Part shown: one piece after another, positions 1 to 64,000 of the stretch
Layout: each line of letters starts with the position of its first letter
How positions within the stretch are numbered: position 1 is the stretch's first letter
Source: Escherichia phage vB_EcoM_G9062
DNA length: 64,000 nt
Sequence record: NC_054920.1
Reading direction: 5' to 3' (one strand)
Position numbers and translations under genes: made by a program
Notes under the pieces: generated by a model
Told to the model about the DNA's origin: nothing
What the model saw: the letters and a program-made list of their open reading frames with translations, nothing else
The model's database searches: none

Positions 1-273
1 GTATCTTTTATACTGAACCCGCGTTTTAAGCATTCCGTTATAATGTCCGATTGACGCTTTCGCAAAAATTCTAACTTATCGTAAAAGAAAGTAACATGAC
101 CAGAACCTAAAATAAATTTAGAAGATATTTTAAAATCTTTAACGCGCTTACCGTTTGCCACATGCTTACGAACTATACCAAAAACACGCGGCAATTCACG
201 GTATTCTGCGATTAAATGTTGATCAGCAAGTTCAGATACTAAAGTCAAATTAATACGAGTCATTTTATCCCTC
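1..273 (-). CDS. denV: Endonuclease V (pyrimidine-dimer DNA glycosylase), N-terminal 91 codons; C-terminus lies beyond the window edge
   Basis: Reverse-complement translation from ATG at 273 reads [41 protein letters not shown]..., matching T4 endonuclease V as I recall it; runs off the window at position 1. Confidence 0.85.
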
Positions 274-322
274 CAAGTAACTGTGAATATACTATCACAA
301 TTCTAGGAGAAAGTAAACAACT

Positions 323-853
<531 letters not shown>

Positions 854-1309
854 TTAAAAGAGGCTGTTCATTATTCGGTAAAGTGAAGGACCCATCACAT
901 ATTGCCACTGAGTACGAGGAATAAGAGCAAAAGCATCCATCTCTGGAATCATAACGCCATCTTTATTTTCAAAATAAGACTCGCAATGGCAATTTCTAAA
1001 CATCTCATGCTCTACTGGAATCGTATAATAAAATAACTGTAAGTCTTTATTACTAGAATATTTAAATACACCTAAGTCTTCTAGAAGGTCTGGATTATAA
1101 TCGATAAAACCAGTCTCTTCTGAGCATTCTCTTTTTGCAGCTTCCAGTGCATTCAAATCAGAACTTTCTACGCGGCCCTTTGGAATATCCCAGCGATGTG
1201 CCATCATTCCAGGCTTACGAGAACCAGTAACCCGACCCATAAATAAATCTTTATCTTCTGTCATAAAGATAATACCAGCTGATAGTGTTTTCATTTTAAT
1301 TTCCTGCAT
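854..1309 (-). CDS. nudE: Nudix hydrolase, 151 aa
   Basis: Nudix box GRVESSDLNALEAAKRECSEETG (G-x5-E-x7-REx2EExG); position immediately next to e as for T4 e.1/nudE. Confidence 0.85.
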   Translation of the reverse strand: MQEIKMKTLSAGIIFMTEDKDLFMGRVTGSRKPGMMAHRWDIPKGRVESSDLNALEAAKRECSEETGFIDYNPDLLEDLGVFKYSSNKDLQLFYYTIPVEHEMFRNCHCESYFENKDGVMIPEMDAFALIPRTQWQYVMGPSLYRIMNSLF

Positions 1310-1482
1310 TCAGTGATAAAGTTATTTAAATTTTGAGTATATTTCTTTTCATCAAAAATCTTTTGTTGTCTGCGTAAACGCCATGGCATTTCAATGAACA
1401 TACGCCATATTCCTGATAATACTGCTGCTGTAAAAATATTAACAAGTATAGTTAAAAGAACCCAATCTCCTATTCTGTCCAT
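1291..1482 (-). CDS. Small membrane protein, 63 aa, hypothetical
   Basis: ORF with one hydrophobic helix; C-terminal tail ...FITECRKLK shared with neighbouring ORFs; overlaps nudE start in operon fashion. Confidence 0.5.
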   Translation of the reverse strand: MDRIGDWVLLTILVNIFTAAVLSGIWRMFIEMPWRLRRQQKIFDEKKYTQNLNNFITECRKLK

Positions 1483-1490
1483 TGGATTTT

Positions 1491-1778
1491 TTATAAAAAG
1501 TAAAATACGAACGATGATATAGGAAGACTAATGATATACCACAGAAGAACCTTCTTATCTGTGAACCAATCAGCATTCGTTAACTTAGCGCGACCGTTTT
1601 GAATACATACGAACTTATCATCTGTTACAGTAAATGGCTTAGCTGCTTGATATCCCATTCTAAACTCCCTAATCAACAAATTTTTCATATCTTCGGAACA
1701 ACCATTCCAGTCAACTCTATCAACTGAAATGCCATCATCCCCATCATCTAAATCATACCAGCGAGTTTTTAAAATCAT
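1491..1778 (-). CDS. Hypothetical protein, 95 aa, C-terminal hydrophobic segment
   Basis: ORF; ATGA-type overlap with upstream gene at 1775-1778. Confidence 0.5.
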   Translation of the reverse strand: MILKTRWYDLDDGDDGISVDRVDWNGCSEDMKNLLIREFRMGYQAAKPFTVTDDKFVCIQNGRAKLTNADWFTDKKVLLWYIISLPISSFVFYFL

Positions 1779-2137
1779 TTAATTTTCCTACAATCACTCA
1801 CAAACTCTTTCATTGACTCATTTTCAATATAAGACATGTAGCTATTATATTCTTTTAATTGTATTTTGTAATCCTTTTTTCTTTGCCAATTTATTTTAAA
1901 ATTATCATAATGAAAATATAACATGGTACCAAAGAATGAAAATAATGAAATCGCTATAGTAAAACGAAGTTCACTCCAAACCTCTGTTATAATTACTGTG
2001 CCGTCGATATTTAAAATAAAACAGTCAATTAACAATCCAATAAGACTACCCGCAAGAGCTGTAAATACTGATACAGCAAGAATTAATAGTGCCTCAGGAA
2101 ACGAATATTTGACTTTATTTAGTTTTGGCTTTTGCAT
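1775..2137 (-). CDS. Small membrane protein, 120 aa, hypothetical
   Basis: Two predicted hydrophobic helices; C-terminal ...EFVSDCRKIK tail paralogous to 1291-1482. Confidence 0.5.
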   Translation of the reverse strand: MQKPKLNKVKYSFPEALLILAVSVFTALAGSLIGLLIDCFILNIDGTVIITEVWSELRFTIAISLFSFFGTMLYFHYDNFKINWQRKKDYKIQLKEYNSYMSYIENESMKEFVSDCRKIK

Positions 2138-2532
2138 CGTGATTCCTTAACAAATTTCATAATTTCATCAAATTCATACATATCTAGCTTAAGCTGGTGT
2201 TCCTTTTTAATCTTTTTACACTGAGCTTTCCAATCACGTACACGTTTACGATAATGTCTTCCTTGATACCAGTATCCTACCCAATTTACGGGTACTAATA
2301 AAAGTGGAACTATTAATGGAAGAATTAGCATTAACACAAGTATTTCGCCAGAATCAATATCAGTCATAACATCTAAAACACCTCCAATAATCAATAGAAT
2401 TACAAATGATATGAGTATAACAGGACCTATTAACACATCAGTAGAAATTATCTGACGCTTTGGTTCATACTTCACAGGTTTACTTGGAAGGTATAGTGAT
2501 GGTTTTGACATATTCTCTACATTCCTTAACAA
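2119..2532 (-). CDS. Small membrane protein, 137 aa, hypothetical
   Basis: Two hydrophobic helices; C-terminal tail ...KFVKESRCK resembles the neighbouring paralogs. Confidence 0.5.
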   Translation of the reverse strand: MLRNVENMSKPSLYLPSKPVKYEPKRQIISTDVLIGPVILISFVILLIIGGVLDVMTDIDSGEILVLMLILPLIVPLLLVPVNWVGYWYQGRHYRKRVRDWKAQCKKIKKEHQLKLDMYEFDEIMKFVKESRCKSQN

Positions 2533-3094
2533 ATTTTTCTAGTAATAAATCACTTTCAAAATTGGGATTTTCTACAAATTTATCAAAAAGATCATCAACA
2601 ATAGTTAAGATATTCTTTTTACTAAGAATACGTTTATTTTCATGCTTCGTTTCAGAATCAACTATAAGAGTAAAGAAATATTTCTTGCCCTGAAATTTTA
2701 CAGTAGTATCAATATAAAATAAATTTGACTTTTGTAAATTACGTTTAAACCATGCGTCACTTAAACTATAAACACCGAGATAATCAAAATCGTCGTTTAA
2801 ATAACAAACCGTCCATTCAGGAGAAATGAAATCAGTAAATTCAACATCAAAATCACACGTCAATGAATGAATTGATTCAATACTGTTAATGAGTATTCCA
2901 GGACGTATTAAAGACTTTTTACCTCTAGAAAATCTTCCGGAAAGGCTTTCATCAGTTTCATATGAAGACCCCCAATAGTAATTACGTCCTTCTGCCATGC
3001 GTTTAAGAGCATTTAGTAATTGGTCTGGAACATCAACCTGTCTTTGGAACTCTTCAAACATTGAATTGAAATCACTTTGCATTTTCATTTTCAT
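2480..3094 (-). CDS. Hypothetical protein, 204 aa
   Basis: ORF; C-terminus contains EKFVKECREY, related to the tail motif of the small membrane proteins. Confidence 0.5.
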   Translation of the reverse strand: MKMKMQSDFNSMFEEFQRQVDVPDQLLNALKRMAEGRNYYWGSSYETDESLSGRFSRGKKSLIRPGILINSIESIHSLTCDFDVEFTDFISPEWTVCYLNDDFDYLGVYSLSDAWFKRNLQKSNLFYIDTTVKFQGKKYFFTLIVDSETKHENKRILSKKNILTIVDDLFDKFVENPNFESDLLLEKFVKECREYVKTITIPSK

Positions 3095-3135
3095 TCCTAT
3101 TTACTCCAAGTATAAGGGGCCGAAGCCCCTTATCA

Positions 3136-3729
3136 TTATTTCAGAGAATTAATGTATTCCTGAACATCGGCAGAGGTAGTTTCAACCCCAGAAATATTAC
3201 CGTTAAAGGTTTCAACTCGAGCAAGGGTATCTTCAATATCAACCTTAGTCAGTGCTGCAATTTCAACTACATCATCAGCAGTACTAATTCCAAGGGCATT
3301 TGCTGCACGAGTTTCACGGATATATTCCAATTTAACCGCAAGTTCTTGACGAGCATCATCTAACTCAACTACTTTCTTGGCGATTTCAATTCGCATTTCA
3401 GCATAACCGTCAGCCTTAGTAGTCAACTGCTCAGCTGTTCGACGATATAGTAAACCGAGTTTAGCATGCATTGTTACATCTTGGCCTTCGGAAAGAAGTT
3501 TACGAATTTCACGCTCTTTTGATTCGGCCTGTCGATTCTTTTCGATAACAAGTTCACGAATACGTTTTTCTTCGTTAATAGATTTAACAGAAGCAGTTTT
3601 TAGATCTTTAATTTTATCAAGTAGTTTTGCTGCTGCAGCAGTATACTGTTCTTCGACAGATAGATTTTTAGCCATAGCAGAACCAAGTTTAGTGCGAATA
3701 AACTCAACAATTTTCTTCAGTGTGTTCAT
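3136..3729 (-). CDS. Coiled-coil protein, 197 aa, function unknown
   Basis: ORF with long heptad-like charged segments (…[27 protein letters not shown]…). Confidence 0.55.
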
Positions 3730-3830
3730 AGTATTTCCTTAGGTTAATTGAGATTTAAAATCCGTAGGAGTATAATACTCTATCGTCAAATTATAGGCTC
3801 ATAATATCTCAATCATGAGCCTGCGTAAAC

Positions 3831-4094
3831 TTATTTCATATTATTGAAATATTCTTCTGCGATTTCGTCGTTATCATGGTAAACTTTAGAAGACAGTTTA
3901 ACATAACCTTCTGCTGTGAACATATTAATCACAACTTTTACAGTATACCACTGACCGTCTTCATTACCCATTACTGCGTAAGTTTCAAACATCGGATGAT
4001 CAGGACCGATAACTTTAATATCATTCACTGTACGACCGAAATCTTCTGAAACGCATTTCATAAAGAAGTTGAACAGTTCGCCGTAATTATCCAT
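3831..4094 (-). CDS. Hypothetical protein, about 87 aa (ORF extends to 4214, but the internal ATG at 4094 has a GGAGA ribosome-binding site)
   Basis: ORF; internal start MDNYGELFNFF... preceded by a Shine-Dalgarno-like GGAGA on the coding strand. Confidence 0.45.
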   Translation of the reverse strand: MDNYGELFNFFMKCVSEDFGRTVNDIKVIGPDHPMFETYAVMGNEDGQWYTVKVVINMFTAEGYVKLSSKVYHDNDEIAEEYFNNMK

Positions 4095-4288
4095 TTCATT
4101 CTCCAAGTTGTTTTCTGTATCAGTAGTTGATAGTTGTATAGTACCATGGAAGAACAGAGATGTAAACAGTTTTGTGAAAAAATTTTTAGGGAATTCTAGG
4201 GCAGGGATGGGCAATTAAAGGATAGGTAATATATTATAAAGGGTATAAACTAAATGATGCCTAGAGAGGTCCAGAAAGGCCTAGATAC

Positions 4289-4308
4289 CAAAAAGCCCTA
4301 TCATTTAG
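4289..4308 (-). terminator. Terminator hairpin downstream of the 187-aa CTS protein gene
   Basis: CCCTATC-ATTTA-GATAGGG hairpin followed by a U-run on the minus-strand transcript. Confidence 0.55.
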
Positions 4309-4322
4309 ATAGGGATTTAAAA

Positions 4323-4886
4323 TTATTTACCTAGTTTACTTATTATAGCTTCTGCAGCAGCTTTTAGCTTAGATGCAGTGTTAATACGATTTTTAATTTC
4401 AGTATACGCATCGCCAAGAACATCAAGGCTATCAGAATAAACACTTACACTATTGCGTTCGCTATTTGAAATAGAACCTTTAGTTTTGCGGTCAAAATCG
4501 GTGTACACGTCTTGAAGATCGCGGGCTGCCTTCTTTGCATCATCCAATGCATCAAGAGCTTTATTCAAAGCATTAACGTATTTTTTAGTGTCGAACATAT
4601 TCTTAGAAATTTTAACAGGTGCGCGTTCAGGAGTAGCTAACACAGATTTAGGAACCTGAGCGCCAGATGCCAATTTCTTAGAAATTTTGAAAAATGCTTT
4701 ATTGAATTTATTTTCTTGACTCATTGTAAAAGAACTATTATCGATGTTGTACATTTCAATAGCTTTAGCTTTCCACTTAAGAAAATCGCCGCGGTCTTTT
4801 GGGTCCAATTGGAAGAATACTTTAGTAAGATCTGCTTCAGATGGTAATTTTGCTGCTTCGGTTAAAAATTCGGCATAGGTTTTCAT
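4323..4886 (-). CDS. Internal-protein-like capsid-targeted protein, 187 aa
   Basis: N-terminus MKTYAEFLTEA resembles the T4 internal-protein capsid targeting sequence (MKTYQEFIAE, cleaved by gp21 after L/I-x-E); followed by a terminator hairpin. Confidence 0.65.
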   Translation of the reverse strand: MKTYAEFLTEAAKLPSEADLTKVFFQLDPKDRGDFLKWKAKAIEMYNIDNSSFTMSQENKFNKAFFKISKKLASGAQVPKSVLATPERAPVKISKNMFDTKKYVNALNKALDALDDAKKAARDLQDVYTDFDRKTKGSISNSERNSVSVYSDSLDVLGDAYTEIKNRINTASKLKAAAEAIISKLGK

Positions 4887-4974
4887 TTAAAATCCTTGAA
4901 ATAATTTATCGGTTGGTTATTAATTATTTATTACTTTGTTACTATCCGTAACAGCGTTATCCGAGTGATTCAAA

Positions 4975-5007
4975 CTAAAAAGCCCCAACCTTTCGGTCGG
5001 GGCTAAG
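4975..5007 (-). terminator. Rho-independent terminator (copy 1 of an identical 33-bp element)
   Basis: Minus-strand RNA AGCCCCGACC-GAAA-GGUUGGGGCU (GNRA tetraloop, 10-bp stem with one G-U) followed by UUUUUAG. Confidence 0.65.
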
Positions 5008-5011
5008 AATG

Positions 5012-5485
5012 TCATTTGATTTGTTTAGCAGACCAAATGCGGTCTTTAATAATTTTTTGGATGTCTTCAACATACTCAAGAGAGTGAACATGTGGATTAT
5101 CTTTGAAACTATAAGCACGGGCTAACTTTTGGCCTTCGGTTTTGATTACTAAAAGCTCTTTAAGGATAGCTTCATATTTGGAGATAATTCCTTTAACAAT
5201 ATTTTTCTCTTGTGTGACTTTAGGATCTTCTTTAGGAGCAGGTTTACCTGAAGCCTTTGCAAAAGCAGCTCCAGTAGCAACTAAACTTTTCCAAGCCATA
5301 CTAACTGCATTCCCTGTAAATCCTTCGGCTTTCATATCACGAGCAAATTGGAATCGTGATTCATCGGAAGCATCTTTATAGGAATATTTACCCGCGGCAA
5401 TGGCAGCTTTTGCAACAGCTTGAATTTCAGTGCTAGATGCTTCATTTAACACCGCTTCATTTAAAAATTGAGTATATGATTTCAT
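5012..5485 (-). CDS. Internal-protein-like capsid-targeted protein, 157 aa
   Basis: N-terminus MKSYTQFLNEA (CTS-like, LNE-A putative cleavage site); flanked by two identical terminator hairpins. Confidence 0.6.
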   Translation of the reverse strand: MKSYTQFLNEAVLNEASSTEIQAVAKAAIAAGKYSYKDASDESRFQFARDMKAEGFTGNAVSMAWKSLVATGAAFAKASGKPAPKEDPKVTQEKNIVKGIISKYEAILKELLVIKTEGQKLARAYSFKDNPHVHSLEYVEDIQKIIKDRIWSAKQIK

Positions 5486-5529
5486 CTTATTTCCTGTTTT
5501 AATTCGGGGTTTTAATATACTTATTTATA

Positions 5530-5562
5530 CTAAAAAGCCCCAACCTTTCGGTCGGGGCTAAG
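5530..5562 (-). terminator. Rho-independent terminator (copy 2 of the identical 33-bp element), ending the tRNA/stable-RNA transcript
   Basis: Same 33-bp sequence CTAAAAAGCCCCAACCTTTCGGTCGGGGCTAAG as at 4975-5007. Confidence 0.65.
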
Positions 5563-5876
5563 CCTTGCGGCAACCTTGTCGGGGTTCCACCTGCTAAGGC
5601 AAGTGTTTGTACGAAACGCCGGGATTCGAACCCGGTTATTAAGCAGTTGACGCTACTCAATATTTTTTAAAAGGCCATATCTCGACCATATCCGAACGTT
5701 CCGTCAAAAACGCTACTCGGCTTACGGCAAAGATATTTCCTCGAATCGATAATTCGGTGCGCCGTTTCTGCTGTGATATAAGGGGACATTAACAAAACAT
5801 AAAGATTTATTAATACCAGTCCTTAAACAGGGAACATCAGTCCGACGACTTGCCGGTAGCGACCCGGCTTCTTGTC
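5563..5876 (-). ncRNA. Candidate small stable RNA(s) between tRNA-Arg and the terminator (possible counterpart of the T4 stable RNA species)
   Basis: No ORF; contains a tRNA-like T-arm (CCGGGTTCGAATCCCGG on the minus strand) and a palindrome TCGAATTATCGATTCGA; a position where T4 has small stable RNAs as I recall. Confidence 0.3.
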
Positions 5877-5952
5877 TGGTCGAGGCAGTAGGGATCGAAC
5901 CTACGACCCAGGACTTAGAAGGTCCTTGCTCTTCCTTCTGAGCTATGCCTCG
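5877..5952 (-). tRNA. tRNA-Arg (anticodon TCT), CCA encoded
   Basis: Manual fold: acceptor CGAGGCA/TGCCTCG, D-stem GCTC/GAGC, anticodon loop CTTCTAA, T-loop TTCGATC. Confidence 0.85.
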
Positions 5953-5956
5953 TATT

Positions 5957-6031
5957 TGGCGGACGTGATAGGATTCGAACCTATAACCAATCGCTTAACA
6001 GGCGATCGCTCTGCCATTGAGCTACACATCC
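5957..6031 (-). tRNA. tRNA-Asn (anticodon GTT), CCA encoded
   Basis: Manual fold: acceptor GGATGTG/CACGTCC (one G-U), D-stem GCTC/GAGC, anticodon stem ATCGC/GCGAT with loop CTGTTAA, T-arm ATAGG-TTCGAAT-CCTAT. Confidence 0.75.
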
Positions 6032-6035
6032 AAAT

Positions 6036-6122
6036 TGGTGGGGAGTGGTGGAGTCGAACCACCCGAGTCGCAATGACAATGAATTTACAGTCCACACCGC
6101 TACCTCTACGGGATAACTCCCC
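6036..6122 (-). tRNA. Class II tRNA with long variable arm, most likely tRNA-Tyr (anticodon GTA)
   Basis: Acceptor GGGGAGT/ACTCCCC, anticodon loop CTGTAAA on a stem with two G-U pairs, variable-arm hairpin GTC-ATTGC-GAC, T-arm GGTGG-TTCGACT-CCACC; D-arm is non-canonical. Confidence 0.6.
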
Positions 6123-6131
6123 AAATTAATT

Positions 6132-6206
6132 TGGTGGCCCTGGGTGGAATTGAACCACCATCTGGCGATTATGAGTCGCTTGCTTGAACCTTCCAGCTAC
6201 AGGGCC
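6132..6206 (-). tRNA. tRNA with CAT anticodon (Ile2 lysidine-type or Met)
   Basis: Acceptor GGCCCTG/CAGGGCC, anticodon loop CTCATAA, T-arm GGTGG-TTCAATT-CCACC; T4 tRNA-Ile carries a CAU-derived anticodon as I recall. Confidence 0.7.
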
Positions 6207-6207
6207 T

Positions 6208-6283
6208 TGGTGCTGATTGACGGAATCGAACCGCCGATCTTCTCATTACAAGTGAGTTGCTCTACCTACTGAGCTAAATCAGC
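6208..6283 (-). tRNA. tRNA-Thr (anticodon TGT)
   Basis: Acceptor GCTGATT/AATCAGC, D-stem GCTC/GAGC, anticodon stem ACTCA/TGAGA with loop CTTGTAA. Confidence 0.85.
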
Positions 6284-6288
6284 AAAAC

Positions 6289-6378
6289 TGGCGGAGGCGA
6301 TAGGATTTGAACCTATGAGTCGCCGGAGCGACTGCCGGTTTTCAAGACCGGTGCATTAAACCACTCTGCCACGCCTCC
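6289..6378 (-). tRNA. tRNA-Ser (anticodon TGA), class II
   Basis: Sense strand GGAGGCGTGGCAGAGTGG...CCGGTCTTGAAAACCGG...TAGGTTCAAATCCTATCGCCTCC matches T4 tRNA-Ser from memory. Confidence 0.9.
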
Positions 6379-6380
6379 AG

Positions 6381-6455
6381 TCTCCGTGGCAGGATTTGAA
6401 CCTACGACATTCTGCTCCCAAAGCAGACGCTCTACCAAACTGGGCTACACGGAGT
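6381..6455 (-). tRNA. tRNA-Pro (anticodon TGG), CCA not encoded
   Basis: Acceptor CTCCGTG/CACGGAG, anticodon stem TCTGC/GCAGA with loop TTTGGGA; lies directly upstream of tRNA-Ser like the T4 Pro-Ser dimeric precursor. Confidence 0.85.
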
Positions 6456-6464
6456 AAATTAAAT

Positions 6465-6538
<74 letters not shown>

Positions 6539-6543
6539 AAATT

Positions 6544-6630
6544 TGGTGCGAGAAGTGGGACTCGAACCCACAAGGAAATCATTCCGCAGCATTTTAAGTG
6601 CTGTGCCTTTACCAATTTGGCCATTCTCGC
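6544..6630 (-). tRNA. tRNA-Leu (anticodon TAA), class II
   Basis: Acceptor GCGAGAA/TTCTCGC, anticodon loop CTTAAAA, T-arm GTGGG-TTCGAGT-CCCAC; resembles T4 tRNA-Leu. Confidence 0.85.
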
Positions 6631-6631
6631 G

Positions 6632-6704
6632 CTGGGAATAAAGGACTCGAACCTTTGCATCCTGGAATCAAAATCCAGTGCCTTACCAACTTGGCTAATT
6701 CCCA
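6632..6704 (-). tRNA. tRNA-Gln (anticodon TTG), CCA not encoded
   Basis: Sense strand begins TGGGAATTAGCCAAGTTGGTAAGGCACTGGATTTTGATTCCAG...; anticodon loop TTTTGAT; abuts tRNA-Leu like the T4 Gln-Leu dimer. Confidence 0.85.
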
Positions 6705-6801
6705 ATTATTAACAAAGGCTCTTAAGCAAGAACCCTTGATGATAGAGGGTATTAATCAGTGCGATATGAGTTAATAATAACAAATAATTCTTAAAGCATA
6801 T

Positions 6802-7089
6802 TTACCATTTATAATAATACATATTTACGATGCATTCAAGACCCAAAGGATTCTTGAAAATATCATATTCAAGAGGACCTTTTTCTGTTTCAATAAAGAA
6901 ATCAAAATTTACTGTATTAAATTTACGTTCTTCCTTCACTAATTTAACTTGAGAAGATGAACGGTCAATGTAAACCTTTTCAACTTCAAAACATGTTAAA
7001 ATGCCATAATCATCAATCAAAGCTTTAGCCGCGTCTTGATCATATTTATATCCATTTTCAATGGATGATACTTTCGCATAAAGAATCAT
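6802..7089 (-). CDS. Hypothetical protein, 95 aa
   Basis: ORF directly downstream of 7092-7490 on the same strand. Confidence 0.5.
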   Translation of the reverse strand: MILYAKVSSIENGYKYDQDAAKALIDDYGILTCFEVEKVYIDRSSSQVKLVKEERKFNTVNFDFFIETEKGPLEYDIFKNPLGLECIVNMYYYKW

Positions 7090-7091
7090 TA

Positions 7092-7490
7092 TCAGCCTTC
7101 ATCAACAATAGTGTGAGTATTAGCATTTACGATTTGCCACCAATCAAAGCGATTAGAATCCATCGGTTTGTTTTCATTTTCTTTGATAATGTCACGGAGT
7201 TCATCTTCAGAGAATGCTTTAGCAATTAAATCGGTATACCCACCACGGGGATAATAATTATCACCTGCAAACAAAAGGAAATTTACCTTCCCGGAAGCAA
7301 CATATGCTTCCTTAGGATACTTGTTTCCTGCGTGGTCAACCACTTCAATATAACGGTAAGGAATATCGGTTCTTTCAACCCATTGCCATGCCGCCGCAGG
7401 GGAATCGAAAGCATCTACACCTAAACGATTATCTTCATCTTTAGACGGATTATTTTCGTAATCCGCATATACATAATATTCAACGTTCAT
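7092..7490 (-). CDS. Hypothetical protein, 132 aa
   Basis: ORF; ATGA-type overlap with the upstream gene at 7490. Confidence 0.5.
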   Translation of the reverse strand: MNVEYYVYADYENNPSKDEDNRLGVDAFDSPAAAWQWVERTDIPYRYIEVVDHAGNKYPKEAYVASGKVNFLLFAGDNYYPRGGYTDLIAKAFSEDELRDIIKENENKPMDSNRFDWWQIVNANTHTIVDEG

Positions 7491-7675
7491 TATTCACCTT
7501 TAGAAATTTTATCCATAACAATAGCAATTAAACCAATTAAAAATGCTACTACAAGTGAAAACACATTTTCTGCTGTAGTCAATAATCCACATATAAATCC
7601 AACAAACATTGAAAAACTAAAAGCGGAAGCAGAAATTGCAATAGCAACATTTCGAATTAATTCACAACGTTTCAT
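7490..7675 (-). CDS. Small membrane protein, 61 aa
   Basis: Two hydrophobic helices; GAGGAG ribosome-binding site upstream of ATG. Confidence 0.5.
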   Translation of the reverse strand: MKRCELIRNVAIAISASAFSFSMFVGFICGLLTTAENVFSLVVAFLIGLIAIVMDKISKGE

Positions 7676-7694
7676 TTTATTCTCCTCAGTAGTA

Positions 7695-7722
7695 GATAGG
7701 GTAATAGTATCACTACCCTATC
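7695..7722 (-). repeat. Conserved intergenic hairpin module, copy A
   Basis: GATAGGGTA-ATAGTATCAC-TACCCTATC (9-bp stem) between the CTS gene and the small membrane protein gene. Confidence 0.7.
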
Positions 7723-7733
7723 TAAAAGTAAAC

Positions 7734-7967
7734 TTATTTTTTACGAAAAATTGATTTATTTTCTGCTGCCCATTTTTCAATAACTGCAGCAGGACCAGTA
7801 ACAACAATTTTATCACCGTAATCTTCTGCGGCGAGTTGACCGAAATTATCTAATGCATCACGAAGAACTCCATGAGGCATTTCACCCATTTTATCTTTCT
7901 TGCCAGTGTAAATAAACTCAACTTTTACATCAGCAGTTTCAGCAATAAATTCTTGGTAAGTTTTCAT
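7734..7967 (-). CDS. Internal-protein-like capsid-targeted protein (about 77 aa from the MKTYQEFIAE start; ORF extends to 7979)
   Basis: Contains MKTYQEFIAE, the T4 IPI-type capsid targeting sequence, then a divergent body; sits in the hyperplastic locus next to 57B. Confidence 0.65.
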   Translation of the reverse strand: MKTYQEFIAETADVKVEFIYTGKKDKMGEMPHGVLRDALDNFGQLAAEDYGDKIVVTGPAAVIEKWAAENKSIFRKK

Positions 7968-7992
7968 TTTGATTTCCATTTGGTTTTGTTTT

Positions 7993-8055
7993 GATAGGGT
8001 AATAGTATCACAACTAAAACCCTATGTAAACAACTTTGTGAAATTATTTTAAATC
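7993..8055 (-). repeat. Conserved intergenic module, copy B (hairpin plus shared 3-prime UTR/stop region)
   Basis: GATAGGGTAATAGTATCAC...CCCTAT followed by TGTAAACAACTTTGTGAAATTATTTTAAATC, which on the minus strand encodes the C-terminal DLK-stop of the 8044-8301 gene. Confidence 0.7.
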
Positions 8056-8301
8056 TTCTAATCGTTTCTTCATCTTAGAACCATTTTTAGCAATTTCTCC
8101 TGCATCGGAGCATAATGCTAAAAGTGCTTTAACTTTAGTTTGGTCTCCTTTAAAAGATGAAGGATCGACCGCAGCAGCAAGTTCTTTAATACGAGAGAAA
8201 AGACGCTCAGCTTCAGCTAAAGCCATTCCAAGCTTTACTTCCATACCGTGGGAAGATTCAGTGATAGTAGTTTTTGTAGCAAACTCTTTGAAAGTTTTCA
8301 T
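8044..8301 (-). CDS. Internal-protein-like capsid-targeted protein, 85 aa
   Basis: N-terminus MKTFKEFATKTTITE (CTS-like); C-terminus ...DLK-stop lies inside a repeated 3-prime module shared with 57B. Confidence 0.6.
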   Translation of the reverse strand: MKTFKEFATKTTITESSHGMEVKLGMALAEAERLFSRIKELAAAVDPSSFKGDQTKVKALLALCSDAGEIAKNGSKMKKRLEDLK

Positions 8302-8323
8302 TTTTATTTTCCTAATTAATTTT

Positions 8324-9059
<736 letters not shown>

Positions 9060-9060
<1 letters not shown>

Positions 9061-9785
9061 TATAGTACCTTTAGTGTATTTTTAATTTTAGAAAAAAGTT
9101 CTTCAAGAGAACCATCGTTTGTAATTACTAAATCGCCATCACGAATTGGCAATCCAGCTTCTGTAATATGTGTATCATTGGATTTTTGACCAGGACGAAC
9201 TACATGAATTACTGTAGCACCCATCGCCCTAGCCGCATCCATTTCATGATCTTGACGGGTATCAGGAACGATATAATAATCATAACCTGAGTTAAATTTA
9301 TCAAGATAATCTAAAGCAAATAATTTTACCCAGTACATGCGGTCGAAGTTATTAACAATCAAATCCGTACCTAGGGCTTGCATCAGACGACGGACTGACC
9401 ATTGATCTTCAATATTATTTATAACGTCAATAATCTTGTTAAATGCTACGGAATTAACTGATTCTTGTCCTTCGTCATCAAAAACAAACACACCTTTAAT
9501 TGGGCTTTTACCATTAAGATAGCAAAATGCTTGTTCCATAATCGTGATTACTTCTAATTTAGTTAGATTTAAATTAGTCTCACGATCATAGTCAATTCCT
9601 TCAAACTCTTTACGAGTTAAGCAAGGATAGTCGGTATTTGCTGCAAATACTCCCCATGCATAAGCCAATGCATCCTTAATAGGACCAGCAAGTTGGTATT
9701 TAACTGCAGAATAATTGCTCATGATAAAATCAGCAGTAGTATCTTTTCCACTACGCTTTACACCGCTTAAAAAGATTAGTTTCAT
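9060..9785 (-). CDS. 1: Deoxynucleoside monophosphate kinase, 241 aa
   Basis: P-loop MKLIFLSGVKRSGKDT; length and position as T4 gp1. Confidence 0.9.
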
Positions 9786-9834
9786 ATGTTTCTCCTCAAA
9801 TTTAGTTAAGATTATAACACATGAAACTGAAGCA

Positions 9835-10365
9835 TTAAACTTCCGCTATAATTTTTCCATCTTTTTCTACTTGAAAATACGTATAAGGAATCGTTGCTGT
9901 ACATACTAAAGCCGGGTCTGAATCTTCTGTGTAGCTAAATTCTACTTCAGATAGGTCAGAAACCCAAGGCTTATAAAAATTTATTGACATCACGATTTCA
10001 GTTTTGCTATTATCTAAAATGTAAAGCGTAATGTATTCAGGACCTGTTTTTTGGGCAGTATTTTCACCTGTAAGATAGTTGCTAGTTCCTAGCATCCATT
10101 CATACATTCCTATCCATGACTTAAGTTCTTCATCAACTATAAATCTCACGATGAGTGGATCGTACTCAAATGTAGCACCTGGACGTTGTGCTCGGCCCAG
10201 TCCAAACGGCCCAGTCACGGTATCAGTAACAGGTATTCTAATTCCTGGAATAGGAACTGACTGAGCATTTAAAGTAAAAGCAGATGTAGTATTACTATGT
10301 GGTATTGATACTACAAAGTTAGTTGTATTTGCTTGGTTAAAAATTTGTTGCAGTGCTTGCGACAT
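9835..10365 (-). CDS. 3: Tail completion and sheath stabiliser gp3 (176 aa from the internal ATG at 10365; ORF extends to 10446)
   Basis: MSQALQQIFNQANTTNFVVSIPHS... with length matching T4 gp3; gene order 1-3-2-4. Confidence 0.85.
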   Translation of the reverse strand: MSQALQQIFNQANTTNFVVSIPHSNTTSAFTLNAQSVPIPGIRIPVTDTVTGPFGLGRAQRPGATFEYDPLIVRFIVDEELKSWIGMYEWMLGTSNYLTGENTAQKTGPEYITLYILDNSKTEIVMSINFYKPWVSDLSEVEFSYTEDSDPALVCTATIPYTYFQVEKDGKIIAEV

Positions 10366-10471
10366 ATATTCCTCATAATGCTTTATAACTGTTGGTGGTA
10401 TAATGGGTCTAAGTCCCTTCCATTCAATTCCATTTAGAACAAACAACAGAAAAGAATGGAAGATAATAGAA

Positions 10472-11296
10472 TTAGATATTTGACCAGACTTTGTTTGCAG
10501 AGAAACGTTTTCCTTTTGAAACGAACTGCTGAAGTGGCATTAACACAACGTTCGCCCAGTCTTTCGGGGCGATTTCAACAAGGCTACCCATAATATTACC
10601 AGGTATATATGCCTTAATCATTTGGTCTGCACCCCTAAATCCTTTCACTTGACTCCAATCAATTTTTAATTTCGTTTTATTAGTAATAGTAGGTGTATTT
10701 GAATATTGCTTTAAAAGCTCTTCTAGGAATTGCTGGCGAGCTTTAGGTGGAATATAGTGCAAGTTCAATCCGTACATTAAATTATGCTTACCTAAACCAA
10801 GGTAAATTATCAAAGGAAATTTATCCCAGTAAGGAAGAGTTTCCTTGTGTTTAGCATCATAAGCAAAAGCATATATTCGTCCCGGCTGCGGGCGAACAAC
10901 TTTATGTCCTTTTACTTGCTTAATAGTTTCAGCAAACCACTTTCTGGTTTTATTATTAATTGCTGCGCCTTCATTACGAATTTTATCGCGCAATGTTTGT
11001 CTGAATGAATTTATCATAAGCAGTTGTCTTTCTTGCTTATTGAGTTTATTCATTGGTTTTGATTCAAGCTTTTGAATCTTTTCAGCCGTTTTAATTCCTG
11101 AAGCATATTTTGACATTGCTGAAGTAAACGTAGAGTATTTGATTCCTCTTTCTTCAGCAAATTGCTTTCCTGTCATTCCTTTTGCTTTGGCCTTTTTATA
11201 TTCAAGACCTATCTGAATCCATTTCTTTTCGTTTAATGATTGCTTAACCTTTGGAACTTGGGGTGTGCTTTCATTAATTATTTGAAAAATAGCCAT
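10472..11296 (-). CDS. 2: DNA end protector gp2, 274 aa
   Basis: Length and position as T4 gp2. Confidence 0.85.
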
Positions 11297-11748
11297 TATG
11301 CCCCCTTAAAGCCAAGAGCTCGTAATCCATCTTCTGTTAAAATTCTAAATTTTATTCCACGCTTTTCAGCTAAAGATTGTGCTGCTTTCCATTTGTCGGT
11401 GTTAACAGACCAGGTATAAATTTCATTCATAAATCTTTTCTTCGCTGCGGTTGTTAGATGCGCCGGTTTAACTGGTGGTTGTGTTTCTTTTTTAGGTTTT
11501 ATTTCAATAAAAAATTCTTGTCCAGAAGAATCTTTCATCCAAATATCCATGAAGTATCTACGTTTTTTCCCTTCTGCATTACAAAAATAAGGAATTACTG
11601 CTGTTTCACTACCCCATGCAATAATTTCTGGATTTTTATCTAACCATTCAAAAAAGAATTTTTCCCAATTTGATCTATACGTAATTTTTTTAGGGTCACC
11701 TCTATACTTTGATATATTTTTAGGAACCCATTTTCCAGAATATGCCAT
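11296..11748 (-). CDS. 4: Head completion protein gp4, 150 aa
   Basis: Length and position as T4 gp4; divergent late promoter region upstream. Confidence 0.85.
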
Positions 11749-11759
11749 TGGATTCTCCT

Positions 11760-11767
11760 TATAAATA
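11760..11767 (+). promoter_or_regulatory. T4 late promoter core TATAAATA upstream of gene 53 (the 11749-11795 region also carries a minus-strand TATAAATA facing gene 4)
   Basis: Exact TATAAATA about 30 bp upstream of the gene 53 ATG. Confidence 0.6.
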
Positions 11768-11795
11768 GATAATATATTTATAAACAGGAGGGCCC

Positions 11796-12386
11796 ATGCT
11801 CTTTACATTTTTTGATCCGATTGAATATGCGGCCAAAACGGTGAATAAAAACGCGCCGACTATTCCTATGACAGATATTTTTAGAAACTATAAAGACTAT
11901 TTTAAACGCGCTCTTGCGGGATACCGCTTACGTACTTATTATATCAAAGGTTCACCACGCCCGGAAGAATTAGCAAATACTATATATGGAAATCCACAGT
12001 TGTATTGGGTTTTATTGATGTGTAATGATAATTATGACCCGTATTATGGATGGATTACTTCACAAGAAGCAGCTTATCAAGCATCTATACAAAAATACAA
12101 AAATGTAGGTGGAGACCAAATAGTATATCATGTGAATGAGAACGGTGAAAAATTTTATAATTTAATATCATACGATGATAATCCATATGTTTGGTATGAT
12201 AAAGGTGATAAAGCTAGAAAATATCCTCAATATGAAGGAGCACTTGCTGCTGTTAATACGTATGAAGATGCTGTTCTTGAAAATGAAAAACTTCGTCAAA
12301 TAAAAATAATAGCAAAATCAGACATTAATTCATTTATGAACGACCTTATACGTATAATGGAGAAATCTTATGGAAATGATAAGTAA
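11796..12386 (+). CDS. 53: Baseplate wedge protein gp53, 196 aa
   Basis: Length and position as T4 gp53. Confidence 0.9.
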   Translation: MLFTFFDPIEYAAKTVNKNAPTIPMTDIFRNYKDYFKRALAGYRLRTYYIKGSPRPEELANTIYGNPQLYWVLLMCNDNYDPYYGWITSQEAAYQASIQKYKNVGGDQIVYHVNENGEKFYNLISYDDNPYVWYDKGDKARKYPQYEGALAAVNTYEDAVLENEKLRQIKIIAKSDINSFMNDLIRIMEKSYGNDK

Positions 12387-14097
12387 TAACCTTAATTGGT
12401 TTGTTGGTGTTGTTGAAGATAGAATGGACCCATTAAAATTAGGTCGTGTTCGTGTTCGTGTGGTTGGTCTGCATCCACCTCAAAGAGCACAAGGCGATGT
12501 AATGGGTATTCCAACTGAAAAATTACCATGGATGTCAGTTATTCAACCTATAACTTCTGCAGCAATGTCTGGAATTGGAGGTTCTGTTACTGGACCGGTA
12601 GAAGGAACTAGAGTTTATGGTCATTTTTTAGACAAATGGAAAACTAACGGAATTGTCCTTGGCACGTATGGTGGAATAGTTCGCGAAAAACCGAATAGAC
12701 TTGAAGGATTTTCTGACCCAACTGGGCAATATCCTAGACGTTTAGGAAATGATACTAATGTATTAAACCAAGGCGGAGAAGTAGGATATGATTCGTCTTC
12801 TAACATTATCCAAGATAGTAACTTAGACACTGCAATAAATCCCGATGATAGACCACTATCAGAGATTCCAACCGATGATAATCCAAATATGTCAATGGCT
12901 GACATGCTTCGCCGTGATGAAGGATTAAGACTAAAAGTTTATTGGGATACTGAAGGATATCCGACAATTGGTATTGGTCATCTTATCATGAAGCAGCCAG
13001 TTCGTGATATGGCTCAAATTAATAAAGTTTTATCAAAACAAGTTGGTCGTGAAATTACTGGAAACCCAGGTTCTATTACGATGGAAGAGGCGACGACTTT
13101 ATTTGAACGTGATTTGGCTGATATGCAACGGGACATTAAATCACATTCTAAAGTAGGACCAGTCTGGCAAGCTGTCAACCGTTCTCGTCAAATGGCGTTA
13201 GAAAATATGGCATTTCAAATGGGTGTTGGCGGTGTAGCTAAATTTAACACAATGTTAACTGCTATGTTAGCCGGAGATTGGGAAAAAGCATATAAAGCCG
13301 GTCGTGATTCATTGTGGTATCAACAAACAAAAGGCCGTGCATCCCGTGTTACCATGATTATTCTTACGGGGAATTTGGAATCATATGGTGTTGAAGTGAA
13401 AACCCCAGCTAGGTCTCTATCAGCAATGGCTGCTACTGTAGCTAAATCTTCTGACCCGGCTGACCCTCCTATTCCAAATGACTCGAGAATTTTATTCAAA
13501 GAACCAGTTTCTTCATATAAAGGTGAATATCCTTATGTGCATACAATGGAAACTGAAAGCGGACATATTCAGGAATTTGATGATACTCCTGGGCAAGAAC
13601 GATACAGATTAGTTCATCCGACTGGAACTTATGAAGAAGTATCACCGTCAGGAAGAAGAACAAGAAAAACTGTCGATAATTTGTATGATATAACCAACGC
13701 TGATGGTAATTTTTTGGTAGCCGGTGATAAAAAGACTAACGTCGGTGGATCAGAAATTTATTACAACATGGATAATCGTCTTCACCAAATAGATGGAAGC
13801 AATACAATATTTGTACGTGGCGATGAAACTAAGACAGTTGAAGGCAATGGAACTATCCTAGTTAAAGGTAATGTTACTATTGTAGTTGAAGGTAATGCTG
13901 ACATTACAGTTAAAGGAGATGCTACCACTTTAGTTGAAGGAAATCAAACTAACACAGTAAATGGAAATCTTTCTTGGAAAGTTGCTGGGACAGTTGATTG
14001 GGACGTTGGTGGTGATTGGACAGAAAAAATGGCATCTATGAGTTCTATTTCATCTGGTCAATACACAATTGATGGATCGAGGATTGACATTGGCTAA
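12370..14097 (+). CDS. 5: Baseplate hub and tail lysozyme (cell-puncturing device) gp5, 575 aa
   Basis: N-terminal OB-fold, central lysozyme domain (MLRRDEGLRLKVYWDTEGYPTIGIGHL, paralogous to e), C-terminal VxGxxxxx beta-helix repeats. Confidence 0.95.
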   Translation: MEMISNNLNWFVGVVEDRMDPLKLGRVRVRVVGLHPPQRAQGDVMGIPTEKLPWMSVIQPITSAAMSGIGGSVTGPVEGTRVYGHFLDKWKTNGIVLGTYGGIVREKPNRLEGFSDPTGQYPRRLGNDTNVLNQGGEVGYDSSSNIIQDSNLDTAINPDDRPLSEIPTDDNPNMSMADMLRRDEGLRLKVYWDTEGYPTIGIGHLIMKQPVRDMAQINKVLSKQVGREITGNPGSITMEEATTLFERDLADMQRDIKSHSKVGPVWQAVNRSRQMALENMAFQMGVGGVAKFNTMLTAMLAGDWEKAYKAGRDSLWYQQTKGRASRVTMIILTGNLESYGVEVKTPARSLSAMAATVAKSSDPADPPIPNDSRILFKEPVSSYKGEYPYVHTMETESGHIQEFDDTPGQERYRLVHPTGTYEEVSPSGRRTRKTVDNLYDITNADGNFLVAGDKKTNVGGSEIYYNMDNRLHQIDGSNTIFVRGDETKTVEGNGTILVKGNVTIVVEGNADITVKGDATTLVEGNQTNTVNGNLSWKVAGTVDWDVGGDWTEKMASMSSISSGQYTIDGSRIDIG

Positions 14098-14626
14098 TAT
14101 ACTTCCAATGAGCGCTGATTTAGGAGAATCCATGGAAGGTTCTTCTATCGACGTCACCTTTACCGCTCAATTAGAAACAGGTGAAACGTTAGTATCTATA
14201 AATATAACTAGTTACGAAGAAACTCCTGGGGTTTTAGTAGAAGAAAATCGCTTATACGGAACATATGAATCTGTGTTTGGATTTGGAAATGACGCGTTGA
14301 AATATCGTTTAGGCGATGAATTTAAAACTGCTGCTTCATGGGAAGAACTTCCTACTGATTCTGATACTCAGTTGTATTTATGGAAAGCTCCTCAAAACCT
14401 CCAGAAGACATTCACTTACGAAGTAACATTAATATATGACTACCAAGAACAAAGTGAATCTGGAGGTTCTGGCAGTAATTCTAGGTCATCTTCTGATACT
14501 ACTGAACCGACAGATCCTCCTGCTCCAGTAAGAAAAACTCTCGTTAAAAATTATACTAAAACTATAGTTGGAAATTGGAGTCGTTGGGCTAATAAATTAA
14601 GAAGCTATGTGTATGAGAGGTCATAG
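14069..14626 (+). CDS. 5.1: gp5.1-like hypothetical protein (start uncertain)
   Basis: ORF between 5 and 5.4; position as T4 5.1. Confidence 0.6.
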
Positions 14627-14920
14627 ATGTCAGGATTAAGTTATGATAAATGTGTTACTGCTGGTCATGAAGCATGGCCTCCAACAGTTGTGAATGCTAC
14701 ACAAAGTAAAGTATTCACTGGAGGAATTGCTGTTCTCGTAGCAGGTGATCCAATTACAGAACATACAGAAATTAAAAAGCCATATGAAACACATGGCGGA
14801 GTGACACAACCCAGAACTTCTAAGGTATATGTCACTGGAAAGAAAGCTGTTCAAATGGCTGATCCAATATCATGCGGTGATACTGTGGCTCAGGCATCAT
14901 CTAAAGTATTCATTAAATAG
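14627..14920 (+). CDS. 5.4: PAAR-repeat spike tip protein gp5.4, 97 aa
   Basis: 97 aa, cysteine and histidine content, position before gene 6. Confidence 0.8.
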
Positions 14921-14928
14921 GATTTAAA

Positions 14929-16911
14929 ATGGCAAATACCCCTGTAAATTATCAATTAACAAGAACAGCAAATGCTATTCCCGAGATATTCGTCGGGGGT
15001 ACGTTTGCTGAAATAAAACAAAACCTCATTGAATGGCTTAATGGCCAAAATGAATTTTTGGATTATGATTTTGAAGGCTCAAGATTAAACGTTCTGTGTG
15101 ACCTTTTAGCTTATAATACATTGTACATTCAACAGTTTGGTAATGCTGCTGTGTATGAAAGCTTTATGCGTACTGCTAACTTACGAAGTTCAGTTGTTCA
15201 AGCTGCACAAGATAACGGATATTTACCTACTTCAAAATCCGCTGCGCAGACCGAAATTATGTTAACATGCACCGACGCATTGAATAGGAATTACATTACT
15301 ATTCCTCGCGGAACTCGCTTTTTAGCATATGCAAAAGATACTTCTGTTAATCCATATAACTTCGTTTCTACCGAAGACGTTATTGCTATTCGTGATAAAA
15401 ATAACCAATATTTTCCGCGTTTAAAATTGGCCCAGGGACGTATAGTAAGAACTGAAATCATTTATGATAAATTAACACCTATTATCATTTATGATAAAAA
15501 TATTGATAGAAACCAGGTTAAATTATACGTTGATGGAGCAGAATGGATTAACTGGACAAGAAAGTCAATGGTTCATGCTGGTTCTACATCGACAATTTAC
15601 TACATGCGTGAAACTATTGATGGAAATACTGAATTCTATTTTGGTGAAGGTGAAATTTCTGTTAATGCTTCTGAAGGAGCTTTGACCGCTAATTATATCG
15701 GAGGTCTTAAACCTACTCAGAACTCTACGATTGTTATTGAGTACATCAGTACTAATGGTGCTGACGCGAACGGAGCAGTCGGATTTTCATACGCAGATAC
15801 ATTAACAAATATAACTGTCATCAATATTAATGAAAATCCAAACGATGACCCAGATTTTGTTGGGGCAGATGGCGGCGGTGATCCAGAAGATATTGAGCGT
15901 ATCCGCGAATTGGGTACTATTAAACGCGAAACCCAGCAACGCTGCGTAACTGCGACTGACTATGATACATTCGTTTCAGAGAGATTTGGTTCTATTATTC
16001 AAGCAGTTCAGACTTTCACTGATTCTACTAAACCTGGTTATGCATTTATTGCTGCTAAACCTAAATCAGGTCTGTATTTAACTACTGTACAGCGTGAAGA
16101 TATTAAAAATTATCTCAAAGACTATAATTTAGCTCCTATTACGCCATCAATTATTTCTCCTAATTATCTTTTTATTAAGACTAATTTAAAAGTCACATAT
16201 GCTTTAAATAAGCTGCAAGAATCCGAACAGTGGCTCGAAGGTCAAATAATTGATAAAATTGATCGTTATTATACCGAAGACGTAGAAATTTTTAATTCAT
16301 CTTTCGCTAAATCTAAGATGTTGACATATGTAGATGATGCAGATCATTCTATCATTGGCTCATCAGCGACAATTCAAATTGTTCGTGAAGTACAAAACTT
16401 CTATAAAACGCCTGAAGCAGGTATTAAATACAATAATCAAATAAAAGATCGTTCTATGGAATCTAATACGTTTTCATTTAATTCTGGACGAAAGGTTGTA
16501 AATCCTGATACTGGTTTAGAAGAAGATGTATTATATGACGTTCGCATAGTATCAACAGACCGAGATTCTAAAGGAATTGGTAAAGTTATTATTGGTCCAT
16601 TTGCTTCTGGCGATGTTACAGAAAATGAAAACATTCAGCCATATACAGGCAACGATTTTAACAAATTAGCAAATTCTGATGGACGCGACAAATACTATGT
16701 TATCGGTGAAATAAATTATCCAGCTGATGTGATTTATTGGAATATCGCTAAAATTAATTTAACATCTGAAAAATTTGAAGTTCAGACCATCGAATTATAT
16801 TCTGACCCAACCGATGATGTTATCTTTACTCGCGACGGTTCACTGATTGTATTTGAAAATGACTTACGTCCACAATACTTAACTATCGATTTGGAGCCTA
16901 TATCACAATGA
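14929..16911 (+). CDS. 6: Baseplate wedge protein gp6, 660 aa
   Basis: Length and order match T4. Confidence 0.9.
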   Translation: MANTPVNYQLTRTANAIPEIFVGGTFAEIKQNLIEWLNGQNEFLDYDFEGSRLNVLCDLLAYNTLYIQQFGNAAVYESFMRTANLRSSVVQAAQDNGYLPTSKSAAQTEIMLTCTDALNRNYITIPRGTRFLAYAKDTSVNPYNFVSTEDVIAIRDKNNQYFPRLKLAQGRIVRTEIIYDKLTPIIIYDKNIDRNQVKLYVDGAEWINWTRKSMVHAGSTSTIYYMRETIDGNTEFYFGEGEISVNASEGALTANYIGGLKPTQNSTIVIEYISTNGADANGAVGFSYADTLTNITVININENPNDDPDFVGADGGGDPEDIERIRELGTIKRETQQRCVTATDYDTFVSERFGSIIQAVQTFTDSTKPGYAFIAAKPKSGLYLTTVQREDIKNYLKDYNLAPITPSIISPNYLFIKTNLKVTYALNKLQESEQWLEGQIIDKIDRYYTEDVEIFNSSFAKSKMLTYVDDADHSIIGSSATIQIVREVQNFYKTPEAGIKYNNQIKDRSMESNTFSFNSGRKVVNPDTGLEEDVLYDVRIVSTDRDSKGIGKVIIGPFASGDVTENENIQPYTGNDFNKLANSDGRDKYYVIGEINYPADVIYWNIAKINLTSEKFEVQTIELYSDPTDDVIFTRDGSLIVFENDLRPQYLTIDLEPISQ

Positions 16912-19900
16912 CAGTAAAAGCACCTTCAGTCACTAGTCTCAGAATTTCCAAGTTATCCGCAAATCAGGTGCAAGTACGCTGGGATGACGTTGGTGCTAAT
17001 TTCTACTATTTTGTAGAAATCGCTGAGACAAAAACGAACTCGGGGGAAAATCTCCCGAGTAATCAATACAGATGGATTAACTTAGGATATACTGCAAATA
17101 ACAGCTTCTTTTTTGATGATGCTGACCCATTGACATCATACATTATCAGAGTAGCTACAGCTGCGCAAGATTTTGAGCAGTCTGATTGGATTTATACCGA
17201 AGAGTTTGAAACTTTTGCTACAAATGCTTATACATTTCAAAACATGATTGAAATGCAATTAGCCAATAAATTCATTCAGGAAAAATTTACTCTTAATAAT
17301 TCTGATTATGTTAATTTTAACAATGACACTATAATGGCTGCATTGATGAATGAATCATTTCAATTCAGCCCATCGTATGTTGATGTTTCATCAATAAGTA
17401 ATTTTATTATTGGTGAAAATGAGTATCATGAAATACAAGGTTCTATTCAGCAAGTATGTAAGGATATTAACCGAGTTTATTTGATGGAATCAGAAGGAAT
17501 TCTATATCTTTTTGAGCGCTATCAACCTGTAGTTAAAGTATCCAATGATAAAGGACAAACCTGGAAAGCCGTAAAGCTCTTCAATGACCGTGTAGGATAT
17601 CCTTTATCTAAGACAGTATATTACCAATCTGCGAACACAACATACGTTCTAGGATACGACAAGATTTTCTATGGCCGTAAATCGACTGACGTTAGATGGT
17701 CAGCAGATGATGTCAGATTCAGTTCGCAGGATATAACATTTGCTAAACTTGGCGACCAGTTACATTTAGGATTTGATGTAGAAATCTTTGGTACTTATGC
17801 GACTTTACCAGCGAATGTATATCGTATAGCTGAAGCCATTACTTGTACGGATGATTATATCTATGTTGTTGCCAGAGATAAAGTTAGATATATAAAAACG
17901 AGCAATGCACCTATAGATTCTGATCCATTATCTCCAACATATTCGGAAAGGCTATTTGAATCTGATACAATGACTATAACTGGAAATCCTAAAGCAGTAT
18001 GCTATAAAATGGATTCTATTGGTGATAAAGTTTTTGCTCTTATTATCGGTGAAGTTGAAACATTAAATGCTAATCCTAGAACGTCAAAAATAATTGATTC
18101 TACTGATAAAGGAATATATGTTTTAAATCATGACACAAAAACGTGGAAAAGAGTTTTTGGCAACACTGAAGAAGAAAGAAGACGTATTCAACCTGGGTAT
18201 GCGAATATGTCAACTGATGGTAAATTAGTTTCTCTATCTTCGAGTAATTTTAAATTTTTAAATGATAACGTTGTTAATGACCCTGAAACTGTAGCAAAAT
18301 ATCAGTTAATCGGTGCCGTTAAATATGAATTTCCTCGTGAATGGTTAGCTGATAAGCATTATCATATGATGGCATTTATAGCAGATGAAAAGTCTGATTG
18401 GGAAACTTTTACGCCTCAGCCAATGAAATACTACGCAGAACCGTTCTTTAATTGGTCTAAAAAATCTAACACACGCTGTTGGATAAACAACTCTAATAGA
18501 GCTGTAGTAGTTTATGCTGATTTAAAATACACTAAAGTTATAGAAAATATTCCGGAAACATCACCAGATAGATTAGTTCATGAATACTGGGATGATGGTG
18601 ATTGTACGATAGTAATGCCAAATGTTAAATTCACGGGATTTAAAAAATATGCGTCTGGGATGCTTTTTTATAAATCTTCTGGTGAAATAATTTCTTATTA
18701 TGATTTTAACTATCGTGTGAGAGATACAGTAGAAATTATTTGGAAGCCGACTGGAGTATTTTTAAAAGCATTTTTACAAAACCAAGAGCATGAGACTCCT
18801 TGGTCGCCAGAAGAAGAGCATGGATTAGCTGACCCTGATTTAAGACCATTAATTGGCACAATGATGCCTGATTCTTATTTGTTGCAGGATTCGAATTTTG
18901 AGGCATTTTGCGAAGCATATATTCAGTATCTTTCTGATGGATATGGAACTCAGTATAACAATTTACGAAATTTAATTCGTAATCAGTATCCACGAGAAGA
19001 GCATGCGTGGGAATATTTGTGGTCAGAGATATATAAAAGAAACATTTATTTAAATGCTGACAAACGTGATGCTGTTGCAAGATTTTTTGAATCACGTAGT
19101 TATGATTTTTATTCTACTAAAGGAATTGAAGCATCATACAAGTTTCTTTTTAAAGTTCTTTATAATGAAGAAGTTGAAATTGAAATTGAATCTGGGGCCG
19201 GTACTGAATATGACATAATCGTTCAATCTGATTCTTTGACTGAAGATTTAGTAGGACAAACGATTTATACGGCAACAGGAAGATGTAATGTTACTTATAT
19301 AGAAAGAAGTTATTCTAATGGTAAATTGCAATGGACCGTAACTATTCATAATCTTTTGGGAAGATTAATTGCTGGTCAAGAAGTTAAAGCAGAAAGACTC
19401 CCTAGTTTTGAAGGCGAAATTATTCGTGGAGTTAAAGGAAAGGATTTGCTTCAAAACAATATAGACTATATTAATAGAAGTAGATCATACTATGTAATGA
19501 AAATTAAATCCAATTTACCTTCTTCCCGCTGGAAATCTGACGTTATTCGTTTTGTTCATCCAGTAGGATTTGGATTTATAGCAATTACCCTTTTAACGAT
19601 GTTTATTAATGTTGGTTTAACTCTTAAACACACAGAGACAATAATTAATAAATATAAAAACTATAAATGGGATTCTGGATTGCCTACTGAATATGCTGAT
19701 AGAGTAGCTAAATTAACTCCAACCGGTGAAATTGAGCATGATTCAGTAACAGGCGAAGCAATTTATGAGCCTGGCCCAATGGCTGGTGTAGAATATCCTC
19801 TTCCTGATGACTATAATGCTGAAAATAATAATTCAATATTTCAAGGTCAATTGCCGTCTGAACGACGTAAATTAATGAGTCCCCTATTTGATGCTTCTGG

Positions 19901-20006
19901 AACAACATTTGCGCAATTTAGGGATTTAGTTAATAAACGTCTAAAAGATAATATAGGAAATCCAAGAGACCCTGAAAATCCAACACAGGTTAAAATAGAT
20001 GAATGA
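16908..20006 (+). CDS. 7: Baseplate wedge protein gp7, 1032 aa
   Basis: Length and order match T4. Confidence 0.9.
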   Translation: MTVKAPSVTSLRISKLSANQVQVRWDDVGANFYYFVEIAETKTNSGENLPSNQYRWINLGYTANNSFFFDDADPLTSYIIRVATAAQDFEQSDWIYTEEFETFATNAYTFQNMIEMQLANKFIQEKFTLNNSDYVNFNNDTIMAALMNESFQFSPSYVDVSSISNFIIGENEYHEIQGSIQQVCKDINRVYLMESEGILYLFERYQPVVKVSNDKGQTWKAVKLFNDRVGYPLSKTVYYQSANTTYVLGYDKIFYGRKSTDVRWSADDVRFSSQDITFAKLGDQLHLGFDVEIFGTYATLPANVYRIAEAITCTDDYIYVVARDKVRYIKTSNAPIDSDPLSPTYSERLFESDTMTITGNPKAVCYKMDSIGDKVFALIIGEVETLNANPRTSKIIDSTDKGIYVLNHDTKTWKRVFGNTEEERRRIQPGYANMSTDGKLVSLSSSNFKFLNDNVVNDPETVAKYQLIGAVKYEFPREWLADKHYHMMAFIADEKSDWETFTPQPMKYYAEPFFNWSKKSNTRCWINNSNRAVVVYADLKYTKVIENIPETSPDRLVHEYWDDGDCTIVMPNVKFTGFKKYASGMLFYKSSGEIISYYDFNYRVRDTVEIIWKPTGVFLKAFLQNQEHETPWSPEEEHGLADPDLRPLIGTMMPDSYLLQDSNFEAFCEAYIQYLSDGYGTQYNNLRNLIRNQYPREEHAWEYLWSEIYKRNIYLNADKRDAVARFFESRSYDFYSTKGIEASYKFLFKVLYNEEVEIEIESGAGTEYDIIVQSDSLTEDLVGQTIYTATGRCNVTYIERSYSNGKLQWTVTIHNLLGRLIAGQEVKAERLPSFEGEIIRGVKGKDLLQNNIDYINRSRSYYVMKIKSNLPSSRWKSDVIRFVHPVGFGFIAITLLTMFINVGLTLKHTETIINKYKNYKWDSGLPTEYADRVAKLTPTGEIEHDSVTGEAIYEPGPMAGVEYPLPDDYNAENNNSIFQGQLPSERRKLMSPLFDASGTTFAQFRDLVNKRLKDNIGNPRDPENPTQVKIDE

Positions 20007-21003
20007 TTCAAGTGTTATCTATCGTGCGATAGTTACTTCAAAATTTAGAACAGAAAAAATGTTGAATTTTTATAATTCAATTGGAAGTGGTCCGGATAAA
20101 AACACTATCTTTATCACATTTGGAAGATCAGAACCGTGGTCATCAAATGAAAATGAGGTGGGCTTTGCCCCACCTTATCCAACCGATTCTGTATTAGGCG
20201 TAACTGACATGTGGACGCATATGATGGGAACAGTAAAGGTTCTTCCATCAATGCTTGACGCAGTTATTCCTCGTCGAGATTGGGGAGATACTAGATATCC
20301 GGATCCATACACATTTAGAATTAACGATATTGTAGTGTGTAACTCAGCTCCTTACAACGCTACTGAATCAGGCGCAGGCTGGTTAGTATATCGTTGTTTA
20401 GATGTTCCTGATACTGGAATGTGTTCAATTGCATCTTTAACTGATAAGGATGAATGCCTTAAATTAGGCGGAAAATGGACTCCTTCTGTTAGGTCAATGA
20501 CTCCTCCTGAAGGTCGAGGAGATGCGGAAGGAACAATCGAACCTGGAGACGGATATGTTTGGGAATATCTTTTTGAGATTCCGCCTGATGTATCTATAAA
20601 TAGATGCACAAATGAATATATCGTAGTTCCTTGGCCTGAGGAATTAAAAGAAGATCCAACTAGATGGGGGTATGAAGATAATCTCACTTGGCAGCAAGAT
20701 GATTTTGGATTAATTTACCGGGTTAAGGCAAATACTATCCGTTTTAAAGCATATTTAGATTCAGTTTATTTTCCTGATGCTGCATTGCCAGGAAATAAAG
20801 GATTTAGACAAATATCAATAATCACGAATCCTCTTGAAGCTAAAGCTCATCCAAATGACCCAAACGTTAAAGCTGAAAAGGATTATTATGACCCAGAAGA
20901 TTTAATGAGGCATTCGGGCGAAATGATTTATATGGAAAATAGGCCACCTATTATCATGGCAATGGATCAGACAGAAGAAATCAATATTCTGTTTACATTT
21001 TAA
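19999..21003 (+). CDS. 8: Baseplate wedge protein gp8, 334 aa
   Basis: Length and order match T4. Confidence 0.9.
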   Translation: MNDSSVIYRAIVTSKFRTEKMLNFYNSIGSGPDKNTIFITFGRSEPWSSNENEVGFAPPYPTDSVLGVTDMWTHMMGTVKVLPSMLDAVIPRRDWGDTRYPDPYTFRINDIVVCNSAPYNATESGAGWLVYRCLDVPDTGMCSIASLTDKDECLKLGGKWTPSVRSMTPPEGRGDAEGTIEPGDGYVWEYLFEIPPDVSINRCTNEYIVVPWPEELKEDPTRWGYEDNLTWQQDDFGLIYRVKANTIRFKAYLDSVYFPDAALPGNKGFRQISIITNPLEAKAHPNDPNVKAEKDYYDPEDLMRHSGEMIYMENRPPIIMAMDQTEEINILFTF

Positions 21004-21005
21004 AT

Positions 21006-21030
21006 TAAGGGAGCCCATGGGCTCCCTTTT
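21006..21030 (+). terminator. Rho-independent terminator after gene 8
   Basis: Hairpin GGGAGCCCATGGGCTCCC followed by a T-run. Confidence 0.7.
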
Positions 21031-21034
21031 TCTT

Positions 21035-21042
21035 TATAAATA
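21035..21042 (+). promoter_or_regulatory. T4 late promoter TATAAATA upstream of gene 9
   Basis: Exact TATAAATA about 25 bp upstream of the ATG. Confidence 0.6.
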
Positions 21043-21066
21043 CTATAAACTCATAAGGAAACCGCT

Positions 21067-21933
21067 ATGTTCATTCAAGAACCAAAGAAATTGATTGATA
21101 CCGGCGAAATTGGTAACGCTTCTACTGGTGATATCTTATTCGACGGTGGTAATAAAATTAATAGTGATTTTAACGCAATTTATAATGCGTTTGGCGATCA
21201 GCGTAAAATGGCAGTAGCAAATGGCACTGGAGCAGATGGTCAAATTATCCATGCTACTGGGTATTATCAAAAACACTCTATTACAGAGTACGCAACTCCA
21301 GTGAAAGTTGGCACTAGACATGATATTGATACCTCTACTGTAGGTGTTAAAGTTATTATTGAAAGAGGCGAACTCGGCGATTGTGTTGAATTCATTAACT
21401 CTAATGGATCAATATCAGTTACTAATCCTTTAACGATTCAAGCTATTGATTCAATTAAAGGTGTTTCAGGTAATTTAGTAGTAACTAGCCCATATAGTAA
21501 AGTAACTTTACGCTGTATTTCATCTGATAATTCTACATCGGTTTGGAATTATTCTATTGAAAGTATGTTTGGACAAAAGGAATCACCAGCTGAAGGTACA
21601 TGGAATATTTCTACATCCGGATCAGTTGATATTCCACTATTTCATCGCACTGAATACAATATGGCTAAATTGCTAGTTACGTGCCAATCAGTAGATGGAA
21701 GAAAAATTAAAACAGCAGAAATAAATATTCTTGTGGATACTGTTAATTCAGAAGTTATTTCTTCTGAGTATGCTGTCATGAGAGTTGGAAATGAAACAGA
21801 AGAAGACGAGATTGCTAATATTGCATTTAGTATTAAAACCAACTATGTAACGGCGACTATAAGTTCTTCTACCGTTGGCATGAGAGCAGCAGTTAAAGTT
21901 ATCGCTACGCAGAAAATCGGGGTGGCTCAATAA
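21067..21933 (+). CDS. 9: Baseplate wedge / long tail fibre socket gp9, 288 aa
   Basis: Length and order match T4. Confidence 0.9.
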   Translation: MFIQEPKKLIDTGEIGNASTGDILFDGGNKINSDFNAIYNAFGDQRKMAVANGTGADGQIIHATGYYQKHSITEYATPVKVGTRHDIDTSTVGVKVIIERGELGDCVEFINSNGSISVTNPLTIQAIDSIKGVSGNLVVTSPYSKVTLRCISSDNSTSVWNYSIESMFGQKESPAEGTWNISTSGSVDIPLFHRTEYNMAKLLVTCQSVDGRKIKTAEINILVDTVNSEVISSEYAVMRVGNETEEDEIANIAFSIKTNYVTATISSSTVGMRAAVKVIATQKIGVAQ

Positions 21934-23738
21934 TGAAACAAAATATTAATATCGGTAATGTTGTTGATGATGGTACCGGTGACTACCTGCGTAAAGGTGG
22001 TATAAAAATAAATGAAAACTTTGATGAACTTTATTATGAACTTGGCGATGGAGATGTTCCATATTCAGCCGGTGCCTGGAAAACTTATAATGCTTCATCC
22101 GGTCAAACATTAAAAGCTAAGTGGGGAAAATCATACGCTATTAATACCTCTTCTGGAAGAGTAACTTTACAACTTCCTAAAGGAACTGTTAATGATTATA
22201 ATAAAGTAATTAGAGCTAGGGATGTATTTGCAACATGGAACATTAATCCAGTTACTTTAGTAGCTGCTTCTGGGGATACAATTAAAGGGTCGTCATCGTC
22301 AGTTGAAATTAATATTCAATTTAGTGATTTAGAGCTCGTTTATTGCGCTCCAGGACGTTGGGAATATGTCAAAAACAAACAAATTGACAAAATTATTAGT
22401 TCAGATATTAGTAATGTAGCACGTAAAGAATTTTTAGTCGAAGTTCAAGGACAAACAGACTTTTTAGATGTTTTCCGCGGAACTAGCTATAATGTTAATA
22501 ACATCCGAGTAAAACACCGTGGTAATGAATTATATTACGGCGATGTATTTAGTGAAAACAGTGACTTTGGCTCTCCCGGAGAAAATGAAGGAGAATTGAT
22601 TCCTCTTGATGGATTTAATATTAGGTTAAGACAGCCTTGTAATATTGGTGACACTGTTCAAATTGAAACATTTATGGATGGTGTATCACAATGGAGAAGT
22701 TCATATACAAGACGCCAAATAAAAGTACTGGATTCAAAACTAACGTCAAAAACGTCTTTAGAAGGAAGTATTTACGTTACTGATTTATCAACAATGAAAT
22801 CAATTCCATTTTCTGCATTTGGATTAATTCCTGGAGAACCTATTAATCCTAATTCTCTTGAAGTTCGTTTTAATGGAATTTTACAACAACAAGCTGGAAC
22901 AGCAGGATATCCTCTGTTTTTGTGTGAAGGTGCTAACTCAGATACGCAAGCAGGATGTATATCTCTTGGTGGTGAATGGAAAGAATCGAACACAGATTAT
23001 TCTATAGAATATGAAGATGGAAAACCTGTCAGTCTTTTATTTGATAGAAAATTTGAATCAGGTGATATAATCGTTATAACATGGTTTAATAATGATTTAG
23101 GAACTCTTTTAGAAAAAGATGACATTATTGAATTAACTGATGACCGTTATGTTAGTAAAGGATCATCTACTGAAGTTACTGGGGATGTAGCCTTAACAGA
23201 TTTTGATAAAATCGGTTGGCCAAATGTTGAAAAAGTTGATTCTTATACTAGAACGTATAATTCAATATCATCTATTTTCGACAGCATTTATCCTGTTGGT
23301 TCAATTTATGAAAATGCTATAAACCCAAATAATCCGGTGACTTATATGGGATTTGGTTCATGGAAATTATTTGGTAAAGGACAAGTTTTAGTAGGATGGA
23401 ATGATGATGTTACGGATCCAAACTTTGCTTTAAACAATAATGATTTAGATTCTAGCGGAAATCCTTCACATACTGCCGGTGGAACAGTTGGTACAACATC
23501 AGTAACGCTTGAAAACGCAAATCTTCCTGCGACTAAAACTGATGAAAGAGTTTTAATTGAAGACGAAAATGGATCAGTTATTATTGGAGGATGTCAATAT
23601 GACCCAGACGAAACTGGTCCTATATATACAAAATATCGTGAAGACTACGCAACAACAAACTCTTCACATACTCCTCCTACTAATATTAGTAATATTCAAC
23701 CGTCTATTACTGTATACCGTTGGATAAGGATTGCATAA
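21933..23738 (+). CDS. 10: Baseplate wedge / short tail fibre attachment gp10, 601 aa
   Basis: Length and order match T4. Confidence 0.9.
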
Positions 23739-24397
23739 TGAGTTTACTTAATAATAAAGCGGGAGTTATTTCCCGCTTAGCAGATTTTCTTGGTTTTAGA
23801 ACTAAGAAAAATGATATTTCGGTTATGAATAATCAGCCAGTAGGCGCTGTAACAATTTCACAAATATCAAAAGGTTTTTATGATTCAAATGTAGAATCTG
23901 CTATCAATGACGTTAGAAATATGGCAGAGCAACCAGTTGGAGCTGTATTAGTTAATATAAGCGGCGTATCTCCTACTGGCGTGCAACAGACCGACTATTG
24001 GTCATTTGAAGGAACTGTTACTGATACTTCAGTCAAATCAGGTGACCCAGTTATTGTTAACATGTTTGGTATTCCAGTTAAAGCTACTAATGGAATGACT
24101 TCAATTGAATTTACTAGTGCCGTTAGAATAGCTCTACAGGAAATGGTTGTAAAATTTATTGCAATTGATTCATTTGAAGACCATCCTACCATAGGAAATA
24201 AAATACAAGTTAAGTATTTAGATAACCAAGAACATATCTTAGAACAATACTCTGATAAAGGAATTACTTTCAAACAGGAAATAATTTCTCCTTCTAAACC
24301 TGGGTATGGAACTTGGCAATTATTAGGTGCGCAAACTGTTACGCTAGATAGTCACACACAACCTACAGTATTTTATTATTTTGAGAGAGTAGCATGA
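23738..24397 (+). CDS. 11: Baseplate wedge protein gp11 (219 aa from the ATG overlapping the gene 10 stop; ORF extends to 23720)
   Basis: TAATG overlap with gene 10; length matches T4 gp11. Confidence 0.85.
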
Positions 24398-25944
24398 GTA
24401 ACAATACATATCAGCACGTATCAAATGAATCAAAATATGTTAAATTCGATCCTACTGGATCGAATTTTCCTGGCACTGTTACGACAGTACAGTCTGCATT
24501 ATCAAAAATAAGTAATATCGGCGTAAATGGTATTCCTGATGCAACTATGGAAGTTAAAGGAATAGCAATGATTGCGTCAGAACAAGAGGTTTTAGATGGA
24601 ACTAATAATTCTAAAATCGTTACACCAGCTACATTAGCAACAAGATTATTATATCCAAATGCTACTGAAACTAAATATGGTTTAACGCGTTATTCAACAA
24701 ATGAAGAAACATTAAAAGGCTCAGATAATAATTCATCAATAACACCACAAAAACTGAAATACCACACTGACGATGTGTTCAAAAATAGATATTCGTCTGA
24801 GTCATCAAACGGGGTTATTAAAATATCATCTACACCTGCAGCTTTGGCTGGAGTTGATGATACTACTGCGATGACTCCGCTAAAAACCCAAAAACTTGCA
24901 ATAAAATTAATTTCGCAAATAGCTCCTTCAGAAGACACTGCAACAGAATCGGTGAGAGGAGTAGTTCAATTATCTACTGTTGCACAAATTCGTCAAGGAA
25001 CTCTCCGCGAAGGATATGCAATTTCCCCGTATACCTTTATGAATTCTGTTGCAACACATGAATATAAGGGTGTTATACGCCTAGGAACGCAGACTGAAAT
25101 TAATAATAATTTGGGTGGTGTTGCAGTAACAGGTGAAACACTAAATGGTCGAGGAGCTACCGGTTCTATGCGTGGAGTAGTTAAATTAACGACGCAAGCC
25201 GGTATTGCCCCTGAAGGTGATAGCTCTGGAGCATTAGCATGGAACGCAGATGTAATTAATACTCGTGGTGGACAAACTATTAATGGTTCTTTAAATTTAG
25301 ACCATCTTACAGCAAATGGAATTTGGTCACGCGGTGGAATGTGGAAAAATGGCGATCAACCTGTTGCCACTGAAAGATATGCGTCCGAACGAGTTCCGGT
25401 TGGAACTATTATGATGTTTGCGGGTGATTCAGCACCTCCAGGTTGGATTATGTGTCATGGTGGAACCGTGTCAGGTGACCAATTTCCTGATTATAGAAAC
25501 GTAGTTGGAACAAGATTTGGTGGCGATTGGAATAATCCTGGCGTTCCTGATATGCGAGGTCTTTTCGTCAGAGGAGCCGGCACAGGCGGTCATATTTTAA
25601 ATCAACGAGGACAAGATGGTTATGGAAAGGATAGACTTGGCGTAGGATGTGACGGAATGCATGTTGGTGGTGTTCAAGCACAACAAATGTCATACCATAA
25701 ACACGCCGGTGGTTGGGGGGAATATAACAGAAGTGAAGGCCCATTTGGCGCGTCTGTTTATCAAGGATATCTTGGAACTAGAAAATATTCCGACTGGGAT
25801 AATGCTTCATACTTCACTAATGATGGATTTGAATTAGGCGGACCGAGAGATGCCCTTGGTACACTTAATCGTGAAGGATTAATTGGTTATGAAACTAGAC
25901 CATGGAATATATCATTAAACTATATTATTAAAGTTCATTACTAA
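24394..25944 (+). CDS. 12: Short tail fibre protein gp12, 516 aa
   Basis: Position and size as T4 gp12. Confidence 0.9.
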
Positions 25945-25953
25945 GGATTACAA

Positions 25954-27399
25954 ATGATTGAATTAAAAGATTTACCTTTTGTTGATAGCGTTCCTGACGA
26001 AGGTCAGGAACGTATTTCATGGATTAAAAATGGTGAAGAAATACTAGGAGCTAGCACTAAGTATGGAAACGATGGATCAATGAATAGACCAATTGTTTCC
26101 GTGTTTAAAAACGTCGAGGTTCTTGATGAAAATGTGGGAATTCTTAAAACTGCCATTGAAACATCGCAGAAAGATATTAAAACAATTCAAGGAGTTTTAG
26201 ATGTATCAGGAGATATAGAAGCACTATCGCAGATCAGTGTTAATAAAAATGACATATCAAATTTAAAGACACTTACTAATGAACACACTGATATATTAAC
26301 TGGAGTTGACAAAATTATTGCTGATATAGGTCCATTTAATGATGAAGAAAACTCTGTTTATAGAACAATTAGAAATGATTTATTGTGGATTAAACAAGAA
26401 CTAGGGCAATATTCTGGCCAAGACATTAACGGTCTTCCTGTTGTTGGTAATGCTAGCACAGGAATGAAACATAGAATAATAACAAATAGTACATTATTAT
26501 CTTCACAAGGCATTCGTTTAAGTGAATTAGAAAATAAATTTACTGAATCTGACGTAGGATCATTGACGGTTGAAGTTGGTAAATTACGCGATGAACTTGG
26601 TAATAAACCAGTAGATTTTGGACCAAATATTTATAATAGATTAAACACTATAGATGATAAACAAACTTTAATAAATTCTGATATAGCAGAAATTAAATCT
26701 TCTATTGGATACCCAGAAAATGTTTCTATAATAACAGAAATTAATAATAACAAAAGTAGCATTGAATCTATTAATAATGAATTAAATCAGAGTGAAGGTG
26801 TTAAACAGCGCTTAACGGCTATTGAAACTTCTATAGGTTCAGATGATATTCCTTCTAGTATTAAAGGAAAAATTAAAAATCACACAACTTCTATTGAGTC
26901 TTTAAACGGAATTGTTGGTGAAAACACTTCGTCTGGTTTAAGAGCGAATGTTTCGTGGTTAAATCAAATTGTTGGAACTGACTCCAGCGGAGGACAACCG
27001 TCTCCTTCTGGATCTCTATTAAATAAAGTTTCAGTGCTTGAAGGAGAAGTTTCAGTTTTAAACAATAATGTTCAAAATATACAAGTTGAAATAGGAAATA
27101 ATAGAACAGGAATTAAAGGTCAAGTTATTGAACTTACTTCACTTATAAATGGAAATAATCCTGACGGATCAACTGTTGAAGAACGAGGATTAACTAATTC
27201 TATAAAAACGAATGAAACTAACATTGCGGCAGTCACGCATGAAGTAAATACAGCTAAAGACAATATATCCTCTTTACAGAGCAGCGTTCAAGCTCTACAA
27301 GAAGCGGGTTATATTCCTGAAGCTCCAAAAGATGGCCAAGCTTACGTTCGTAAAGACGGCGAATGGGTACTACTTTCTACCTTTTTATCACCAGCATAA
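25954..27399 (+). CDS. wac: Fibritin (whisker/neck collar), 481 aa
   Basis: Long coiled-coil segments; C-terminal foldon-like [27 protein letters not shown]. Confidence 0.92.
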
Positions 27400-27430
27400 C
27401 ATGGGGCCGCAAGGCCCCAAAGGATTTTAA

Positions 27431-29996
<2,566 letters not shown>

Positions 29997-30037
29997 TAAA
30001 TATTATAAACTAATTAAAGCCCAGATTAGGAGAAATC

Positions 30038-33178
<3,141 letters not shown>

Positions 33179-33206
33179 TATTAAAGCATATTAAAGAGGA
33201 TTAAAA

Positions 33207-35186
33207 ATGACTTTATTATCTCCGGGCATTGAGCTCAAAGAAACTACGGTTCAAAGCACCGTGGTTAATAACTCTACTGGTACAGCAGCTTTGGCCGGTA
33301 AATTCCAGTGGGGTCCTGCTTTTCAGATTAAACAGGTTACAAACGAAGTAGATTTAGTTAATACTTTTGGTCAACCTACAGCTGAAACTGCTGACTATTT
33401 TATGTCTGCAATGAATTTCTTACAATATGGAAATGATTTGCGAGTTGTGCGCGCTGTCGATAGAGATACCGCTAAAAACTCATCTCCGATTGCTGGTAAT
33501 ATTGAATACACAATTTCTACCCCAGGTAGTAACTACGCGGTTGGAGATAAAATCACGGTCAAATATGTTTCAGAAGATGTTGAAACAGAAGGTAAAATTA
33601 CCGAAGTAGATGCTGATGGAAAAATTAAGAAAATTAATATTCCTACTGCAAAAATTATTGCTAAAGCTAAAGAAGTTGGCGAATACCCAACATTAGGTTC
33701 TAACTGGACTGCAGAAATTTCTTCATCTTCTTCCGGTTTAGCTGCAGTAATAACTCTTGGAAAAATTATTACTGATTCCGGTATTTTATTAGCTGAAATC
33801 GAGAGCGCTGAAACTGCTATGACAGCAGTTGATTTTCAGGCAAATCTTGAAAAATATGGAATTCCAGGAGTAGTAGCTCTCTATCCAGGCGAATTAGGCG
33901 ATAAAATTGAAATTGAAATCGTATCTAAAGCTGACTATGCGAAAGGCGCTTCTGCATTACTGCCAATTTATCCAGGTGGTGGTACTCGTGCATCTACTGC
34001 CAAGGCAGTATTTGGATATGGGCCGCAGACTGACTCACAGTACGCTATTATAGTTCGTCGAAATGATGCTATTGTTCAAAGCGTTGTTCTTTCAACTAAG
34101 CGTGGTGAAAAAGATATTTACGATAGTAACATCTATATTGATGACTTTTTCGCAAAAGGTGGTTCAGAATATATTTTCGCAACTGCGCAAAACTGGCCAG
34201 AAGGCTTCTCTGGAATTTTAACTCTGTCTGGTGGATTATCATCAAATGCTGAAGTAACAGCAGGAGATTTGATGGAAGCTTGGGACTTCTTTGCTGACCG
34301 CGAATCTGTTGACGTTCAGTTGTTTATTGCGGGTTCTTGTGCCGGTGAATCTCTTGAAACAGCATCTACTGTCCAAAAACATGTTGTTTCAATTGGTGAT
34401 GCTCGTCAAGATTGCTTAGTATTGTGCTCACCTCCGCGTGAAACTGTAGTTGGAATTCCTGTAACTCGTGCAGTAGATAATTTAGTTAACTGGAGAACTG
34501 CAGCAGGTTCATACACTGATAATAACTTTAATATCAGTTCAACCTACGCAGCAATTGATGGTAACTACAAATATCAGTATGACAAATATAATGATGTGAA
34601 TCGTTGGGTTCCATTAGCAGCTGATATTGCTGGTTTATGCGCAAGAACTGATAACGTATCTCAGACTTGGATGTCTCCAGCTGGTTATAATCGTGGCCAG
34701 ATTCTTAACGTTATTAAACTTGCTATTGAAACTCGCCAAGCTCAGCGCGACCGTTTATACCAAGAAGCTATTAATCCAGTAACTGGTACAGGTGGCGATG
34801 GTTACGTATTGTATGGTGATAAAACAGCTACTTCTGTTCCTTCTCCATTTGATCGTATTAACGTTCGTCGTCTGTTTAATATGTTGAAAACGAATATCGG
34901 ACGTAGTTCAAAATATCGTTTGTTCGAATTAAACAACGCGTTTACTCGTTCATCATTCCGCACAGAAACTGCCCAATACTTACAGGGAATTAAAGCTCTC
35001 GGTGGAATTTATGAATATCGTGTAGTTTGCGATACAACAAATAACACTCCGTCAGTAATTGATAGAAATGAGTTTGTTGCAACATTCTACATTCAACCGG
35101 CTAGAAGCATTAACTACATTACCTTGAACTTCGTAGCAACTGCTACTGGTGCAGATTTCGATGAGTTAACTGGTCTTGCTGGTTAA
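33207..35186 (+). CDS. 18: Tail sheath protein gp18, 659 aa
   Basis: Length and order match T4. Confidence 0.95.
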   Translation: MTLLSPGIELKETTVQSTVVNNSTGTAALAGKFQWGPAFQIKQVTNEVDLVNTFGQPTAETADYFMSAMNFLQYGNDLRVVRAVDRDTAKNSSPIAGNIEYTISTPGSNYAVGDKITVKYVSEDVETEGKITEVDADGKIKKINIPTAKIIAKAKEVGEYPTLGSNWTAEISSSSSGLAAVITLGKIITDSGILLAEIESAETAMTAVDFQANLEKYGIPGVVALYPGELGDKIEIEIVSKADYAKGASALLPIYPGGGTRASTAKAVFGYGPQTDSQYAIIVRRNDAIVQSVVLSTKRGEKDIYDSNIYIDDFFAKGGSEYIFATAQNWPEGFSGILTLSGGLSSNAEVTAGDLMEAWDFFADRESVDVQLFIAGSCAGESLETASTVQKHVVSIGDARQDCLVLCSPPRETVVGIPVTRAVDNLVNWRTAAGSYTDNNFNISSTYAAIDGNYKYQYDKYNDVNRWVPLAADIAGLCARTDNVSQTWMSPAGYNRGQILNVIKLAIETRQAQRDRLYQEAINPVTGTGGDGYVLYGDKTATSVPSPFDRINVRRLFNMLKTNIGRSSKYRLFELNNAFTRSSFRTETAQYLQGIKALGGIYEYRVVCDTTNNTPSVIDRNEFVATFYIQPARSINYITLNFVATATGADFDELTGLAG

Positions 35187-35280
35187 TACGGTGCATTCTA
35201 AAGGCCTGTTTCGGCAGGCCATATAAATACACTATATCCTTAATTCTTTAATTCTATATGCCCTAGGTTAAACATAGGGA

Positions 35281-35288
35281 TATAAATA
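35281..35288 (+). promoter_or_regulatory. T4 late promoter TATAAATA upstream of gene 19
   Basis: Exact TATAAATA 15 bp upstream of the ATG; a second copy at 35222-35229. Confidence 0.6.
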
Positions 35289-35302
35289 CTACAGAGGCTA
35301 AT

Positions 35303-35794
35303 ATGTTTGTAGATGATGTAACACGAGCGTTTGAATCTGGTGATTTTGCTCGACCTAACTTATTCCAAGTAGAAATTTCTTATCTTGGACAAAATTTTAC
35401 ATTCCAATGTAAAGCCACTGCTTTACCAGCTGGTATTGTAGAAAAAATTCCAGTCGGATTTATGAACCGTAAAATTAACGTAGCAGGCGATCGTACATTC
35501 GATGACTGGACTGTTACAGTAATGAACGATGAAGCTCATGATGCTCGCCAGAAGTTTGTTGATTGGCAAAGCATTGCTGCTGGTCAAGGAAACGAAATTA
35601 CTGGTGGAAAACCTGCAGAGTATAAAAAGAGCGCTATTGTTCGTCAATATGCTCGTGATGCTAAAACAGTAACAAAAGAAATTGAAATTAAAGGTCTGTG
35701 GCCTACTAACGTGGGTGAACTTCAATTAGATTGGGATTCAAACAATGAAATCCAAACCTTTGAAGTAACTCTTGCTCTCGATTATTGGGAATAA
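35303..35794 (+). CDS. 19: Tail tube protein gp19, 163 aa
   Basis: Length and order match T4. Confidence 0.95.
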   Translation: MFVDDVTRAFESGDFARPNLFQVEISYLGQNFTFQCKATALPAGIVEKIPVGFMNRKINVAGDRTFDDWTVTVMNDEAHDARQKFVDWQSIAAGQGNEITGGKPAEYKKSAIVRQYARDAKTVTKEIEIKGLWPTNVGELQLDWDSNNEIQTFEVTLALDYWE

Positions 35795-35826
35795 AATGAA
35801 TGGGGAGAAATCCCCATCCTGCTTAA

Positions 35827-37451
<1,625 letters not shown>

Positions 37452-37452
<1 letters not shown>

Positions 37453-37706
37453 TGGAAGGTTTAATTGAAGCTATTAAATCAAACGACCTCGTAGCCGCTC
37501 GTAAATTATTTGCTGAAGCCATGGCTGCAAGAACGACTGATTTAATTAAAGAAGAAAAAATCGCTATCGCTCGTAATTTCTTAATCGAAGGTGAAGAACC
37601 TGATGACGAGGATGATGACGAAGACGAAGATAGTGATGATAAAGACGACAAAAAGACAAAGACTCTGACGAAGACGAGGATGATGAATAATGCTTCTGAT
37701 CCCTGA
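37452..37706 (+). CDS. 67: Prohead core protein gp67, 84 aa
   Basis: Acidic D/E-rich C-terminus; position between 20 and 68. Confidence 0.8.
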
Positions 37707-38115
37707 AACTCATGAATTAGTTCTCGAGAATGTCGAAGCACTTATTCCTGAAGCACAGGGTCGCTTTGACGAATTGTCTTCTGCTTTAAATAAAGACGAT
37801 ATAAATACAATTGTCGAGAATATGCTTGATGATGAAACTGATTTAGCGGTTGCATTAGCTTCTATTAATGAAAATATGCCGTTAAATGAATTTATCGTTA
37901 AACATGTTTCTGCCCGTGGTGAAATTACTCGCACTAAAGATCGCAAAACCCGCGAACGTAATGCATTTCAAACTACCGGGTTGTCTAAAGCAAAACGTAG
38001 ACAAATTGCTCGTAAAGCTACCAAAACGAAGATTGCCAATCCAGCAGGTCAATCTCGTGCTCAGCGTAAGCGTAAAAAAGCTCTTAAACGCCGTAAAGCA
38101 TTAGGATTAAGCTAA
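37690..38115 (+). CDS. 68: Prohead core protein gp68, 141 aa
   Basis: Length and order match T4. Confidence 0.8.
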
Positions 38116-38753
38116 TGAATGAACCCCAATTACTAATTGAAACTTGGGGTCAACCTGGCGAAATTATTGATGGCGTACCAATGCTTGAATCTCATGATGG
38201 AAAAGACTTAGGTTTAAAACCGGGTTTATACATCGAAGGAATATTCATGCAAGCGGAAGTCGTCAATAGAAATAAACGTCTTTATCCAAAACGTATATTA
38301 GAAAAAGCGGTAAAAGACTATATTAATGAGCAAGTTTTAACTAAACAAGCTCTCGGAGAATTAAATCATCCTCCACGCGCTAATGTTGACCCGATGCAAG
38401 CCGCTATCATTATAGAAGATATGTGGTGGAAAGGAAATGACGTATACGGACGAGCTCGTGTTATTGAAGGTGACCACGGTCCTGGAGATAAATTAGCAGC
38501 TAATATTCGTGCCGGATGGATTCCAGGAGTTTCTTCTCGTGGATTAGGTTCATTGACTGACACAAATAAAGGTTATCGTATCGTAAACGAAGGATTCAAA
38601 TTAACTGTAGGTGTTGATGCAGTATGGGGTCCAAGTGCTCCAGATGCATGGGTAACTCCTAAGGAAATTACCGAATCACAGACGGCGGAAGCCGATACAA
38701 GTGCCGATGACGCCTATATGGCTCTCGCAGAGGCCATGAAAAAAGCGTTATAA
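38115..38753 (+). CDS. 21: Prohead protease gp21, 212 aa
   Basis: Length and order match T4. Confidence 0.92.
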   Translation: MNEPQLLIETWGQPGEIIDGVPMLESHDGKDLGLKPGLYIEGIFMQAEVVNRNKRLYPKRILEKAVKDYINEQVLTKQALGELNHPPRANVDPMQAAIIIEDMWWKGNDVYGRARVIEGDHGPGDKLAANIRAGWIPGVSSRGLGSLTDTNKGYRIVNEGFKLTVGVDAVWGPSAPDAWVTPKEITESQTAEADTSADDAYMALAEAMKKAL

Positions 38754-38756
38754 ATA
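38749..38756 (+). promoter_or_regulatory. T4 late promoter TATAAATA upstream of gene 22
   Basis: Exact TATAAATA about 28 bp upstream of the ATG. Confidence 0.6.
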
Positions 38757-38783
38757 TTATTATCTAAACAACAGGACTACAAA

Positions 38784-39593
38784 ATGCTTAAAGAACAACT
38801 GATTGCCGAAGCGCAGAAAATTGATGCTTCCGTTGCTCTTGATAGTATTTTCGAATCAGTTAATATTTCTCCGGAAGCAAAAGAAACTTTCGGCACTGTA
38901 TTCGAAGCTACCGTCAAGCAGCACGCCGTTAAATTAGCTGAATCTCATATCGCTAAAATTGCTGAAAAAGCAGAAGAAGAAGTAGAAAAAAATAAAGAAG
39001 AAGCAGAAGAAAAAGCTGAGAAGAAAATCGCTGAGCAAGCTTCTAAATTCCTTGACCATCTTGCAAAAGAATGGCTCACTGAAAATAAATTAGCAGTAGA
39101 TAAAGGTATCAAAGCCGAACTGTTTGAATCCATGCTTGGTGGATTGAAAGAGCTCTTCGTTGAACACAACGTTGTTGTTCCAGAAGAATCAGTTGATGTT
39201 GTAGCTGAAATGGAAGAAGAACTGCAAGAACATAAAGAAGAATCAGCTCGTCTGTTCGAAGAACTCAATAAGCGTGACGCATATATCAATTATGTGCAGC
39301 GTGAAGTGGCATTGAGCGAAAGTACTAAAGATCTGACTGAGTCTCAAAAAGAAAAAGTCTCTGCTCTGGTCGAAGGTATGGATTATTCAGATGCATTCTC
39401 AAGTAAATTGAGTGCAATCGTAGAAATGGTGAAGAAATCTAATAAAGATGAAAGCACTATTACTGAGAGTATAAATACTCCTGATACTGAAGCAGCCGGA
39501 CTGAATTTCGTCACTGAAGCTGTAGAAGATAAATCTGCACAAGGTGCAGAAGATATTGTAAGTGTATATGCGAAAGTCGCATCTCGTTTCTAA
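38784..39593 (+). CDS. 22: Prohead core scaffold protein gp22, 269 aa
   Basis: Acidic coiled-coil; length as T4. Confidence 0.92.
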   Translation: MLKEQLIAEAQKIDASVALDSIFESVNISPEAKETFGTVFEATVKQHAVKLAESHIAKIAEKAEEEVEKNKEEAEEKAEKKIAEQASKFLDHLAKEWLTENKLAVDKGIKAELFESMLGGLKELFVEHNVVVPEESVDVVAEMEEELQEHKEESARLFEELNKRDAYINYVQREVALSESTKDLTESQKEKVSALVEGMDYSDAFSSKLSAIVEMVKKSNKDESTITESINTPDTEAAGLNFVTEAVEDKSAQGAEDIVSVYAKVASRF

Positions 39594-39611
39594 TTTTAAA
39601 GGTTAACACAA

Positions 39612-41177
39612 ATGACTATCAAAACTAAAGCTGAACTTTTGAACAAATGGAAGCCATTACTGGAAGGTGAAGGTTTACCGGAAATTGCTAATAGCAAACA
39701 AGCGATTATCGCTAAAATCTTTGAAAACCAGGAAAAAGATTTCCAGACAGCTCCGGAATATAAAGACGAAAAAATTGCTCAGGCATTCGGTTCTTTCTTA
39801 ACAGAAGCTGAAATCGGTGGTGACCACGGTTACAATGCTACCAACATCGCCGCAGGTCAGACTTCTGGCGCAGTAACTCAGATTGGCCCAGCTGTTATGG
39901 GTATGGTACGTCGTGCTATTCCTAACCTGATTGCTTTCGATATTTGTGGTGTTCAGCCAATGAACAGCCCGACTGGCCAGGTATTCGCGCTGCGCGCAGT
40001 ATATGGTAAAGATCCAATCGCTTCCGGCGCTAAAGAAGCATTCCACCCAATGTATGGTCCAGATGCAATGTTCTCTGGTCAGGGTGCTGCTAAGAAATTC
40101 GCTGCTTTGAAAGCAAGTGATACTCTTGAAGTCGGAACTATTTACACTCACTTCTTCCAGGAAACTGGTACAGTATATCTGCAAGCTACAGCAGCTAAAC
40201 AAATTGATTCAGGCGCATCTGACGCAGACAAATTAGATGCTGAAATTAAGAAACAAATGGAAGCTGGTGTACTGGTAGAAATCGCTGAAGGTATGGCTAC
40301 TTCTATCGCTGAACTTCAGGAAGGTTTCAACGGTTCTACCGATAACCCATGGAATGAAATGGGCTTCCGTATCGATAAACAAGTTATCGAAGCTAAATCT
40401 CGTCAGCTGAAAGCTGCTTACTCTATTGAATTAGCACAAGACCTTCGCGCTGTTCACGGTATGGATGCTGATGCTGAACTGTCTGGTATTCTGGCTACCG
40501 AAATTATGCTGGAAATCAACCGCGAAGTTGTTGATTGGATTAACTACTCCGCTCAGGTTGGTAAATCTGGTATGACCCTGACTCCGGGTTCTAAAGCTGG
40601 TGTATTTGACTTCCAGGACCCAATCGATATTCGTGGTGCTCGCTGGGCAGGTGAATCCTTTAAAGCTCTGTTGTTCCAGATTGACAAAGAAGCAGTTGAA
40701 ATTGCTCGTCAGACTGGTCGCGGCGAAGGTAACTTCATTATCGCTTCCCGTAACGTAGTTAACGTTCTGGCTTCAGTTGATACCGGCATTTCTTATGCTG
40801 CACAAGGTCTGGCTACTGGCTTTAACACTGATACTACCAAGTCAGTATTTGCTGGTGTTCTGGGTGGTAAATACCGTGTATATATCGACCAGTATGCTAA
40901 ACAGGATTATTTCACCGTAGGTTATAAAGGTCCGAACGAAATGGATGCTGGTATTTACTATGCTCCATATGTAGCTCTGACTCCGCTGCGTGGTTCTGAT
41001 CCGAAGAACTTCCAACCGGTAATGGGATTCAAAACTCGTTACGGTATCGGTATCAACCCATTTGCAGAATCCGCTGCTCAGGCTCCGGCTTCTCGCATCC
41101 AGAGCGGTATGCCTTCTATTCTGAATAGCCTTGGTAAAAACGCTTACTTCCGCCGTGTATATGTTAAAGGTATCTAA
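39612..41177 (+). CDS. 23: Major capsid protein gp23, 521 aa
   Basis: Length 521 aa; N-terminal propeptide region; position after gene 22. Confidence 0.97.
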   Translation: MTIKTKAELLNKWKPLLEGEGLPEIANSKQAIIAKIFENQEKDFQTAPEYKDEKIAQAFGSFLTEAEIGGDHGYNATNIAAGQTSGAVTQIGPAVMGMVRRAIPNLIAFDICGVQPMNSPTGQVFALRAVYGKDPIASGAKEAFHPMYGPDAMFSGQGAAKKFAALKASDTLEVGTIYTHFFQETGTVYLQATAAKQIDSGASDADKLDAEIKKQMEAGVLVEIAEGMATSIAELQEGFNGSTDNPWNEMGFRIDKQVIEAKSRQLKAAYSIELAQDLRAVHGMDADAELSGILATEIMLEINREVVDWINYSAQVGKSGMTLTPGSKAGVFDFQDPIDIRGARWAGESFKALLFQIDKEAVEIARQTGRGEGNFIIASRNVVNVLASVDTGISYAAQGLATGFNTDTTKSVFAGVLGGKYRVYIDQYAKQDYFTVGYKGPNEMDAGIYYAPYVALTPLRGSDPKNFQPVMGFKTRYGIGINPFAESAAQAPASRIQSGMPSILNSLGKNAYFRRVYVKGI

Positions 41178-41192
41178 TCTTTGACGATTTAA

Positions 41193-41220
41193 GGGACCTT
41201 CGGGTCCCTTTAGTTGTTTT
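41193..41220 (+). terminator. Rho-independent terminator after gene 23
   Basis: Hairpin GGGACCTTCGGGTCCC followed by a T-run. Confidence 0.7.
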
Positions 41221-41225
41221 TATGG

Positions 41226-41233
41226 TATAAATA
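41226..41233 (+). promoter_or_regulatory. T4 late promoter TATAAATA upstream of gene 24
   Basis: Exact TATAAATA about 28 bp upstream of the ATG. Confidence 0.6.
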
Positions 41234-41260
41234 AATCATATAAACTGAAAGGAAAGCGCA

Positions 41261-42544
41261 ATGGCTAAAATCAACGAACTTCTGCGCGAATCAACCACAA
41301 CGAATAGCAACTCAATCGGTCGCCCAAATCTCGTTGCTTTGACTCGCGCTACCACTAAATTAATATATTCTGACATTGTAGCAACGCAAAGAACTAATCA
41401 ACCTGTTGCTGCTTTTTATGGTATCAAATACCTTAACCCGGATAACGAATTTACATTTAAAACTGGTGCTACTTACGCCGGAGAAGCTGGATATGTAGAC
41501 CGAGAACAAATCACAGAATTAACAGAAGAGTCTAAATTAACTCTCAATAAGGGCGATTTATTCAAATATAATAATATCGTTTATAAAGTATTAGAAGATA
41601 CACCATTTGCTGATATTGAAGAAAGCGATTTAGAATTAGCTCTTCAGATTGCAATTGTTCTTTTAAAGGTTCGTCTATTTTCTGACGCAGCGTCAACAAG
41701 CAAATTTGAAAGCTCTGATAGTGAAATTGCGGATGCTAGATTCCAGATTAATAAATGGCAAACCGCAGTTAAATCTCGTAAACTTAAAACTGGTATCACA
41801 GTTGAATTAGCACAAGATTTAGAAGCAAATGGATTCGATGCTCCTAATTTCTTGGAAGATTTGCTTGCAACTGAAATGGCAGATGAAATCAATAAAGATA
41901 TTCTGCAGTCTTTGATTACAGTGTCAAAACGCTATAAAGTTACAGGAATTACTGATACTGGATTCATCGATTTGAGTTATGCATCTGCACCTGAAGCTGG
42001 TCGTTCATTATACCGAATGGTATGTGAAATGGTTTCGCATATCCAAAAAGAATCAACTTATACAGCAACGTTCTGTGTTGCTTCAGCTCGTGCTGCTGCG
42101 ATTCTTGCTGCATCAGGTTGGTTAAAACATAAACCAGAAGATGATAAATATCTTTCACAAAATGCCTATGGGTTCTTAGCTAATGGTTTACCGCTTTATT
42201 GCGATACTAACAGCCCATTAGATTATGTAATCGTTGGTGTAGTAGAAAATATCGGTGAAAAAGAAATTGTTGGATCAATTTTCTATGCTCCGTATACAGA
42301 AGGTCTTGACTTAGATGACCCTGAACATGTAGGTGCATTTAAAGTTGTAGTTGACCCAGAAAGTTTGCAGCCATCTATCGGTTTATTAGTTAGATATGCT
42401 TTATCAGCAAATCCTTACACTGTAGCAAAAGATGAAAAAGAAGCAAGAATAATTGATGGTGGAGACATGGATAAAATGGCGGGTCGTTCAGATTTGTCTG
42501 TTTTATTAGGTGTTAAGCTACCAAAAATTATCGTTGATGAATAA
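41261..42544 (+). CDS. 24: Capsid vertex protein gp24, 427 aa
   Basis: Length and order match T4. Confidence 0.95.
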   Translation: MAKINELLRESTTTNSNSIGRPNLVALTRATTKLIYSDIVATQRTNQPVAAFYGIKYLNPDNEFTFKTGATYAGEAGYVDREQITELTEESKLTLNKGDLFKYNNIVYKVLEDTPFADIEESDLELALQIAIVLLKVRLFSDAASTSKFESSDSEIADARFQINKWQTAVKSRKLKTGITVELAQDLEANGFDAPNFLEDLLATEMADEINKDILQSLITVSKRYKVTGITDTGFIDLSYASAPEAGRSLYRMVCEMVSHIQKESTYTATFCVASARAAAILAASGWLKHKPEDDKYLSQNAYGFLANGLPLYCDTNSPLDYVIVGVVENIGEKEIVGSIFYAPYTEGLDLDDPEHVGAFKVVVDPESLQPSIGLLVRYALSANPYTVAKDEKEARIIDGGDMDKMAGRSDLSVLLGVKLPKIIVDE

Positions 42545-42550
42545 AACAAA

Positions 42551-42572
42551 GGGACCTTTCGGTCCCTTTTTA
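42551..42572. terminator. Bidirectional rho-independent terminator between gene 24 (plus) and rnlB (minus)
   Basis: Hairpin GGGACCTTTCGGTCCC with a T-run on the plus strand and an A-run before it (a U-run on the minus transcript). Confidence 0.7.
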
Positions 42573-42573
42573 T

Positions 42574-43578
42574 TTAACTTACCAATTCAATCCAAGTCGG
42601 ACGAAGTACATCTTGTACCATTTTAACTAATTCCTTTTTAACCAAAGAAGGATTATCTGCTTGAGTTAGAGTAATACCTTCACGAGAAGTTTCTTCCAAA
42701 ATATCTTGAACAGTTAGTCCCATCACCTTTCCAAAATCCTTCGGACCAATTTCACCAATTTTAGAAATAACGTTATTTACTCGGTTCAGTGTAACGTAGC
42801 AAGCTAAAATTCCCACCAATTTGTTATCAGCTTCTGATAGTTCAACTTTAGCTTTAATAGGCTTATCAGACTTTTTCTTTTCACTAAATTTGGAATTCTT
42901 GCATTTGATGGCTACACGATTTCCATTATGAAGCCAAGAAGGATAACAAGGTTTCAATACATATCCTTCAGCGGTAAATACTTCGCCTTTGGCTTCAGCT
43001 TTCCAAACACATTTGTTAGCGTCAACTAATCCAGCATGGTCTACTGTAAAATTATAATCTTGGACGACAGAATCTAAATCATTTGGCAATTTAATAAGTT
43101 CTTCAAATTTACCACGACCTAAAAGTGGAGCCATTTTAAATTTAAATGTATTACAAAATGATTCCATCATATAATCATCGACATAAGTCACATCACCACT
43201 TTCTGTAGTGACAATAATGTCAAATACATAAAAATCTTTATCGCCATAATCGACATTCTTCTGAATGCCAGGTCCAGCGAATTCGCCAAAGACTTGATAA
43301 GATACAACCGCTGAGGTTTCCATAATATCTTGTACTGCTTTAATAGAATCTTCGTAATTCTTTAGAATAATTTCATACCCAAAGAAATCTTCAGCAGGAA
43401 GAATCGGTCCAGTACGTTTAGCGCAAGTTACTTTATCACGCTCAATAATCAATGAGAAATTTGTGCCGTGAATCTTTTCACGAGCTACCCACTCCCCACC
43501 AGTCAATCCCAAGCTATAAAGTTTTTCAATAAATTTAGAGTTGTAATGATTTTCAAGACTGCTATACTTTTTAAACAT
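42574..43578 (-). CDS. rnlB: RNA ligase 2, 334 aa
   Basis: Nucleotidyltransferase motif I EKIHGTN; N-terminus [25 protein letters not shown]; 334 aa as T4 Rnl2. Confidence 0.95.
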
Positions 43579-43587
43579 AATTAATCC

Positions 43588-43866
43588 TCAAAATGTAATT
43601 TCTAACCAATCACCATCACGCTGATCACTATTGACTTTAAAGCTGAATCCTTCTTTTCTCAGCCAATCACCAATTTCTTCAGTAATCAATTTATCACGAG
43701 CAATACAATAATAACTAAAATGTGTTTTACCTTGTTCAGCTGCTTTATTAGCAAGTTCCGAAAAATCTTTAATAAAACACTCTAGCTTAAACTGTTTACT
43801 TTTAAGTGCTTTTTCGCGCAATTGATTAGCAAAAGATTCATTTTCATAAAGATCATACTGTTCCAT
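43588..43866 (-). CDS. Hypothetical protein, 92 aa
   Basis: ORF in the position of the T4 24.x genes. Confidence 0.5.
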   Translation of the reverse strand: MEQYDLYENESFANQLREKALKSKQFKLECFIKDFSELANKAAEQGKTHFSYYCIARDKLITEEIGDWLRKEGFSFKVNSDQRDGDWLEITF

Positions 43867-44068
43867 TTTTCACCTTTTTATTGATATGTCTTTTTCTATA
43901 GACGACTTTTTCTCGAGTTTCAAATTTATTTTTAGCAGTCATAGCTCGAGCCCATAATACAGCCACTTCTTTTGCCTGTAAGTTTAATTCACGAGCAATT
44001 TCAATGAATGACTTTCCAGACTCATGAAGAGTAAACACCACAACCTCAGTTCTCATAATCAATCTCAT
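43853..44068 (-). CDS. Hypothetical small protein with helix-turn-helix-like segment, 71 aa
   Basis: ORF; GKSFIEIARELNLQAKEV resembles a helix-turn-helix. Confidence 0.45.
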   Translation of the reverse strand: MRLIMRTEVVVFTLHESGKSFIEIARELNLQAKEVAVLWARAMTAKNKFETREKVVYRKRHINKKVKNGTV

Positions 44069-44137
44069 GTTATCGAGTTGGTGCCATTATATACATCATT
44101 TTCTGATTGTGTTTTGTGTGCTTTCAAAATGAAGAAA

Positions 44138-44151
44138 GGGGCCGAAGCCCC
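44138..44151 (-). terminator. Terminator hairpin downstream of hoc
   Basis: GGGGCCGAAGCCCC hairpin; U-rich tract follows on the minus-strand transcript. Confidence 0.55.
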
Positions 44152-44157
44152 TTATGA

Positions 44158-45576
44158 TTATGGATAGGTATAGATGATACCAGTTTCTAAAGCAGTTTTA
44201 TGAATGATGTATCCATTACGCGATTCTTGAACATCAACTTCTGGATAGTCTTTCATCATCTTCTGAAGAGTGTAACGATGTAGGTAATATTTACTATCTG
44301 GGTCGTCAGTTTTCCAATCTTTACCTTCTTCGGTCATTTTTTGGATTTCATCCATAACCCACCAACCGCACCAGATATAAGCTGAAGTACGATGTGGAAG
44401 AGGATGAACATAAGGTAGTTCACCTTCTGGTTCTGGAGCAACTTTATCAGTTACCTGAACTTGACCTTCTGCTGTAATAGTTTTGCTATCGTAATCAGTT
44501 GCAGTAACGACAGCAGTAACTTCAATAGTTTGACTTCCAACAGATGAGGTATCGACAGTATATACGTTAGTTGACCCTTCTACAGGAGAAGAATCTTTCT
44601 TCCATGAGTAAGTAATTTGTGCTTCTTCTGGAGCACCCGTAACATTAGCCGTAAATGTAGCCGAAGCATCTTGCTGAACATTAATAGAAGGAGGAGTCAA
44701 TGTAACCTGTGGATTCATTGTCTTCTTATTAACTGTCAATGATACTTCATTAGAAGTAACTTCCTTTTCATTGTAATTTTCAGCAGTTACTTGGGCTACG
44801 CATTTAATTCTTTTTACTCCACTTGTAGTTGGAGTATAGCTAAATGTAGAGTTAGTTTCTCCACCAACTTGTGAATCATCTACATACCACTGATACGTAG
44901 CAGACGCTCCATCAGGTTGAGAAGCTAAGGCAGCAGTAAATTGAACTGGGGTTCCGATTACTCCCGCTGGAGGACTATCAGGAGTTACTGCCAAAGTAGT
45001 TGTCTGCGTCTTTTTATTAACAGTTAGTGACACTTCATTGGAAGTAACTTCCTTTGTATCATAATCTGTCGCGGTTACTTGAGCTACGCACTTAATTGTT
45101 TTAACTCCGCTTGCGTCAGGAGTGTAATTGAATGTAGTGCTAGTTGCTTCGCCCACAGGAGAACCGTCAACGTACCATTGATACGTAGCGTTTGCACCTG
45201 ATGGCTGTGAAGCTAAGGCAGCGGTAAATTCAATTGGAGTTCCAATCACTCCAGCATCAGGGCTACCAGGAGTTACTGCCAAAGTAGTTGTTTGTGTCTT
45301 ATTTTGAACTGTGATAGTTGTACTAATTTCAGCTGTTTCAGGTTCAGATTCTGCAACTTGATTGGTTGCAACTACTTTAATAGTCTTTTGACCGGCAGGT
45401 CCTTTTAGTACATAACTAAAAGTTGCTGACGTTTCTTCCTGTGGAGCGTCGTCTACAGTCCAAGCATATGTAATAGTTCCGCCTCCAGTTTCACCACTGG
45501 GTGTAGCAGTAAACTGCTTAGTTTCATCAATAACCCCTGTCGGTGTTTTAGGAGTTATATCAACTGTAAAAGTCAT
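44158..45576 (-). CDS. hoc: Highly immunogenic outer capsid protein Hoc, 472 aa, with an extra Ig-like domain
   Basis: Tandem Ig-like domains; C-terminal capsid-binding region PYVHPLPHRTSAYIWCGWWVMDEIQKM...; about 96 aa longer than the 376 aa I recall for T4 Hoc. Confidence 0.85.
   Translation of the reverse strand: MTFTVDITPKTPTGVIDETKQFTATPSGETGGGTITYAWTVDDAPQEETSATFSYVLKGPAGQKTIKVVATNQVAESEPETAEISTTITVQNKTQTTTLAVTPGSPDAGVIGTPIEFTAALASQPSGANATYQWYVDGSPVGEATSTTFNYTPDASGVKTIKCVAQVTATDYDTKEVTSNEVSLTVNKKTQTTTLAVTPDSPPAGVIGTPVQFTAALASQPDGASATYQWYVDDSQVGGETNSTFSYTPTTSGVKRIKCVAQVTAENYNEKEVTSNEVSLTVNKKTMNPQVTLTPPSINVQQDASATFTANVTGAPEEAQITYSWKKDSSPVEGSTNVYTVDTSSVGSQTIEVTAVVTATDYDSKTITAEGQVQVTDKVAPEPEGELPYVHPLPHRTSAYIWCGWWVMDEIQKMTEEGKDWKTDDPDSKYYLHRYTLQKMMKDYPEVDVQESRNGYIIHKTALETGIIYTYP
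44719..45294 (-). repeat. Tandem duplication (2 x about 288 bp, diverged) inside hoc, encoding two paralogous Ig-like domains
   Basis: Protein repeats NKKTQTTTLAVTPGSPDAGVIGTPIEFTAALASQP... and NKKTQTTTLAVTPDSPPAGVIGTPVQFTAALASQP... visible at DNA level. Confidence 0.85.
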
Positions 45577-45585
45577 AAGTTATCC

Positions 45586-46266
45586 TTATTTTAATGTTAC
45601 GAAAGAAGAGTTGCGTGTTTCACGAATTAGAACTGATCCGTCACGGTTAATGTAATAAATTAAGCTAAATAAAGTTTGGTGTGCTGACGCATGTTCAAAA
45701 CTAGTTGGGTGAGATTTCCAATCAGGAGTTTCAGCAATCCATTGATAAATCCACCAAGGAACAGTACAGAATCCTGGATTTTTTCCAATCAACTGAAGAT
45801 TCGGGCTAAAGTTTTCCGGAAGAGTAAATACAGACGGCTTTTCAGATTCAATAATCTCAGCTACAGCCTGTTCAAATTTTTCTTCAACAAATGGAGTATC
45901 TTCAATCAAAACATCGGTATTTTCAGGAATTTTATCTGTTTCTACTACTTCAATTTTAATGTCAGATTTAACCGGAGAATCAATCAAAAGTGCTGCTTCT
46001 GGATTGACTTCTTCATCGTCATATTTTAACCCCTCTGCAGCATCAGCAGCATCAATTAAGTCTTTAATAGATAACCCATCAGTCTCCGGCATAGGTTCAC
46101 TAGCGAGCTTCTGGAGAGCTTCTTCAATATCATTAACGATATTATCAAAAGATTTATTCTTTTTGACCTTTATACCAAACTGTTCAGCATATTCAGCTAA
46201 TTTAGCTTTAGCTTCTTTATTATCATCAAGAGCCTTCAGCTCTGCAATATAATCTTTATCTATCAT
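45586..46266 (-). CDS. inh: Inhibitor of prohead protease, 226 aa
   Basis: Length and position next to hoc as in T4. Confidence 0.8.
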   Translation of the reverse strand: MIDKDYIAELKALDDNKEAKAKLAEYAEQFGIKVKKNKSFDNIVNDIEEALQKLASEPMPETDGLSIKDLIDAADAAEGLKYDDEEVNPEAALLIDSPVKSDIKIEVVETDKIPENTDVLIEDTPFVEEKFEQAVAEIIESEKPSVFTLPENFSPNLQLIGKNPGFCTVPWWIYQWIAETPDWKSHPTSFEHASAHQTLFSLIYYINRDGSVLIRETRNSSFVTLK

Positions 46267-46279
46267 AATATTTCCTCAG

Positions 46280-46287
46280 TATAAATA
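46280..46287 (+). promoter_or_regulatory. TATAAATA late-type promoter element upstream of uvsW
   Basis: Exact TATAAATA about 30 bp upstream of the uvsW ATG. Confidence 0.5.
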
Positions 46288-46316
46288 TAGATATATTTAT
46301 TACATGGTATTTAGAC

Positions 46317-47828
46317 ATGACTGACATTAAAGTACATTTTTATGATTTTAGTCACGTGAGAATTGATTGCGAAGAAAGTACATTTCATGAACTCCGTGAT
46401 TTCTTTAGCTTTGAAGCTGATGGGTATCGTTTTAATCCGAAGTACAAATATGGCCACTGGGATGGACGAATTCGTCTTTTAGATTATAATCGCCTTCTTC
46501 CATTCGGTTTAGTCGGGCAAATTAAAAAGTTCTGCGATAACTTTGGCTATAAAGCCTGGATTGACCCACAGATTAACGAAAAAGAAGAATTATCAAGAAA
46601 AGATTTTGATGAATGGCTTTCTAAATTAGAAATCTATTCAGGAAATAAAAGAATTGAACCGCATTGGTATCAAAAAGATGCAGTGTTCGAAGGATTAGTT
46701 AATCGTCGTAGAATTCTTAATCTTCCAACATCCGCTGGTAAATCGTTAATTCAAGCTTTGCTTGCGCGATATTATTTGGAAAATTATGAAGGTAAAATTC
46801 TTATCATTGTTCCAACAACTGCTCTAACAACTCAGATGGCTGATGACTTCGTTGACTATCGTTTATTCAGTCATGCAATGATAAAGAAAATTGGTGGCGG
46901 AGCATCAAAAGATGATAAATATAAAAATGATGCACCAGTCGTTGTTGGTACATGGCAAACTGTAGTAAAACAACCGAAAGAATGGTTCTCACAGTTTGGA
47001 ATGATGATGAATGATGAATGCCATCTTGCTACAGGAAAAAGTATTTCATCTATCATATCAGGTTTAAATAACTGCATGTTCAAATTTGGTCTATCTGGTT
47101 CATTACGTGATGGCAAAGCCAATATCATGCAGTATGTTGGAATGTTTGGTGAAATATTTAAGCCAGTAACGACTTCTAAGTTAATGGAAGATGGACAAGT
47201 AACTGAGCTAAAAATTAATAGTATTTTTCTTCGCTATCCCGATGAGTTCACTACTAAATTAAAGGGAAAAACTTATCAAGAAGAAATAAAAATTATTACG
47301 GGGCTTAGTAAAAGAAATAAATGGATCGCTAAATTGGCTATTAAGCTTGCACAAAAAGATGAAAACGCTTTTGTCATGTTTAAACATGTATCACATGGTA
47401 AAGCTATTTTCGATTTAATTAAAAATGAATACGATAAAGTTTATTACGTATCAGGGGAAGTTGATACCGAAACCCGCAATATAATGAAAACCTTAGCTGA
47501 AAATGGTAAAGGAATAATTATAGTAGCTAGTTATGGTGTATTTTCTACTGGTATTTCAGTTAAAAATCTGCATCACGTTGTTTTAGCGCACGGTGTTAAA
47601 TCAAAAATCATTGTATTACAAACAATCGGTCGTGTATTACGTAAGCATGGTTCTAAAACAATCGCAACAGTCTGGGACCTCATAGATGACTGTGGTGTCA
47701 AGCCAAAATCTGCTAATACTAAAAAGAAATATGTTCACTTGAACTATCTTTTAAAACACGGCATTGATCGTATTCAGCGCTACGCAGATGAAAAATTTAA
47801 TTACGTAATGAAAACAGTTAATTTATAA
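46317..47828 (+). CDS. uvsW: UvsW DNA/RNA helicase (SF2), 503 aa
   Basis: Helicase motifs (Walker A-like NLPTSAGKS, DExH-like MMMNDECH); 503 aa as T4 UvsW. Confidence 0.92.
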   Translation: MTDIKVHFYDFSHVRIDCEESTFHELRDFFSFEADGYRFNPKYKYGHWDGRIRLLDYNRLLPFGLVGQIKKFCDNFGYKAWIDPQINEKEELSRKDFDEWLSKLEIYSGNKRIEPHWYQKDAVFEGLVNRRRILNLPTSAGKSLIQALLARYYLENYEGKILIIVPTTALTTQMADDFVDYRLFSHAMIKKIGGGASKDDKYKNDAPVVVGTWQTVVKQPKEWFSQFGMMMNDECHLATGKSISSIISGLNNCMFKFGLSGSLRDGKANIMQYVGMFGEIFKPVTTSKLMEDGQVTELKINSIFLRYPDEFTTKLKGKTYQEEIKIITGLSKRNKWIAKLAIKLAQKDENAFVMFKHVSHGKAIFDLIKNEYDKVYYVSGEVDTETRNIMKTLAENGKGIIIVASYGVFSTGISVKNLHHVVLAHGVKSKIIVLQTIGRVLRKHGSKTIATVWDLIDDCGVKPKSANTKKKYVHLNYLLKHGIDRIQRYADEKFNYVMKTVNL

Positions 47829-47841
47829 GGGCTTCGGCCCT

Positions 47842-48084
47842 TTGGAGAAAAAGATGTTACTAGAATTTAAACAATTTCTTTATGAAGCTTCTATTGATGA
47901 ATTTATGGGTAAAATTGCCTCTTGTCAAACATTAGAAGGTTTAGAAGAACTTGAAGCTTATTATAAGAAAAGAGTTAAAGAAACTGAATTAAAAGATACT
48001 GATGACATCTCAGTCAGAGATGCTTTGGCAGGAAAAAGAGCTGAATTAGAAGATTCAGACGATGAAGTAGAAGAAAGCTTTTAA
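47842..48084 (+). CDS. uvsW.1: UvsW.1-like small protein, 80 aa
   Basis: Small ORF directly after uvsW, separated from it by a hairpin GGGCTTCGGCCC. Confidence 0.7.
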   Translation: MEKKMLLEFKQFLYEASIDEFMGKIASCQTLEGLEELEAYYKKRVKETELKDTDDISVRDALAGKRAELEDSDDEVEESF

Positions 48085-48139
48085 ATTAAAAAAGGCCCAA
48101 CCAAAAAGGAAGGGCCAAAACTATAGACTAAAGGTCACA

Positions 48140-48307
48140 CTATAGCAAAAGTTGCGTTTCATTTAATTGTTCTTCCGAACTTTCTGAAACTGGTAGTTCT
48201 TTAATGTAATTATAGCAAGGCCCAGGATGTACAGGACCTTTGTCTGTTTCAACAACCAATGCAGAATCGATTGGAGTTTTACAGACAACACAAATCTTAT
48301 CTGACAT
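48140..48307 (-). CDS. Small CxxC zinc-ribbon-like protein, 55 aa (below the 60-aa cutoff of the ORF track)
   Basis: Manual translation from ATG (complement of 48305-48307): MSDKICVVCKTPIDSALVVETDKGPVHPGPCYNYIKELPVSESSEEQLNETQLLL; fills the gap downstream of uvsY. Confidence 0.45.
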   Translation of the reverse strand: MSDKICVVCKTPIDSALVVETDKGPVHPGPCYNYIKELPVSESSEEQLNETQLLL

Positions 48308-48335
48308 GATTGTCTCCTCTGAATTATATATCTAT

Positions 48336-48560
48336 TTATACAACTCTCATATGCATATCAATGCCCATATCTTTAGAATAAAAATATTCATCAAGATATC
48401 CGGCAAATTTTCCTTTAATATAAAGAACATCTTCACCGCACGGGTGGTCGGCCAGGATACGAATATCCTGACGCTTAAGATTATGCTTTTTCATTAAGAA
48501 TTGAATTTCCGTTTCAAATTCTTCTTCATAATTAAAAGCATCATCAATGTTATATCTCAT
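48336..48560 (-). CDS. Hypothetical protein downstream of uvsY, 74 aa
   Basis: ORF; ATGA-type overlap with the uvsY stop at 48560. Confidence 0.6.
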   Translation of the reverse strand: MRYNIDDAFNYEEEFETEIQFLMKKHNLKRQDIRILADHPCGEDVLYIKGKFAGYLDEYFYSKDMGIDMHMRVV

Positions 48561-48973
48561 TATTTTCCAGCCTCAAATGCTCGCATGTCTTGAATATGCT
48601 TAATAGCAAATCCACGTGATTTAATAGCATCAAGAGCTCCGCTACAGAAATCTAATAAAATCCCCCAATACTGTAACGAGGTATCAACCTTTAAAACATC
48701 CTTATCAGCTGATAGAACTGTCTTCATTTCTGATTTCTCGTAACGATCCATACTAAATTCATCACCATCTCCTCGTCCCGAGTAGTAGTCTAATTTAGCT
48801 TTAAGAGCAACTTTTTTCTGTGCTTCAATTCTAAGCATTTCCTTTTTAATACTTGAATGCTTATTAAGCCATTTACTATATAACATCACATTATTAGCTG
48901 CTTCATACTGTAATTTAGTCGAATCTATAAACACATCTTTCTTCAATTCTTCTTGAAGATCTTCTAATCTCAT
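48560..48973 (-). CDS. uvsY: Recombination mediator protein UvsY, 137 aa
   Basis: MRLEDLQEELKKDVFIDSTKLQYEAANNVMLYSKWL...; 137 aa as T4 UvsY. Confidence 0.95.
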   Translation of the reverse strand: MRLEDLQEELKKDVFIDSTKLQYEAANNVMLYSKWLNKHSSIKKEMLRIEAQKKVALKAKLDYYSGRGDGDEFSMDRYEKSEMKTVLSADKDVLKVDTSLQYWGILLDFCSGALDAIKSRGFAIKHIQDMRAFEAGK

Positions 48974-49013
48974 ATTGTTCTCTATTCAATTGTTATTGGA
49001 TGGACTTAGATTC

Positions 49014-49039
49014 ATTATACCACGTTTATACGTGAAGCA
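49014..49039 (-). promoter_or_regulatory. Middle-mode promoter for uvsY (MotA box plus -10)
   Basis: On the minus strand: ATGCTTCA (MotA-box-like TGCTTCA), 13-nt spacer, TATAAT; uvsY has a classic MotA-dependent promoter in T4. Confidence 0.55.
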
Positions 49040-49438
49040 TTATACTCTATTACTGGAAGCCAGTTGTAGTTTTATCTGCTCAATATCATCAGGGTTATCG
49101 ATGACTGAAAAGCGTATTTCTACTATCAAAGTATAATCATCATAAACCGGTATTACATTAACTGCTAATTTATCAATACGTGGCTCATAGTTTCTTACTG
49201 CGCTTTCGATATTGCGCTCAACTGTGTCAGCAGTAAGAGGAGTCATATTTTCAAAAAGCTGGTCTGATAAATCACATCCAAATTCAGGGTCAAACGGTCT
49301 TGAACCTTTTCTTGTTGTAATAATTCCTAAAAGACTGTTTTTAATTGACCTTAATCCAAGCGATCTGGAAACATCTTTGTTCCAATCCATTTTCATTTCT
49401 GGGTCAATGTCAGAATAAAGCTTATTAATATTTGCCAT
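49040..49438 (-). CDS. 25: Baseplate wedge protein gp25, 132 aa
   Basis: Length and order match T4. Confidence 0.9.
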   Translation of the reverse strand: MANINKLYSDIDPEMKMDWNKDVSRSLGLRSIKNSLLGIITTRKGSRPFDPEFGCDLSDQLFENMTPLTADTVERNIESAVRNYEPRIDKLAVNVIPVYDDYTLIVEIRFSVIDNPDDIEQIKLQLASSNRV

Positions 49439-50064
49439 TATAGTAACTCAAAGAACTCTTTGAGGCCTCTTATTACATGAGCATGGGTTTTTCCACACTC
49501 TGGACACTTAATTGGAACAGCCAAATAAACGGTAGGTTTTAAAAGCATATCTTTTATAGCTACAATATCTGACTCTGTGATGATAGAATATAAATCTTCT
49601 AGTTCCTTTTCATTTAAGTCTTCAACTGGAATGCTTTCCCCGTTAGCATGAATCGTTTCTATGCATGATACTATCATGTGGGCTATATTTTTATCATCAA
49701 AAATTTTAGGGTATCGGAATTTAATTTTAATGTCACCCAGTGTATACCAGAGGTCTTCTGGTGCATCTATTTGTGTATGTAATAGATTTATATGGGTTGG
49801 TATTTCAGTTCCACAGGTGCACTTCCAAGAGTTTTCGTGATTAACTTCACCAAGAGAATGCGCCCATAAATGAATCAGTAATAGTTCTGATTCTTGGCGG
49901 TTTAAATCTTTTGCATTTGTACAGTCTTTGATTAGCTTTTTAACAATCTCTTCTACTGAACCATTCTTTTTAGCAGTAATAAGTTCTAGATATTCTTTAA
50001 GCGTGAATGCGCGACAATTGATTATTTTAGAACCAACTCTCACATCAAATTTGTATTCATACAT
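49438..50064 (-). CDS. 26: Baseplate hub protein gp26, 208 aa
   Basis: Length and order match T4. Confidence 0.85.
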
Positions 50065-50090
50065 ATTTTAGCTCCTTTATTTATCATATT

Positions 50091-50098
50091 TATAAATA
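50091..50098 (+). promoter_or_regulatory. T4 late promoter TATAAATA upstream of gene 51 (divergent region with gene 26)
   Basis: Exact TATAAATA 18 bp upstream of the gene 51 ATG. Confidence 0.6.
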
Positions 50099-50115
50099 GA
50101 ATAAAAGGAGCATCT

Positions 50116-50868
50116 ATGGCAAACATTATTCGTTGTAAATTACCAGATGGTGTTCATCGTTTTAAACCATTTACGGTAGAAGATTATCGAGATTTTTTGT
50201 TAGTTCGAAACGATATAGAGCATCGGTCACCACAAGAACAAAAAGAAATAATTACTGATTTAATTGATGATTATTTTGGAGACTATCCGAAGACTTGGCA
50301 ACCATTTATATTTTTGCAGGTATTTGTAGGGTCAATAGGTAAAACTAAAGTACCAGTCACATTTGTATGTCCAAAATGTAAAAAAGAAAAGACAGTTCCA
50401 TTTGAAATATATCAAAAAGAATTAAAGGAACCTATTTTTGATGTAGCTAATGTTAAAATTAAATTAAATTTTCCTTCTGAGTTTTATGAAAATAAAGCAA
50501 AGATGATTACTGAAAATATTCATTCTGTTCAAGTAGATGAAATGTGGTATGATTGGAAGGAAATTAGTGAATCGAGTCAAATAGAACTTGTTGACGCCAT
50601 CGAGATAGAAACATTAGAAAAAATTCTCGATGCAATGAATCCTATTAATTTAACATTGCACATGTCGTGTTGTGATAAGTACATTAAAAAATACACTGAT
50701 ATAGTAGATGTGTTTAAGCTATTAGTTAATCCAGATGAGATATTTACTTTTTATCAAATTAATCACACGCTTGTAAAAAGTAATTATAGCTTAAATTCAA
50801 TAATGAAAATGATTCCTGCCGAGCGCGGATTCGTATTAAAACTGATTGAGAAGGATAAACATCAATGA
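50116..50868 (+). CDS. 51: Baseplate hub assembly catalyst gp51, 250 aa
   Basis: Length and order match T4. Confidence 0.85.
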
Positions 50869-52037
50869 GTATGTTACAACGTCCTGGATATCCAAATCTC
50901 AGCGTTAAATTATTTGAGAGTTATGACGCTTGGAGTAATAATAGATTTGTTGAATTAGCTGCTACTATTACCACATTAACTATGCGTGACTCTCTTTATG
51001 GTCGAAATGAAGGAATGCTGCAGTTTTATGATTCTAAAAATATCCACACAAAAATGGATGGAAATGAAATAATTCAAATTTCTGTAGCTAATGCAAACGA
51101 TATTAATAATGTTAAAACACGAATTTATGGATGCAAGCATTTTTCCGTGTCAGTAGATTCAAAAGGCGATAACATCATTGCTATTGAATTGGGAACTATT
51201 CATTCTATAGAAAATCTTAAATTTGGTAGACCATTTTTCCCTGATGCAGGTGAATCTATAAAAGAAATGCTTGGTGTCATTTATCAAGACCGCACATTAT
51301 TAACTCCAGCAATAAATGCTATAAATGCTTATGTTCCTGATATTCCATGGACTAGCACATTTGAAAACTATTTGTCATATGTAAGAGAAGTTGCTCTAGC
51401 GGTAGGAAGCGATAAGTTCGTATTTGTATGGCAAGACATCATGGGAGTTAACATGATGGACTATGATATGATGATAAATCAAGAACCATATCCAATGATT
51501 GTAGGTGAGCCAACTTTAATAGGTCAATTCGTCCAAGAATTGAAATATCCATTAGCATATGATTTTGTTTGGTTGACTAAATCAAACCCGCATAAACGTG
51601 ATCCAATGAAAAATGCTACTATCTATGCTCATTCATTTTTAGATTCTTCATTACCAATGATTACTACAGGAAAGGGTGAAAACTCTATTGTAGTGTCAAG
51701 GTCAGGTGCTTATTCTGAAATGACTTATAGAAATGGATATGAAGAAGCTATTCGTCTTCAGACTATGGCGCAATATGACGGCTATGCTAAATGTTCTACT
51801 GTCGGTAATTTTAACTTGACTCCTGGCGTTAAAATTATTTTTAATGATAGTAAAAACCAATTTAAAACAGAATTTTACGTTGATGAAGTTATTCACGAAT
51901 TATCAAATAATAATTCCGTAACTCATCTATATATGTTCACTAATGCAACGAAACTGGAAACAATCGACCCAGTTAAGGTTAAAAATGAATTTAAAACTGA
52001 TACTACCACTGAAGAAAGTAGTTCTTCCGATAAGTAA
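50865..52037 (+). CDS. 27: Baseplate hub protein gp27, 390 aa
   Basis: Length and order match T4. Confidence 0.9.
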
Positions 52038-52518
52038 TAAAGAAGTTTCTATTCCTAAGATGGGTCTTAAACATTATAACATTTTAAAAGATGTTAAAGG
52101 TCCTGATGAAAATTTAAAGCTTCTTATTGATTCTATTTGTCCAAATTTATCACCGGCAGAAGTTGATTTCGTTTCCATTCATTTATTGGAATTTAATGGA
52201 AAGATTAAATCTCGTAAAGAAATAGATGGTTATACTTATGACATTAATGATGTTTATGTGTGCCAAAGATTAGAATTTCAATACCAAGGAAATACATTTT
52301 ATTTTAGACCTCCTGGAAAATTTGAACAATTTTTAACGGTGAGCGATATGTTATCCAAATGCTTGCTTAAGGTCAATGATGAAGTTAAAGAAATTAATTT
52401 TCTTGAGATGCCAGCATTCGTTTTAAAATGGGCAAATGATATTTTTACAACTTTAGCAATTCCTGGCCCTAATGGTCCAATAACCGGAATTGGCAATATT
52501 ATTGGATTATTTGAATGA
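51985..52518 (+). CDS. 28: Baseplate hub distal subunit gp28 (177 aa from the internal ATG; ORF extends to 51943)
   Basis: Length and order match T4; overlaps the gene 27 3-prime end. Confidence 0.8.
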
Positions 52519-54287
52519 AAAAGCCACAAGAAATGCAAACGATGCGTAGAAAAGTTATTTCAGATAATAAACCAACACAGGAAGCGGCTAAATCCGCTTC
52601 TAACACTTTATCTGGACTTAACGATATATCTACGAAATTGGATGATGCTCAAGCTGCTTCTGAATTAATTGCTCAAACTGTTGAAGAAAAATCGAATGAA
52701 ATAATTGGAGCAATTGACAATGTAGAAAGCGCAGTGAGTGATACTACTGCTGGTTCTGAGTTAATTGCTGAAACTGTCGAAATTGGCAATAATATTAATA
52801 AAGAAATCGGTGAATCGCTCGGAAGTAAATTAGATAAATTAACGAGTTTACTCGAGCAAAAAATCCAGACAGCCGGAATTCAACAAACAGGAACTAGTTT
52901 AGCTACGGTTGAAAGCGCTATTCCTGTTAAAGTTGTTGAGGACGATACAGCTGAATCCGTGGGTCCTTTATTACCAGCTCCTGAAGCAGTTAATAATGAT
53001 CCTGATGCTGATTTTTTCCCTACCCCTCAGCCAGTTGAACCTAAACAAGAATCGCCAGAAGAAAAACAGAAAAAAGAAGCATTTAACTTAAAATTATCTC
53101 AAGCTTTAGATAAATTAACAAAGACTGTTGATTTTGGATTTAAGAAATCTATTTCAATTAGTGATAAAATATCAAGCATGTTATTTAAGTATACCGTTAG
53201 TGCTGCTATTGAAGCTGCTAAAATGACTGCAATGATATTGGCTGTTGTTGTTGGAATAGATCTGTTGATGGTTCACTTCAAATATTGGTCAGATAAATTT
53301 TCGCAGGCATGGGATTTGTTTAGTACAAACTTTACCAAATTCTCTAGCGAAACCGGAACGTGGGGTCCTTTATTACAGAGCATCTTTGATTCTATTGATA
53401 AAATTAAACAACTTTGGGAAGCGGGAGATTGGGGTGGATTGACAGCAGCTATTGTTGAAGGACTCGGAAGTGTTCTTTTTAATTTAGGTGAACTTATTCA
53501 ATTAGGTATGGCTAAATTATCTGCTGCAATTCTTCGAGTCATTCCTGGTATGAAGGATACTGCTGATGAAGTAGAAGGAAGAGCATTAGAAAATTTCCAA
53601 AATTCTACTGGAGCATCTCTCAATAAAGAAGACCAGGAAAAAGTTGCAAATTATCAAGATAAACGAATGAATGGAGACCTTGGTCCGATAGCAAAAGGAT
53701 TAGATAAAATTGCTAATTGGAAAACTCGTGCATCTAATTGGATTCGTGGAGTTGATAATAAAGAAGCACTAACTACTGACGAAGAGCGTGCGGCAGAAGA
53801 AGAAAAATTAAAGCAACTTTCACCTGAAGAAAGAAAAAATGCTTTAATGAAGGCTAATGAAGCCCGTGCCGCAATGATTCGCTTTGAAAAATATGCTGAT
53901 TCAGCTGATATGAGTAAAGACTCAACGGTTAAATCAGTTGAAGCTGCCTATGAAGACCTTAAAAAACGGATGGATGACCCGGATTTAAATAATTCACCGG
54001 CAGTTAAAAAAGAACTTGCTGCTAGATTTTCTAAAATTGATGCTACTTATCAAGAGCTCAAGAAAAATCAGCCTAATGCCAAACCTGAAACTTCTGCTAA
54101 ATCACCAGAAGCGAAACAAGTCCAGGTGATTGAAAAGAACAAAGCACAGCAAGCTCCTGTTCAACAAGCATCTCCTTCAATCAATAATACTAATAATGTT
54201 ATTAAGAAAAATACTGTCGTTCATAATATGACACCCGTAACGAGCACGACTGCTCCTGGTGTATTTGATGCGACTGGAGTTAATTAA
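52515..54287 (+). CDS. 29: Tail tape measure / baseplate hub protein gp29, 590 aa
   Basis: Length and order match T4. Confidence 0.9.
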   Translation: MKKPQEMQTMRRKVISDNKPTQEAAKSASNTLSGLNDISTKLDDAQAASELIAQTVEEKSNEIIGAIDNVESAVSDTTAGSELIAETVEIGNNINKEIGESLGSKLDKLTSLLEQKIQTAGIQQTGTSLATVESAIPVKVVEDDTAESVGPLLPAPEAVNNDPDADFFPTPQPVEPKQESPEEKQKKEAFNLKLSQALDKLTKTVDFGFKKSISISDKISSMLFKYTVSAAIEAAKMTAMILAVVVGIDLLMVHFKYWSDKFSQAWDLFSTNFTKFSSETGTWGPLLQSIFDSIDKIKQLWEAGDWGGLTAAIVEGLGSVLFNLGELIQLGMAKLSAAILRVIPGMKDTADEVEGRALENFQNSTGASLNKEDQEKVANYQDKRMNGDLGPIAKGLDKIANWKTRASNWIRGVDNKEALTTDEERAAEEEKLKQLSPEERKNALMKANEARAAMIRFEKYADSADMSKDSTVKSVEAAYEDLKKRMDDPDLNNSPAVKKELAARFSKIDATYQELKKNQPNAKPETSAKSPEAKQVQVIEKNKAQQAPVQQASPSINNTNNVIKKNTVVHNMTPVTSTTAPGVFDATGVN

Positions 54288-54295
54288 GGAATAAT

Positions 54296-55390
54296 ATGGC
54301 AATTGTTAAAGAAATAACTGCTGATTTAATTAAAAAGTCTGGTGAGAAAATTTCAGCCGGACAGAGTACTAAATCAGAAGTAGGAACTAAAACATACACT
54401 GCCCAGTTTCCAACTGGGCGTGCTAGTGGTAATGACACTACAGGGGACTTCCAGGTAACAGATCTATATAAGAATGGATTATTATTTACTGCATACAATA
54501 TGTCATCTAGGGATTCTGGAAGTCTTAGATCGATGAGATCTAACTACTCTTCTTCATCTTCGAGTATTTTACGTACAGCTAGAAACACTATTAGTAGTAC
54601 AGTATCAAAACTATCAAATGGATTAATATCAAACAATAATTCAGGAACAATAAGTAAAGCTCCTGTCGCAAACATTCTTTTACCGAGATCTAAATCTGAC
54701 GTTGATACATCATCACATAGATTTAATGATGTTCAAGAAAGTCTTATCAGCAGAGGCGGAGGTACTGCTACTGGTGTGTTAAGTAATATTGCTTCAACTG
54801 CAGTATTTGGGGCACTGGAAAGTATAACACAAGGTATAATGGCTGATAATAATGAACAGATTTATACGACAGCCAGAAGTATGTATGGTGGTGCTGAGAA
54901 TAGAACTAAAGTGTTTACATGGGATTTGACTCCACGTTCAACAGAAGATTTGATGGCTATTATCAATATCTATCAATATTTTAACTATTTTTCTTATGGT
55001 GAAACAGGCAAATCTCAATATGCTGCTGAAATAAAGGGGTATTTGGATGATTGGTATCGTTCTACGTTAATTGAACCTTTATCTCCGGAAGACGCAGCTA
55101 AAAATAAAACACTATTTGAGAAAATGACATCGAGCTTAACTAACGTTCTAGTAGTTTCAAACCCGACAATTTGGATGGTGAAAAACTTTGGTGCAACATC
55201 TAAGTTTGATGGAAAAACGGAAATATTTGGTCCATGCCAAATACAGAGCATCAGATTTGATAAAACACCTAATGGTAACTTTAACGGATTAGCTATTGCT
55301 CCAAACCTCCCTAGTACATTTACTCTTGAGATTACTATGAGAGAAATTATCACGTTAAACCGTGCTTCTTTATATGCGGGGACTTTTTAA
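54296..55390 (+). CDS. 48: Baseplate tail-tube cap gp48, 364 aa
   Basis: Length and order match T4. Confidence 0.9.
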   Translation: MAIVKEITADLIKKSGEKISAGQSTKSEVGTKTYTAQFPTGRASGNDTTGDFQVTDLYKNGLLFTAYNMSSRDSGSLRSMRSNYSSSSSSILRTARNTISSTVSKLSNGLISNNNSGTISKAPVANILLPRSKSDVDTSSHRFNDVQESLISRGGGTATGVLSNIASTAVFGALESITQGIMADNNEQIYTTARSMYGGAENRTKVFTWDLTPRSTEDLMAIINIYQYFNYFSYGETGKSQYAAEIKGYLDDWYRSTLIEPLSPEDAAKNKTLFEKMTSSLTNVLVVSNPTIWMVKNFGATSKFDGKTEIFGPCQIQSIRFDKTPNGNFNGLAIAPNLPSTFTLEITMREIITLNRASLYAGTF

Positions 55391-56355
55391 TGTATTCTTT
55401 AGAGGAATTTAATAATCAAGCAATAAACGCAGATTTCCAACGTAATAATATGTTTAGCTGCGTTTTTGCGACAACTCCATCAACTAAAAGCTCTTCGTTG
55501 ATAAGTTCAATTAGCAACTTTTCTTATAATAACTTGGGTCTAAATTCAGACTGGTTAGGATTATCTCAAGGCGATATTAATCAGGGAATTACCACGCTAA
55601 TTACTGCTGGCACACAAAAACTGATAAGAAAATCAGGGGTTAGTAAATATCTTATTGGTGCCATGAGTCAACGTACAGTTCAAAGTTTATTGGGCTCATT
55701 TACAGTTGGTACATATTTAATTGACTTCTTTAATATGGCATATAATTCATCTGGATTGATGATATACTCTGTAAAAATGCCAGAGAATAGATTATCCTAT
55801 GAAACTGACTGGAATTATAACTCTCCTAATATTCGTATAACTGGGAGAGAATTGGACCCTTTGGTTATTTCATTTAGAATGGATTCAGAAGCTTGTAACT
55901 ATCGTGCGATGCAAGACTGGGTTAACGCTGTTCAAGACCCAGTAACTGGACTGCGTGCTTTGCCACAGGATGTCGAGGCAGATATTCAGGTTAATCTTCA
56001 TGCTCGTAATGGATTACCTCATACTGCGGTGATGTTCACCGGATGCATTCCAGTGTCAGTGAGCGCTCCTGAGTTATCATATGATGGAGATAACCAAATA
56101 ACTACATTTGATGTTACTTTTGCGTATAGAGTCATGCAGGCTGGGTCGGTTGATAGACAAGCTGCGCTTGAGTGGCTTGAATCTGCTGCTATAAATGGCA
56201 TTCAAAGTGTTCTCGGAAATAGTGGAGGTGTTACTGGATTATCTAATTCGCTTTCACGACTTAGTAGATTAGGGGGAACTGCAGGAAGCATTTCAAATAT
56301 TAATACTATGACAGGAATTGTCAATTCGCAAAGTAAAATATTAGGAGCAATATAA
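55390..56355 (+). CDS. 54: Baseplate tail-tube initiator gp54, 321 aa
   Basis: Length and order match T4. Confidence 0.9.
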   Translation: MYSLEEFNNQAINADFQRNNMFSCVFATTPSTKSSSLISSISNFSYNNLGLNSDWLGLSQGDINQGITTLITAGTQKLIRKSGVSKYLIGAMSQRTVQSLLGSFTVGTYLIDFFNMAYNSSGLMIYSVKMPENRLSYETDWNYNSPNIRITGRELDPLVISFRMDSEACNYRAMQDWVNAVQDPVTGLRALPQDVEADIQVNLHARNGLPHTAVMFTGCIPVSVSAPELSYDGDNQITTFDVTFAYRVMQAGSVDRQAALEWLESAAINGIQSVLGNSGGVTGLSNSLSRLSRLGGTAGSISNINTMTGIVNSQSKILGAI

Positions 56356-56359
56356 CAAT

Positions 56360-56377
56360 GGGGACCGAAAGGTCCCC
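56360..56377. terminator. Bidirectional terminator hairpin between gene 54 (plus) and the alt region (minus)
   Basis: GGGGACCGAAAGGTCCCC followed by ATATTTTATTT. Confidence 0.65.
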
Positions 56378-56382
56378 ATATT

Positions 56383-56673
56383 TTATTTACGGAATGAAAT
56401 AAAAGCAGCAACTGAAGCAACAGAGGTTTCTTCAATATAAACCTCAATTTTTACCGGAGCTTCTGACTCAAATTTACCTGTTACTACACCTTGGAAAATA
56501 CTTTCAGTCTGTTCTGGCTTTGAAAAATTTTCAGAAGGAAAAATTCCGAACTTTTTATCTGTTCCAAAAATTTTGATAAATTCATCATAAACTGCTTCAT
56601 TAAAAGCGTTATTCCTGCTGATAACGCCTTCAACTACAAGTTCTTGACCTAAAAAGCGTAAAGAAGATTTCAT
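56383..56673 (-). CDS. Hypothetical protein, 96 aa
   Basis: ORF downstream of the alt-like genes. Confidence 0.5.
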   Translation of the reverse strand: MKSSLRFLGQELVVEGVISRNNAFNEAVYDEFIKIFGTDKKFGIFPSENFSKPEQTESIFQGVVTGKFESEAPVKIEVYIEETSVASVAAFISFRK

Positions 56674-56733
56674 TTTGTGTTCCTCATGTTATGTCAGTAA
56701 GACTACTATAACACAACACGAGGGACTTGTAAA

Positions 56734-58791
56734 CTACATTTTGAACTTTTTAGACATTCCGTTGATGTTAACCAAAGAAGCTAAGATTTGAGAAACTTCG
56801 CTTTCCTCTTCTTTTGATTCTTCTACAAGGAATTGATTAAATCCAGCCATTGGACGAACTTCACCAGTTTCCATTAGATGGTCGCCATCATATACTGATT
56901 CTTCTAATTGTTCAGAAGGAGGAACGATTGTACCTTCGATTAGATACTTGTTATAAGCAGTTTCTTTCATAAAGTAAGTACTTACTTTATTAATCTTCAG
57001 TAAAATTCCACGTGGTAGAATAACTTCAGCTTCTGACGGAAATCCTGATAAATGACCCGGAACGATAACTTTGATTCGCTCAGCTCCTTTAATTACCATA
57101 CCCACGCTAGTTTCAGCATCTTCATTAGCATATGTAGAATGACTACCCATATGCATCAAATCTTCTGCATCAACGGAACCTTCTCCTTCACCAGAAAATA
57201 CTGCGCCGGAATCATCTAGAGCCATATAGTTTTTACCATGCTCACCGAAGATATTTGGTTTAAGCGATGTGGATACGAAGTTCTTGAAATAGAACATTTT
57301 ATTTTCAATGTTATGACGCAAAGTTTTAAAGGTAACTTCTTGTCCACGGTAAAGTGTAGTTCCTGGAGGAAGAACTGAACCTTTAGCGAATGCAGAATCA
57401 AGCGTCTCAATATGTTTAATAGCTCGTTCCATATATTCTTCACGGGTAGAATCTGGTTTACCCAAAAGGAACGAGTTCATTTCAACATATGAATCTGCAC
57501 AATAATCTTCAATTACATCAGATTCAGCTTGAGTTAATCCTTTTGGAGTTACTTCAGTGCTTGCGTATTCATATGCCTGAGCAGCAGATTCATTAATCAA
57601 TTTATAAATGCCATTCATGACAAATTGAATAATAGCTGTCTTTTCATCTGGCGTAGCTTTAGAACCTTTAACCAAATCATTGATAATTTTCTTAATAACA
57701 TCAAAGCTATTAGAAATATTAATATCAGCAAGATCGCTTAAAATTTTATCAGTCTTATAATCAAAGAATTCTTTATTCTTTAAATATTCTTGAGAACCTT
57801 GATATGTTATATCGCTCTGTAACTTGATAGATGGATCACGTAAACGTGCATGGGCTAATGCAATATGATTTCGGAAGCTTTCGAGTTCATAATCACTAGA
57901 TTTAAAACGAGAAGCGCTTCTCATACCGCCTATAGCTCCTTTGCTGAAGTTTGAACCAATTTGAATAACGCCAGAGTTCATTGGTCCTTCTGCTTTATAC
58001 ACCGGAACTTTAGATTCAAACTCTTGATATTTCTTAGCAGCGAAGCTATCACCCTGAAGTGAAGCATCAACAGTAGAATATTGAGCTTGTGCTGCTAATC
58101 GACGACTAATTTTAGTTTTTTGAATAACAGCTTGATCCGTGCGCTTATCATTTTCTAAAGCAATAGAAGCAGCAACAGCGACAGCTTTAGGAACAGCATT
58201 ACCTGTTTTAACATCTACATAAACATCACCGACCTTCGATTCAACTTTTGTGAATAACTCAGTTGAAATAGGAGGTACACCTGGAATGTCTTCTAAATTG
58301 GCATTTTTACGGTAAACCATAATATATGCATACTTTTTATCATAGTCCCAGATTTCCTTTAAAAGAACATATCGACCTGCTCCTTTAGTACGTACTAAAC
58401 GGTCAGCAATAACTTGCATTTGACGAGCAGCGCCATTTGTTTTACTCTTTAGTACGCGGAATAAGCATGCATCAATTTTATACTGTTTCATTGTTTGAAG
58501 AGCAGTATCAAAAACAGCGTTAATGACGCCAATTGGATTTCCACCCAAGTTTCTAAGTTTAACCAGTGATAATTTCTCGTTGACACCTATCATTACGATA
58601 TGCATCATTTTATCGCCCGGCTTAACGTTTTTATTTGTATCACCTCCAGAGGTGTATGTACAAAATCTAAATCCAGGAAGCACGCTTTCTTCGCCGGCTT
58701 GAATAGCAAAAATTTGAGGTATTTTATGCTTAGGATTTAAGTTAACAACCGGCGCCGAAGCGCCGTCAAATAATTCTGTAATAAGTTCCAT
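56734..58791 (-). CDS. Alt-like mono-ADP-ribosyltransferase paralog, 685 aa
   Basis: N-terminal 230 aa about 65 percent identical to the adjacent alt; C-terminal R-S-E catalytic triad (TLYRGQ, FVSTSL, EAEVILPRG); divergent middle region. Confidence 0.8.
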   Translation of the reverse strand: MELITELFDGASAPVVNLNPKHKIPQIFAIQAGEESVLPGFRFCTYTSGGDTNKNVKPGDKMMHIVMIGVNEKLSLVKLRNLGGNPIGVINAVFDTALQTMKQYKIDACLFRVLKSKTNGAARQMQVIADRLVRTKGAGRYVLLKEIWDYDKKYAYIMVYRKNANLEDIPGVPPISTELFTKVESKVGDVYVDVKTGNAVPKAVAVAASIALENDKRTDQAVIQKTKISRRLAAQAQYSTVDASLQGDSFAAKKYQEFESKVPVYKAEGPMNSGVIQIGSNFSKGAIGGMRSASRFKSSDYELESFRNHIALAHARLRDPSIKLQSDITYQGSQEYLKNKEFFDYKTDKILSDLADINISNSFDVIKKIINDLVKGSKATPDEKTAIIQFVMNGIYKLINESAAQAYEYASTEVTPKGLTQAESDVIEDYCADSYVEMNSFLLGKPDSTREEYMERAIKHIETLDSAFAKGSVLPPGTTLYRGQEVTFKTLRHNIENKMFYFKNFVSTSLKPNIFGEHGKNYMALDDSGAVFSGEGEGSVDAEDLMHMGSHSTYANEDAETSVGMVIKGAERIKVIVPGHLSGFPSEAEVILPRGILLKINKVSTYFMKETAYNKYLIEGTIVPPSEQLEESVYDGDHLMETGEVRPMAGFNQFLVEESKEEESEVSQILASLVNINGMSKKFKM

Positions 58792-58794
58792 GAT

Positions 58795-60846
58795 TTATCC
58801 TTGAACGAACTTGTAAGGCATGTTTGCAATATCTATGCAAGACGCAATAATTCCAAGAGATGATTCTACTTTCTGTTTAACATTTGATGAAACAAATGAT
58901 GCAAAGTCAACTCTATCTTCTATATCACCTGTCATTGTAACCAATTCACCAGTTTCCATTAAATGGTCTCCGTCATAGATTACCGATTCGGTGAGTTCTT
59001 CTGTGGTCATAACTTCAGCTTGAATAAGCTTGTTGTTAGTTTTAACTGTTCCATCATTGTAAGATGCATCGGTTATTTTATTAACTTTGACCATTAATCC
59101 ACGTGGCAAAATGACTTCCATTTCATTTGAAGGTGCTAAACTTCCACCGGGTAAAACAACATTGACCTTATCAGCCCCAGTAATAACCCATCCAATTCCA
59201 ACTAAATTATCGCTAGAATTTACTAGTCCTTCATCAGTTTTATCAATAGAAACACTTAGACGCTTTTCGTCTGGTAAAACACCTACAGATGAATCAGTCA
59301 TCCAAGTACCAAAAATATTTGGATATAATGATGTTGACACAAAGTTTCTAAAATAAAAAACTCGATTTTTTACCATTGCTTCATATATTGAAGGTAACAT
59401 TCGTTGTGAACGATACAAAGTAATACCTTTTGGTAATCGTTCACCATTTTTAAAGGCTGAATCTAAATTATCAATAGCTTTTTCTATGTCAGATGCTGTC
59501 AAAATACTTGTACGCTCATCTGGATTATATAATCCCAAAAGAGCATTATTTATATCTACATATCCTGAACCTACGTATTCACGAATTCCGCGTTTTTGCG
59601 CCGGTGTGTATTTAGATGAATCTTTATTTTCGACTATAGGATGTAATGACCATCCAGCTGTAAGAGCATATCCACGTAATTCTCTTCGAATAATCTTTGT
59701 TTTTATTGCATTCCAAGAATTTTGTACTAACTCATTTGCAGCATCTTGGTTTAAATGCGAATGTTTGTTAATATTTCTTTCAAACCAAGCACCTTTATAT
59801 TTTTCTAAAGTATCATCGACGATAGAAGCAATAGTTTCTAAAGTTTTTATTGAAGTAATAGATTCTTTTCGTAATCTTTCTAAAGCTTTATTTTTTATTT
59901 CTGTATTAACATCAGATTCTTTATCTTCAGGAATTATAGAAGCTTCTCTGAATGCCATTCCAGCTGTAACACTATTAAGAGCATTCTCTAATGCAAATCC
60001 TGAAGTAGAAATAACAGTTAATTCGTTAGCATCGGAAATTAAAGGCGCATCAGCGGGTTTATTTAATTCTGCTGCTGAAGCCTCAAATTTTTGAAACATC
60101 GGTGTTTCAAATCTAGAAGATTCCAATGATTGACTTTGCGCAATTGCTCTACGGGAAATTTTAACTTTAACGATTACAGCTTGGTCAGAACGTTTATCAT
60201 TTTCTTGTGCAATAGATGCTGCAATTGCCTCATTTTTAGTTACTTGAGCTCCAGTATCTTTATTGATATAAACATCACCGACCTTCGATTCAACTTTAGT
60301 AAAGAGCTCGGTACTAATTTCTGGAACTCCTGGAATGTCTTCTAGTGATACATTTTTGCGATGTATAAGAATATATGCATACTTTTTATCATAATCCCAG
60401 AGTTCCTTAAGAAGGACGTATCTGCCGCCTGAACGACTACGGATAAGTCTATCAGCAATAACTTGAATTTGTCGAGCTTGACCAGCGGTTTTAGACTTAA
60501 GAATACGGAGCATACAAGCATCAATTTTATATTGACGCATTGTTTGCATTGCAACAGTAAAAACTGAATTGATATAATTAATTGGGCTTGGCCCAAGACC
60601 TTTCAATTTAGCAATTGAACCTTTAGCGGTTAATGTAAAAGGAACAATATGCATCATTTTATCGCCCATTTTTAAATCGCGATTAGTATCACCTCCAGAT
60701 GTATAGGTACATAAACGAAAGCCTGGCTGTTCAATTGCATCATCAACGTGAACTGAAAAAATTTGCGGTATTTTCTTCTTTGGATTTAAGTTTGTAATCG
60801 GAAGAGTAGTATCTTCGTCAAATAATTCTGTAATGAGTTCCATCAT
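58795..60846 (-). CDS. alt: Alt ADP-ribosyltransferase (encapsidated, modifies host RNA polymerase alpha), 683 aa
   Basis: MELITELFDEDTTLPITNLNPKKKIPQIF...; C-terminal catalytic motifs TLYRSQ, FVSTSL, EMEVILPRG; length about that of T4 Alt. Confidence 0.85.
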   Translation of the reverse strand: MMELITELFDEDTTLPITNLNPKKKIPQIFSVHVDDAIEQPGFRLCTYTSGGDTNRDLKMGDKMMHIVPFTLTAKGSIAKLKGLGPSPINYINSVFTVAMQTMRQYKIDACMLRILKSKTAGQARQIQVIADRLIRSRSGGRYVLLKELWDYDKKYAYILIHRKNVSLEDIPGVPEISTELFTKVESKVGDVYINKDTGAQVTKNEAIAASIAQENDKRSDQAVIVKVKISRRAIAQSQSLESSRFETPMFQKFEASAAELNKPADAPLISDANELTVISTSGFALENALNSVTAGMAFREASIIPEDKESDVNTEIKNKALERLRKESITSIKTLETIASIVDDTLEKYKGAWFERNINKHSHLNQDAANELVQNSWNAIKTKIIRRELRGYALTAGWSLHPIVENKDSSKYTPAQKRGIREYVGSGYVDINNALLGLYNPDERTSILTASDIEKAIDNLDSAFKNGERLPKGITLYRSQRMLPSIYEAMVKNRVFYFRNFVSTSLYPNIFGTWMTDSSVGVLPDEKRLSVSIDKTDEGLVNSSDNLVGIGWVITGADKVNVVLPGGSLAPSNEMEVILPRGLMVKVNKITDASYNDGTVKTNNKLIQAEVMTTEELTESVIYDGDHLMETGELVTMTGDIEDRVDFASFVSSNVKQKVESSLGIIASCIDIANMPYKFVQG

Positions 60847-60895
60847 ATCCTCTCTAGTGTTTATTCTATTTATAAAATTAAAGGCCCGAAGGCCT

Positions 60896-61084
60896 TTAAT
60901 AATCTATTGGTAAGAGAGTACGGTATATTTCAAACTTTGGACCTTTTTCATAGGCATCAAATGTTTCTGTGAATTTATTATAAGCATATGCATCTACAAA
61001 TTCGAGAATGACTTGTGATACAGAAGTAGAAACATCTCCACCTTCTTTTTGAGCAATGACAATTGTTTCTAAGTAAGCTTTCAT
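60896..61084 (-). CDS. Hypothetical protein, 62 aa
   Basis: ORF between alt and gene 30. Confidence 0.45.
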   Translation of the reverse strand: MKAYLETIVIAQKEGGDVSTSVSQVILEFVDAYAYNKFTETFDAYEKGPKFEIYRTLLPIDY

Positions 61085-62544
61085 AGACCAGTTACCTCAT
61101 GAAAATCACCAAATACATCCTCGAATGTATTAGCTTTAGTTTTATCTTCACGTAAACGAATCGCAATCGGAAGAAATAATTTAACGTAATCAGTGCGGCC
61201 ATCAGATTTTAACCAACCGTTGCATTCGCACTCTAGAATTTTTCCAATATAATAATTTTGGTTTTCCATAATGCGAGTACGGTCAAGTTCATGCGATTTT
61301 ACACCGGCTTTATCTTTTAAGCCTGAACCAGCATTTACTTTAATTTTTCCACACTCTGACTCAAGAATAAATCCACCTGCTTTAGTAGGGTCTTTACGGT
61401 GAGGATAAATTCCTACAATTTTTAAATCAACATCAATTACTTCTTTAAATTTATAGAGATTTTTTGAACGAGCATTTTCCCATAATCCATCGATATTTTT
61501 GAGAATAATACCTTCAAGACCTTGGTCAATATACTTTTTATAAATTACCTTAGCTTCATCTAGGTTATTTACTACCTGGTTTTCAATTAAAATTACTTTA
61601 TCATATCCCGATGTCATTTGTTCTAGTTTAGAAAAACGTACATCATATTTTAAACGAAACGCTGGAAGACCGTATATTTCTACCAACGGGACATAATCCC
61701 AGACCTGAAACTTCATACATTGAGCTTCTTTTTCAGAAATGGTTCCTTTTAAGGATTTATTGGCGATTCCATTAGAAGTAGTACGAGATTCCGCTACTTC
61801 GGCGAATTCTTTGGCTTTACTAATTTCAGGATAAGCATCAAAAAGAAAATCTAGGCCTTCTGGTTCCTTTTTAACTTGCTCATGGTATACCAATTCGCCA
61901 TCAATTAACACACCTTCTGGATGAATCTGGCGGGCTTCAGCAGTCATTTTGATTAACTCTTCCTTAAGAAGATCTAATCCTAGATATTCATTACCAGCTC
62001 GTGATAAAAGACGAACATCATCTAATTCATCGCCTCGGACTTCAGCAAAACACCGAGCTCCATCTGCTTTTAACTGCGCAAAGGCTGGAAACTTGATATT
62101 CTTATTAATGCCTTTTTCATCATAAGAACTTGCAAGCATTTGAGGTTGTTCAGGAATTAAACCTGGCCAAACTTTATTTGCAATAGATACTGAAGCACCG
62201 CATTCAAGGTCTCGCATCATAACTCGACGCAAAACTTCAACATCATCCTTTTTACCATCAGTGATATATCCAGTTAATTCCTCAATTGCAGCATTTCCAG
62301 TCAATTTCCGAGTAGCTAACGTGAATTCAATGAAGTCAAGCATATCGGTAATAGTCAGCATTCCAAAACTCTGGGTAGCAATACCCGGTTTAGGCCATTT
62401 CTTGATATAATACTGTAACCCACGAGAATAAGTCAGACGATATACTCGTTTAAGCAATTCATTATCTTTATTCTTTTCAAGAATTGCTTGCTTCTGCTTA
62501 GTTGAACCAATAGATGCTATTTCGTTCAGAATTTTAAGAATCAT
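61081..62544 (-). CDS. 30: ATP-dependent DNA ligase gp30, 487 aa
   Basis: Adenylation motif KADGARC; 487 aa as T4 DNA ligase. Confidence 0.95.
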   Translation of the reverse strand: MILKILNEIASIGSTKQKQAILEKNKDNELLKRVYRLTYSRGLQYYIKKWPKPGIATQSFGMLTITDMLDFIEFTLATRKLTGNAAIEELTGYITDGKKDDVEVLRRVMMRDLECGASVSIANKVWPGLIPEQPQMLASSYDEKGINKNIKFPAFAQLKADGARCFAEVRGDELDDVRLLSRAGNEYLGLDLLKEELIKMTAEARQIHPEGVLIDGELVYHEQVKKEPEGLDFLFDAYPEISKAKEFAEVAESRTTSNGIANKSLKGTISEKEAQCMKFQVWDYVPLVEIYGLPAFRLKYDVRFSKLEQMTSGYDKVILIENQVVNNLDEAKVIYKKYIDQGLEGIILKNIDGLWENARSKNLYKFKEVIDVDLKIVGIYPHRKDPTKAGGFILESECGKIKVNAGSGLKDKAGVKSHELDRTRIMENQNYYIGKILECECNGWLKSDGRTDYVKLFLPIAIRLREDKTKANTFEDVFGDFHEVTGL

Positions 62545-62810
62545 TGTTCATCCTTTAGAGTTTGGTTTACAGCTCTATTATAAATCAATTCATCATTAAG
62601 CTCAGTCAAAGACCTGTGGTACGTGGTTCTAACTTTATTTCCTTGCATCCAGTGCTTGACGTAAATGAAACCTTGCTCTACACATTTTTTAAAAATTCGT
62701 TCGTCTTTTTGAGCTCGGAATTCTGGATTGCATCTAAAAAATTGATTTACGTGACCGTAATCACGTGTAGTATTACCTTCATTTTCATAAATAGTGTGAA
62801 CAACAAACAT
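62541..62810 (-). CDS. Hypothetical protein, 89 aa
   Basis: ORF; ATGA-type overlap with gene 30. Confidence 0.5.
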   Translation of the reverse strand: MFVVHTIYENEGNTTRDYGHVNQFFRCNPEFRAQKDERIFKKCVEQGFIYVKHWMQGNKVRTTYHRSLTELNDELIYNRAVNQTLKDEQ

Positions 62811-63673
62811 TAGAATGCTCCTTGGAAAATATTATCACCACTAGTAAATCTATTAAAATATCCTGCATCACCAGGCTTAGTATAACTCCACGTATGGAAT
62901 GGATTCATATGATACGGGTGTGTATAATATGGATTATATGGATGTGTATAATATGGATTATACGGATTAAATTCAGGAGTTCTCCAGGTAGTGTTCCAAC
63001 GAAAAGAATCGTTTTTAACCATCTTCTCAATTACATCTTTTATAGCTTTTTCACTATCAAAACTTTCTTTATTTTCCTTCGGTGAAAAAAGCTTATTTTC
63101 TACATCATTCCATGTATAAACTCGCTGCGCAGTTTTTGGAATATTGTCACGCTCTCCTCGAGCCATCCAATAAACAGGAACATTTAATATTTCACTCGCA
63201 TGATCGCAGTGGTGGGCGAGATCGTCAATATAACAAATTACATTATATTTCTCTTTTGCCTTTTTGAATAACTCTTCTTTTGAAGAATCATGACCACACA
63301 TCATTACTTCTGAGAAGGCACCAGGAAAAAGAGCATTCAAATTAAATTGACGATTCAGCAGAGCGTCAATAGAATCACCCAATGCTGTAACAGCTACAAA
63401 ATTATAATCTTCTTTTAATTTGTTAATTACACACAGGGCATCTTTATATGGAGACAAGTAACGAATAAAATCTGAACGATTGTATTTTTCAATTAACTTG
63501 ACGCCAAGTTCTTCATCACAATTAAAGAGTTTACCAGGAGAAATAAATTTCTCATCTTGGATCATTTTTAAAATATGTTCTAACGGAAGATTATATTTCT
63601 GAGCAAAATAAGGAAGGCCTGATTGCCAGCTTAAACATACTCCATCAATATCAGTTAAAATAGTAGGCTTCAT
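62810..63673 (-). CDS. HAD-superfamily-like protein (DxDGV motif) with C-terminal Tyr/Pro/Asn-rich tandem repeat, 287 aa
   Basis: N-terminal LTDIDGV (HAD motif I-like); C-terminal NPYNPYYTHPYNPYYTHPY encoded by a 24-bp tandem repeat. Confidence 0.6.
   Translation of the reverse strand: MKPTILTDIDGVCLSWQSGLPYFAQKYNLPLEHILKMIQDEKFISPGKLFNCDEELGVKLIEKYNRSDFIRYLSPYKDALCVINKLKEDYNFVAVTALGDSIDALLNRQFNLNALFPGAFSEVMMCGHDSSKEELFKKAKEKYNVICYIDDLAHHCDHASEILNVPVYWMARGERDNIPKTAQRVYTWNDVENKLFSPKENKESFDSEKAIKDVIEKMVKNDSFRWNTTWRTPEFNPYNPYYTHPYNPYYTHPYHMNPFHTWSYTKPGDAGYFNRFTSGDNIFQGAF
62919..62966 (-). repeat. 24-bp tandem repeat (2 copies, 1 mismatch) inside the 62810-63673 CDS
   Basis: GTGTATAATATGGATTATATGGAT then GTGTATAATATGGATTATACGGAT on the plus strand; encodes HPYNPYYT x2. 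Confidence 0.85.
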
Positions 63674-63999
63674 AGAGAGTCTCTTAATAGGTTTAACACA
63701 TCAATAAATTCAGCTTCAGTTAGTATTGTATCATCTTTTGTTAGACCACTAGCCATGCTGTGCTTCAAAACTTTTCCTTTCGAGGCTTGTAATGCATCAC
63801 GAAAGCCCTTGTTTTGGATCGCTGCTTCAAAATATGCATTTGTATACAGCTCTTTCCACGCCGGGGAGTATCTTGAAAACGGAACTCCCAGCCAGAAGAG
63901 GGTCCCACGGTCCTGAGCTCTTGCATAAGACCTTCCAGCTTGTTGGGCGGCAAGCCCGGATAACCCAAATATACGACGTTGTTGTTCAGCATTTTTCAC
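63670..63999 (-). CDS. Hypothetical protein, 109 aa listed; first codon is GTG at the window edge, so it may be N-terminally truncated
   Basis: ORF abutting the window end; complement of 63997-63999 is GTG. Confidence 0.4.
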   Translation of the reverse strand: MKNAEQQRRIFGLSGLAAQQAGRSYARAQDRGTLFWLGVPFSRYSPAWKELYTNAYFEAAIQNKGFRDALQASKGKVLKHSMASGLTKDDTILTEAEFIDVLNLLRDSL

Positions 64000-64000
64000 C

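Follow-up and report, generated by a model that had tools for sequence, protein, structure and literature searches.

A C-terminal tail shared by the adjacent T4-type early genes e.2 to e.5, and in looser form by e.6

Tequatrovirus genomes match the window (the whole 64,000-nt stretch of DNA analysed here) at about 100% nucleotide identity, and on this sequence match the phage is assigned to Tequatrovirus. The minus-strand open reading frames of 63, 120, 137 and 204 aa, at 1291-1482, 1775-2137, 2119-2532 and 2480-3094, belong to the T4 early genes e.2, e.3, e.4 and e.5, which are already catalogued (Table 1). The T4 copies are 83-96% identical to those of the window at the protein level, with identical overlaps and an identical order between e.6 and nudE: e.5 directly after e.6, e.4 between e.5 and e.3, and e.3 between e.4 and e.2. 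Each frame matches a PHROG family of its own (PHROGs 2203, 2330, 2604 and 2607; E 1e-28 to 1e-110), and newer Pfam families cover e.2 (PF26896, 'Phage_T4_Y06M') and e.5 (PF26876). Transcription is on the minus strand and heads for nudE and for the lysozyme gene e. Read that way, the genes come upstream of nudE, and not downstream of it as a preliminary description of this DNA had placed them. The four reading frames and the tails quoted for them in that description are indeed present on this strand; the identity with the catalogued T4 genes and the frameshift in e.2 did not figure in it. For T4 e.2 to e.6, the supplement of PMC9697503 gives all five RNAs as early and all five proteins as detected.

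The genes are tightly packed, with overlaps of 32 nt (e.5/e.4), 19 nt (e.4/e.3) and ATGA (e.3/e.2) and with embedded ribosome-binding sites, in the operon-like arrangement described earlier. The longer e.4 frame of 137 aa begins at a TTG at 2532, and phrog_2604 spans its residues 8-137; T4 e.4 has 130 aa, and the start is most likely the ATG at 2511, as in T4. The most likely start of e.5 is likewise that of T4, at 3088, giving 202 aa. A second ATG of nudE, at 1294, is preceded by AGGA and forms an ATGA overlap with the e.2 stop. A hairpin lies between e.6 and e.5 (Table 1), and the closest phage record has a terminator annotated somewhere within the stretch matching 800-3800.

Table 1. Features of the e.6 to nudE region (positions in the window)
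Feature	Position	Strand	Description	Support
nudE	854..1309	-	served by the e.2 tail junction	Pfam NUDIX E 4e-13
e.2, C-terminal fragment	1291..1482	-	63 aa; TM2, basic juxtamembrane stretch and tail NFITECRKLK	
e.2 tail motif	1303..1320	-	FITECR	
e.2, N-terminal fragment	1491..1778	-	95 aa; cytoplasmic domain and TM1	phrog_2203 positions 1-100, E 1.9e-42
Homopolymer with one base missing	1495..1499	.	A5 on + strand (T5 on coding strand)	alignment with U115 and T4
e.3	1775..2137	-	120 aa; predicted two-TM inner-membrane protein	phrog_2330 E 3.2e-58; T4 e.3 83% identical
e.3 tail motif	1787..1804	-	FVSDCR	
e.4	2119..2511	-	130 aa from ATG; predicted two-TM inner-membrane protein	phrog_2604 E 1.7e-70
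e.4 tail motif	2137..2154	-	FVKESR, Cys two residues later; overlaps e.3 start region	
Exact 16-nt direct repeat, copy 1	2142..2157	.	ATTCCTTAACAAATTT; in e.4 tail	
e.5	2480..3088	-	202 aa; soluble	phrog_2607 E 9.2e-110; PF26876 precomputed on homologues
e.5 tail motif	2516..2533	-	FVKECR (in KFVKECREY, 11 residues from end)	
Exact 16-nt direct repeat, copy 2	2521..2536	.	in e.5 tail	
Hairpin	3112..3133	-	GC-rich, UUCG loop; between e.6 and e.5	
e.6	3136..3729	-	197 aa; conserved coiled-coil, always then an e.5-like gene	1098 phage records

The three small frames had been taken as consecutive genes, whereas a 95-aa frame separates that of 63 aa from that of 120 aa. The 95- and 63-aa frames are the two halves of one disrupted e.2, split by an apparent 1-nt deletion. 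Intact e.2 has 162 aa in relatives; the larger fragment aligns with e.2 of phage U115, and the smaller matches positions 106-166 of phrog_2203 (E 1.5e-28). The homopolymer is A6 elsewhere, all of the nearest relatives being 1 nt longer, and the deletion was found in none of the 261 matching phage records. No Shine-Dalgarno sequence of its own was found for the 63-aa frame, which is the frameshifted end of e.2 rather than the separate gene it had been thought to be. The genes are the same as T4 e.2 to e.5, with the difference that T4 e.2, itself broken, is split by other frameshifts than the deletion private to the window. Broken in T4 and in the window and deleted in RB32, at least e.2 is therefore dispensable; in laboratory hosts the genes can probably be dispensed with.

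Hydropathy finds the hydrophobic helices that had been noted, one or two to a frame, in e.2, e.3 and e.4, and the net charge is +3 to +8 at the termini and 0 to -4 in the loops. All three are accordingly predicted to be inner-membrane two-helix hairpins with both the N- and the C-terminus inside, an arrangement in which the tail would be cytoplasmic, as had been proposed. In an AlphaFold2 model of e.3 (pLDDT 86), with helices at residues 13-45, 50-56 and 58-119, TM2 and the cytoplasmic part form the single last helix, TM2 extending as a cytoplasmic helix of ~40 residues that carries the motif at its end, and M109, F112, V113, C116 and I119 have the spacing of one hydrophobic face. By analogy, TM2 of e.2 and e.4 may likewise extend as a long cytoplasmic helix. 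On the model, the tail would constitute the last two helix turns, an amphipathic motif of the form hydrophobic-x-x-F-[IV]-x-[ED]-C-[RK]. Nearly all of the top 22 PDB matches of the e.3 model, a TM hairpin with a long cytoplasmic helix, are to ExbB/TolQ, at values that are not significant (E 0.24-5, TM-scores about 0.3); ExbB/TolQ proteins are about twice the length of e.3 and have three TM helices.

Translation of the entire 64 kb in all six frames contains the pattern F[IV]x[ED][CSI][RK] five times. Four of the occurrences are no more than 11 residues from the stops of the adjacent genes e.2 to e.5, the fifth being antisense to the tail-sheath gene. In the broader form h-x-x-F-[IV]-x-x-[C/h]-[RK], placed at most about 12 residues before the stop, the motif is present in e.2, e.3, e.4 and e.5, and a loose version, defined after seeing the data, picks out exactly e.6, e.5, e.4, e.3 and e.2 among the 77 open reading frames of the window. 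A chance origin of the tail similarity is rejected on these counts. Profile-profile comparison with hhalign gives significant P values, from 1e-7 to 4e-4, for e.3/e.4 (1.4e-7), e.3/e.2 (2e-6), e.5/e.2 (5.5e-5) and e.5/e.3 (3.9e-4), the last two bearing out the relatedness claimed for the tail of the 204-aa frame; the exception is e.4/e.2, where the comparison is weak (P 0.06). With single sequences and the Smith-Waterman algorithm, e.2/e.3 alone is clearly significant (z 4.9), and the other pairs reach z 1.8-2.4.

Alignment extends beyond the tail for e.3/e.4 only (44 columns, P 1.4e-7), two proteins that also have the N-terminus M-x-K-P-x-L in common, and the profile alignments of e.3/e.2 and of e.5 with the others are confined to the tail. 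The paralogous family of the preliminary description thus stands as regards the conserved tail and the two-helix set, but homology beyond the tail is seen for e.3 and e.4 alone. The e.3 profile, run with full HMMER against 1.84 billion representative proteins, returned only 11 matches, all of them in the same narrow group or doubtful, and a word-indexed search of proteins, with e.3 itself as the one query, returned close relatives only. On contig L009, two genes in tandem both match the e.3 profile.

Conservation in relatives, the lack of which had been named as a ground for refutation, is found: orthologues from eight Straboviridae genera retain the tail. Mosig-, Dhaka-, Gapriver-, Jiaoda- and Moonvirus carry the motif, as does one metagenomic contig. 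Each family alignment has few invariant columns, tail residues among them, and F186 and C190 are the sole invariant columns across the e.5-like proteins of 8 genera. The codons of the tails vary synonymously, with AGG, AGA, CGT and CGA for Arg, TGT and TGC for Cys, and TTT and TTC for Phe. Taken together, the comparisons indicate that the tail motif is under selection at the protein level.

The tail codons have a second use. The AGGAAA after the e.2 tail motif is the ribosome-binding site of nudE, and an AAGGAA inside the e.5 tail motif precedes the e.4 start. In the 19 tails that were examined, the start codon of the following gene comes 17-31 nt past the Phe codon, and in many of them the Shine-Dalgarno sequence is AAGGAA (encoding K-E) or AGGAAA (encoding R-K). 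One might thus suppose that the tail similarity is a nucleotide-level by-product of the signal that starts translation of the following gene (Shine-Dalgarno sequence, AT-rich spacer and ATG), read in frame, for which the regular spacing and the frequent presence of the Shine-Dalgarno sequence in tail codons would speak. This explanation is very unlikely. The Shine-Dalgarno sequence shifts among the x-E, C-R-K and R-G codons and, for two genes of contig L009, falls outside the motif altogether, yet F-[IV]-x-x-C-[RK] stays; third codon positions vary freely; the Phe, Ile/Val and Cys codons belong to no ribosome-binding site; and the e.6 tail is conserved even though the e.5 start is about 40 nt past the e.6 stop. 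On the codon variation and the shifting Shine-Dalgarno sequence, a purely RNA-level origin of the tail is rejected as largely refuted.

Because the next gene's ribosome-binding site lies within the tail codons, these recurring junctions probably act as cross-over points at which whole genes are gained or lost. The e.4 and e.5 tails share an exact direct repeat (Table 1). In RB32, the e.3 tail runs straight into the last part of the e.2 tail with exact deletion of e.2, a structure that identifies recombination between the two tails as the route of the loss and that is consistent with an array growing and shrinking through unequal crossing-over. Judged from the sequences, the membrane genes e.2 to e.4 probably arose by tandem duplication. 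T4-type genomes reportedly undergo modular shuffling at short conserved gene-border sequences (promoter/stem-loop cassettes). There, as in the RB32 deletion, short boundary repeats mediate the precise gain and loss of accessory genes, but the repeat of e.2 to e.5 consists of a coding tail and the next ribosome-binding site rather than of a promoter-hairpin cassette. Codons that serve at once as protein motif, ribosome-binding site and recombination point offer an example of how T4-type accessory arrays expand and contract.

The remaining two proteins differ from the hairpins in kind. The e.5 protein is soluble, with a body unrelated to the membrane paralogues and the same tail. Foldseek with the e.5 model returned nearly exclusively RelA/SpoT-type small alarmone synthetases among the top 20 matches (E 0.02-0.13, TM <0.21), matches that are not trusted, the model being too poor (pLDDT 56); a BFVD search with this model returned uncharacterised Straboviridae proteins only, and PDB sequence searches with e.5 and e.6 found nothing significant. 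At the C-terminus of e.6, an invariant ...EYINSLK, in which Y192, L196 and K197 are invariant, follows the tail pattern more loosely. Aeromonas and Pseudotevenvirus phages, too, have an e.5-like gene with the motif that adjoins e.6 or is separated from it by one small open reading frame, and no two-TM paralogues were seen in those phages.

T4 is the best-studied virulent phage, and roughly half of its genes, e.2 to e.6 included, have no assigned function. Searches for the function of e.2 to e.6 gave no match in Pfam or NCBIfam and only their own unannotated families in PHROGs, and PADLOC-DB profiles gave no match for 7 proteins at E <= 0.1. Full-text literature searches found no functional study of e.2 to e.6, the catalogues give e.2 to e.5 no function, and no mention of the shared tail was found in the searchable literature and catalogues. 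The finding is by itself an annotation refinement of genes already known, and not the discovery of a new system. Our best guess is that in early infection the tail would serve as a common helix for docking or assembly on the cytoplasmic side of the membrane. As a protein-protein contact it may bundle these proteins with one another or bind one common partner, and at that stage it could recruit e.5, and perhaps e.6, to the inner membrane from the cytoplasm. On the explanation as a whole, of e.2 to e.5 as tandem-duplicated T4-type early genes with the tail as their shared protein-protein contact, our confidence is evenly divided. Several observations weigh against it: the motif is not uniform, with V, I, M or S in place of the Cys in e.4-type members; at least e.2 is dispensable; the loose motif that takes in e.6 was defined once the data had been seen; and phage VR7 keeps e.2, e.3 and e.4, with e.5 and e.6 absent from the syntenic position, so that for the membrane proteins the proximity of e.5 or e.6 is no strict requirement. 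Five adjacent early genes that share one C-terminal helix motif provide a cheap experimental handle.

A rival proposal would have the tail bind lipid, as a membrane-binding amphipathic helix like those of MinD and FtsA that anchors e.5 and e.6 and folds the helix end of e.2 to e.4 onto the bilayer. At the very C-terminus, the amphipathic tail is bordered by Lys and Arg, and it occurs in soluble and membrane proteins alike; both would suit such a helix, but the hydrophobic face is small and has conserved acidic residues beside it, and integral membrane proteins need no such signal. Lipid-binding helices tolerate much sequence drift, and invariance of Phe and Cys over eight genera would be unusual for one; we consider the proposal unlikely.

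The conserved Cys beside Arg/Lys might instead point to a reactive or metal-binding thiol with a redox or metal function, for example in a Cys layer of a bundle. Its invariance in the e.5-like proteins of eight genera is what this would predict, the e.6/e.5 genes of distant genera are situated among nrdD, nrdG and nrdH, and some records label e.3 or e.4 a 'sulfurtransferase'. Against this, the label has no profile match behind it, each tail has one Cys only, and V, I, M or S replaces the Cys in e.4-type members. A thiol function is, in our judgement, highly improbable.

The preliminary description had offered superinfection exclusion, lysis timing or anti-defence as candidate functions, for which Pfam, PHROGs, NCBIfam and PADLOC gave no supporting match. 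A reading in which each small membrane protein acts on its own as an effector of this kind, with the tail as a family relic, has a small chance of being right. These are early small inner-membrane proteins encoded in a variable accessory region, with a paralogue copy number that differs between genera, and T4 Imm, Sp, the holin/antiholin t, rI and rIII are likewise small phage-encoded inner-membrane proteins, which are produced ahead of late lysis and which laboratory growth does not require. However, e.2 to e.5 have no sequence or profile similarity to them (Pfam, PHROGs), to other holins and antiholins or to defence-related families, and in each protein the tail, unlike a relic, ranks with the best-conserved parts. 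To our knowledge, none of the T4 proteins named carries this tail or occurs as a tandem paralogous array.

A bolder form of the docking proposal would make e.6 to e.2 one early module by which the phage maintains or remodels the inner membrane of its host during infection, and in which a variable set of two-helix adaptors would recruit e.6, possibly a PspA/Vipp1/ESCRT-III-like protein, and its partner e.5, every member using the same C-terminal docking helix; we find this quite improbable. The Psp system (PspA/IM30/Vipp1 with PspB and PspC) similarly sets a peripheral coiled-coil protein, like e.6, beside small membrane proteins with cytoplasmic helices, although PspB and PspC each contain a single TM helix and lack a tail of this kind. 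The similarity of e.6 to PspA/Vipp1 is not significant (E 0.3-0.7, within a range of 0.3-2.4 by hmmsearch of the PDB; P 0.016 by hhalign, with a PspA/Vipp1 profile of two sequences, the plasmid collection being too poor in PspA diversity for a better one), and Pfam PspA_IM30 (PF04012) matched none of six e.6 homologues. With e.6 collinear with Vipp1 over residues 5-140 and with the PspA/Vipp1 profile over residues 2-61, a remote relationship of e.6 to PspA/IM30/ESCRT-III may be taken as a lead only.

The four ORFs of the preliminary description are present in the window with the tails quoted for them, and they belong to catalogued T4 genes. Comparison with the T4 reference and phage U115 yields a map of the e–e.6 region (see table), all on the minus strand, that agrees with PHROG profile matches (E 1e-28 to 1e-110). 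Over positions 800-3800, identity is ~100% with Escherichia phage vB_EcoM_G2540-3 and exceeds 90% for nearly all of the 517 phage records that match, which are chiefly from Tequatrovirus-type phages. The three small ORFs, however, are not consecutive, as a 95-aa ORF sits between those of 63 and 120 aa; nor is the 63-aa ORF, which lacks its own ribosome-binding site, a separate gene. Joined together, these two ORFs (95 and 63 aa) make up e.2, in relatives a single gene of 162 aa, broken here where a homopolymer is one base short (A5 at + strand 1495-1499). All close relatives are 1 nt longer, and the deletion (window 1487-1500) is shared by none of 261 matching phage records. Either the mutation is private to this phage or the homopolymer was misread in sequencing; in T4, e.2 is itself frameshifted, but differently, at a neighbouring run.

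Coordinates of the genes of the e–e.6 region, two neighbouring ORFs, and a second tandem gene family in relatives (L numbers are loci of the phages named)
Feature	Sequence	Position	Strand	Basis or members
e (lysozyme)	window	323-817	minus	T4 + U115 comparison
nudE	window	854-1309	minus	T4 + U115 comparison
e.2	window	1291-1482 plus 1491-1778	minus	T4 + U115 comparison
e.3	window	1775-2137	minus	T4 + U115 comparison
e.4	window	2119-2511	minus	T4 + U115 comparison
e.5	window	2480-3088	minus	T4 + U115 comparison
e.6	window	3136-3729	minus	T4 + U115 comparison
187-aa ORF	window	4323-4886	minus	
157-aa ORF	window	5012-5485	minus	
Second tandem family	L003	5081-6340		VR7 138c-142c
Second tandem family	L006	4752-5546		JK42 132-134
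Second tandem family	L007	2183-3221		Bp7
Second tandem family	L016	3686-4454		KM16 160-162

In a six-frame translation of the whole window, the tail pattern F[IV]x[ED][CSI][RK] has five occurrences: one at the C-terminus of each of the adjacent genes e.2–e.5, and one antisense to the tail-sheath gene. Comparison of profiles made from orthologues bears out the proposed resemblance for e.3/e.4 (P 1.4e-7, 44 columns), e.3/e.2 (P 2e-6), e.3 and an additional Mosigvirus paralogue (P 1.4e-5), e.5/e.2 (P 5.5e-5), and e.5/e.3 (P 3.9e-4), but not for e.4/e.2 (P only 0.06); by single-sequence local alignment of the cytoplasmic ends, only e.2/e.3 is clearly significant (z 4.9), the remaining pairs giving z of about 2. 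An N-terminal M-x-K-P-x-L is also common to e.3 and e.4. By hydropathy, e.3, e.4, and reassembled e.2 each have two membrane helices, and e.5 has none. Both ends of e.2, e.3, and e.4 are predicted to be cytoplasmic, because their termini are positive and the loop neutral to acidic. An AlphaFold2 model of e.3 (pLDDT 86) extends the second membrane helix as a single helix up to residue 119, with M109, F112, V113, C116, and I119 spaced so as to form one hydrophobic face.

In all 19 tails examined the next start codon lies 17-31 nt after the motif, and the Shine-Dalgarno of the next gene is often inside it; in the window, AGGA or AAGGA within the upstream tail precedes each of e.2, e.3, e.4, and nudE. 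The tail similarity might therefore have arisen at the RNA level, an explanation that needed testing and that fails: the Shine-Dalgarno occupies differing tail codons, in a metagenomic contig it falls outside the motif in two genes, and the tail codons vary synonymously (Phe TTT/TTC; Cys TGT/TGC; Arg AGG/AGA/CGT/CGA; Ile/Val also). The tails would also serve as recombination points. An exact 16-nt repeat is common to e.4 and e.5, and in RB32 (L018 1246-1340) e.2 is missing precisely: the tail of e.3 runs directly into the last e.2-tail codons and the nudE start, so that the tail is chimeric and the nudE start intact. Recombination of the e.3 tail repeat with that of e.2 removed the gene; given the shared repeat and this exact loss, unequal crossing-over at the tails would explain variable gene copy number.

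The tails are conserved in relatives: e.2–e.5-type tails occur in Gaprivervirus VR7 and Dhakavirus Bp7, five tail bearers in Moonvirus KM16 and in Mosigvirus JK42 (one of the latter a further two-helix paralogue), and, in Jiaodavirus KpnM6E1, an e.5-like protein and three two-helix proteins, sometimes with W for F and V or M for C. The metagenomic contig has four two-helix genes in succession, then nudE and lysozyme. Few columns are invariant in each orthologue alignment, and tail residues are among them. The family is narrow: of 1.84 billion representative proteins, an e.3 profile matched just 11. In Mosig-, Dhaka-, Gapriver-, and Moonvirus, a second tandem family, of small soluble proteins all ending W-[VI]-S-S-S-x-x-C (or W-Y-x-S-S-C), separates e.3 from e.2; the window has no member of it.

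Far more widespread than e.2–e.5 is e.6 (1098 phage records), after which a very divergent e.5-like protein is encoded in every examined genus having e.6. This order extends to an Aeromonas phage and Pseudotevenvirus, in the examined members of which no two-helix paralogues were seen; the pair is separated by a 65-aa ORF in RB43. Across genera, the motif Phe and Cys are the only invariant columns of the e.5-like proteins, and the e.6 C-terminus has invariant Y192..L196-K197. A loosened motif, chosen post hoc with e.6 already seen, lies near the C-terminus of five of 77 window ORFs (e.6, e.5, e.4, e.3, and the e.2 fragment) versus 0.8 in shuffles. VR7 keeps e.2–e.4, with e.5 and e.6 missing from the syntenic position. 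In distant genera (Aeromonas phage Asfd_1, RB43, and Cronobacter phage Banach), the neighbours of the e.6/e.5-like pair are genes for anaerobic ribonucleotide reductase and glutaredoxin (nrdD, nrdG, nrdH) instead of nudE and e.

For the five genes in T4, the supplement of PMC9697503 lists every RNA as early and every protein as detected by mass spectrometry; we found no functional study of e.2–e.6. HMM searches matched e.2–e.6 to no known family beyond their own (PHROG; among newer Pfam families in precomputed annotations, PF26876 for e.5 and PF26896 “Phage_T4_Y06M” for e.2), and the local Pfam copy gave no match. Collinear alignments of e.6 with Vipp1 (residues 5-140, E 0.3-0.7) and with a profile of two sequences, PspA and Vipp1 (residues 2-61, P 0.016), are not significant, and e.6 has no Pfam hit. 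Small alarmone synthetases (RelQ/RelP) make up nearly all of the top 20 PDB matches to a low-confidence e.5 model (E 0.02-0.13, TM < 0.21), but because the model is poor these are unreliable; its matches in BFVD are uncharacterised proteins from T4-like phages of Klebsiella, Erwinia, and Citrobacter. Beyond the identity, architecture, and evolution of the array, which we regard as established, the most likely role we can infer for the tail is that of a common contact helix, through which these proteins would assemble with one another, or bind a single partner, on the cytoplasmic side of the inner membrane. That the genes have a tail in common, that it extends to e.5 and e.6, and that it is used as a recombination point usefully refines what is known of them but does not make this a new kind of system.

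The T4-style nudE start (ATG at 1309) is without a Shine-Dalgarno; a second ATG (1294), from which U115 nudE is annotated, is preceded by AGGAAATTAAA and forms an ATGA overlap with the stop codon of e.2. In some deposited genomes e.3 or e.4 goes by the name “sulfurtransferase”, and e.6 by “host specificity protein”; neither name has support from any profile search made here. Between e.6 and e.5, a GC-rich hairpin whose loop is UUCG (3112-3133), not followed by a U-run on the coding strand, is probably RNA-stabilising or attenuating. A 127-aa ORF (3831-4214) is probably the 87-aa e.8, phrog_2678 spanning only residues 41-127, and no T4 e.7 counterpart lies between e.6 and e.8 in the window. The 187- and 157-aa ORFs have only their first 11 residues in common (MK[TS]Y..FL.EA, E 0.013); they are probably polymorphic internal proteins, since this N-terminus resembles the N-terminal sequence that targets the internal head proteins of T4 to the capsid.

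Follow-up and report, generated by a model that had tools for sequence, protein, structure and literature searches.

In phage T4, the internal-protein genes ipII and ipIII are located between denV and e, and the 285-bp interval between e.8 and rnaC contains no gene. In Escherichia phage vB_EcoM_G9062 (NC_054920.1), of which a stretch of 64,000 nucleotides (the window) was analyzed, the denV-e interval (273 to 323) contains no gene, as the initial annotation correctly stated, and the same empty junction occurs in about 243 phage records. Two ORFs, encoding 187 and 157 amino acids and starting with MKTYAEFLTEA and MKSYTQFLNEA, respectively, are found between e.8 and rnaC. The question raised by this locus is whether these ORFs encode internal proteins, possibly relocated ipII and ipIII or replacements of them, and how they came to lie where they do. 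The extents and N termini first proposed for the two ORFs proved accurate, on the minus strand, which is the coding strand of all genes at the locus (Table 1). With respect to transcription, the ORFs, originally described as upstream of the tRNA cluster, lie downstream of it. The phage belongs to Tequatrovirus, as do Shigella phage vB_SsoM_JK08, Yersinia phage PYps35T, and Escherichia phage a15, which share 99.9% identity with it in this region. As argued below, we consider it probable that the two genes encode unnamed internal proteins packaged into the capsid, each carried by a cassette of its own that is inserted in the terminator of the tRNA/rnaC unit.

Table 1. Features of the locus and of its surroundings, by position in the window
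Feature	Position	Strand	Basis and remarks
denV	ends at 273 (start codon)	-	
e	323-817	-	stop at 323
nudE and e.2-e.6 homologs	between e and e.8	-	
e.8	3831-4094	-	
e.8 early-type promoter, TTTACA-N17-TACTAT	4138-4166	-	promoter scan and alignment; downstream border of the locus
Block absent from T4, T2, T6, and PST	4290-5531	-	1,242 bp; alignment and blastn junctions
187-aa cassette	4290-4976	-	687 bp; matches the repeat spacing
Terminator 3, after the 187-aa gene	4290-4314 (stem 4296-4314)	-	7-bp stem CCCTATC/GATAGGG; -12.7 kcal/mol
187-aa gene (phrog_2280)	4323-4886	-	ORF, homologs, dN/dS, predicted structure
Near-consensus late promoter AATAAATA (7/8)	4925-4932	-	38 nt before the 187-aa ATG; putative function
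Terminator copy 2	4975-5007 (stem-loop 4981-5004)	-	same 33 nt as copy 1, which lies 555 bp upstream
157-aa cassette	4977-5531	-	555 bp; matches the repeat spacing
157-aa gene (phrog_2280)	5012-5485	-	ORF, homologs, dN/dS, predicted structure
157-aa leader/propeptide, MKSYTQFLNE/AVLNE/A	5441-5485	-	two L-N-E-A motifs
Perfect T4 late promoter TATAAATA	5522-5529	-	2 nt past the U-tract, 36 nt before the 157-aa ATG
Terminator copy 1	5530-5562 (stem-loop 5536-5559)	-	exact 33-mer, fold, scan; ends the tRNA/rnaD/rnaC unit
rnaC homolog	about 5610-5749	-	T4 annotation mapped via the window/T4/PST alignment; adjoins terminator copy 1 on its upstream side
rnaD homolog	about 5756-5875	-	T4 annotation mapped via the window/T4/PST alignment
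Ten tRNAs	5877-6704	-	followed by trna.2-.4
ip6	7734-7967	-	
ip5	8044-8301	-	57B next in + coordinate order

The segment 5609 to 5704, which overlaps the mapped rnaC, is labeled 'tRNA-???' by ARAGORN.

Both ORFs are genuine genes, since their dN/dS values against homologs in phages fD1, CT01, and PhAPEC2 lie between 0.035 and 0.095. In particular, we obtained 0.05 to 0.09 for the 187-aa gene and 0.035 to 0.095 for the 157-aa gene, and in both cases the values are similar to those of the neighboring e.6 and e.8. An SD sequence precedes each ORF. The 187-aa protein is present in 163 records of the phage collection and the 157-aa protein in 510. Both precursors have a pI of 9.4, and about 9.5 is predicted for their mature forms; IPII and IPIII of T4 are likewise basic.

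The AlphaFold models of the two proteins present the same all-alpha layout. In the 157-aa protein (pLDDT 73), a leader helix is followed by a small helical N-terminal domain, a Pro/Lys linker, and a long helical hairpin; the model of the 187-aa protein, which is of low confidence (pLDDT 60), consists of a helical N-terminal domain, a disordered linker (residues 77 to 98), and a long C-terminal helical hairpin. Searches of both proteins against Pfam and NCBIfam returned only subthreshold noise, Foldseek against PDB and BFVD only matches within their own families, and neither protein showed sequence or fold similarity to any characterized restriction inhibitor. A PDB profile match to a designer PPR protein (E = 3.5e-7) was treated as an artefact of repeat summing, because no single stretch of it was significant.

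The initial annotation had described the N termini as resembling capsid-targeting leaders (CTS) with L-x-E cleavage motifs, and this description is borne out by the residues that matter in T4. Mutagenesis of the IPIII CTS indicated that residues 4 and 7 control targeting, while residues 8 and 10 control processing; the prohead protease gp21 cleaves after the Glu of L/I-x-E, and the first ten CTS residues suffice to package foreign proteins in T4 (PMC9026906). The leaders MKTYAEFLTE of the 187-aa protein and MKSYTQFLNE of the 157-aa protein, to be compared with MKTYQEFIAE in T4, both carry Tyr4, Phe7, Leu8, and Glu10. Translated in all six frames, the window contains the pattern MK[TS][YF].[EQ]F[LIA].E three times, always at the start of an ORF, and the pattern was never found in 200 shuffles.

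L-T-E at residues 8 to 10 (MKTYAEFLTE/AA) is the sole L-x-E of the 187-aa protein, while the 157-aa protein has L-N-E at residues 8 to 10 and again at 13 to 15, its two L-N-E-A motifs being the product of a 15-nt tandem duplication. In two homologs of the latter, P0004 and P0010, there is one such motif, immediately ahead of the conserved (A/Q)SS start. Across the indel of four to five residues in the leader of the 157-aa family, an L-x-E is always retained immediately ahead of this start. Divergent relatives present comparable leaders. In the 187-aa family, we found MITFNEFLNE-SEMINE in the metagenomic P0026 (31% identity) and MLQYNEFLKE-SLISE in the 189-aa protein of Yersinia phage fHe-Yen9-01 (24% identity); in the 157-aa family, MLEYSEFLKE in P0009 of fHe-Yen9-01 and MKFKEFLAE in P0010 of a Klebsiella Jiaodavirus, which share about 55% and about 50% identity, respectively, over the N-terminal 60% or so. 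By this comparison, the leader outlasts the divergence of the rest of the protein in both families.

Some virion data are available for the 157-aa family. The product of fD1 g140, which shares 98% identity with the 157-aa protein, was reported as particle associated by LC-MS/MS of purified virions (PMC8309999, Table S3). Since the fD1 preparation was impure, with DenV, lysozyme e, NudE, and 672 host proteins also present (PMC8309999), this listing is supportive in a weak, nondecisive way. One member of the family, from a Klebsiella phage, is named 'Internal head protein' in UniRef. A literature search on the virion proteomes of T4-like phages returned nothing for the 187-aa protein. On the whole, packaging into the head is very likely for the 157-aa protein and likely for the 187-aa protein.

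It was then considered whether the two genes could be the missing ipII and ipIII in a new place, as had been suggested. The comparison argues against it, because the two ORFs are unrelated to IPI, IPII, and IPIII beyond the leader: in BLASTP against T4 IPII and IPIII and PST IpIII and IpIV, only the first 11 to 12 residues are shared, strong full-length identity to IPII or IPIII is thus not observed, and no homology to IPI, IPII, IPIII, or IpIV to IpVI extends past the leader. Relocation of ipII or ipIII was thus ruled out. The 157-aa protein has the same length as PST IpIV, but the two are not similar, and the coincidence is confined to length. Nor are the two ORFs paralogs of each other; even though both match phrog_2280 ('unknown function') over their full length, only their first 11 to 13 residues align in BLASTP and profile-profile comparison, so this entry is evidently a mixed cluster. 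A C-terminal 'TPDLY' region seemingly common to distant members of both families found no support in BLASTP.

The related suggestion that the two genes replace ipII and ipIII does not hold in its strict form either: phage UGKSEcP1 has the 187-aa gene and also, in its denV-e interval, a gene annotated as encoding an internal virion protein. Since UGKSEcP1 is occupied at both places, the present locus and the denV-e locus vary independently.

What the two proteins have in common with the T-even internal proteins is a ten-residue N-terminal leader with Tyr/Phe4, Phe7, Leu/Ile8, and Glu10, a small size, dispensability, an occupancy that varies among relatives (presence/absence polymorphism among close relatives was found for both genes), and no mutual similarity beyond the leader. 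Different from them, the genes are located between the rnaC terminator and e.8, neither being at ipI or at the denV-e locus, and both are unnamed in databases, being candidates recognized from the sequence. Published work refers to 'the two Ip loci' (PMC12373910); location is, in our view, a habit of the internal-protein family and not a functional requirement. Each of Ip1, Ip2, and Ip3 acts as inhibitor of a single GmrSD variant, and the three share the leader only; when Ip4 to Ip10 were then tested (ten ip genes in all), no further targets emerged (PMC12373910). The two leaders described here are absent from the supplementary text of that paper. Both genes are 'hypothetical' in every GenBank record sampled, and a literature search by their locus tags returned nothing relevant. 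A close parallel by description is Bas37_0260, a CTS protein encoded at the ipI locus of phage Bas37, which inhibits McrBC (bioRxiv 10.1101/2025.11.20.689424). Like the present proteins, it is a nonhomologous protein recently recognized by the same leader; unlike them, it is encoded at another locus, and its function has been proven experimentally.

The arrangement of the locus is defined by its terminators. The initial annotation had noted an exact 33-bp GNRA-tetraloop element in two copies, and the element CTTAGCCCCGACCGAAAGGTTGGGGCTTTTTAG is indeed identical at both positions, occurs nowhere else in the window, and forms a 10-bp hairpin capped by a GAAA loop, with U5 after it (-20.3/-20.4 kcal/mol; z = -3.9/-4.7), none of 200 shuffles folding as well. 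Homology around the copies reaches 40 nt at 95%, with TTTGAATC following copy 2 where TATAAATA follows copy 1. The hairpin of copy 1 is identical in the alignment with T4 and PST, being T4's own terminator downstream of rnaC, which the T4 record X03016 marks as 'pot. terminator'. The further claim that an identical terminator follows each gene needs correction: the copies lie on either side of the 157-aa gene, and another, weaker hairpin (terminator 3) closes the 187-aa gene. The end GGGCTTTTT and 3' flank GGTATCTAGGCCTTTC of this hairpin match the T4 sequence after the first terminator.

Alignment of the region from e.8 to tRNA-Arg of the window, T4, and PST located the 1,242 bases that are extra with respect to T4 inside the U-tract of the terminator, directly after GGGGCTTTTT. 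The insert ends with the GGGCTTTTT of terminator 3, and the T4 sequence resumes at GGTATCTAGGCCTTTC. By alignment and blastn, every junction among relatives falls at the GGG(G)CTTTTT of the hairpin. All combinations of the two genes were encountered: neither is present in T4, T2, T6, and PST; the 157-aa gene alone in fD1; the 187-aa gene alone in CT01 and, as a frameshifted copy (ORF149c/148c), in RB69; and both in the window, JK08, and Mosigvirus PhAPEC2. At least 126 records carry both genes contiguously, and 758 match the region. A scan of IMG/VR for the terminator gave five loci, too few for statistics.

The initial annotation proposed a module duplication or insertion. Insertion is consistent with the indels found among relatives exactly at the terminator; since the two genes have no relation to each other, duplication applies to the terminator and not to a gene module. 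Since four occupancy states occur and the junctions are all at the hairpin, the sequences support a model in which recombination inside the terminator sequence that the cassettes have in common would bring about their gain, loss, and exchange. They likewise support the view of a modular locus in which the repeated terminator marks the boundaries of the cassettes.

The two cassettes appear to have different histories. In the distant genera Mosigvirus and Jiaodavirus, the slot behind the tRNA cluster is likewise taken by the 157-aa family. Because this slot is shared with Jiaodavirus and the dS of the 157-aa gene against Mosigvirus PhAPEC2 (1.56) is like that of the neighboring e.6 (1.39), a loss from T4 of a gene ancestral at the slot is more probable than a move of the gene. 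For the 187-aa cassette, the dS against the same phage is 0.18, compared with 1.4 to 1.6 for its neighbors, which indicates that this cassette moved between genera recently.

Each gene is preceded by a putative late promoter. Just past the U-tract of copy 1, the 157-aa gene has a perfect T4 late promoter, and the order of terminator hairpin and U-tract, TATAAATA, and gene is the same in fD1 and the Klebsiella Jiaodavirus, where the junction CTTTTT(A/G)GTATAAATA is also found. In fHe-Yen9-01, a terminator and then TATAAATA precede the 189-aa gene. The 187-aa gene is without a perfect late promoter, the only match upstream being the 7/8 element AATAAATA; PhAPEC2, RB69, and CT01 retain the ATAAATA core of this element, and the variant also occurs 35 nt before a gene-15-like late gene of the window. 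We infer that the two elements would drive the two genes. A scan found no early-type promoter after the stem-loop before the 157-aa gene; ip5, ip6, and e.8 in the window carry an early-type promoter element.

These elements recall the promoter-early stem-loop (PeSL) cassettes, which mediate modular shuffling in T4-like phages (Arbiol 2010; Comeau 2014, PMC4122927). As in PeSL, a stem-loop terminator directly abuts promoter, SD sequence, and start codon, and repeated copies flank variable ORFs, with the indel junctions falling in the element. Different from PeSL, the promoter here is of the late TATAAATA type and not of the sigma-70-like early type, and the repeated unit is the terminator of the tRNA operon itself.

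It is possible to outline how the two genes would operate. The late RNA polymerase would start at TATAAATA, past the first terminator, and transcribe the 157-aa gene, while the 187-aa gene would be expressed from AATAAATA, by read-through of the second terminator, or both. Since the leader matches the CTS of T4 IPIII at residues shown to matter, MK(T/S)Y..FL.E would be expected to dock the precursors onto the scaffolding core of the prohead. There, gp21 would cut both precursors after Glu10, and that of the 157-aa protein probably a second time after Glu15, with predicted mature N termini AAKLPSEADLTK for the 187-aa protein (after Glu10) and ASSTEIQAVAK or AVLNEASSTEIQAVAK for the 157-aa protein. 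The mature basic proteins, of about 19.6 and 15.6 kDa, would stay in the head with the DNA and be injected with it. By analogy, they would most likely neutralize a host defense that acts before phage gene expression, and the target would most probably be a modification-dependent (type IV) restriction enzyme, as for T4 Ip1/2/3 and Bas37_0260; because the latter blocks McrBC, CTS proteins can target type IV systems besides GmrSD. Such an anti-defense role is plausible by analogy.

As a separate observation, selection on both genes is purifying and not of the diversifying kind common among arms-race proteins, which counts against the anti-defense reading.

The same leaders could also serve proteins with a structural or morphogenetic task, that is, abundant basic DNA- or core-associated substitutes for IPIII and IPII that are packaged but do not inhibit defenses. 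This explanation, which we regard as unlikely, would suit a phage from which both ipII and ipIII are missing, and the basic character of both proteins, the near-IPIII size of one of them (187 versus 193 aa), and the strong purifying selection, which fits a housekeeping role, are in line with it. In T4, moreover, loss of IPIII leads to slower head assembly and a lower burst size (PMC9026906), and lysines of internal proteins touch DNA phosphates in the head (PMC3012670). However, natural phages can do without both genes, as T4, T2, T6, and PST do; their occupancy is independent of the denV-e locus, as seen in UGKSEcP1; and IPIII is itself a GmrSD inhibitor (PMC12373910), for which reason structural and anti-defense roles are not mutually exclusive.

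The leader would have no bearing on packaging if it were a nonfunctional by-product of recombination between the starts of ip-type genes, and the two products were late proteins that stay out of the capsid. About 40 nt around the SD sequence and first codons are in fact repeated at 4855 to 4896, 5454 to 5495, and 7936 to 7977 (64 to 74% identity), the fD1 virions were not pure, and what is known here of the 187-aa protein comes from its sequence. Nevertheless, a by-product would hardly be expected to keep residues 4, 7, 8, and 10 in homologs of 24 to 31% identity, nor to place L-x-E directly before the conserved mature start of the 157-aa family in spite of the leader indel; considering also that ten CTS residues suffice for packaging in T4 (PMC9026906), this explanation appears quite improbable. 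Finally, that the ORFs are not genes and that their leader-like starts arose by chance is counted as refuted: even though they belong to no Pfam or NCBIfam family and are annotated as hypothetical only, the low dN/dS extends over 157 to 187 codons, SD sequences and terminators are in place, 163 (187-aa) and 510 (157-aa) phage genomes conserve them, peptides of the fD1 homolog were detected (PMC8309999), and shuffling never reproduced the leader motif.

The reading of two packaged internal proteins on separate cassettes can be extended to a more comprehensive picture, which we offer tentatively and hold to be doubtful as a whole. The locus, occupied in Tequatrovirus, Mosigvirus, and Jiaodavirus, may be a third and so far unrecognized ip locus of Tevenvirinae, ancestral and lost in T4, T2, and T6, the late or late-like cassettes of which would be swapped at the terminator and might encode injected inhibitors of defenses that lack a known phage antagonist.

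Each T4 internal protein tested so far specifically inhibits a single type IV restriction enzyme, and several active GmrSD variants are without a known inhibitor, none of Ip1 to Ip10 having worked on them. Both proteins described here are 'hypothetical' and off the Ip1 to Ip10 list (by sequence comparison with IPI to IPIII and IpIV to IpVI). If the more comprehensive picture is correct, they could inhibit defenses without a known phage antagonist, such as those GmrSD groups. Because they combine a packaging leader with presence in 163 and 510 phages, are unlisted, and belong to phages many of which are candidates for therapy, the two proteins are ready candidates for host-range determinants. 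The locus itself, with all four occupancy states, represents a clean natural example of the gain and loss of cassettes at a terminator.

Natural variants were recognized for the 187-aa gene, an internal-protein candidate with a capsid-targeting leader. In particular, the copy of Shigella phage CT01 (L007, 2501-2989) carries an in-frame 25-residue deletion, located between two KISK repeats, which removes the predicted disordered linker, while in RB69 (L013, 2004-2566) a frameshift divides the gene into ORF149c and ORF148c. Furthermore, the metagenomic protein P0024 (13 members) is a chimeric ORF, in which residues 96 to 122 of the 187-aa protein are fused in frame with the C-terminal part of NudE. 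This chimera implies that some phages have a deletion which begins in the 187-aa gene, takes in e.8 and the e.2-e.6 genes, and ends in nudE. As for the 157-aa gene, a 15-nt tandem duplication has produced two consecutive L-N-E-A motifs, of the L-x-E type cleaved by the prohead protease gp21, in the leader; several homologs of the protein present only one.

Between the e.6 and e.8 homologs (3730 to 3830), e.7 is missing. The same slot is occupied by other small ORFs in relatives, namely ORF130 in PST and frd.3-like and RB69ORF146c-like genes in Mosigvirus, and thus represents another variable position. The tRNA cluster lacks both the segB homing endonuclease gene and tRNA-Ile; it comprises ten tRNAs, whereas T4 has eight, with segB sited between those for Arg and Ile. 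The "tRNA-???" call made by ARAGORN at 5609 to 5704 corresponds to the tRNA-like rnaC (species 1 RNA) homolog, and Rfam contains no family for rnaC or rnaD.

Features of the window

Feature	Position (nt)	Remark
Short denV-e spacer	264-318	includes early-type promoter for denV
Promoter core as in 71-nt repeat	4160-4186	precedes e.8
15-nt tandem duplication (TTAAATGAAGC...)	5441-5470	leader of 157-aa gene
rnaC homolog	about 5610-5749	placed by alignment to T4
rnaD homolog	about 5756-5875	placed by alignment to T4
tRNA cluster, ten genes	5877-6704	Arg, Asn, Tyr, Met, Thr, Ser, Pro, Gly, Leu, Gln
71-nt repeat, three copies	7691-7761, 7989-8059, 8320-8390	stem-loop overlapping early promoter GTTTACA-N17-TACTAT
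ip6	7734-7967	annotated internal head protein gene
ip5	8044-8301	annotated internal head protein gene

In the denV-e spacer, we could observe matches of 42 to 55 nt to unannotated stretches of other Escherichia phages and of Klebsiella T4-like phages, which suggest another widely shared regulatory element.

The ipI locus holds ip5 and ip6 instead of ipI; phage Bas37 likewise has two genes there, of which bas37_0260 has been shown to inhibit McrBC (recent preprint, bioRxiv 10.1101/2025.11.20.689424). Each of ip6 and ip5 is preceded by a copy of the 71-nt repeat, and the third copy lies downstream of ip6. With its stem-loop and early promoter, this repeat is an element of the type of the promoter-early stem-loop (PeSL) cassettes known from T4-like phages (PMC4122927). 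The window therefore contains two cassette systems: that of the ipI locus is early-type, and that of the rnaC-e.8 locus is late-type.

What the first reader, a model, noticed from the sequence alone, without database searches (positions are those of the whole stretch)
5563..5876. About 310 bp with no ORF but tRNA-like structure between tRNA-Arg and the terminator
The stretch between tRNA-Arg and the terminator has no credible ORF. It contains a perfect tRNA-like T-arm (CCGGG-TTCGAAT-CCCGG) followed by a near-complementary acceptor-like end, plus a palindrome TCGAATTATCGATTCGA. It is transcribed with the tRNAs and ends at the terminator. It could encode small stable RNAs like the T4 species RNAs, or a degenerate or unusual tRNA-like RNA.
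Basis: partly seen in the sequence, partly recalled or inferred. Interest (0 to 1): 0.35.

Follow-up and report, generated by a model that had tools for sequence, protein, structure and literature searches.

The report
T4 stable RNAs rnaC and rnaD
This stretch holds this T4-like phage's copies of two small stable RNAs known since the 1970s, species 1 (rnaC) and species 2 (rnaD), whose job is still unknown, so the finding is a correct rediscovery; comparison with relatives adds a well-supported tRNA-like fold for rnaC with two hairpin loops that appear to pair with each other.

Summary
The window is a Tequatrovirus (T4-like) genome. The interval 5563-5876 (minus strand) aligns with the annotated rnaD (species 2 RNA) and rnaC (species 1 RNA) genes of phage T4T, at 101/121 and 137/140 aligned positions.

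Mapped parts, all on the minus strand:
- rnaD: 5876-5756
- 6-nt spacer: 5755-5750
- rnaC: 5749-5610
- 49-nt trailer: 5609-5561
- intrinsic terminator: 5559-5536

The quoted T-arm sits at 5635-5619, at the 3' end of rnaC. The quoted palindrome is off by one base, is not conserved, and merely straddles the rnaD/rnaC junction. No conserved ORF exists, and Rfam has no family for either RNA.

Twenty-five rnaC homologues from several Straboviridae genera support a four-way-junction fold. It has a 7-bp acceptor-like stem, a T-arm and two further arms (95-98% of cells paired, against 38-50% in slid controls). The two arm loops, UUGACG and CGUCAA, are complementary and otherwise invariant. In Marfavirus they change together to UUGGCG and CGCCAA, which suggests a 6-bp loop-loop contact.

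The literature still calls the function unknown (2010, 2022, 2025). Verdict: already known genes, with modest added structural insight.

The parts
5756..5876 (-). rnaD (species 2 RNA) orthologue, 121 nt. It has an 8-nt 5' tail and hairpin 1, GCCGG-GUCGCUA-CCGGC (5868-5852). A long composite stem joins a conserved 5' module to a conserved 3' module and is capped by a hypervariable hairpin.
   Evidence: Boundaries were transferred from the T4T annotation through alignment A1. It matches T4T at 101 of 121 aligned positions. The 18-sequence alignment and the RNAalifold structure show compensatory changes at 5 pairs.
5750..5755 (-). 6-nt spacer GAAUUA between the rnaD 3' end and the rnaC 5' end. 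It serves as the 5' leader of rnaC.
   Evidence: The spacer length is constant in relatives.
5610..5749 (-). rnaC (species 1 RNA) orthologue, 140 nt, folding as a tRNA-like four-way junction.
   Evidence: It matches T4T rnaC at 137 of 140 positions. Covariation on A5 and A6 supports the fold. The fold z-score is -4.0.
5742..5748 (-). 5' strand of the rnaC acceptor-like stem (CGAUUCG, rnaC 2-8). It pairs with 5612-5618 (CGUUUCG, rnaC 132-138). The two U.U mismatches are invariant.
   Evidence: Pair 4:136 is A-U in 7 sequences and G-C in 18. The other four pairs are invariant.
5619..5635 (-). rnaC T-arm, CCGGG-UUCGAAU-CCCGG (rnaC 115-131).
   Evidence: The middle pair is seen as G-C, U-A, A-U and U.G.
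5672..5741 (-). rnaC long arm (rnaC 9-78). It occupies the position of a tRNA D-arm and ends in the 6-nt loop UUGACG at 5707-5702 (rnaC 43-48).
   Evidence: Helices 2-6. Most pairs show compensatory changes. The loop is invariant except in Marfavirus.
5637..5662 (-). rnaC short arm (rnaC 88-113): a 10-bp stem with the 6-nt loop CGUCAA at 5652-5647 (rnaC 98-103), which is the exact complement of UUGACG.
   Evidence: 9 of 10 stem pairs show compensatory changes. The loop-loop helix is paired in 25 of 25 sequences, with A-U in 21 and G-C in 4 at the fourth pair.
5561..5609 (-). 3' trailer between the rnaC 3' end and the terminator. It contains a 7-bp hairpin, CACUUGC-CUUA-GCAGGUG.
   Evidence: Trailer plus terminator match T4T at 77 of 79 positions. 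A closely similar trailer (small differences, e.g. a 3-nt rather than 4-nt hairpin loop) is kept in JS10, which lacks rnaC.
5531..5559 (-). Intrinsic terminator of the tRNA/stable-RNA operon: a 10-bp stem, GAAA loop and U-run.
5877..5952 (-). tRNA-Arg(UCU). Its CCA end abuts the first base of rnaD.

Best explanation
Identity. The interval encodes this phage's orthologues of the T4 stable non-coding RNAs rnaD (species 2, 5876-5756) and rnaC (species 1, 5749-5610). They form the distal end of the tRNA operon.

Transcription (inferred from layout and T4 literature). Both RNAs are transcribed together with the ten upstream tRNAs. The likely promoter is a MotA-type middle promoter upstream of tRNA-Gln, near 6800-6774. 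Transcription stops at the hairpin terminator at 5559-5536.

Processing (inferred from anatomy, plus older T4 processing work recalled from memory). rnaC is cut out of the precursor like a tRNA. Its 5' and 3' ends form a 7-bp acceptor-like stem next to a canonical T-arm, which is the minihelix that RNase P and the 3'-trimming exonucleases recognise. That 5' cleavage also frees rnaD. The rnaD 3' end would then be trimmed back to its own terminal stem.

Structure (shown here by covariation). The body of rnaC is a four-way junction with two extra arms. Their 6-nt loops, UUGACG and CGUCAA, are complementary. They most likely form a 6-bp kissing contact, either within one molecule or between two molecules, which would lock the RNA into a compact shape.

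Function (not known). My best guess is a stable tRNA-shaped RNA that binds or titrates a host or phage protein of the tRNA or RNA-processing world, possibly in a host-dependent way. rnaD is a separate, rod-like RNA with conserved internal loops and a replaceable tip.
For: Identity
- BLAST found 804 phage records with a match. 678 of them cover at least 80% of the query, and nearly all are T4-like.
- The T4T record annotates rnaD and rnaC exactly under the match.
- Alignment gives 137/140 matching positions for rnaC and 101/121 for rnaD.

Co-transcription
- The tRNAs lie 0-10 nt apart, and rnaD starts right after the tRNA-Arg CCA.
- The terminator is at 5559-5536.
- PMC2330249 describes a ~1.75-kb T4 primary transcript carrying eight tRNAs plus species I and II RNAs, ending after species I.

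Expression
- RNAC was validated by Northern blot in T4 infection (PMC9697503).

Structure of rnaC
- RNAalifold on 9 sequences gave 46 pairs, 22 of them with compensatory changes.
- On 22 distinct sequences, 98.1% of cells are paired, against 40-47% in slid controls, and 27 of 46 pairs show double changes.
- On 25 sequences that include genera found by BLAST without reference to the loops, 95.2% are paired, against 38-50%.

Loop-loop contact
- It is paired in 25 of 25 sequences. UUGACG/CGUCAA changes to UUGGCG/CGCCAA in all four Marfavirus records.
- Three further IMG/VR contigs carry the same concordant change. No true homologue has a discordant combination.
- All 17 IMG/VR homologues found with a pattern built only from the two ends had both loop motifs.

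tRNA-like context
- In Karamvirus and Gelderlandvirus, rnaC sits between tRNA-Trp and tRNA-Gly with about 5-nt spacers, like one more tRNA.
- Marfavirus copies end in U-CCA after the acceptor stem.

Structure of rnaD
- Conserved 5' and 3' modules pair with each other, and three unrelated tip sequences all fold as hairpins.
Against: - Function is untested here, and the literature still calls it unknown (PMC3014915 in 2010; PMC9697503 in 2022; PMC12685909 in 2025).
- The loop-loop contact rests on one evolutionary event (one clade). Apart from that, both loops are invariant, so covariation is minimal.
- An intramolecular kiss needs the 27-bp long arm to fold back, and I could not model this.
- The rnaC acceptor stem has two U.U mismatches and no encoded CCA (the sequence is UACA).
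- Two genera (Kanagawavirus, Winklervirus) have non-canonical T-loops, UGCAUGC and UGCAUUC. Strict tRNA mimicry is therefore not universal.
- rnaC is absent from Dhakavirus JS10, and rnaD is absent from the rnaC neighbourhood in the other genera examined. Neither RNA is essential, and they are not an obligate pair.
- The mature ends are taken from the T4T annotation, not measured for this phage.
- The A5 and A6 alignments were fitted to the model structure, which inflates pair counts somewhat.
Confidence: 0.9

Rival explanations
1. A decayed tRNA gene or other non-functional remnant that is passively co-transcribed at the end of the tRNA operon.
For: ARAGORN calls 5609-5704 'tRNA-???'. Other records annotate the same 95 nt as 'tRNA-Met'. 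The best Rfam hit is tRNA-Sec at 16.8 bits, far below its threshold of 47. JS10 lacks rnaC altogether.
Against: rnaC is at least 95% identical in 679 of 742 matching records, while the adjacent rnaD is much more variable. Compensatory changes occur in 27-32 pairs. ARAGORN's alternative acceptor stem (46-52 with 133-139) is broken in the divergent homologues. The RNA accumulates as a discrete species in T4 (PMC9697503).
Confidence: 0.04
2. The interval encodes one or more small proteins, as many GenBank records imply by annotating 'hypothetical protein' here.
For: ORFs of 42 and 53 aa lie on the RNA strand. 'Hypothetical protein' features sit under the match in many records.
Against: All of these ORFs start with TTG or GTG. 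They run across the rnaD/rnaC boundary or into the terminator. They are absent in the close relative SA21RB and differ in other genera. Substitutions follow base-pairing rather than codon positions. Single-base indels occur within them.
Confidence: 0.02
3. The complementary hexamers TTGACG and CGTCAA act at the DNA level, as an inverted repeat bound by a dimeric protein or used in recombination, and not as an RNA loop-loop contact.
For: A symmetric DNA site would also change symmetrically, as seen in TTGGCG...CGCCAA. T4-like genomes do shuffle modules at repeated motifs (PMC4122927, title and abstract only).
Against: Each hexamer is exactly the 6-nt loop of a stem that is supported by covariation, with closing pairs that covary (U.G, U-A and G-C for loop 1; G-C and A-U for loop 2). 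The arms are 49 bp apart. The locus is a known stable RNA.
Confidence: 0.04

Closest known systems
Phage T4 rnaC (species 1 RNA) and rnaD (species 2 RNA)
   Same: The genes, order, strand and flanks are the same: tRNA-Arg upstream, then the trailer and terminator downstream. Matching positions are 137/140 for rnaC and 101/121 for rnaD.
   Different: rnaC differs by two substitutions and one extra A. rnaD has a diverged tip hairpin of the same type as T4's, and the A of its 3' CCA is not encoded (ACCG here, ACCA in T4). The upstream operon differs: there is no segB, and tRNA-Tyr and tRNA-Asn are present.
Canonical tRNA (Rfam RF00005)
   Same: A 7-bp acceptor-type stem closed by the 5' and 3' ends, an adjacent 5-bp T-stem with a UUCGAAU loop, a four-way junction, and a location inside tRNA arrays.
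   Different: There is no D-loop and no 7-nt anticodon loop. The arms are 70 and 26 nt long. The acceptor stem has two U.U mismatches. No Rfam tRNA hit reaches the threshold.
tRNA-like domains of other stable RNAs (tmRNA TLD, bacterial YrlA/Y RNA, viral 3' tRNA-like structures); comparison from general knowledge
   Same: An acceptor/T-arm mimic is grafted onto a non-tRNA body, which gives access to tRNA-processing or tRNA-modifying enzymes.
   Different: No tmRNA was called by ARAGORN, and the only tmRNA-family hit was about 10 bits against a threshold of 47. No YrlA hit appeared even at E<=10. There is no tag ORF and no Ro-binding stem.
Fully paired 6-nt kissing hairpins such as HIV TAR-TAR* (from general knowledge)
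   Same: Two 6-nt hairpin loops are complementary over all six bases.
   Different: Here both loops lie in one 140-nt RNA. The contact is inferred from complementarity and one compensatory change, and has not been shown physically.

Membership tests
T4 rnaC (species 1 RNA) | Sequence homology to the annotated T4 gene | tested here: met
   137 of 140 aligned positions match the T4T rnaC feature. The covariance model scores 157 bits on the window and 162 bits on T4T.
T4 rnaC (species 1 RNA) | Position at the distal end of the tRNA operon, followed by a trailer and an intrinsic terminator | tested here: met
T4 rnaC (species 1 RNA) | Accumulates as a discrete, stable ~140-nt RNA in infected cells | not testable with these tools
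   Shown for T4 by Northern blot (PMC9697503). Not measured for this phage.
T4 rnaD (species 2 RNA) | Sequence homology to the annotated T4 gene and a position immediately upstream of rnaC | tested here: met
   85.5% identity by BLAST (H136), or 101 of 121 aligned positions. The 6-nt spacer to rnaC is conserved.
tRNA (RF00005) | Cloverleaf with a D-arm, a 7-nt anticodon loop and a score above the Rfam gathering threshold | tested here: not met
   No RF00005 hit in 5610-5876 at gathering or at E<=10. The only clan hit is tRNA-Sec at 16.8 bits against a threshold of 47. ARAGORN reports 'tRNA-???' with a 2-nt anticodon.
tRNA (RF00005) | 7-bp acceptor stem stacked on a 5-bp T-stem with a 7-nt T-loop | tested here: met
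   The acceptor stem carries two invariant U.U mismatches.
tmRNA | tRNA-like domain plus a tag-peptide reading frame and pseudoknots | tested here: not met
   ARAGORN reports no tmRNA. The only Rfam hit is tmRNA_permuted at 10.1 bits against a threshold of 47.
Any curated Rfam family | A hit at the gathering threshold | tested here: not met
   Only the flanking tRNAs reach the threshold. rnaC and rnaD appear not to be in Rfam 15.

The most novel reading that the evidence does not exclude
rnaC is a tRNA-shaped RNA held in a compact form by a 6-bp kissing contact between its two extra arms, and it acts as a decoy or sponge. Its target would be a host tRNA-directed factor such as a processing, modification or anti-phage nuclease activity. 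Under this reading it would modulate host range, with rnaD as an independent second effector. A convergent SNP in rnaD arose when a T4-like phage adapted to E. coli ECOR34 (PMC12685909), which hints at host-dependent function.
Probability: 0.2. Interest if true: 0.7.

Novelty: already known. Interest (0 to 1): 0.3.

Why it matters
As a genome-scan finding this is ordinary. It re-identifies two genes that are annotated in the T4 reference, although many deposited T4-like genomes miss them or label them 'hypothetical protein' or 'tRNA-Met'.

It still has some value, because rnaC and rnaD are among the oldest known phage RNAs without a function.

- The comparative model built here gives concrete, testable handles: invariant complementary loops, a compensatory change in Marfavirus, and the acceptor/T-arm minihelix.
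- The distribution is also informative. rnaC occurs in many enterobacterial Straboviridae genera. rnaD was found in only three: Tequatrovirus, Mosigvirus and Dhakavirus. One natural lineage lacks rnaC.
- No Rfam family exists, so a curated model would improve phage annotation.

Tried and rejected
- ARAGORN's tRNA reading of 5609-5704 (acceptor 46-52 with 133-139): rejected. Those pairs break in the Kanagawavirus, Winklervirus, KMB17 and Melville homologues, while the 2-8/132-138 stem shows a compensatory change.
- The palindrome as a feature: rejected. It is one base off and not conserved.
- Coding potential: rejected.
- More distant rnaC relatives:
  - IMG/VR motif scans returned mostly chance matches, apart from 18 + 3 true homologues.
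  - The scan of bacterial and archaeal genomes gave 16 chance matches and no homologue.
- Older processing literature: a full-text search for 'p2Sp1', 'species I RNA' and 'RNase F' found nothing usable. The Miller et al. 2003 T4 genome review is not held.
- rnaD-rnaC complementarity: I noticed a 6-nt match between the rnaD hairpin-1 loop (CGCUAC) and the GUAGCG repeats of rnaC. I dismissed it because it does not track across genera.
- A late promoter just upstream of rnaD or rnaC: none found. The nearest TATAAATA motifs on the minus strand are at 5522-5529, after the terminator, and at 7043-7050.

Full report
**What the window is.** ARAGORN finds ten tRNA genes on the minus strand at 5877-6704, in the order Gln, Leu, Gly, Pro, Ser, Thr, CAT, Tyr, Asn, Arg. 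It also reports an odd 'tRNA-???' at 5609-5704. Rfam confirms nine of the ten tRNAs and nothing else at gathering thresholds. BLAST of 5520-5880 against phage genomes gives 804 matching records, almost all T4-like phages of Escherichia, Shigella and Yersinia, with the best at 99.7%. The window is therefore a Tequatrovirus genome.

**Checking the observation.**
- The T-arm CCGGGTTCGAATCCCGG is present once, at 5619-5635 on the minus strand.
- The following CGUUUCG pairs with CGAUUCG 130 nt upstream.
- The terminator, a 10-bp stem with a GAAA loop and a U-run, is at 5559-5536.
- The only ORFs are of 24, 42 and 53 aa and start with TTG. They are not conserved. The close relative SA21RB has none on the RNA strand, and other genera have different ones.
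- The quoted palindrome is one base off. The real sequence is CCGAATTATCGATTCGA at 5757-5741. It is weaker in T4 and in other genera, so I treat it as coincidental.

**Identity.** In phage T4T (HM137666) the matched stretch carries two annotated features: 'rnaD, small stable RNA, species 2 RNA' and 'rnaC, species 1 RNA'. They lie directly after tRNA-Arg. Transferring those boundaries through the pairwise alignment gives:

| Part | Window coordinates (minus strand) | Length | Match to T4T |
|---|---|---|---|
| rnaD | 5876-5756 | 121 nt | 101/121 |
| spacer GAAUUA | 5755-5750 | 6 nt | – |
| rnaC | 5749-5610 | 140 nt | 137/140 |
| trailer plus terminator | 5609-5531 | 79 nt | 77/79 |

**What the literature says.**
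- PMC2330249, citing Broida and Abelson, describes a ~1.75-kb T4 primary transcript from a middle promoter upstream of the cluster. It carries eight tRNAs and the species I and II RNAs, and it terminates after species I.
- PMC3014915 says their biological roles are unknown.
- PMC12685909 (2025) again says the function is unknown. It also reports a convergent SNP in rnaD when a T4-like phage adapted to E. coli ECOR34.

In the window I read a MotA-type promoter-like sequence, TATGCTTTA-12 nt-TATTAT, at 6800-6774 upstream of tRNA-Gln (by eye). I see no late-promoter motif between it and the terminator.

**Structure of rnaC.**

*Homologues.* rnaC homologues exist beyond the T4 group.
- They occur in Kanagawavirus, Winklervirus, Karamvirus and Gelderlandvirus.
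- A second BLAST, with the Edwardsiella phage copy as query, also found them in Moonvirus, Marfavirus and others.
- In Karamvirus and Gelderlandvirus the element sits between tRNA-Trp and tRNA-Gly with about 5-nt spacers.

*Fold.* RNAalifold on nine sequences predicts a four-way junction, with these parts:
- an acceptor-like stem, 2-8 with 132-138
- a 3-bp helix, 9-11 with 76-78, leading into a long arm, 14-73
- a 9-nt A/U linker
- a 10-bp arm, 88-113
- the T-arm, 115-131

*Covariation.* A covariance model built from these sequences gave alignments on which I counted pairs.
- With 22 distinct sequences, 98.1% of cells are paired, against 40-47% when partners are slid. 27 of 46 pairs show changes on both sides.
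- With 25 sequences that include the newly found genera, 95.2% are paired, against 38-50%.
- These alignments are fitted to the model, which favours the structure. The slid controls and the many different pair types nevertheless make the fold convincing.
- ARAGORN's alternative acceptor stem is not conserved.

**The two loops.**
- The long arm ends in a 6-nt loop, UUGACG (5707-5702). The short arm ends in CGUCAA (5652-5647). The two are exact complements.
- Both are invariant in every homologue from eight or more genera. Their closing pairs covary (U.G, U-A and G-C for loop 1; G-C and A-U for loop 2).
- In all four Marfavirus records the loops read UUGGCG and CGCCAA. This is a compensatory A-U to G-C change at the fourth pair.
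- Three further IMG/VR contigs show the same concordant pair.
- A pattern built only from the conserved ends recovered 17 true homologues, and all 17 had both loop motifs (with 33, 38).
- This is one evolutionary event, so I regard a 6-bp loop-loop contact as likely but not proven. I cannot tell whether it forms within one molecule or between two.
- To my knowledge this contact has not been described. I could not check the 1970s-80s literature.

**The 3' end of rnaC.** Marfavirus copies end in GU-CCA-A after the acceptor stem. All the others end in GU-ACA-A. This fits a tRNA-like 3' end with a U discriminator.

**Structure of rnaD.**
- Eighteen sequences from Tequatrovirus, Mosigvirus and Dhakavirus show an invariant 5' module, an invariant 3' module and a middle region of three unrelated sequence types. 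Each of the three types folds as a hairpin.
- RNAalifold pairs the two conserved modules and finds compensatory changes at five pairs. One is the closing pair of hairpin 1 (G-C or A-U), and another is U41-A108 changing to A-U.
- The fold of the window copy alone is not distinguishable from shuffles (z = -1.5).
- The CCA-like 3' end is not conserved: relatives read ACCA, ACCG, ACAG, ACAA or ACCT.
- rnaD is therefore not tRNA-like. Its 3' end is probably set by cleavage at the rnaC 5' end followed by trimming back to its terminal stem. This step is inferred.

**Distribution.**
- Dhakavirus JS10 has rnaD followed directly by the trailer and terminator. rnaC is missing exactly.
- rnaD was not next to rnaC in the other genera examined.
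- T2-like and Mosigvirus phages carry a ~115-aa ORF between tRNA-Arg and rnaD.
- No cellular homologue turned up in a motif scan of 185,579 bacterial and archaeal genomes.
- The two RNAs are therefore independent, dispensable modules of enterobacterial Straboviridae.

**Mechanism and confidence.**
- Identity as rnaC and rnaD is close to certain.
- Co-transcription and tRNA-style excision are well supported by layout, by anatomy and by the T4 literature.
- The role of RNase P in maturing species 1 is recalled from older work that I could not retrieve here.
- The four-way-junction fold is shown by covariation. The kissing contact is probable.
- The biological function remains unknown. A protein-binding, tRNA-mimicking decoy is my preferred guess, at low confidence.

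**Verdict.** I score interest at 0.3. The finding itself is a rediscovery, but the comparative structure offers a practical route into a question that has been open for about fifty years.

Noticed in passing
window 4968-5007 and 5523-5562: A 40-nt direct repeat (95% identical) contains an identical 24-nt terminator hairpin and brackets the 157-aa ORF at 5012-5485 (minus strand). A TATAAATA late-promoter motif (5522-5529, minus strand) lies immediately after the tRNA-operon terminator. The arrangement resembles the repeated promoter/terminator modules proposed to mediate gene shuffling in T4-like phages.
   Followed up: partly
window 5877-6704: The tRNA set differs from T4. tRNA-Tyr and tRNA-Asn are present and the segB homing-endonuclease gene is absent. 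The CAT-anticodon tRNA at 6132-6206 shares its acceptor stem and anticodon loop with T4 tRNA-Ile, so ARAGORN's 'Met' label may be wrong.
   Followed up: partly
window 6774-6800 (minus strand): A MotA-type middle-promoter-like sequence, TATGCTTTA-12 nt-TATTAT, lies about 70 nt upstream of tRNA-Gln. It is the likely promoter of the whole tRNA/rnaD/rnaC operon. It was read by eye only.
   Followed up: no
window 6036-6122: The tRNA-Tyr found by ARAGORN was not listed by the Rfam tRNA model at the gathering threshold.
   Followed up: no
L152 (phage JS10, NC_012741) 401-600: This Dhakavirus has rnaD followed directly by the conserved 3' trailer and terminator. rnaC is precisely absent, so it is a natural deletion lineage.
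   Followed up: yes
L002, L153-L155, L157 (Mosigvirus and T2-like phages): A ~115-aa ORF of the RB69ORF150c type is inserted between tRNA-Arg and rnaD. In those phages rnaD therefore does not abut a tRNA.
   Followed up: no
L006 746-840, L009 754-848, and many records: Public annotations often label the 3' 95 nt of rnaC as a 95-nt 'tRNA-Met', or place 'hypothetical protein' CDSs over rnaC and rnaD. These are probable mis-annotations.
   Followed up: partly
L007 and L281 (Karamvirus KMB17 and KaAlpha), rnaC positions ~33-51 and ~93-111: In these copies the complementarity between the two arm tips extends to about 19 bp. The minimum-free-energy fold then becomes one long-range helix in place of two hairpins, which could be an alternative conformer.
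   Followed up: no
L004, L005, L016, L066 (Kanagawavirus and Winklervirus rnaC): The T-loop is UGCAUGC or UGCAUUC in place of UUCGAAU, while the rest of the fold is kept. A canonical T-loop is therefore not required in all lineages.
   Followed up: no

Follow-up and report, generated by a model that had tools for sequence, protein, structure and literature searches.

The hoc gene of Escherichia phage vB_EcoM_G9062 (NC_054920.1) is an old, common, and catalogued allele and represents an ordinary, known kind of variation. In the 64,000-nt stretch of DNA that was analyzed as a whole (hereafter the window), it very probably constitutes the two-unit (A–B) allele of an immunoglobulin (Ig)-like array, which is built from domain-2-type units and is polymorphic in copy number among Tequatrovirus hoc genes. 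As parts of the same explanation, and with the same high confidence, the two units are old paralogs under purifying selection and no fresh duplicate, and the protein is a capsid fiber of five domains, i.e., D1, D2-A, D2-B, D3, and a conserved capsid-binding domain. A sequence-only reading of the window had described a Hoc protein enlarged by a recent tandem duplication of an Ig-like domain. This interpretation is partly supported, being right in part on the architecture and wrong on the age and the direction of the change.

The hoc locus and the domains of its product

[quoted passage not shown] The gene order rnlB-24.2-24.3-hoc-inh-uvsW in the window is that of the T4 annotation, and a comparison of the window ORFs to the annotated T4 region placed hoc between inh and 24.3 in both. 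The best PHROG match of the 472-aa protein was phrog_1149 ("Hoc-like head decoration"; E = 1.6e-143), and its best sequence match in the PDB was T4 Hoc (5vf3/8t1x; phmmer, E = 1.7e-222), which is the sole close solved relative. Together with the near-identical C-terminal domain, these matches agree with the initial assignment, and by sequence and position the ORF is hoc (Table 1). The opposite strand holds no ORF of at least 60 aa within 44158–45576, and on the strand of hoc, no exact copy of the late-promoter motif TATAAATA was found directly upstream of the gene. T4 hoc (NC_000866, 110187–111317) encodes 376 aa (NP_049793), so the length difference stated in the sequence-only reading was correct. 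A global alignment of the 472-aa Hoc and T4 Hoc contained a single clean gap of 96 aa and no other.

Table 1. Position of hoc, its domains, and the longest identical run of its repeat units in the window.
Feature	Position	Strand	Description and basis
hoc CDS	44158–45576	(−)	472 aa plus stop codon at 44158–44160; intact ORF (ORF list)
Ig-like domain 1 (D1), aa 1–92	45301–45576	(−)	Aligns with T4 Hoc aa 1–92; AlphaFold2 beta-sandwich, pLDDT ~87–94
Domain-2-type unit u1, aa 93–188, lineage A; absent from T4	45013–45300	(−)	Tandem Repeats Finder and register check
Domain-2-type unit u2, aa 189–284, lineage B; ortholog of T4 domain 2 (single copy)	44725–45012	(−)	
Ig-like domain 3 (D3), aa 285–376	44449–44724	(−)	Aligns with T4 Hoc aa 189–280; AlphaFold2 beta-sandwich
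C-terminal capsid-binding domain (D4), aa 377–472	44161–44448	(−)	One residue differs from T4 Hoc 281–376
25-nt run ACAACTACTTTGGCAGTAACTCCTG in u1	45267–45291	(−)	Longest in-register exact match between u1 and u2
25-nt run ACAACTACTTTGGCAGTAACTCCTG, copy in u2	44979–45003	(−)	Exact match to the run in u1

The repeat itself is real. Comparison of the protein to itself revealed a sharp peak at an offset of 96 aa (108 identities, with ~25–50 at other offsets), and Tandem Repeats Finder reported 2.0 copies with a period of 288 at 44720–45300 (78% matches, score 701). The two consecutive blocks of about 96 aa that had been singled out from the letters (45007–45294 and 44719–45006) are the same repeat as u1 and u2, shifted by 6 nt from the domain register; 76 of their 96 residues are identical (79%, about 80% having been estimated), at a DNA identity of 76.4%. 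Short similarities are shared by the domain boundaries, namely GTTCAAAATAAGAC at D1/u1, GTTAATAAAAAGAC at u1/u2, and GTTAATAAGAAGAC at u2/D3. The idea that the repeat could be an assembly or reading artefact is negligible in probability: the ORF is intact, units with a divergence of 24% cannot result from the collapse or doubling of a read, and many genomes that were sequenced independently contain a gene of this length.

As the single domain 2 of T4 pairs with u2 (DNA identity of 90.3%, dS of 0.27), the unit absent from T4 is u1. The two loci are the same, and collinearity extends to D1, D3, and the capsid-binding domain; unlike T4 Hoc, the window protein has an extra A-lineage unit (aa 93–188) between D1 and the T4-type domain 2. 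The claim of one additional Ig-like domain thus held, the extra length being exactly one domain-2-type copy in tandem.

Domain predictions, which the sequence-only reading had proposed as a check, returned PKD- and Ig-type domains. In Pfam, PKD scored best at aa 195–267 (44.8 bits for the whole protein at a cut-off of 23.5) and Ig_2 reached 30.3 bits at a cut-off of 27; BiPBP_C and PKD_3 were also above their cut-offs. Ig_3 and I-set matched aa 289–373 with scores below the curated cut-offs (29.1 vs. 30 and 21.7 vs. 23.7 bits, respectively). An AlphaFold2 model, derived from 46 sequences, contained four confident beta-sandwich domains over aa 1–376 (pLDDT ~90), compared to three in T4. Foldseek matched four-Ig proteins, the Hoc protein of RB49 (3shs), and, with 99% identity, 8t1x_X, the C-terminal domain of T4 Hoc on the gp23* capsomer. 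All three methods therefore recovered the N-terminal string of Ig-like domains that characterizes Hoc. Model confidence was low in the C-terminal domain (pLDDT 33–56), so its assignment rests on sequence; alignment, phmmer, Foldseek, and phrog_1149 all relate it to residues 281–376 of T4 Hoc.

Age, lineages, and order of the units

Synonymous and nonsynonymous divergence was calculated according to Nei–Gojobori. Between u1 and u2, dS was 1.09, which is near saturation, and dN/dS was 0.13. The corresponding dS values for the window versus T4 were 0.21 (D1), 0.27 (u2), 0.22 (D3), and 0.14 (D4), with a dN of 0.005 for the C-terminal domain. Divergence between the units is thus 4–8 times that between the window and T4 hoc genes, from which it follows that the units are several times older than the split of the two alleles.

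Units were extracted from 122 proteins and, at the DNA level, from 26 hoc genes. All 26 genes examined were intact and contained one, two, three, or four units, in every case starting at the same residue. The 36 within-gene unit pairs from the 16 multi-unit genes were without exception 74–84% identical in DNA, and the units of all 39 multi-unit protein cluster representatives were 56–85% identical. Young unit copies were found in none of the hoc genes examined (26 as DNA, 122 proteins), and no units within multi-unit genes exceeded a DNA identity of 84%. In a neighbor-joining tree of 51 units from the 26 genes, units fell into four lineages (A, B, b, and C) and did not group by genome. The window u1 fell into one cluster with the unit that comes first in each of the multi-unit genes, its DNA identity being 90% to u1 of slur03 and 91% to u1 of EC101, compared to 76% to its own neighbor u2. 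For u2, 99.3% identity was found both to the unit of ESCO58 and to u2 of CHD2BS1.

These data bear on the view that domain 2 was recently duplicated in tandem in the phage's own lineage, enlarging an ancestral, T4-like Hoc of 376 aa. The reference phage T4 does have one unit, and the window units are perfectly tandem and in frame. However, near-identical copies are lacking (dS 1.09, DNA identity only 76%), the closest relatives of each unit lie in other phages (identities of 90–99%) and not in the adjacent unit, and the architecture is not confined to a narrow lineage: it is shared by ~40% of the sampled Tequatrovirus genomes, in hoc genes with down to ~90% DNA identity to that of the window. 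We therefore regard a recent duplication as highly improbable, and the word "recent" in the sequence-only reading does not hold for units that group by type across phages.

The lineages follow a constant order. Four units (A–B–b–C) are present in slur03 and FJ1; three units in UGKSEcP1, EC101, and YUEEL01 (A–b–C), T4_ev151 (A–B–C), and A6-6 (A–B–b); and two units in the window gene, CHD2BS1, Kelasse, moskry, and sb2 (A–B), phiD1 (A–b), and HP3 and ime09 (A–C). The order was collinear with A–B–b–C in 16/16 DNA-classified genes and in 39/39 protein cluster representatives, and reversed in none, a result that depends in part on lineage types defined from the same data. Painting against the four slur03 units revealed the same lineage pattern with local mosaicism: the window u2 contains a b-like internal patch, and the T4 unit has an A-like 3' end. 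Eight genes appeared to be "b–B" when proteins were typed against the slur03 units, a procedure with small margins (≤2 in 45 of 169 units); all eight were A–B once typed by DNA-tree profiles.

The array could also be younger than the divergence of its units. Deep one-unit A and B alleles would then have been joined in one misaligned recombination of co-infecting phages, at the short similarities of the D1/D2 and D2/D3 boundaries, after which A–B would have spread by recombination. In line with this, one-unit genes with A-like, B-like, b-like, or C-like units exist, the boundary similarities listed above are present, and hoc alleles clearly move between lineages, as phages labeled Mosigvirus carry Tequatrovirus-type hoc. 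The constant unit order speaks against repeated allele joining and for few founding events, and we consider this scenario doubtful. Even under it, the joining of A and B would be old, since two-unit alleles diverge among themselves to ~90% DNA identity.

Allele frequencies and changes in copy number

A Hoc protein identical over all 472 aa is publicly available for the phages vB_EcoM_G4498 and G9062 (QBO64222.1 and QBQ77962.1). The hoc gene is 99.9% identical in DNA in G4498, PYps5T, UAB_60, and Ptacy1496, and the 14-kb neighborhood is 99.0–99.6% identical in the same four phages; the window allele is this known allele, from which it differs in nothing notable. To estimate its frequency, 60 evenly spaced records were drawn from 677 matching phage records, which gave 52 Tequatrovirus-type hoc genes. 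The hoc span was ~1131 bp in 30 of these and ~1419 bp in 20, i.e., ~40% were two-unit genes, and two genes had three units. Hoc proteins that match in length and number of repeats, named at the outset as evidence that would refute an expansion in favor of an ancestral state, are thus common among reference phages.

Comparison of Hoc lengths, another check proposed at the outset, revealed forms of 376, 472, 568, and 664 aa in Tequatrovirus. Protein searches returned length classes of 376, 472, and 568/570 aa, and tblastn with the 568-aa form returned ~16 records with matches of 1704–1710 bp. Intact ORFs of 1995 bp, encoding 664 aa with four units, were found in slur03 and FJ1; the annotated CDS of Sfk20 has the same length, and the matches in slur08 and slur14 resemble that of slur03. 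Four-unit genes are rare (seven records, including GenBank/RefSeq duplicates). The longer forms, i.e., UGKSEcP1, EC101, and YUEEL01 (568 aa) and slur03, FJ1, and Sfk20 (664 aa), share the A-first array and a u1 that is 90–91% identical in DNA to that of the window, and differ by extra b and/or C units that are absent from the window.

Whole-unit differences also separate close relatives. Within the species Tequatrovirus ecombl75, UTI-E4 has one unit, CHD2BS1 two, and EC101 three, and APTC-EC-2A has one unit fewer than the window despite a 14-kb neighborhood that is 99.2% identical to window positions 38000–52000. The hoc gene of ESCO58 (1131 nt) is what remains of the window gene when one 288-nt unit is taken out in register (0/1131 mismatches), with a best breakpoint range at unit nt 9–34, and that of APTC-EC-2A differs by two mismatches from a simulated one-unit deletion of the window gene. 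In both phages, the crossover would have occurred within the 25-nt run ACAACTACTTTGGCAGTAACTCCTG common to u1 and u2. Both are deposited assemblies, as is UTI-E4, and a short-read mis-assembly across this run is conceivable with very short k-mers; it is unlikely given two independent records and a unit divergence of 24%. The same divergence sets the direction: with a difference of 24% between u1 and u2, the window gene cannot arise through duplication of the ESCO58 unit, and the step led from two units to one. Among the closest relatives, the change is thus read as having run from 472 aa to 376 aa. This again opposes a recent duplication, since the nearest one-unit genes are deletion products whose unit, if duplicated, cannot yield the diverged u1. 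The description of Hoc as "enlarged" is accordingly reversed for these relatives, the nearest 376-aa genes being recent, exact or near-exact one-unit deletion derivatives of the window allele.

A second exact product was found in UTI-E4. Its single unit equals EC101 u1 (nt 1–89) followed by EC101 u3 (nt 90–288) with 0/288 mismatches, while the unmixed parent units differ from it at 45 and 15 positions, and the downstream 567 nt contain two differences to EC101. Chimeric units with in-register junctions in common sequence are thus represented by both ESCO58 and UTI-E4. Copy number is very probably altered by unequal, in-register homologous recombination between units via short identity runs; such recombination removes, and presumably also adds, exact 288-bp units while the reading frame is kept. 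No exact expansion product was identified among the sampled arrays.

The window gene could itself have arisen by contraction of an ancestral three- or four-unit A–B–b–C array. This would concern its history only and is compatible with the explanation that we prefer. In its favor, slur03 and FJ1 contain the four lineages in sequence and each of the shorter genes has a subset of them in the same order, exact contractions are known (ESCO58 and UTI-E4), and u2 has its b-like internal patch. On the other hand, none of the sampled arrays yields the window u2 as a clean B/b or B/C chimera, an exact parent was not found among these arrays, and four-unit genes are rare. We regard such a contraction as a tentative possibility. 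The preferred explanation, a two-unit allele of an old, copy-number-polymorphic array, holds for either history.

Simple deletion from A-first arrays, which predicts mostly A-to-X chimeras, may not account for all one-unit genes. The T4 unit is not an exact chimera of the sampled arrays (best fit, 23 mismatches), and among 83 one-unit proteins, 23 were collinear and 18 reversed in chimera direction, as counted with an arbitrary threshold. Across the 51 units, the 5' block containing the 25-nt run showed no extra synonymous conservation: mean third-position diversity was much the same there (0.30 vs. 0.31, p = 0.45), which provides no evidence of a selected recombination signal. The 3' block exhibited a weak trend toward synonymous conservation (p = 0.10, 51 units). 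A more far-reaching view, which we consider rather improbable, is that the domain-2 array is a contingency-type locus with four old Ig "cassettes", whose order would be fixed by selection and whose length and content would be switched frequently via short identical runs. If true, the locus would tune how the capsid adheres to mucus or to the surface of cells, or how it evades anti-Hoc antibodies, with the capsid-binding domain untouched.

Relation to other Hoc proteins and significance

Variation in the number of Hoc domains has been described before. Hoc homologs were characterized as having strings of variable Ig-like domains, as many as 10 domains being reached, attached to a C-terminal domain that is conserved (Fokine et al. 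2023, PMC10385173), and a 2026 paper described an additional Ig-like domain in a Hoc-like protein of a Klebsiella phage and a widely varying domain number of Hoc (PMC13435897). As far as the accessible text of these sources goes, the Hoc proteins with more Ig-like domains than T4 belong to other genera, their extra domains are not established as D2-type, and neither a copy-number series nor a mechanism is described. For the D2 copy-number series of Tequatrovirus, we found no literature beyond general statements on Hoc domain-number variation.

A related case is PhiPNJ-9, whose hoc has only ~65% DNA identity to T4 hoc and whose Hoc is without domain 3; its binding to MUC2 was assigned to S183-L184-T185, where domain 2 ends (PMC11853027). 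As in the window, a domain has been gained or lost in a T4-like Hoc, but a different domain is affected. Both window units end with the same SLT triplet (aa 183–185 and aa 279–281). A scan of IMG/VR returned 21 loci, mostly from more distant genera, which were treated as out-groups and left out of the census. In a sister lineage among them, the duplicated domain is instead D3-type (56/95 and 75/94 identities), and one gene is without domain 2. Ig domains have therefore been gained and lost repeatedly in hoc.

With regard to function, the structure of T4 Hoc implies that the protein would be anchored on gp23 hexamers through its conserved C-terminal domain, as it is in T4. Four Ig domains, and not three, should then project from the capsid, which would lengthen the ~180-Å fiber by about one domain and present the domain-2 surface twice. 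Positions that vary between units were only modestly enriched in predicted loops (odds ratio of 3.4, p = 0.016). It is plausible that adhesion is tuned by the length of the fiber or by the units it contains. In T4-like phages, Hoc has been proposed as the mucus-adhesion fiber, and it serves as a display scaffold for T4 nanoparticle vaccines.

The window allele is already known and common, with nothing unusual about it; the ordered A–B–b–C series, together with the exact products of contraction, adds to what has been described in a tidy but unsurprising way. Natural Tequatroviruses carry one to four copies of domain 2, a number that recombination appears to alter cleanly. Domain 2 copy number thus matters when therapeutic phages are compared, when adhesion results obtained with T4 are extended to field isolates, and when Hoc fusions are designed.

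Three- and four-unit hoc alleles in relatives

The longest Tequatrovirus-type hoc alleles seen in this analysis, at 664 aa, were found in slur03, FJ1, and Sfk20 (see the table; L numbers denote the hoc loci of relatives and H numbers hoc search matches). All four lineages of the domain-2-type unit are present in these alleles, arranged A-B-b-C. Phage T4_ev151 (L026, LR597660.1) carries a three-unit hoc of the arrangement A-B-C, unlike T4 itself, and is therefore, despite its name, not a simple T4 derivative at the hoc locus.

Coordinates of four-unit hoc alleles and of features flanking hoc in the window
Feature	Sequence	Position	Strand	Size or remark
Four-unit hoc	slur03 (L030)	167-2161 (within locus)		1995 bp / 664 aa
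Four-unit hoc	FJ1 (L031)	210-2204 (within locus)		1995 bp / 664 aa
Four-unit hoc	Sfk20 (L029)			1995 bp / 664 aa
24.3 homologue	window (ORF list)	43853-44068	-	71 aa
T4 late-promoter core TATAAATA	window	46280-46287	+	just upstream of uvsW start

Genes and promoter motifs flanking hoc in the window

Comparison of the window ORFs with the annotated T4 region revealed differences near hoc. In T4, the homing endonuclease gene segE is located between inh and uvsW, whereas the window lacks segE, as only about 50 bp (46267-46316) separate the two genes. Furthermore, the 24.3 homologue of the window is longer than the version annotated in T4 (56 aa, 171 bp), and RB32, like several other phages, has a 216-bp version as well. 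Across the whole window, 25 copies of the T4 late-promoter core TATAAATA are present, compared to 9.6 expected; none of these is located directly upstream of hoc on the hoc strand.

Irregular hoc records in databases

The hoc gene is annotated in two or three fragments in T2 (L043, PV648363), FriedrichMiescher (H35/H64), UPWr_E2 (H22), and PM105 (H49), a pattern suggestive of frameshift or nonsense mutations, or else of sequencing errors, in this non-essential gene. In KNP5 (L032, NC_055713.1; a 193.6-kb record), the hoc region spans 2072 bp and the annotated CDS only 588 bp, which may reflect an assembly gap or an insertion. The 32-kb record MG010123.1, "Staphylococcus phage SAJK-IND" (H54), contains the E. 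coli T4-type two-unit hoc seen in the window, at 93% identity; it is flagged UNVERIFIED_ORG in the protein database and is probably mislabelled or contaminated.

Ig-domain gain, loss, and apparent exchange beyond Tequatrovirus

In T4-like IMG/VR contigs of a more distant lineage (L006, L007, and L012), the tandem-duplicated domain is of the D3 type. The genes with this duplication encode 472 and 471 aa, with copies identical at 56/95 and 75/94 residues, and one 282-aa hoc among these contigs lacks domain 2 entirely. These gains and losses of Ig domains are independent events. Tequatrovirus-type hoc was also identified, with 86-90% DNA identity, in the Mosigvirus-labelled phages moskry (L038), HX01 (L044), and PhAPEC2 (L045), and in RB69 (H117) similarity is limited to the last 273 nt of hoc (96% identity). 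The capsid-binding module of hoc is common to different genera, whereas the Ig part appears to have been exchanged.

Follow-up and report, generated by a model that had tools for sequence, protein, structure and literature searches.

The alt locus of Escherichia phage vB_EcoM_G9062 is a two-slot cassette with T4 Alt and an undamaged paralogue that phage T4 has lost

Alt of phage T4 is the textbook case of a phage enzyme that enters along with the injected DNA and reprograms the host, and it has recently been linked to the countering of MazF and Mokosh type I defences. The protein is cut at ITE-6 and LTE-619, sites that were mapped experimentally, giving a product of 68.2 kDa (PMC5694885). The E577A mutant is inactive, and T4 Alt is the only member of the family considered here for which an enzyme assay is known (PMC11404850). 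ADP-ribosylation of Arg265 of the RNA polymerase alpha subunit is likewise known only for T4 Alt. According to a preprint (10.1101/2025.11.20.689424), one Alt variant cannot stand in for another in the evasion of Mokosh type I. The "Alt" of the HIDEN-SEQ preprint, Bas37_0033, is probably the product of the first of the two gene positions described below (slot 1), by analogy with the numbering of Bas35 and Bas40. The gene pair itself is ordinary and was annotated before, its second member as "alt.-2" or "Alt2". That member is functionally uncharacterised: a literature search retrieved no functional study of the second copy and no Alt2 virion proteomics, activity assay or mutant phenotype.

The window analysed here is a stretch of 64,000 nucleotides from Escherichia phage vB_EcoM_G9062 (NC_054920.1), to which all positions refer. 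In its ORF list two Alt-family ADP-ribosyltransferase genes adjoin on the minus strand with 3 nt between them. The gene in slot 1, alt (58795..60846, minus strand), is recognised as encoding a T4-type Alt from its ORF, its match to T4 Alt, PF03496, phrog_802 and an AF2 model; its product is identical to T4 Alt (NP_049811) at 675 of 682 residues (99%). The gene in slot 2, alt2 or alt.-2 (56734..58791, minus strand), encodes a full-length Alt paralogue of 685 aa. Both genes lie on the late-transcribed strand, flanked by gene 30/alt.1 on one side and alt.-3/gene 54 on the other. The downstream neighbour alt.-3 (56383..56673, minus strand), which encodes a 96-aa DUF5498 protein recognised by Pfam PF17602 at 199 bits and by the T4 annotation, lies outside the paralogue pair. 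The slot-1 gene is the T4 Alt orthologue at the same genomic position, the slot-2 gene is the undamaged version of the T4 pseudogene remnants alt.-1 and alt.-2, and the locus is a two-slot alt cassette of T-even phages.

A preliminary description of this DNA had proposed tandem Alt paralogues of 685 and 683 aa. This was borne out by the ORFs, by a BLASTP identity of 41% over the whole length (E = 1e-164) and by scores of both proteins above the PF03496 cut-off, which indicate homology and not chance. The profile phrog_802 spans both proteins end to end (Alt2, E = 4e-256; Alt, E = 2e-263); no NCBIfam model matched either of them. The start MELITELFD, which had been ascribed to both, is found in the 685-aa ORF, but the 683-aa ORF opens one Met earlier (MMELITELFD). 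Counted from the first ATG it is 683 aa long; the T4 annotation of alt starts at the second one, at 60843, which gives 682 aa.

Whether T4 carries both copies had been left open. It has an intact alt and only the remnants alt.-1 and alt.-2 (NP_049810, NP_049809) of the second gene, which share slot and sequence with alt2 but are frameshifted and lack 1.69 kb, whereas the window gene is undamaged at 685 aa. Compared with the window, slot 2 of T4 is one nucleotide short in an A-run, which makes a -1 frameshift, and has lost a further 1690 bp flanked by 9-nt microhomologies. The stretch deleted in T4, about 1.69 kb covering codons ~117-680, corresponds to 56754..58443 (minus strand), as located by blastn of the T4 locus and the junction microhomology CTAAARAGT. 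In this search window positions 58900-58444 match T4 at 94.7% and positions 56753-56621 at 99.2%, so that the DNA is 95-99% identical on either side of the deletion. The T4 peptides Alt.-1 and Alt.-2 are near-identical to Alt2 residues 1-54 and 62-116, collinear and in the same slot. The profiles phrog_23015 (61 positions) and phrog_15247 (67 positions) match Alt2 residues 1-56 and 62-117, and their sizes fit the lengths of T4 Alt.-1 and Alt.-2. In the T4 annotation the remnants figure as an old, partial duplication covering the beginning of alt; the comparison points instead to a full-length paralogue that was deleted later.

The intact second gene is present in about 400 of about 500 phage records, those of T2 and T6 included, and the T4 deletion junction occurs in only 91 of 496. 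The pair is present in T2, T6, RB68, Bas35 and Bas40, and 400 phage records have the C-terminal two-thirds of Alt2 at an identity of 95% or more. The earlier view of the pair as an expansion holds insofar as the second copy is real and keeps its catalytic residues, but it is not unusual here, being the majority state of the genus Tequatrovirus; its presence is close to universal, yet the two copies have not been characterised as one and the same activity. Dhakavirus dhabil has the same order, ligase-alt.1-alt-alt2-alt.-3-gp54. Its C-terminal modules group by slot, with ART domain identities of 57% for Alt2/Dhaka2 and 83% for T6-type/Dhaka1, and the pair is at least as old as the split between Tequatrovirus and Dhakavirus. 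The dN/dS of Alt2 among seven phages is 0.01-0.08 and low in every domain, indicating strong purifying selection; by domain, orthologue values are 0.02-0.14 in the central region and 0.00-0.06 in the ART domain.

A hybrid gene, consisting of the Alt N-terminus and the rest of Alt2, is the only alt gene in complete phage genomes such as ECML-134. Short-read misassembly was rejected as a general explanation of the hybrids, since alt and alt2 share no exact 31-mer and the complete isolate genome of ECML-134 contains one. T4 is viable without Alt2 and hybrid-gene phages are viable without the slot-1 effector; each is individually dispensable.

Signals around the locus agree with late expression. 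The T4 late-promoter box TATAAATA lies at 60867..60874 (minus strand), some 20 nt ahead of the start codon of alt, as found by pattern search and sequence context; the late-promoter pattern has 25 matches in the window against 9.6 expected. A late promoter was not found immediately upstream of alt2 by this search, and a GGA stands 7-9 nt upstream of its ATG. Because the gap is 3 nt, co-transcription of the two genes can be proposed, probably from the late promoter at 60874..60867. A GC-rich hairpin, AAAGGCC-TTCG-GGCCTTT followed by a T-rich run (60880..60897, minus strand), resembles a terminator when read from the sequence; situated between alt.1 and the alt late promoter, it overlaps with the stop codon of alt.1. 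The terminator scan of both strands gave a bidirectional terminator-like hairpin between alt.-3 and gene 54 (56358..56379), where transcripts of alt-alt2(-alt.-3) likely end. At both positions D5505 has an annotated terminator. The promoter scan also gave a sigma-70-like promoter of alt.-3, TTTACA-17-TATAGT (56733..56705, minus strand).

Processing by the gp21 protease is expected for both proteins. The mass of 68.2 kDa of processed T4 Alt was reproduced by calculation. The gp21 motifs fall in homologous alignment columns, ITE-6 and LTE-619 in Alt and ITE-6 and LEE-631 in Alt2, and both site glutamates, E6 and the C-terminal one, are invariant in 39 of 39 family members. Cleavage at the putative site L-E-E631, which aligns with LTE-619 of T4 Alt, would release a predicted C-terminal propeptide of Alt2, residues 632-685 (56737..56898, minus strand), modelled with low pLDDT. 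The N-terminal domain of Alt2 is presumed to be a module for prohead-core targeting and packaging. Judging from the sequence, Alt2 would be packaged and injected like Alt.

Both proteins pass the gathering cut-off of PF03496 (ADPrib_exo_Tox, 23.4 bits), Alt with 123.3 bits and Alt2 with 71.9 bits, and in the predicted structures both adopt a C3/VIP2-like ART fold; the AF2 model of Alt has a pLDDT of 80. A sequence search for solved structures gave no structure of an Alt protein, with nothing for Alt2 and only a marginal CdtA match for Alt (E = 0.009). The proposed motifs, TLYRGQ/FVSTSL/EAEVILPRG (685-aa protein) and TLYRSQ/FVSTSL/EMEVILPRG (683-aa protein), were found as described, and careful alignment with the 39-member family revealed no loss of catalytic residues in either copy. 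In Alt these are R478 (59410..59412), S503-T504-S505 (59329..59337) and E574-M-E576 (59116..59124), all within 59116..59412 on the minus strand and in invariant alignment columns. The counterparts in Alt2, also on the minus strand, are R482 (57346..57348), S507-T508-S509 (57265..57273) and E587-A-E589 (57025..57033). The R, S-T-S and E-x-E positions, for Alt2 R482, S507, S509, E587 and E589, are invariant in 39 of 39 sequences. If E577 of T4 Alt was numbered from the upstream Met, it would correspond to E576 of the slot-1 Alt. Alt2 is most likely an arginine-specific enzyme of the E-x-E type, to go by these signatures. A pseudoenzyme or decaying copy was rejected in view of the invariant catalytic residues and the dN/dS of 0.01-0.08. 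The ARTT loop differs at the third residue ahead of the first Glu, which is Pro in T4-type Alt and Phe in Alt2 (24 of 39 sequences have Tyr or Phe here); the weight of this position comes from analogy with the C3 and iota toxins. The loop between STS and ExE is acidic in Alt2 and modelled with low confidence.

Divergence between Alt and Alt2 is distributed very unevenly: identity is 67% for residues 1-240, falls to 14% for 241-415, and is 35% for the ART domain (416-625) and 46% for the tail. The preliminary description was close in giving about 65% for the N-terminal third and a strongly diverged centre. Residues 1-240 of Alt2 (58072..58791, minus strand) form an alpha/beta domain with linker helices and include the propeptide MELITE. 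The assignment of this domain to PF26846 (Tevenvirinae_ADPRT), a family absent from the Pfam scan of the window proteins, relies on precomputed matches to near-identical proteins, namely the 99%-identical cluster P0001 and hybrid proteins. The all-helical central region, residues 241-415 (57547..58071, minus strand), is the most diverged part of the pair, and the ART catalytic domain, residues 416-625, occupies 56917..57546 (minus strand). Profile-profile comparison of the central regions of the two lineages detected no homology (hhalign probability 0.9%). Both AF2 models show high-confidence helices there in a similar pattern, and it is from this resemblance between two models that a common but diverged fold may be proposed.

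Since a common packaging module is combined with very different central and catalytic parts, different target sets are most likely. We suggest that Alt2, most likely, is packaged and injected as another arginine-specific enzyme and has a target set different from that of Alt. An altered specificity is plausible from the divergence of the central region (14%) and the ART domain (35%), the separate long-term conservation and the difference in the ARTT loop. In the proposed mechanism both proteins would enter the prohead core via the common N-terminal domain, after which gp21 would trim them at I-T-E6 and at the L-x-E site close to the C-terminus. They would be carried in the head and injected along with the DNA. 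Each would then act on host proteins as an arginine-specific (E-x-E type) mono-ADP-ribosyltransferase, most likely on different, perhaps overlapping sets that possibly include defence proteins. Taken as a whole, with a two-slot cassette and an Alt2 that is packaged, injected, active and provided with its own targets, we consider this explanation the best one and rather probable. Weighing on the other side are the dispensability of either effector, which would fit redundancy equally well, the absence of a late promoter directly in front of alt2, the lower Pfam score of its ART domain, and the acidic STS-ExE loop with its low model confidence.

The same E-x-E arginine-type signature in both copies would also fit a redundant Alt2, a back-up or dosage copy that modifies the targets of Alt (RNA polymerase alpha Arg265 and the other known substrates) and has diverged neutrally. 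Redundancy could also account for the loss of either effector module in nature, as seen in T4 and 91 records without Alt2 and in the ECML-134-type hybrids without the slot-1 module. However, slot-specific orthology keeps the lineages apart across two genera, and the ART domains are just 35% identical. The identity of at least 95% of the Alt2 module in 400 records is not expected from neutral drift, and strong purifying selection acts on Alt2, its unalignable central region included. A redundant copy is accordingly unlikely in our view.

Two further explanations concern the fate of Alt2 and its substrate. The protein could be made late without being packaged or injected, and act in the producing cell or serve as a non-enzymatic prohead-core component with a vestigial ART domain. 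Alt has indeed been described as a core protein besides an enzyme (PMC11404850), the catalytic domain of Alt2 has the weaker Pfam score (72 vs 123 bits), and its presence in virions is itself deduced from sequence. Against this, both gp21 sites and the N-terminal domain are conserved, and in viable phages whose sole alt gene is a hybrid, the Alt2 effector follows the N-terminus of Alt; a vestigial domain is difficult to reconcile with invariant catalytic residues and an ART dN/dS of 0.00-0.06. We regard this as very improbable, and to the same degree a switch of Alt2 from other host proteins to nucleic acid, a small molecule or RNAylation. R-S-E ARTs do vary in substrate class: T4 ModB attaches NAD-capped RNA, according to a bioRxiv preprint (10.1101/2021.06.04.446905). 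Vis, which came out as the best structural match, has a crystal structure with agmatine, a small acceptor that resembles arginine. Yet the sequence gives no sign of such a switch, and the E-x-E motif and overall fold fit arginine-specific protein ARTs.

With Alt2 as an injected enzyme of the arginine-specific type, most natural T4-like coliphages, T2 and T6 too, probably inject a further Alt enzyme, very different from the first and missing from the T4 model. More tentatively, and in our estimate possible without being the likelier outcome, Alt2 would be another effector delivered by the capsid, with a host target of its own such as a defence system or a factor of translation or RNA decay, and the alt locus a recombining two-slot cassette. 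If this is true, the make-up of the cassette, with a T4-type or T6-type slot 1 and Alt2 in slot 2, helps to set the hosts and defences that a T-even phage overcomes. Having been lost from T4, Alt2 would then have escaped decades of work on that phage alone, and alt2 would underlie some of the ways in which T4 and T2/T6 differ in sensitivity to defences. A common packaging domain allows effector modules to be swapped, fused or deleted, which bears on host-range differences and on engineered capsid-delivered cargo.

T4 Alt is among the closest known systems. It resembles Alt2 in length, in the succession of N-terminal domain, helical centre, ART domain and C-terminal propeptide, in both gp21 sites, in the R/STS/ExE residues, in late-gene context and in matching phrog_802, PF26846 and PF03496. 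Alt2 differs in the ARTT-loop Phe in place of Pro and in a longer acidic insert between STS and ExE. Direct orthologues are alt.-2/Alt2 of T2, T6, RB32, RB68, ime09, Bas35 and Bas40, with 96-100% protein identity and the same neighbours; slot 1 in most of those phages holds a T6-type allele (697 aa, ~55% to T4-type Alt past residue 240), whereas here it is T4-type. Vis, C3bot, Certhrax, CDTa, iota, VIP2 and SpvB share the catalytic fold and R-S-E with the Alts, which have E-x-E as the arginine-specific members do. These C3-like and binary-toxin ARTs are only 14-25% identical, have no counterpart of the Alt-specific N-terminal and central regions, and use secretion or a pore where the Alts use delivery from the phage capsid. 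Polymorphic toxins offer an analogy only, and membership is not claimed: the Alts have no immunity gene, are phage-injected cargo and show few effector types. Like those toxins, the Alts join a constant N-terminal trafficking module to divergent C-terminal effectors, and in both recombination inside the conserved part gives new combinations, of which the hybrid genes and the T4-type and T6-type alleles are the instances here.

Two adjacent minus-strand genes, alt (58795..60846, an ORF of 683 aa) and alt2 (56734..58791, 685 aa), are separated by 3 nt in the ORF list of the window. The preliminary description of a pair of alt-like paralogs of these sizes is borne out by the ORF list, by BLASTP (41% full-length identity, E = 1e-164) and by PF03496, whose Pfam cut-off is passed by both proteins. 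The MELITELFD start assigned there to both genes applies to the 685-aa ORF, but the 683-aa ORF begins with MMELITELFD; two in-frame ATGs open alt at 60843..60846. If the second Met is used, as in the T4 annotation, the product has 682 aa. Published lengths of the N-terminal propeptide of Alt (6 or 7 residues) and the naming of the catalytic mutant as E577 instead of E576 suggest that residue numbers are shifted by one depending on the Met chosen as start. Identity between Alt and Alt2 is 67% over residues 1-240, close to the 65% proposed earlier, and falls to 14% in the diverged center (241-415), with 35% in the catalytic domain (416-625) and 46% in the tail. Genes 29, 48 and 54 are followed, on the opposite strand, by alt.-3, alt2 (685 aa), alt (682 aa), alt.1 and ligase gene 30. 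The 4.8-kb region is 97-98.6% identical to hundreds of Tequatrovirus genomes, phage D5505 being the best match.

The 682-aa product of slot 1, the position of alt, is identical to T4 Alt at 675 of 682 residues. Slot 2, the position of the 685-aa gene, is occupied in the T4 record by two short ORFs, alt.-1 (61 aa) and alt.-2 (67 aa), which its own note traces to an old duplication of the beginning of alt. The encoded peptides are nearly identical to Alt2 residues 1-54 and 62-116, and the T4 DNA is collinear with window positions 58900-58444, after which it jumps to 56753. T4 carries two lesions here: one nucleotide is missing from an A-run near codon 54 of alt2, and 1690 bp have been lost between two copies of CTAAARAGT. 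The window gene is therefore the intact form of the T4 remnant, and the question whether T4 carries both copies, left open in the preliminary description, is answered by the locus comparison: only remnants of slot 2 are present.

Comparison with other Tevenvirinae shows that the tandem pair is the rule in Tequatrovirus and T4 the exception. In T2 and T6 alike, alt (697 aa) precedes a second gene of 685 aa, which is labeled "alt.-2" in RB32, RB68 and ime09 and "ADP-ribosyltransferase Alt2" in the BASEL phages Bas35 and Bas40; alt paralogs in several T4-like phages were already listed by Nolan et al. 2006 (PMC1524935). In the phage collection, Alt2 residues 240-685 were found at no less than 95% identity in 400 records and the T4 deletion junction, as a full match of a 111-nt probe, in 91 of 496, giving a ratio of intact to deleted Alt2 of about 80:20. 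Slot 1 is polymorphic in the genus, with T4-type and T6-type modules corresponding to the C-terminal two-thirds of alt (58795..60126 in the window, compared with L003 and L004). The T4-type effector occurs in 173 records and the 697-aa T6-type in 316 (both at ≥90%). The two are identical over the first 245 residues and about 55% identical thereafter (likewise beyond residue 240), and the T6-type catalytic domain shares 83% identity with the Dhakavirus slot-1 gene versus 64% with the T4-type. The combination of T4-type Alt and intact Alt2 seen in the window is a minority arrangement; the estimate of about 80 records presumes that the T4 deletion is confined to phages with a T4-type slot 1.

Dhakavirus dhabil has genes of 686 and 707 aa in the same locus, and trees and identity tables conflict between parts of the proteins. 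The C-terminal two-thirds cluster by slot (Alt2 and the Dhakavirus slot-2 protein, 43% in the center and 57% in the catalytic domain; T6-type and the Dhakavirus slot-1 protein, 64% and 83%), whereas the N-terminal 240 residues cluster by genus (67% between Alt and Alt2, 64% between the two Dhakavirus proteins). In our reading, the genes arose by an old duplication, after which the N-domains either were homogenized within genomes or co-adapted to shared capsid partners. Four chimeric database proteins (P0003 to P0006) directly show recombination in the N-terminal domain, each changing from Alt-type to Alt2-type residues at its own position. Single hybrid genes between alt.1 and alt.-3, composed of an Alt N-terminus joined to the center and catalytic domain of Alt2, are found in the complete genome of phage ECML-134 (1442..3502), in the 65-kb metagenomic contig L007 (5001..7055) and in L006 (5001..7061); vB_EcoM_SCS4 apparently also has one hybrid gene in the locus. 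Their crossover sites vary, and those of ECML-134 and L007 coincide with stretches of 20 to 30 nt of exact identity common to alt and alt2. That the hybrids are assembly chimeras is argued against by the lack of any exact 31-mer shared between the two genes. They look like products of unequal recombination between tandem paralogs in which the slot-1 effector was deleted.

The viability of phages in which an Alt N-terminus fused to the remainder of Alt2 is the sole alt gene supports a role of the N-terminal domains as interchangeable delivery modules. The gp21 prohead protease cuts T4 Alt at ITE-6 and LTE-619, giving a 68.2 kDa protein (mass spectrometry; PMC5694885), a mass that is reproduced from the sequence. 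ITE-6 and LEE-631 of Alt2 share alignment columns with these sites, both Glu being invariant in 39/39 relatives, and mature Alt2 is predicted to comprise residues 7-631 (69.1 kDa). A late promoter box lies just upstream of alt (at 60874, minus strand), GGA precedes the alt2 ATG by 7-9 nt, and a bidirectional terminator is located beyond alt.-3; we infer that alt and alt2 are co-transcribed. A second exact late-promoter box, TATAAATA, is present within the alt coding sequence (59547..59554, minus strand), about 750 nt upstream of alt2, for which it could provide a separate transcript.

Just downstream of alt2 is alt.-3 (56383..56673, minus strand; 96 aa, DUF5498), preceded by a sigma-70-like promoter site with extended -10 (56733..56705, minus strand); in T4, mutants with a C-terminal extension of its product escape CmdTAC defense (PMC11618068). 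The product of alt.1 (60896..61084, minus strand; 62 aa) matches PF24647, "Phage blade protein", with 102 bits, and is mislabeled in several GenBank records, one such label being "siderophore-interacting protein". A 287-aa ORF (62810..63673, minus strand) that lies upstream of the ligase operon ends in a short tandem peptide repeat (NPYNPYYTHPYNPYYTHPY...).

The catalytic motifs quoted in the preliminary description are found in both proteins, and its claim that both copies keep the catalytic signature is upheld by the 39-sequence family alignment, in which Alt2 R482, S507, S509, E587 and E589 are invariant. The homologous Glu is essential in T4 Alt, as the E577A mutant revealed (PMC11404850); this number is probably counted from the upstream Met. 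Among seven phages the dN/dS of Alt2 is 0.01-0.08 overall and low in every domain, comparable with 0.05 for Alt. All sequence-level tests place Alt2 in the Tevenvirinae Alt family and in the R-S-E ADP-ribosyltransferase clade.

Whether the two proteins act on the same targets can be considered in view of their architecture. AF2 models are alike: the N-domain is alpha/beta, the center forms a bundle of 7-8 helices, and the catalytic domain and a disordered tail follow. Profile comparison detected no homology between the central regions. The loop directly before Glu-x-Glu carries Phe in Alt2, Pro in T4-type Alt and Tyr or Phe in most family members. The counterpart of this loop in C3-like and iota-like toxins, known as ARTT, contributes to substrate choice. 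According to a 2025 preprint (10.1101/2025.11.20.689424), evasion of Mokosh type I requires T4 Alt, which Alt of phage Bas37 cannot replace; Alt variants therefore differ in function. The diverged center and catalytic domain, the ARTT loop and this non-interchangeability together make it more likely that Alt and Alt2 would have different sets of targets. Redundancy is a real alternative because either effector can be lost in nature, each being absent from some phages. The feature is real, correctly described and ordinary for the genus; its interpretation is plausible but unproven.

The gene pair itself is already known, with its own names in databases, and the remnant is noted in the T4 annotation. 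To this we add a precise account of the lesions in T4, the ratio of about 80:20 between intact and deleted Alt2, the retention in Alt2 of both experimentally mapped protease sites, and the slot-wise orthology combined with N-domain homogenization and natural hybrid genes. Together these findings argue concretely that a second, putatively injected enzyme was overlooked because the model phage T4 lacks it.
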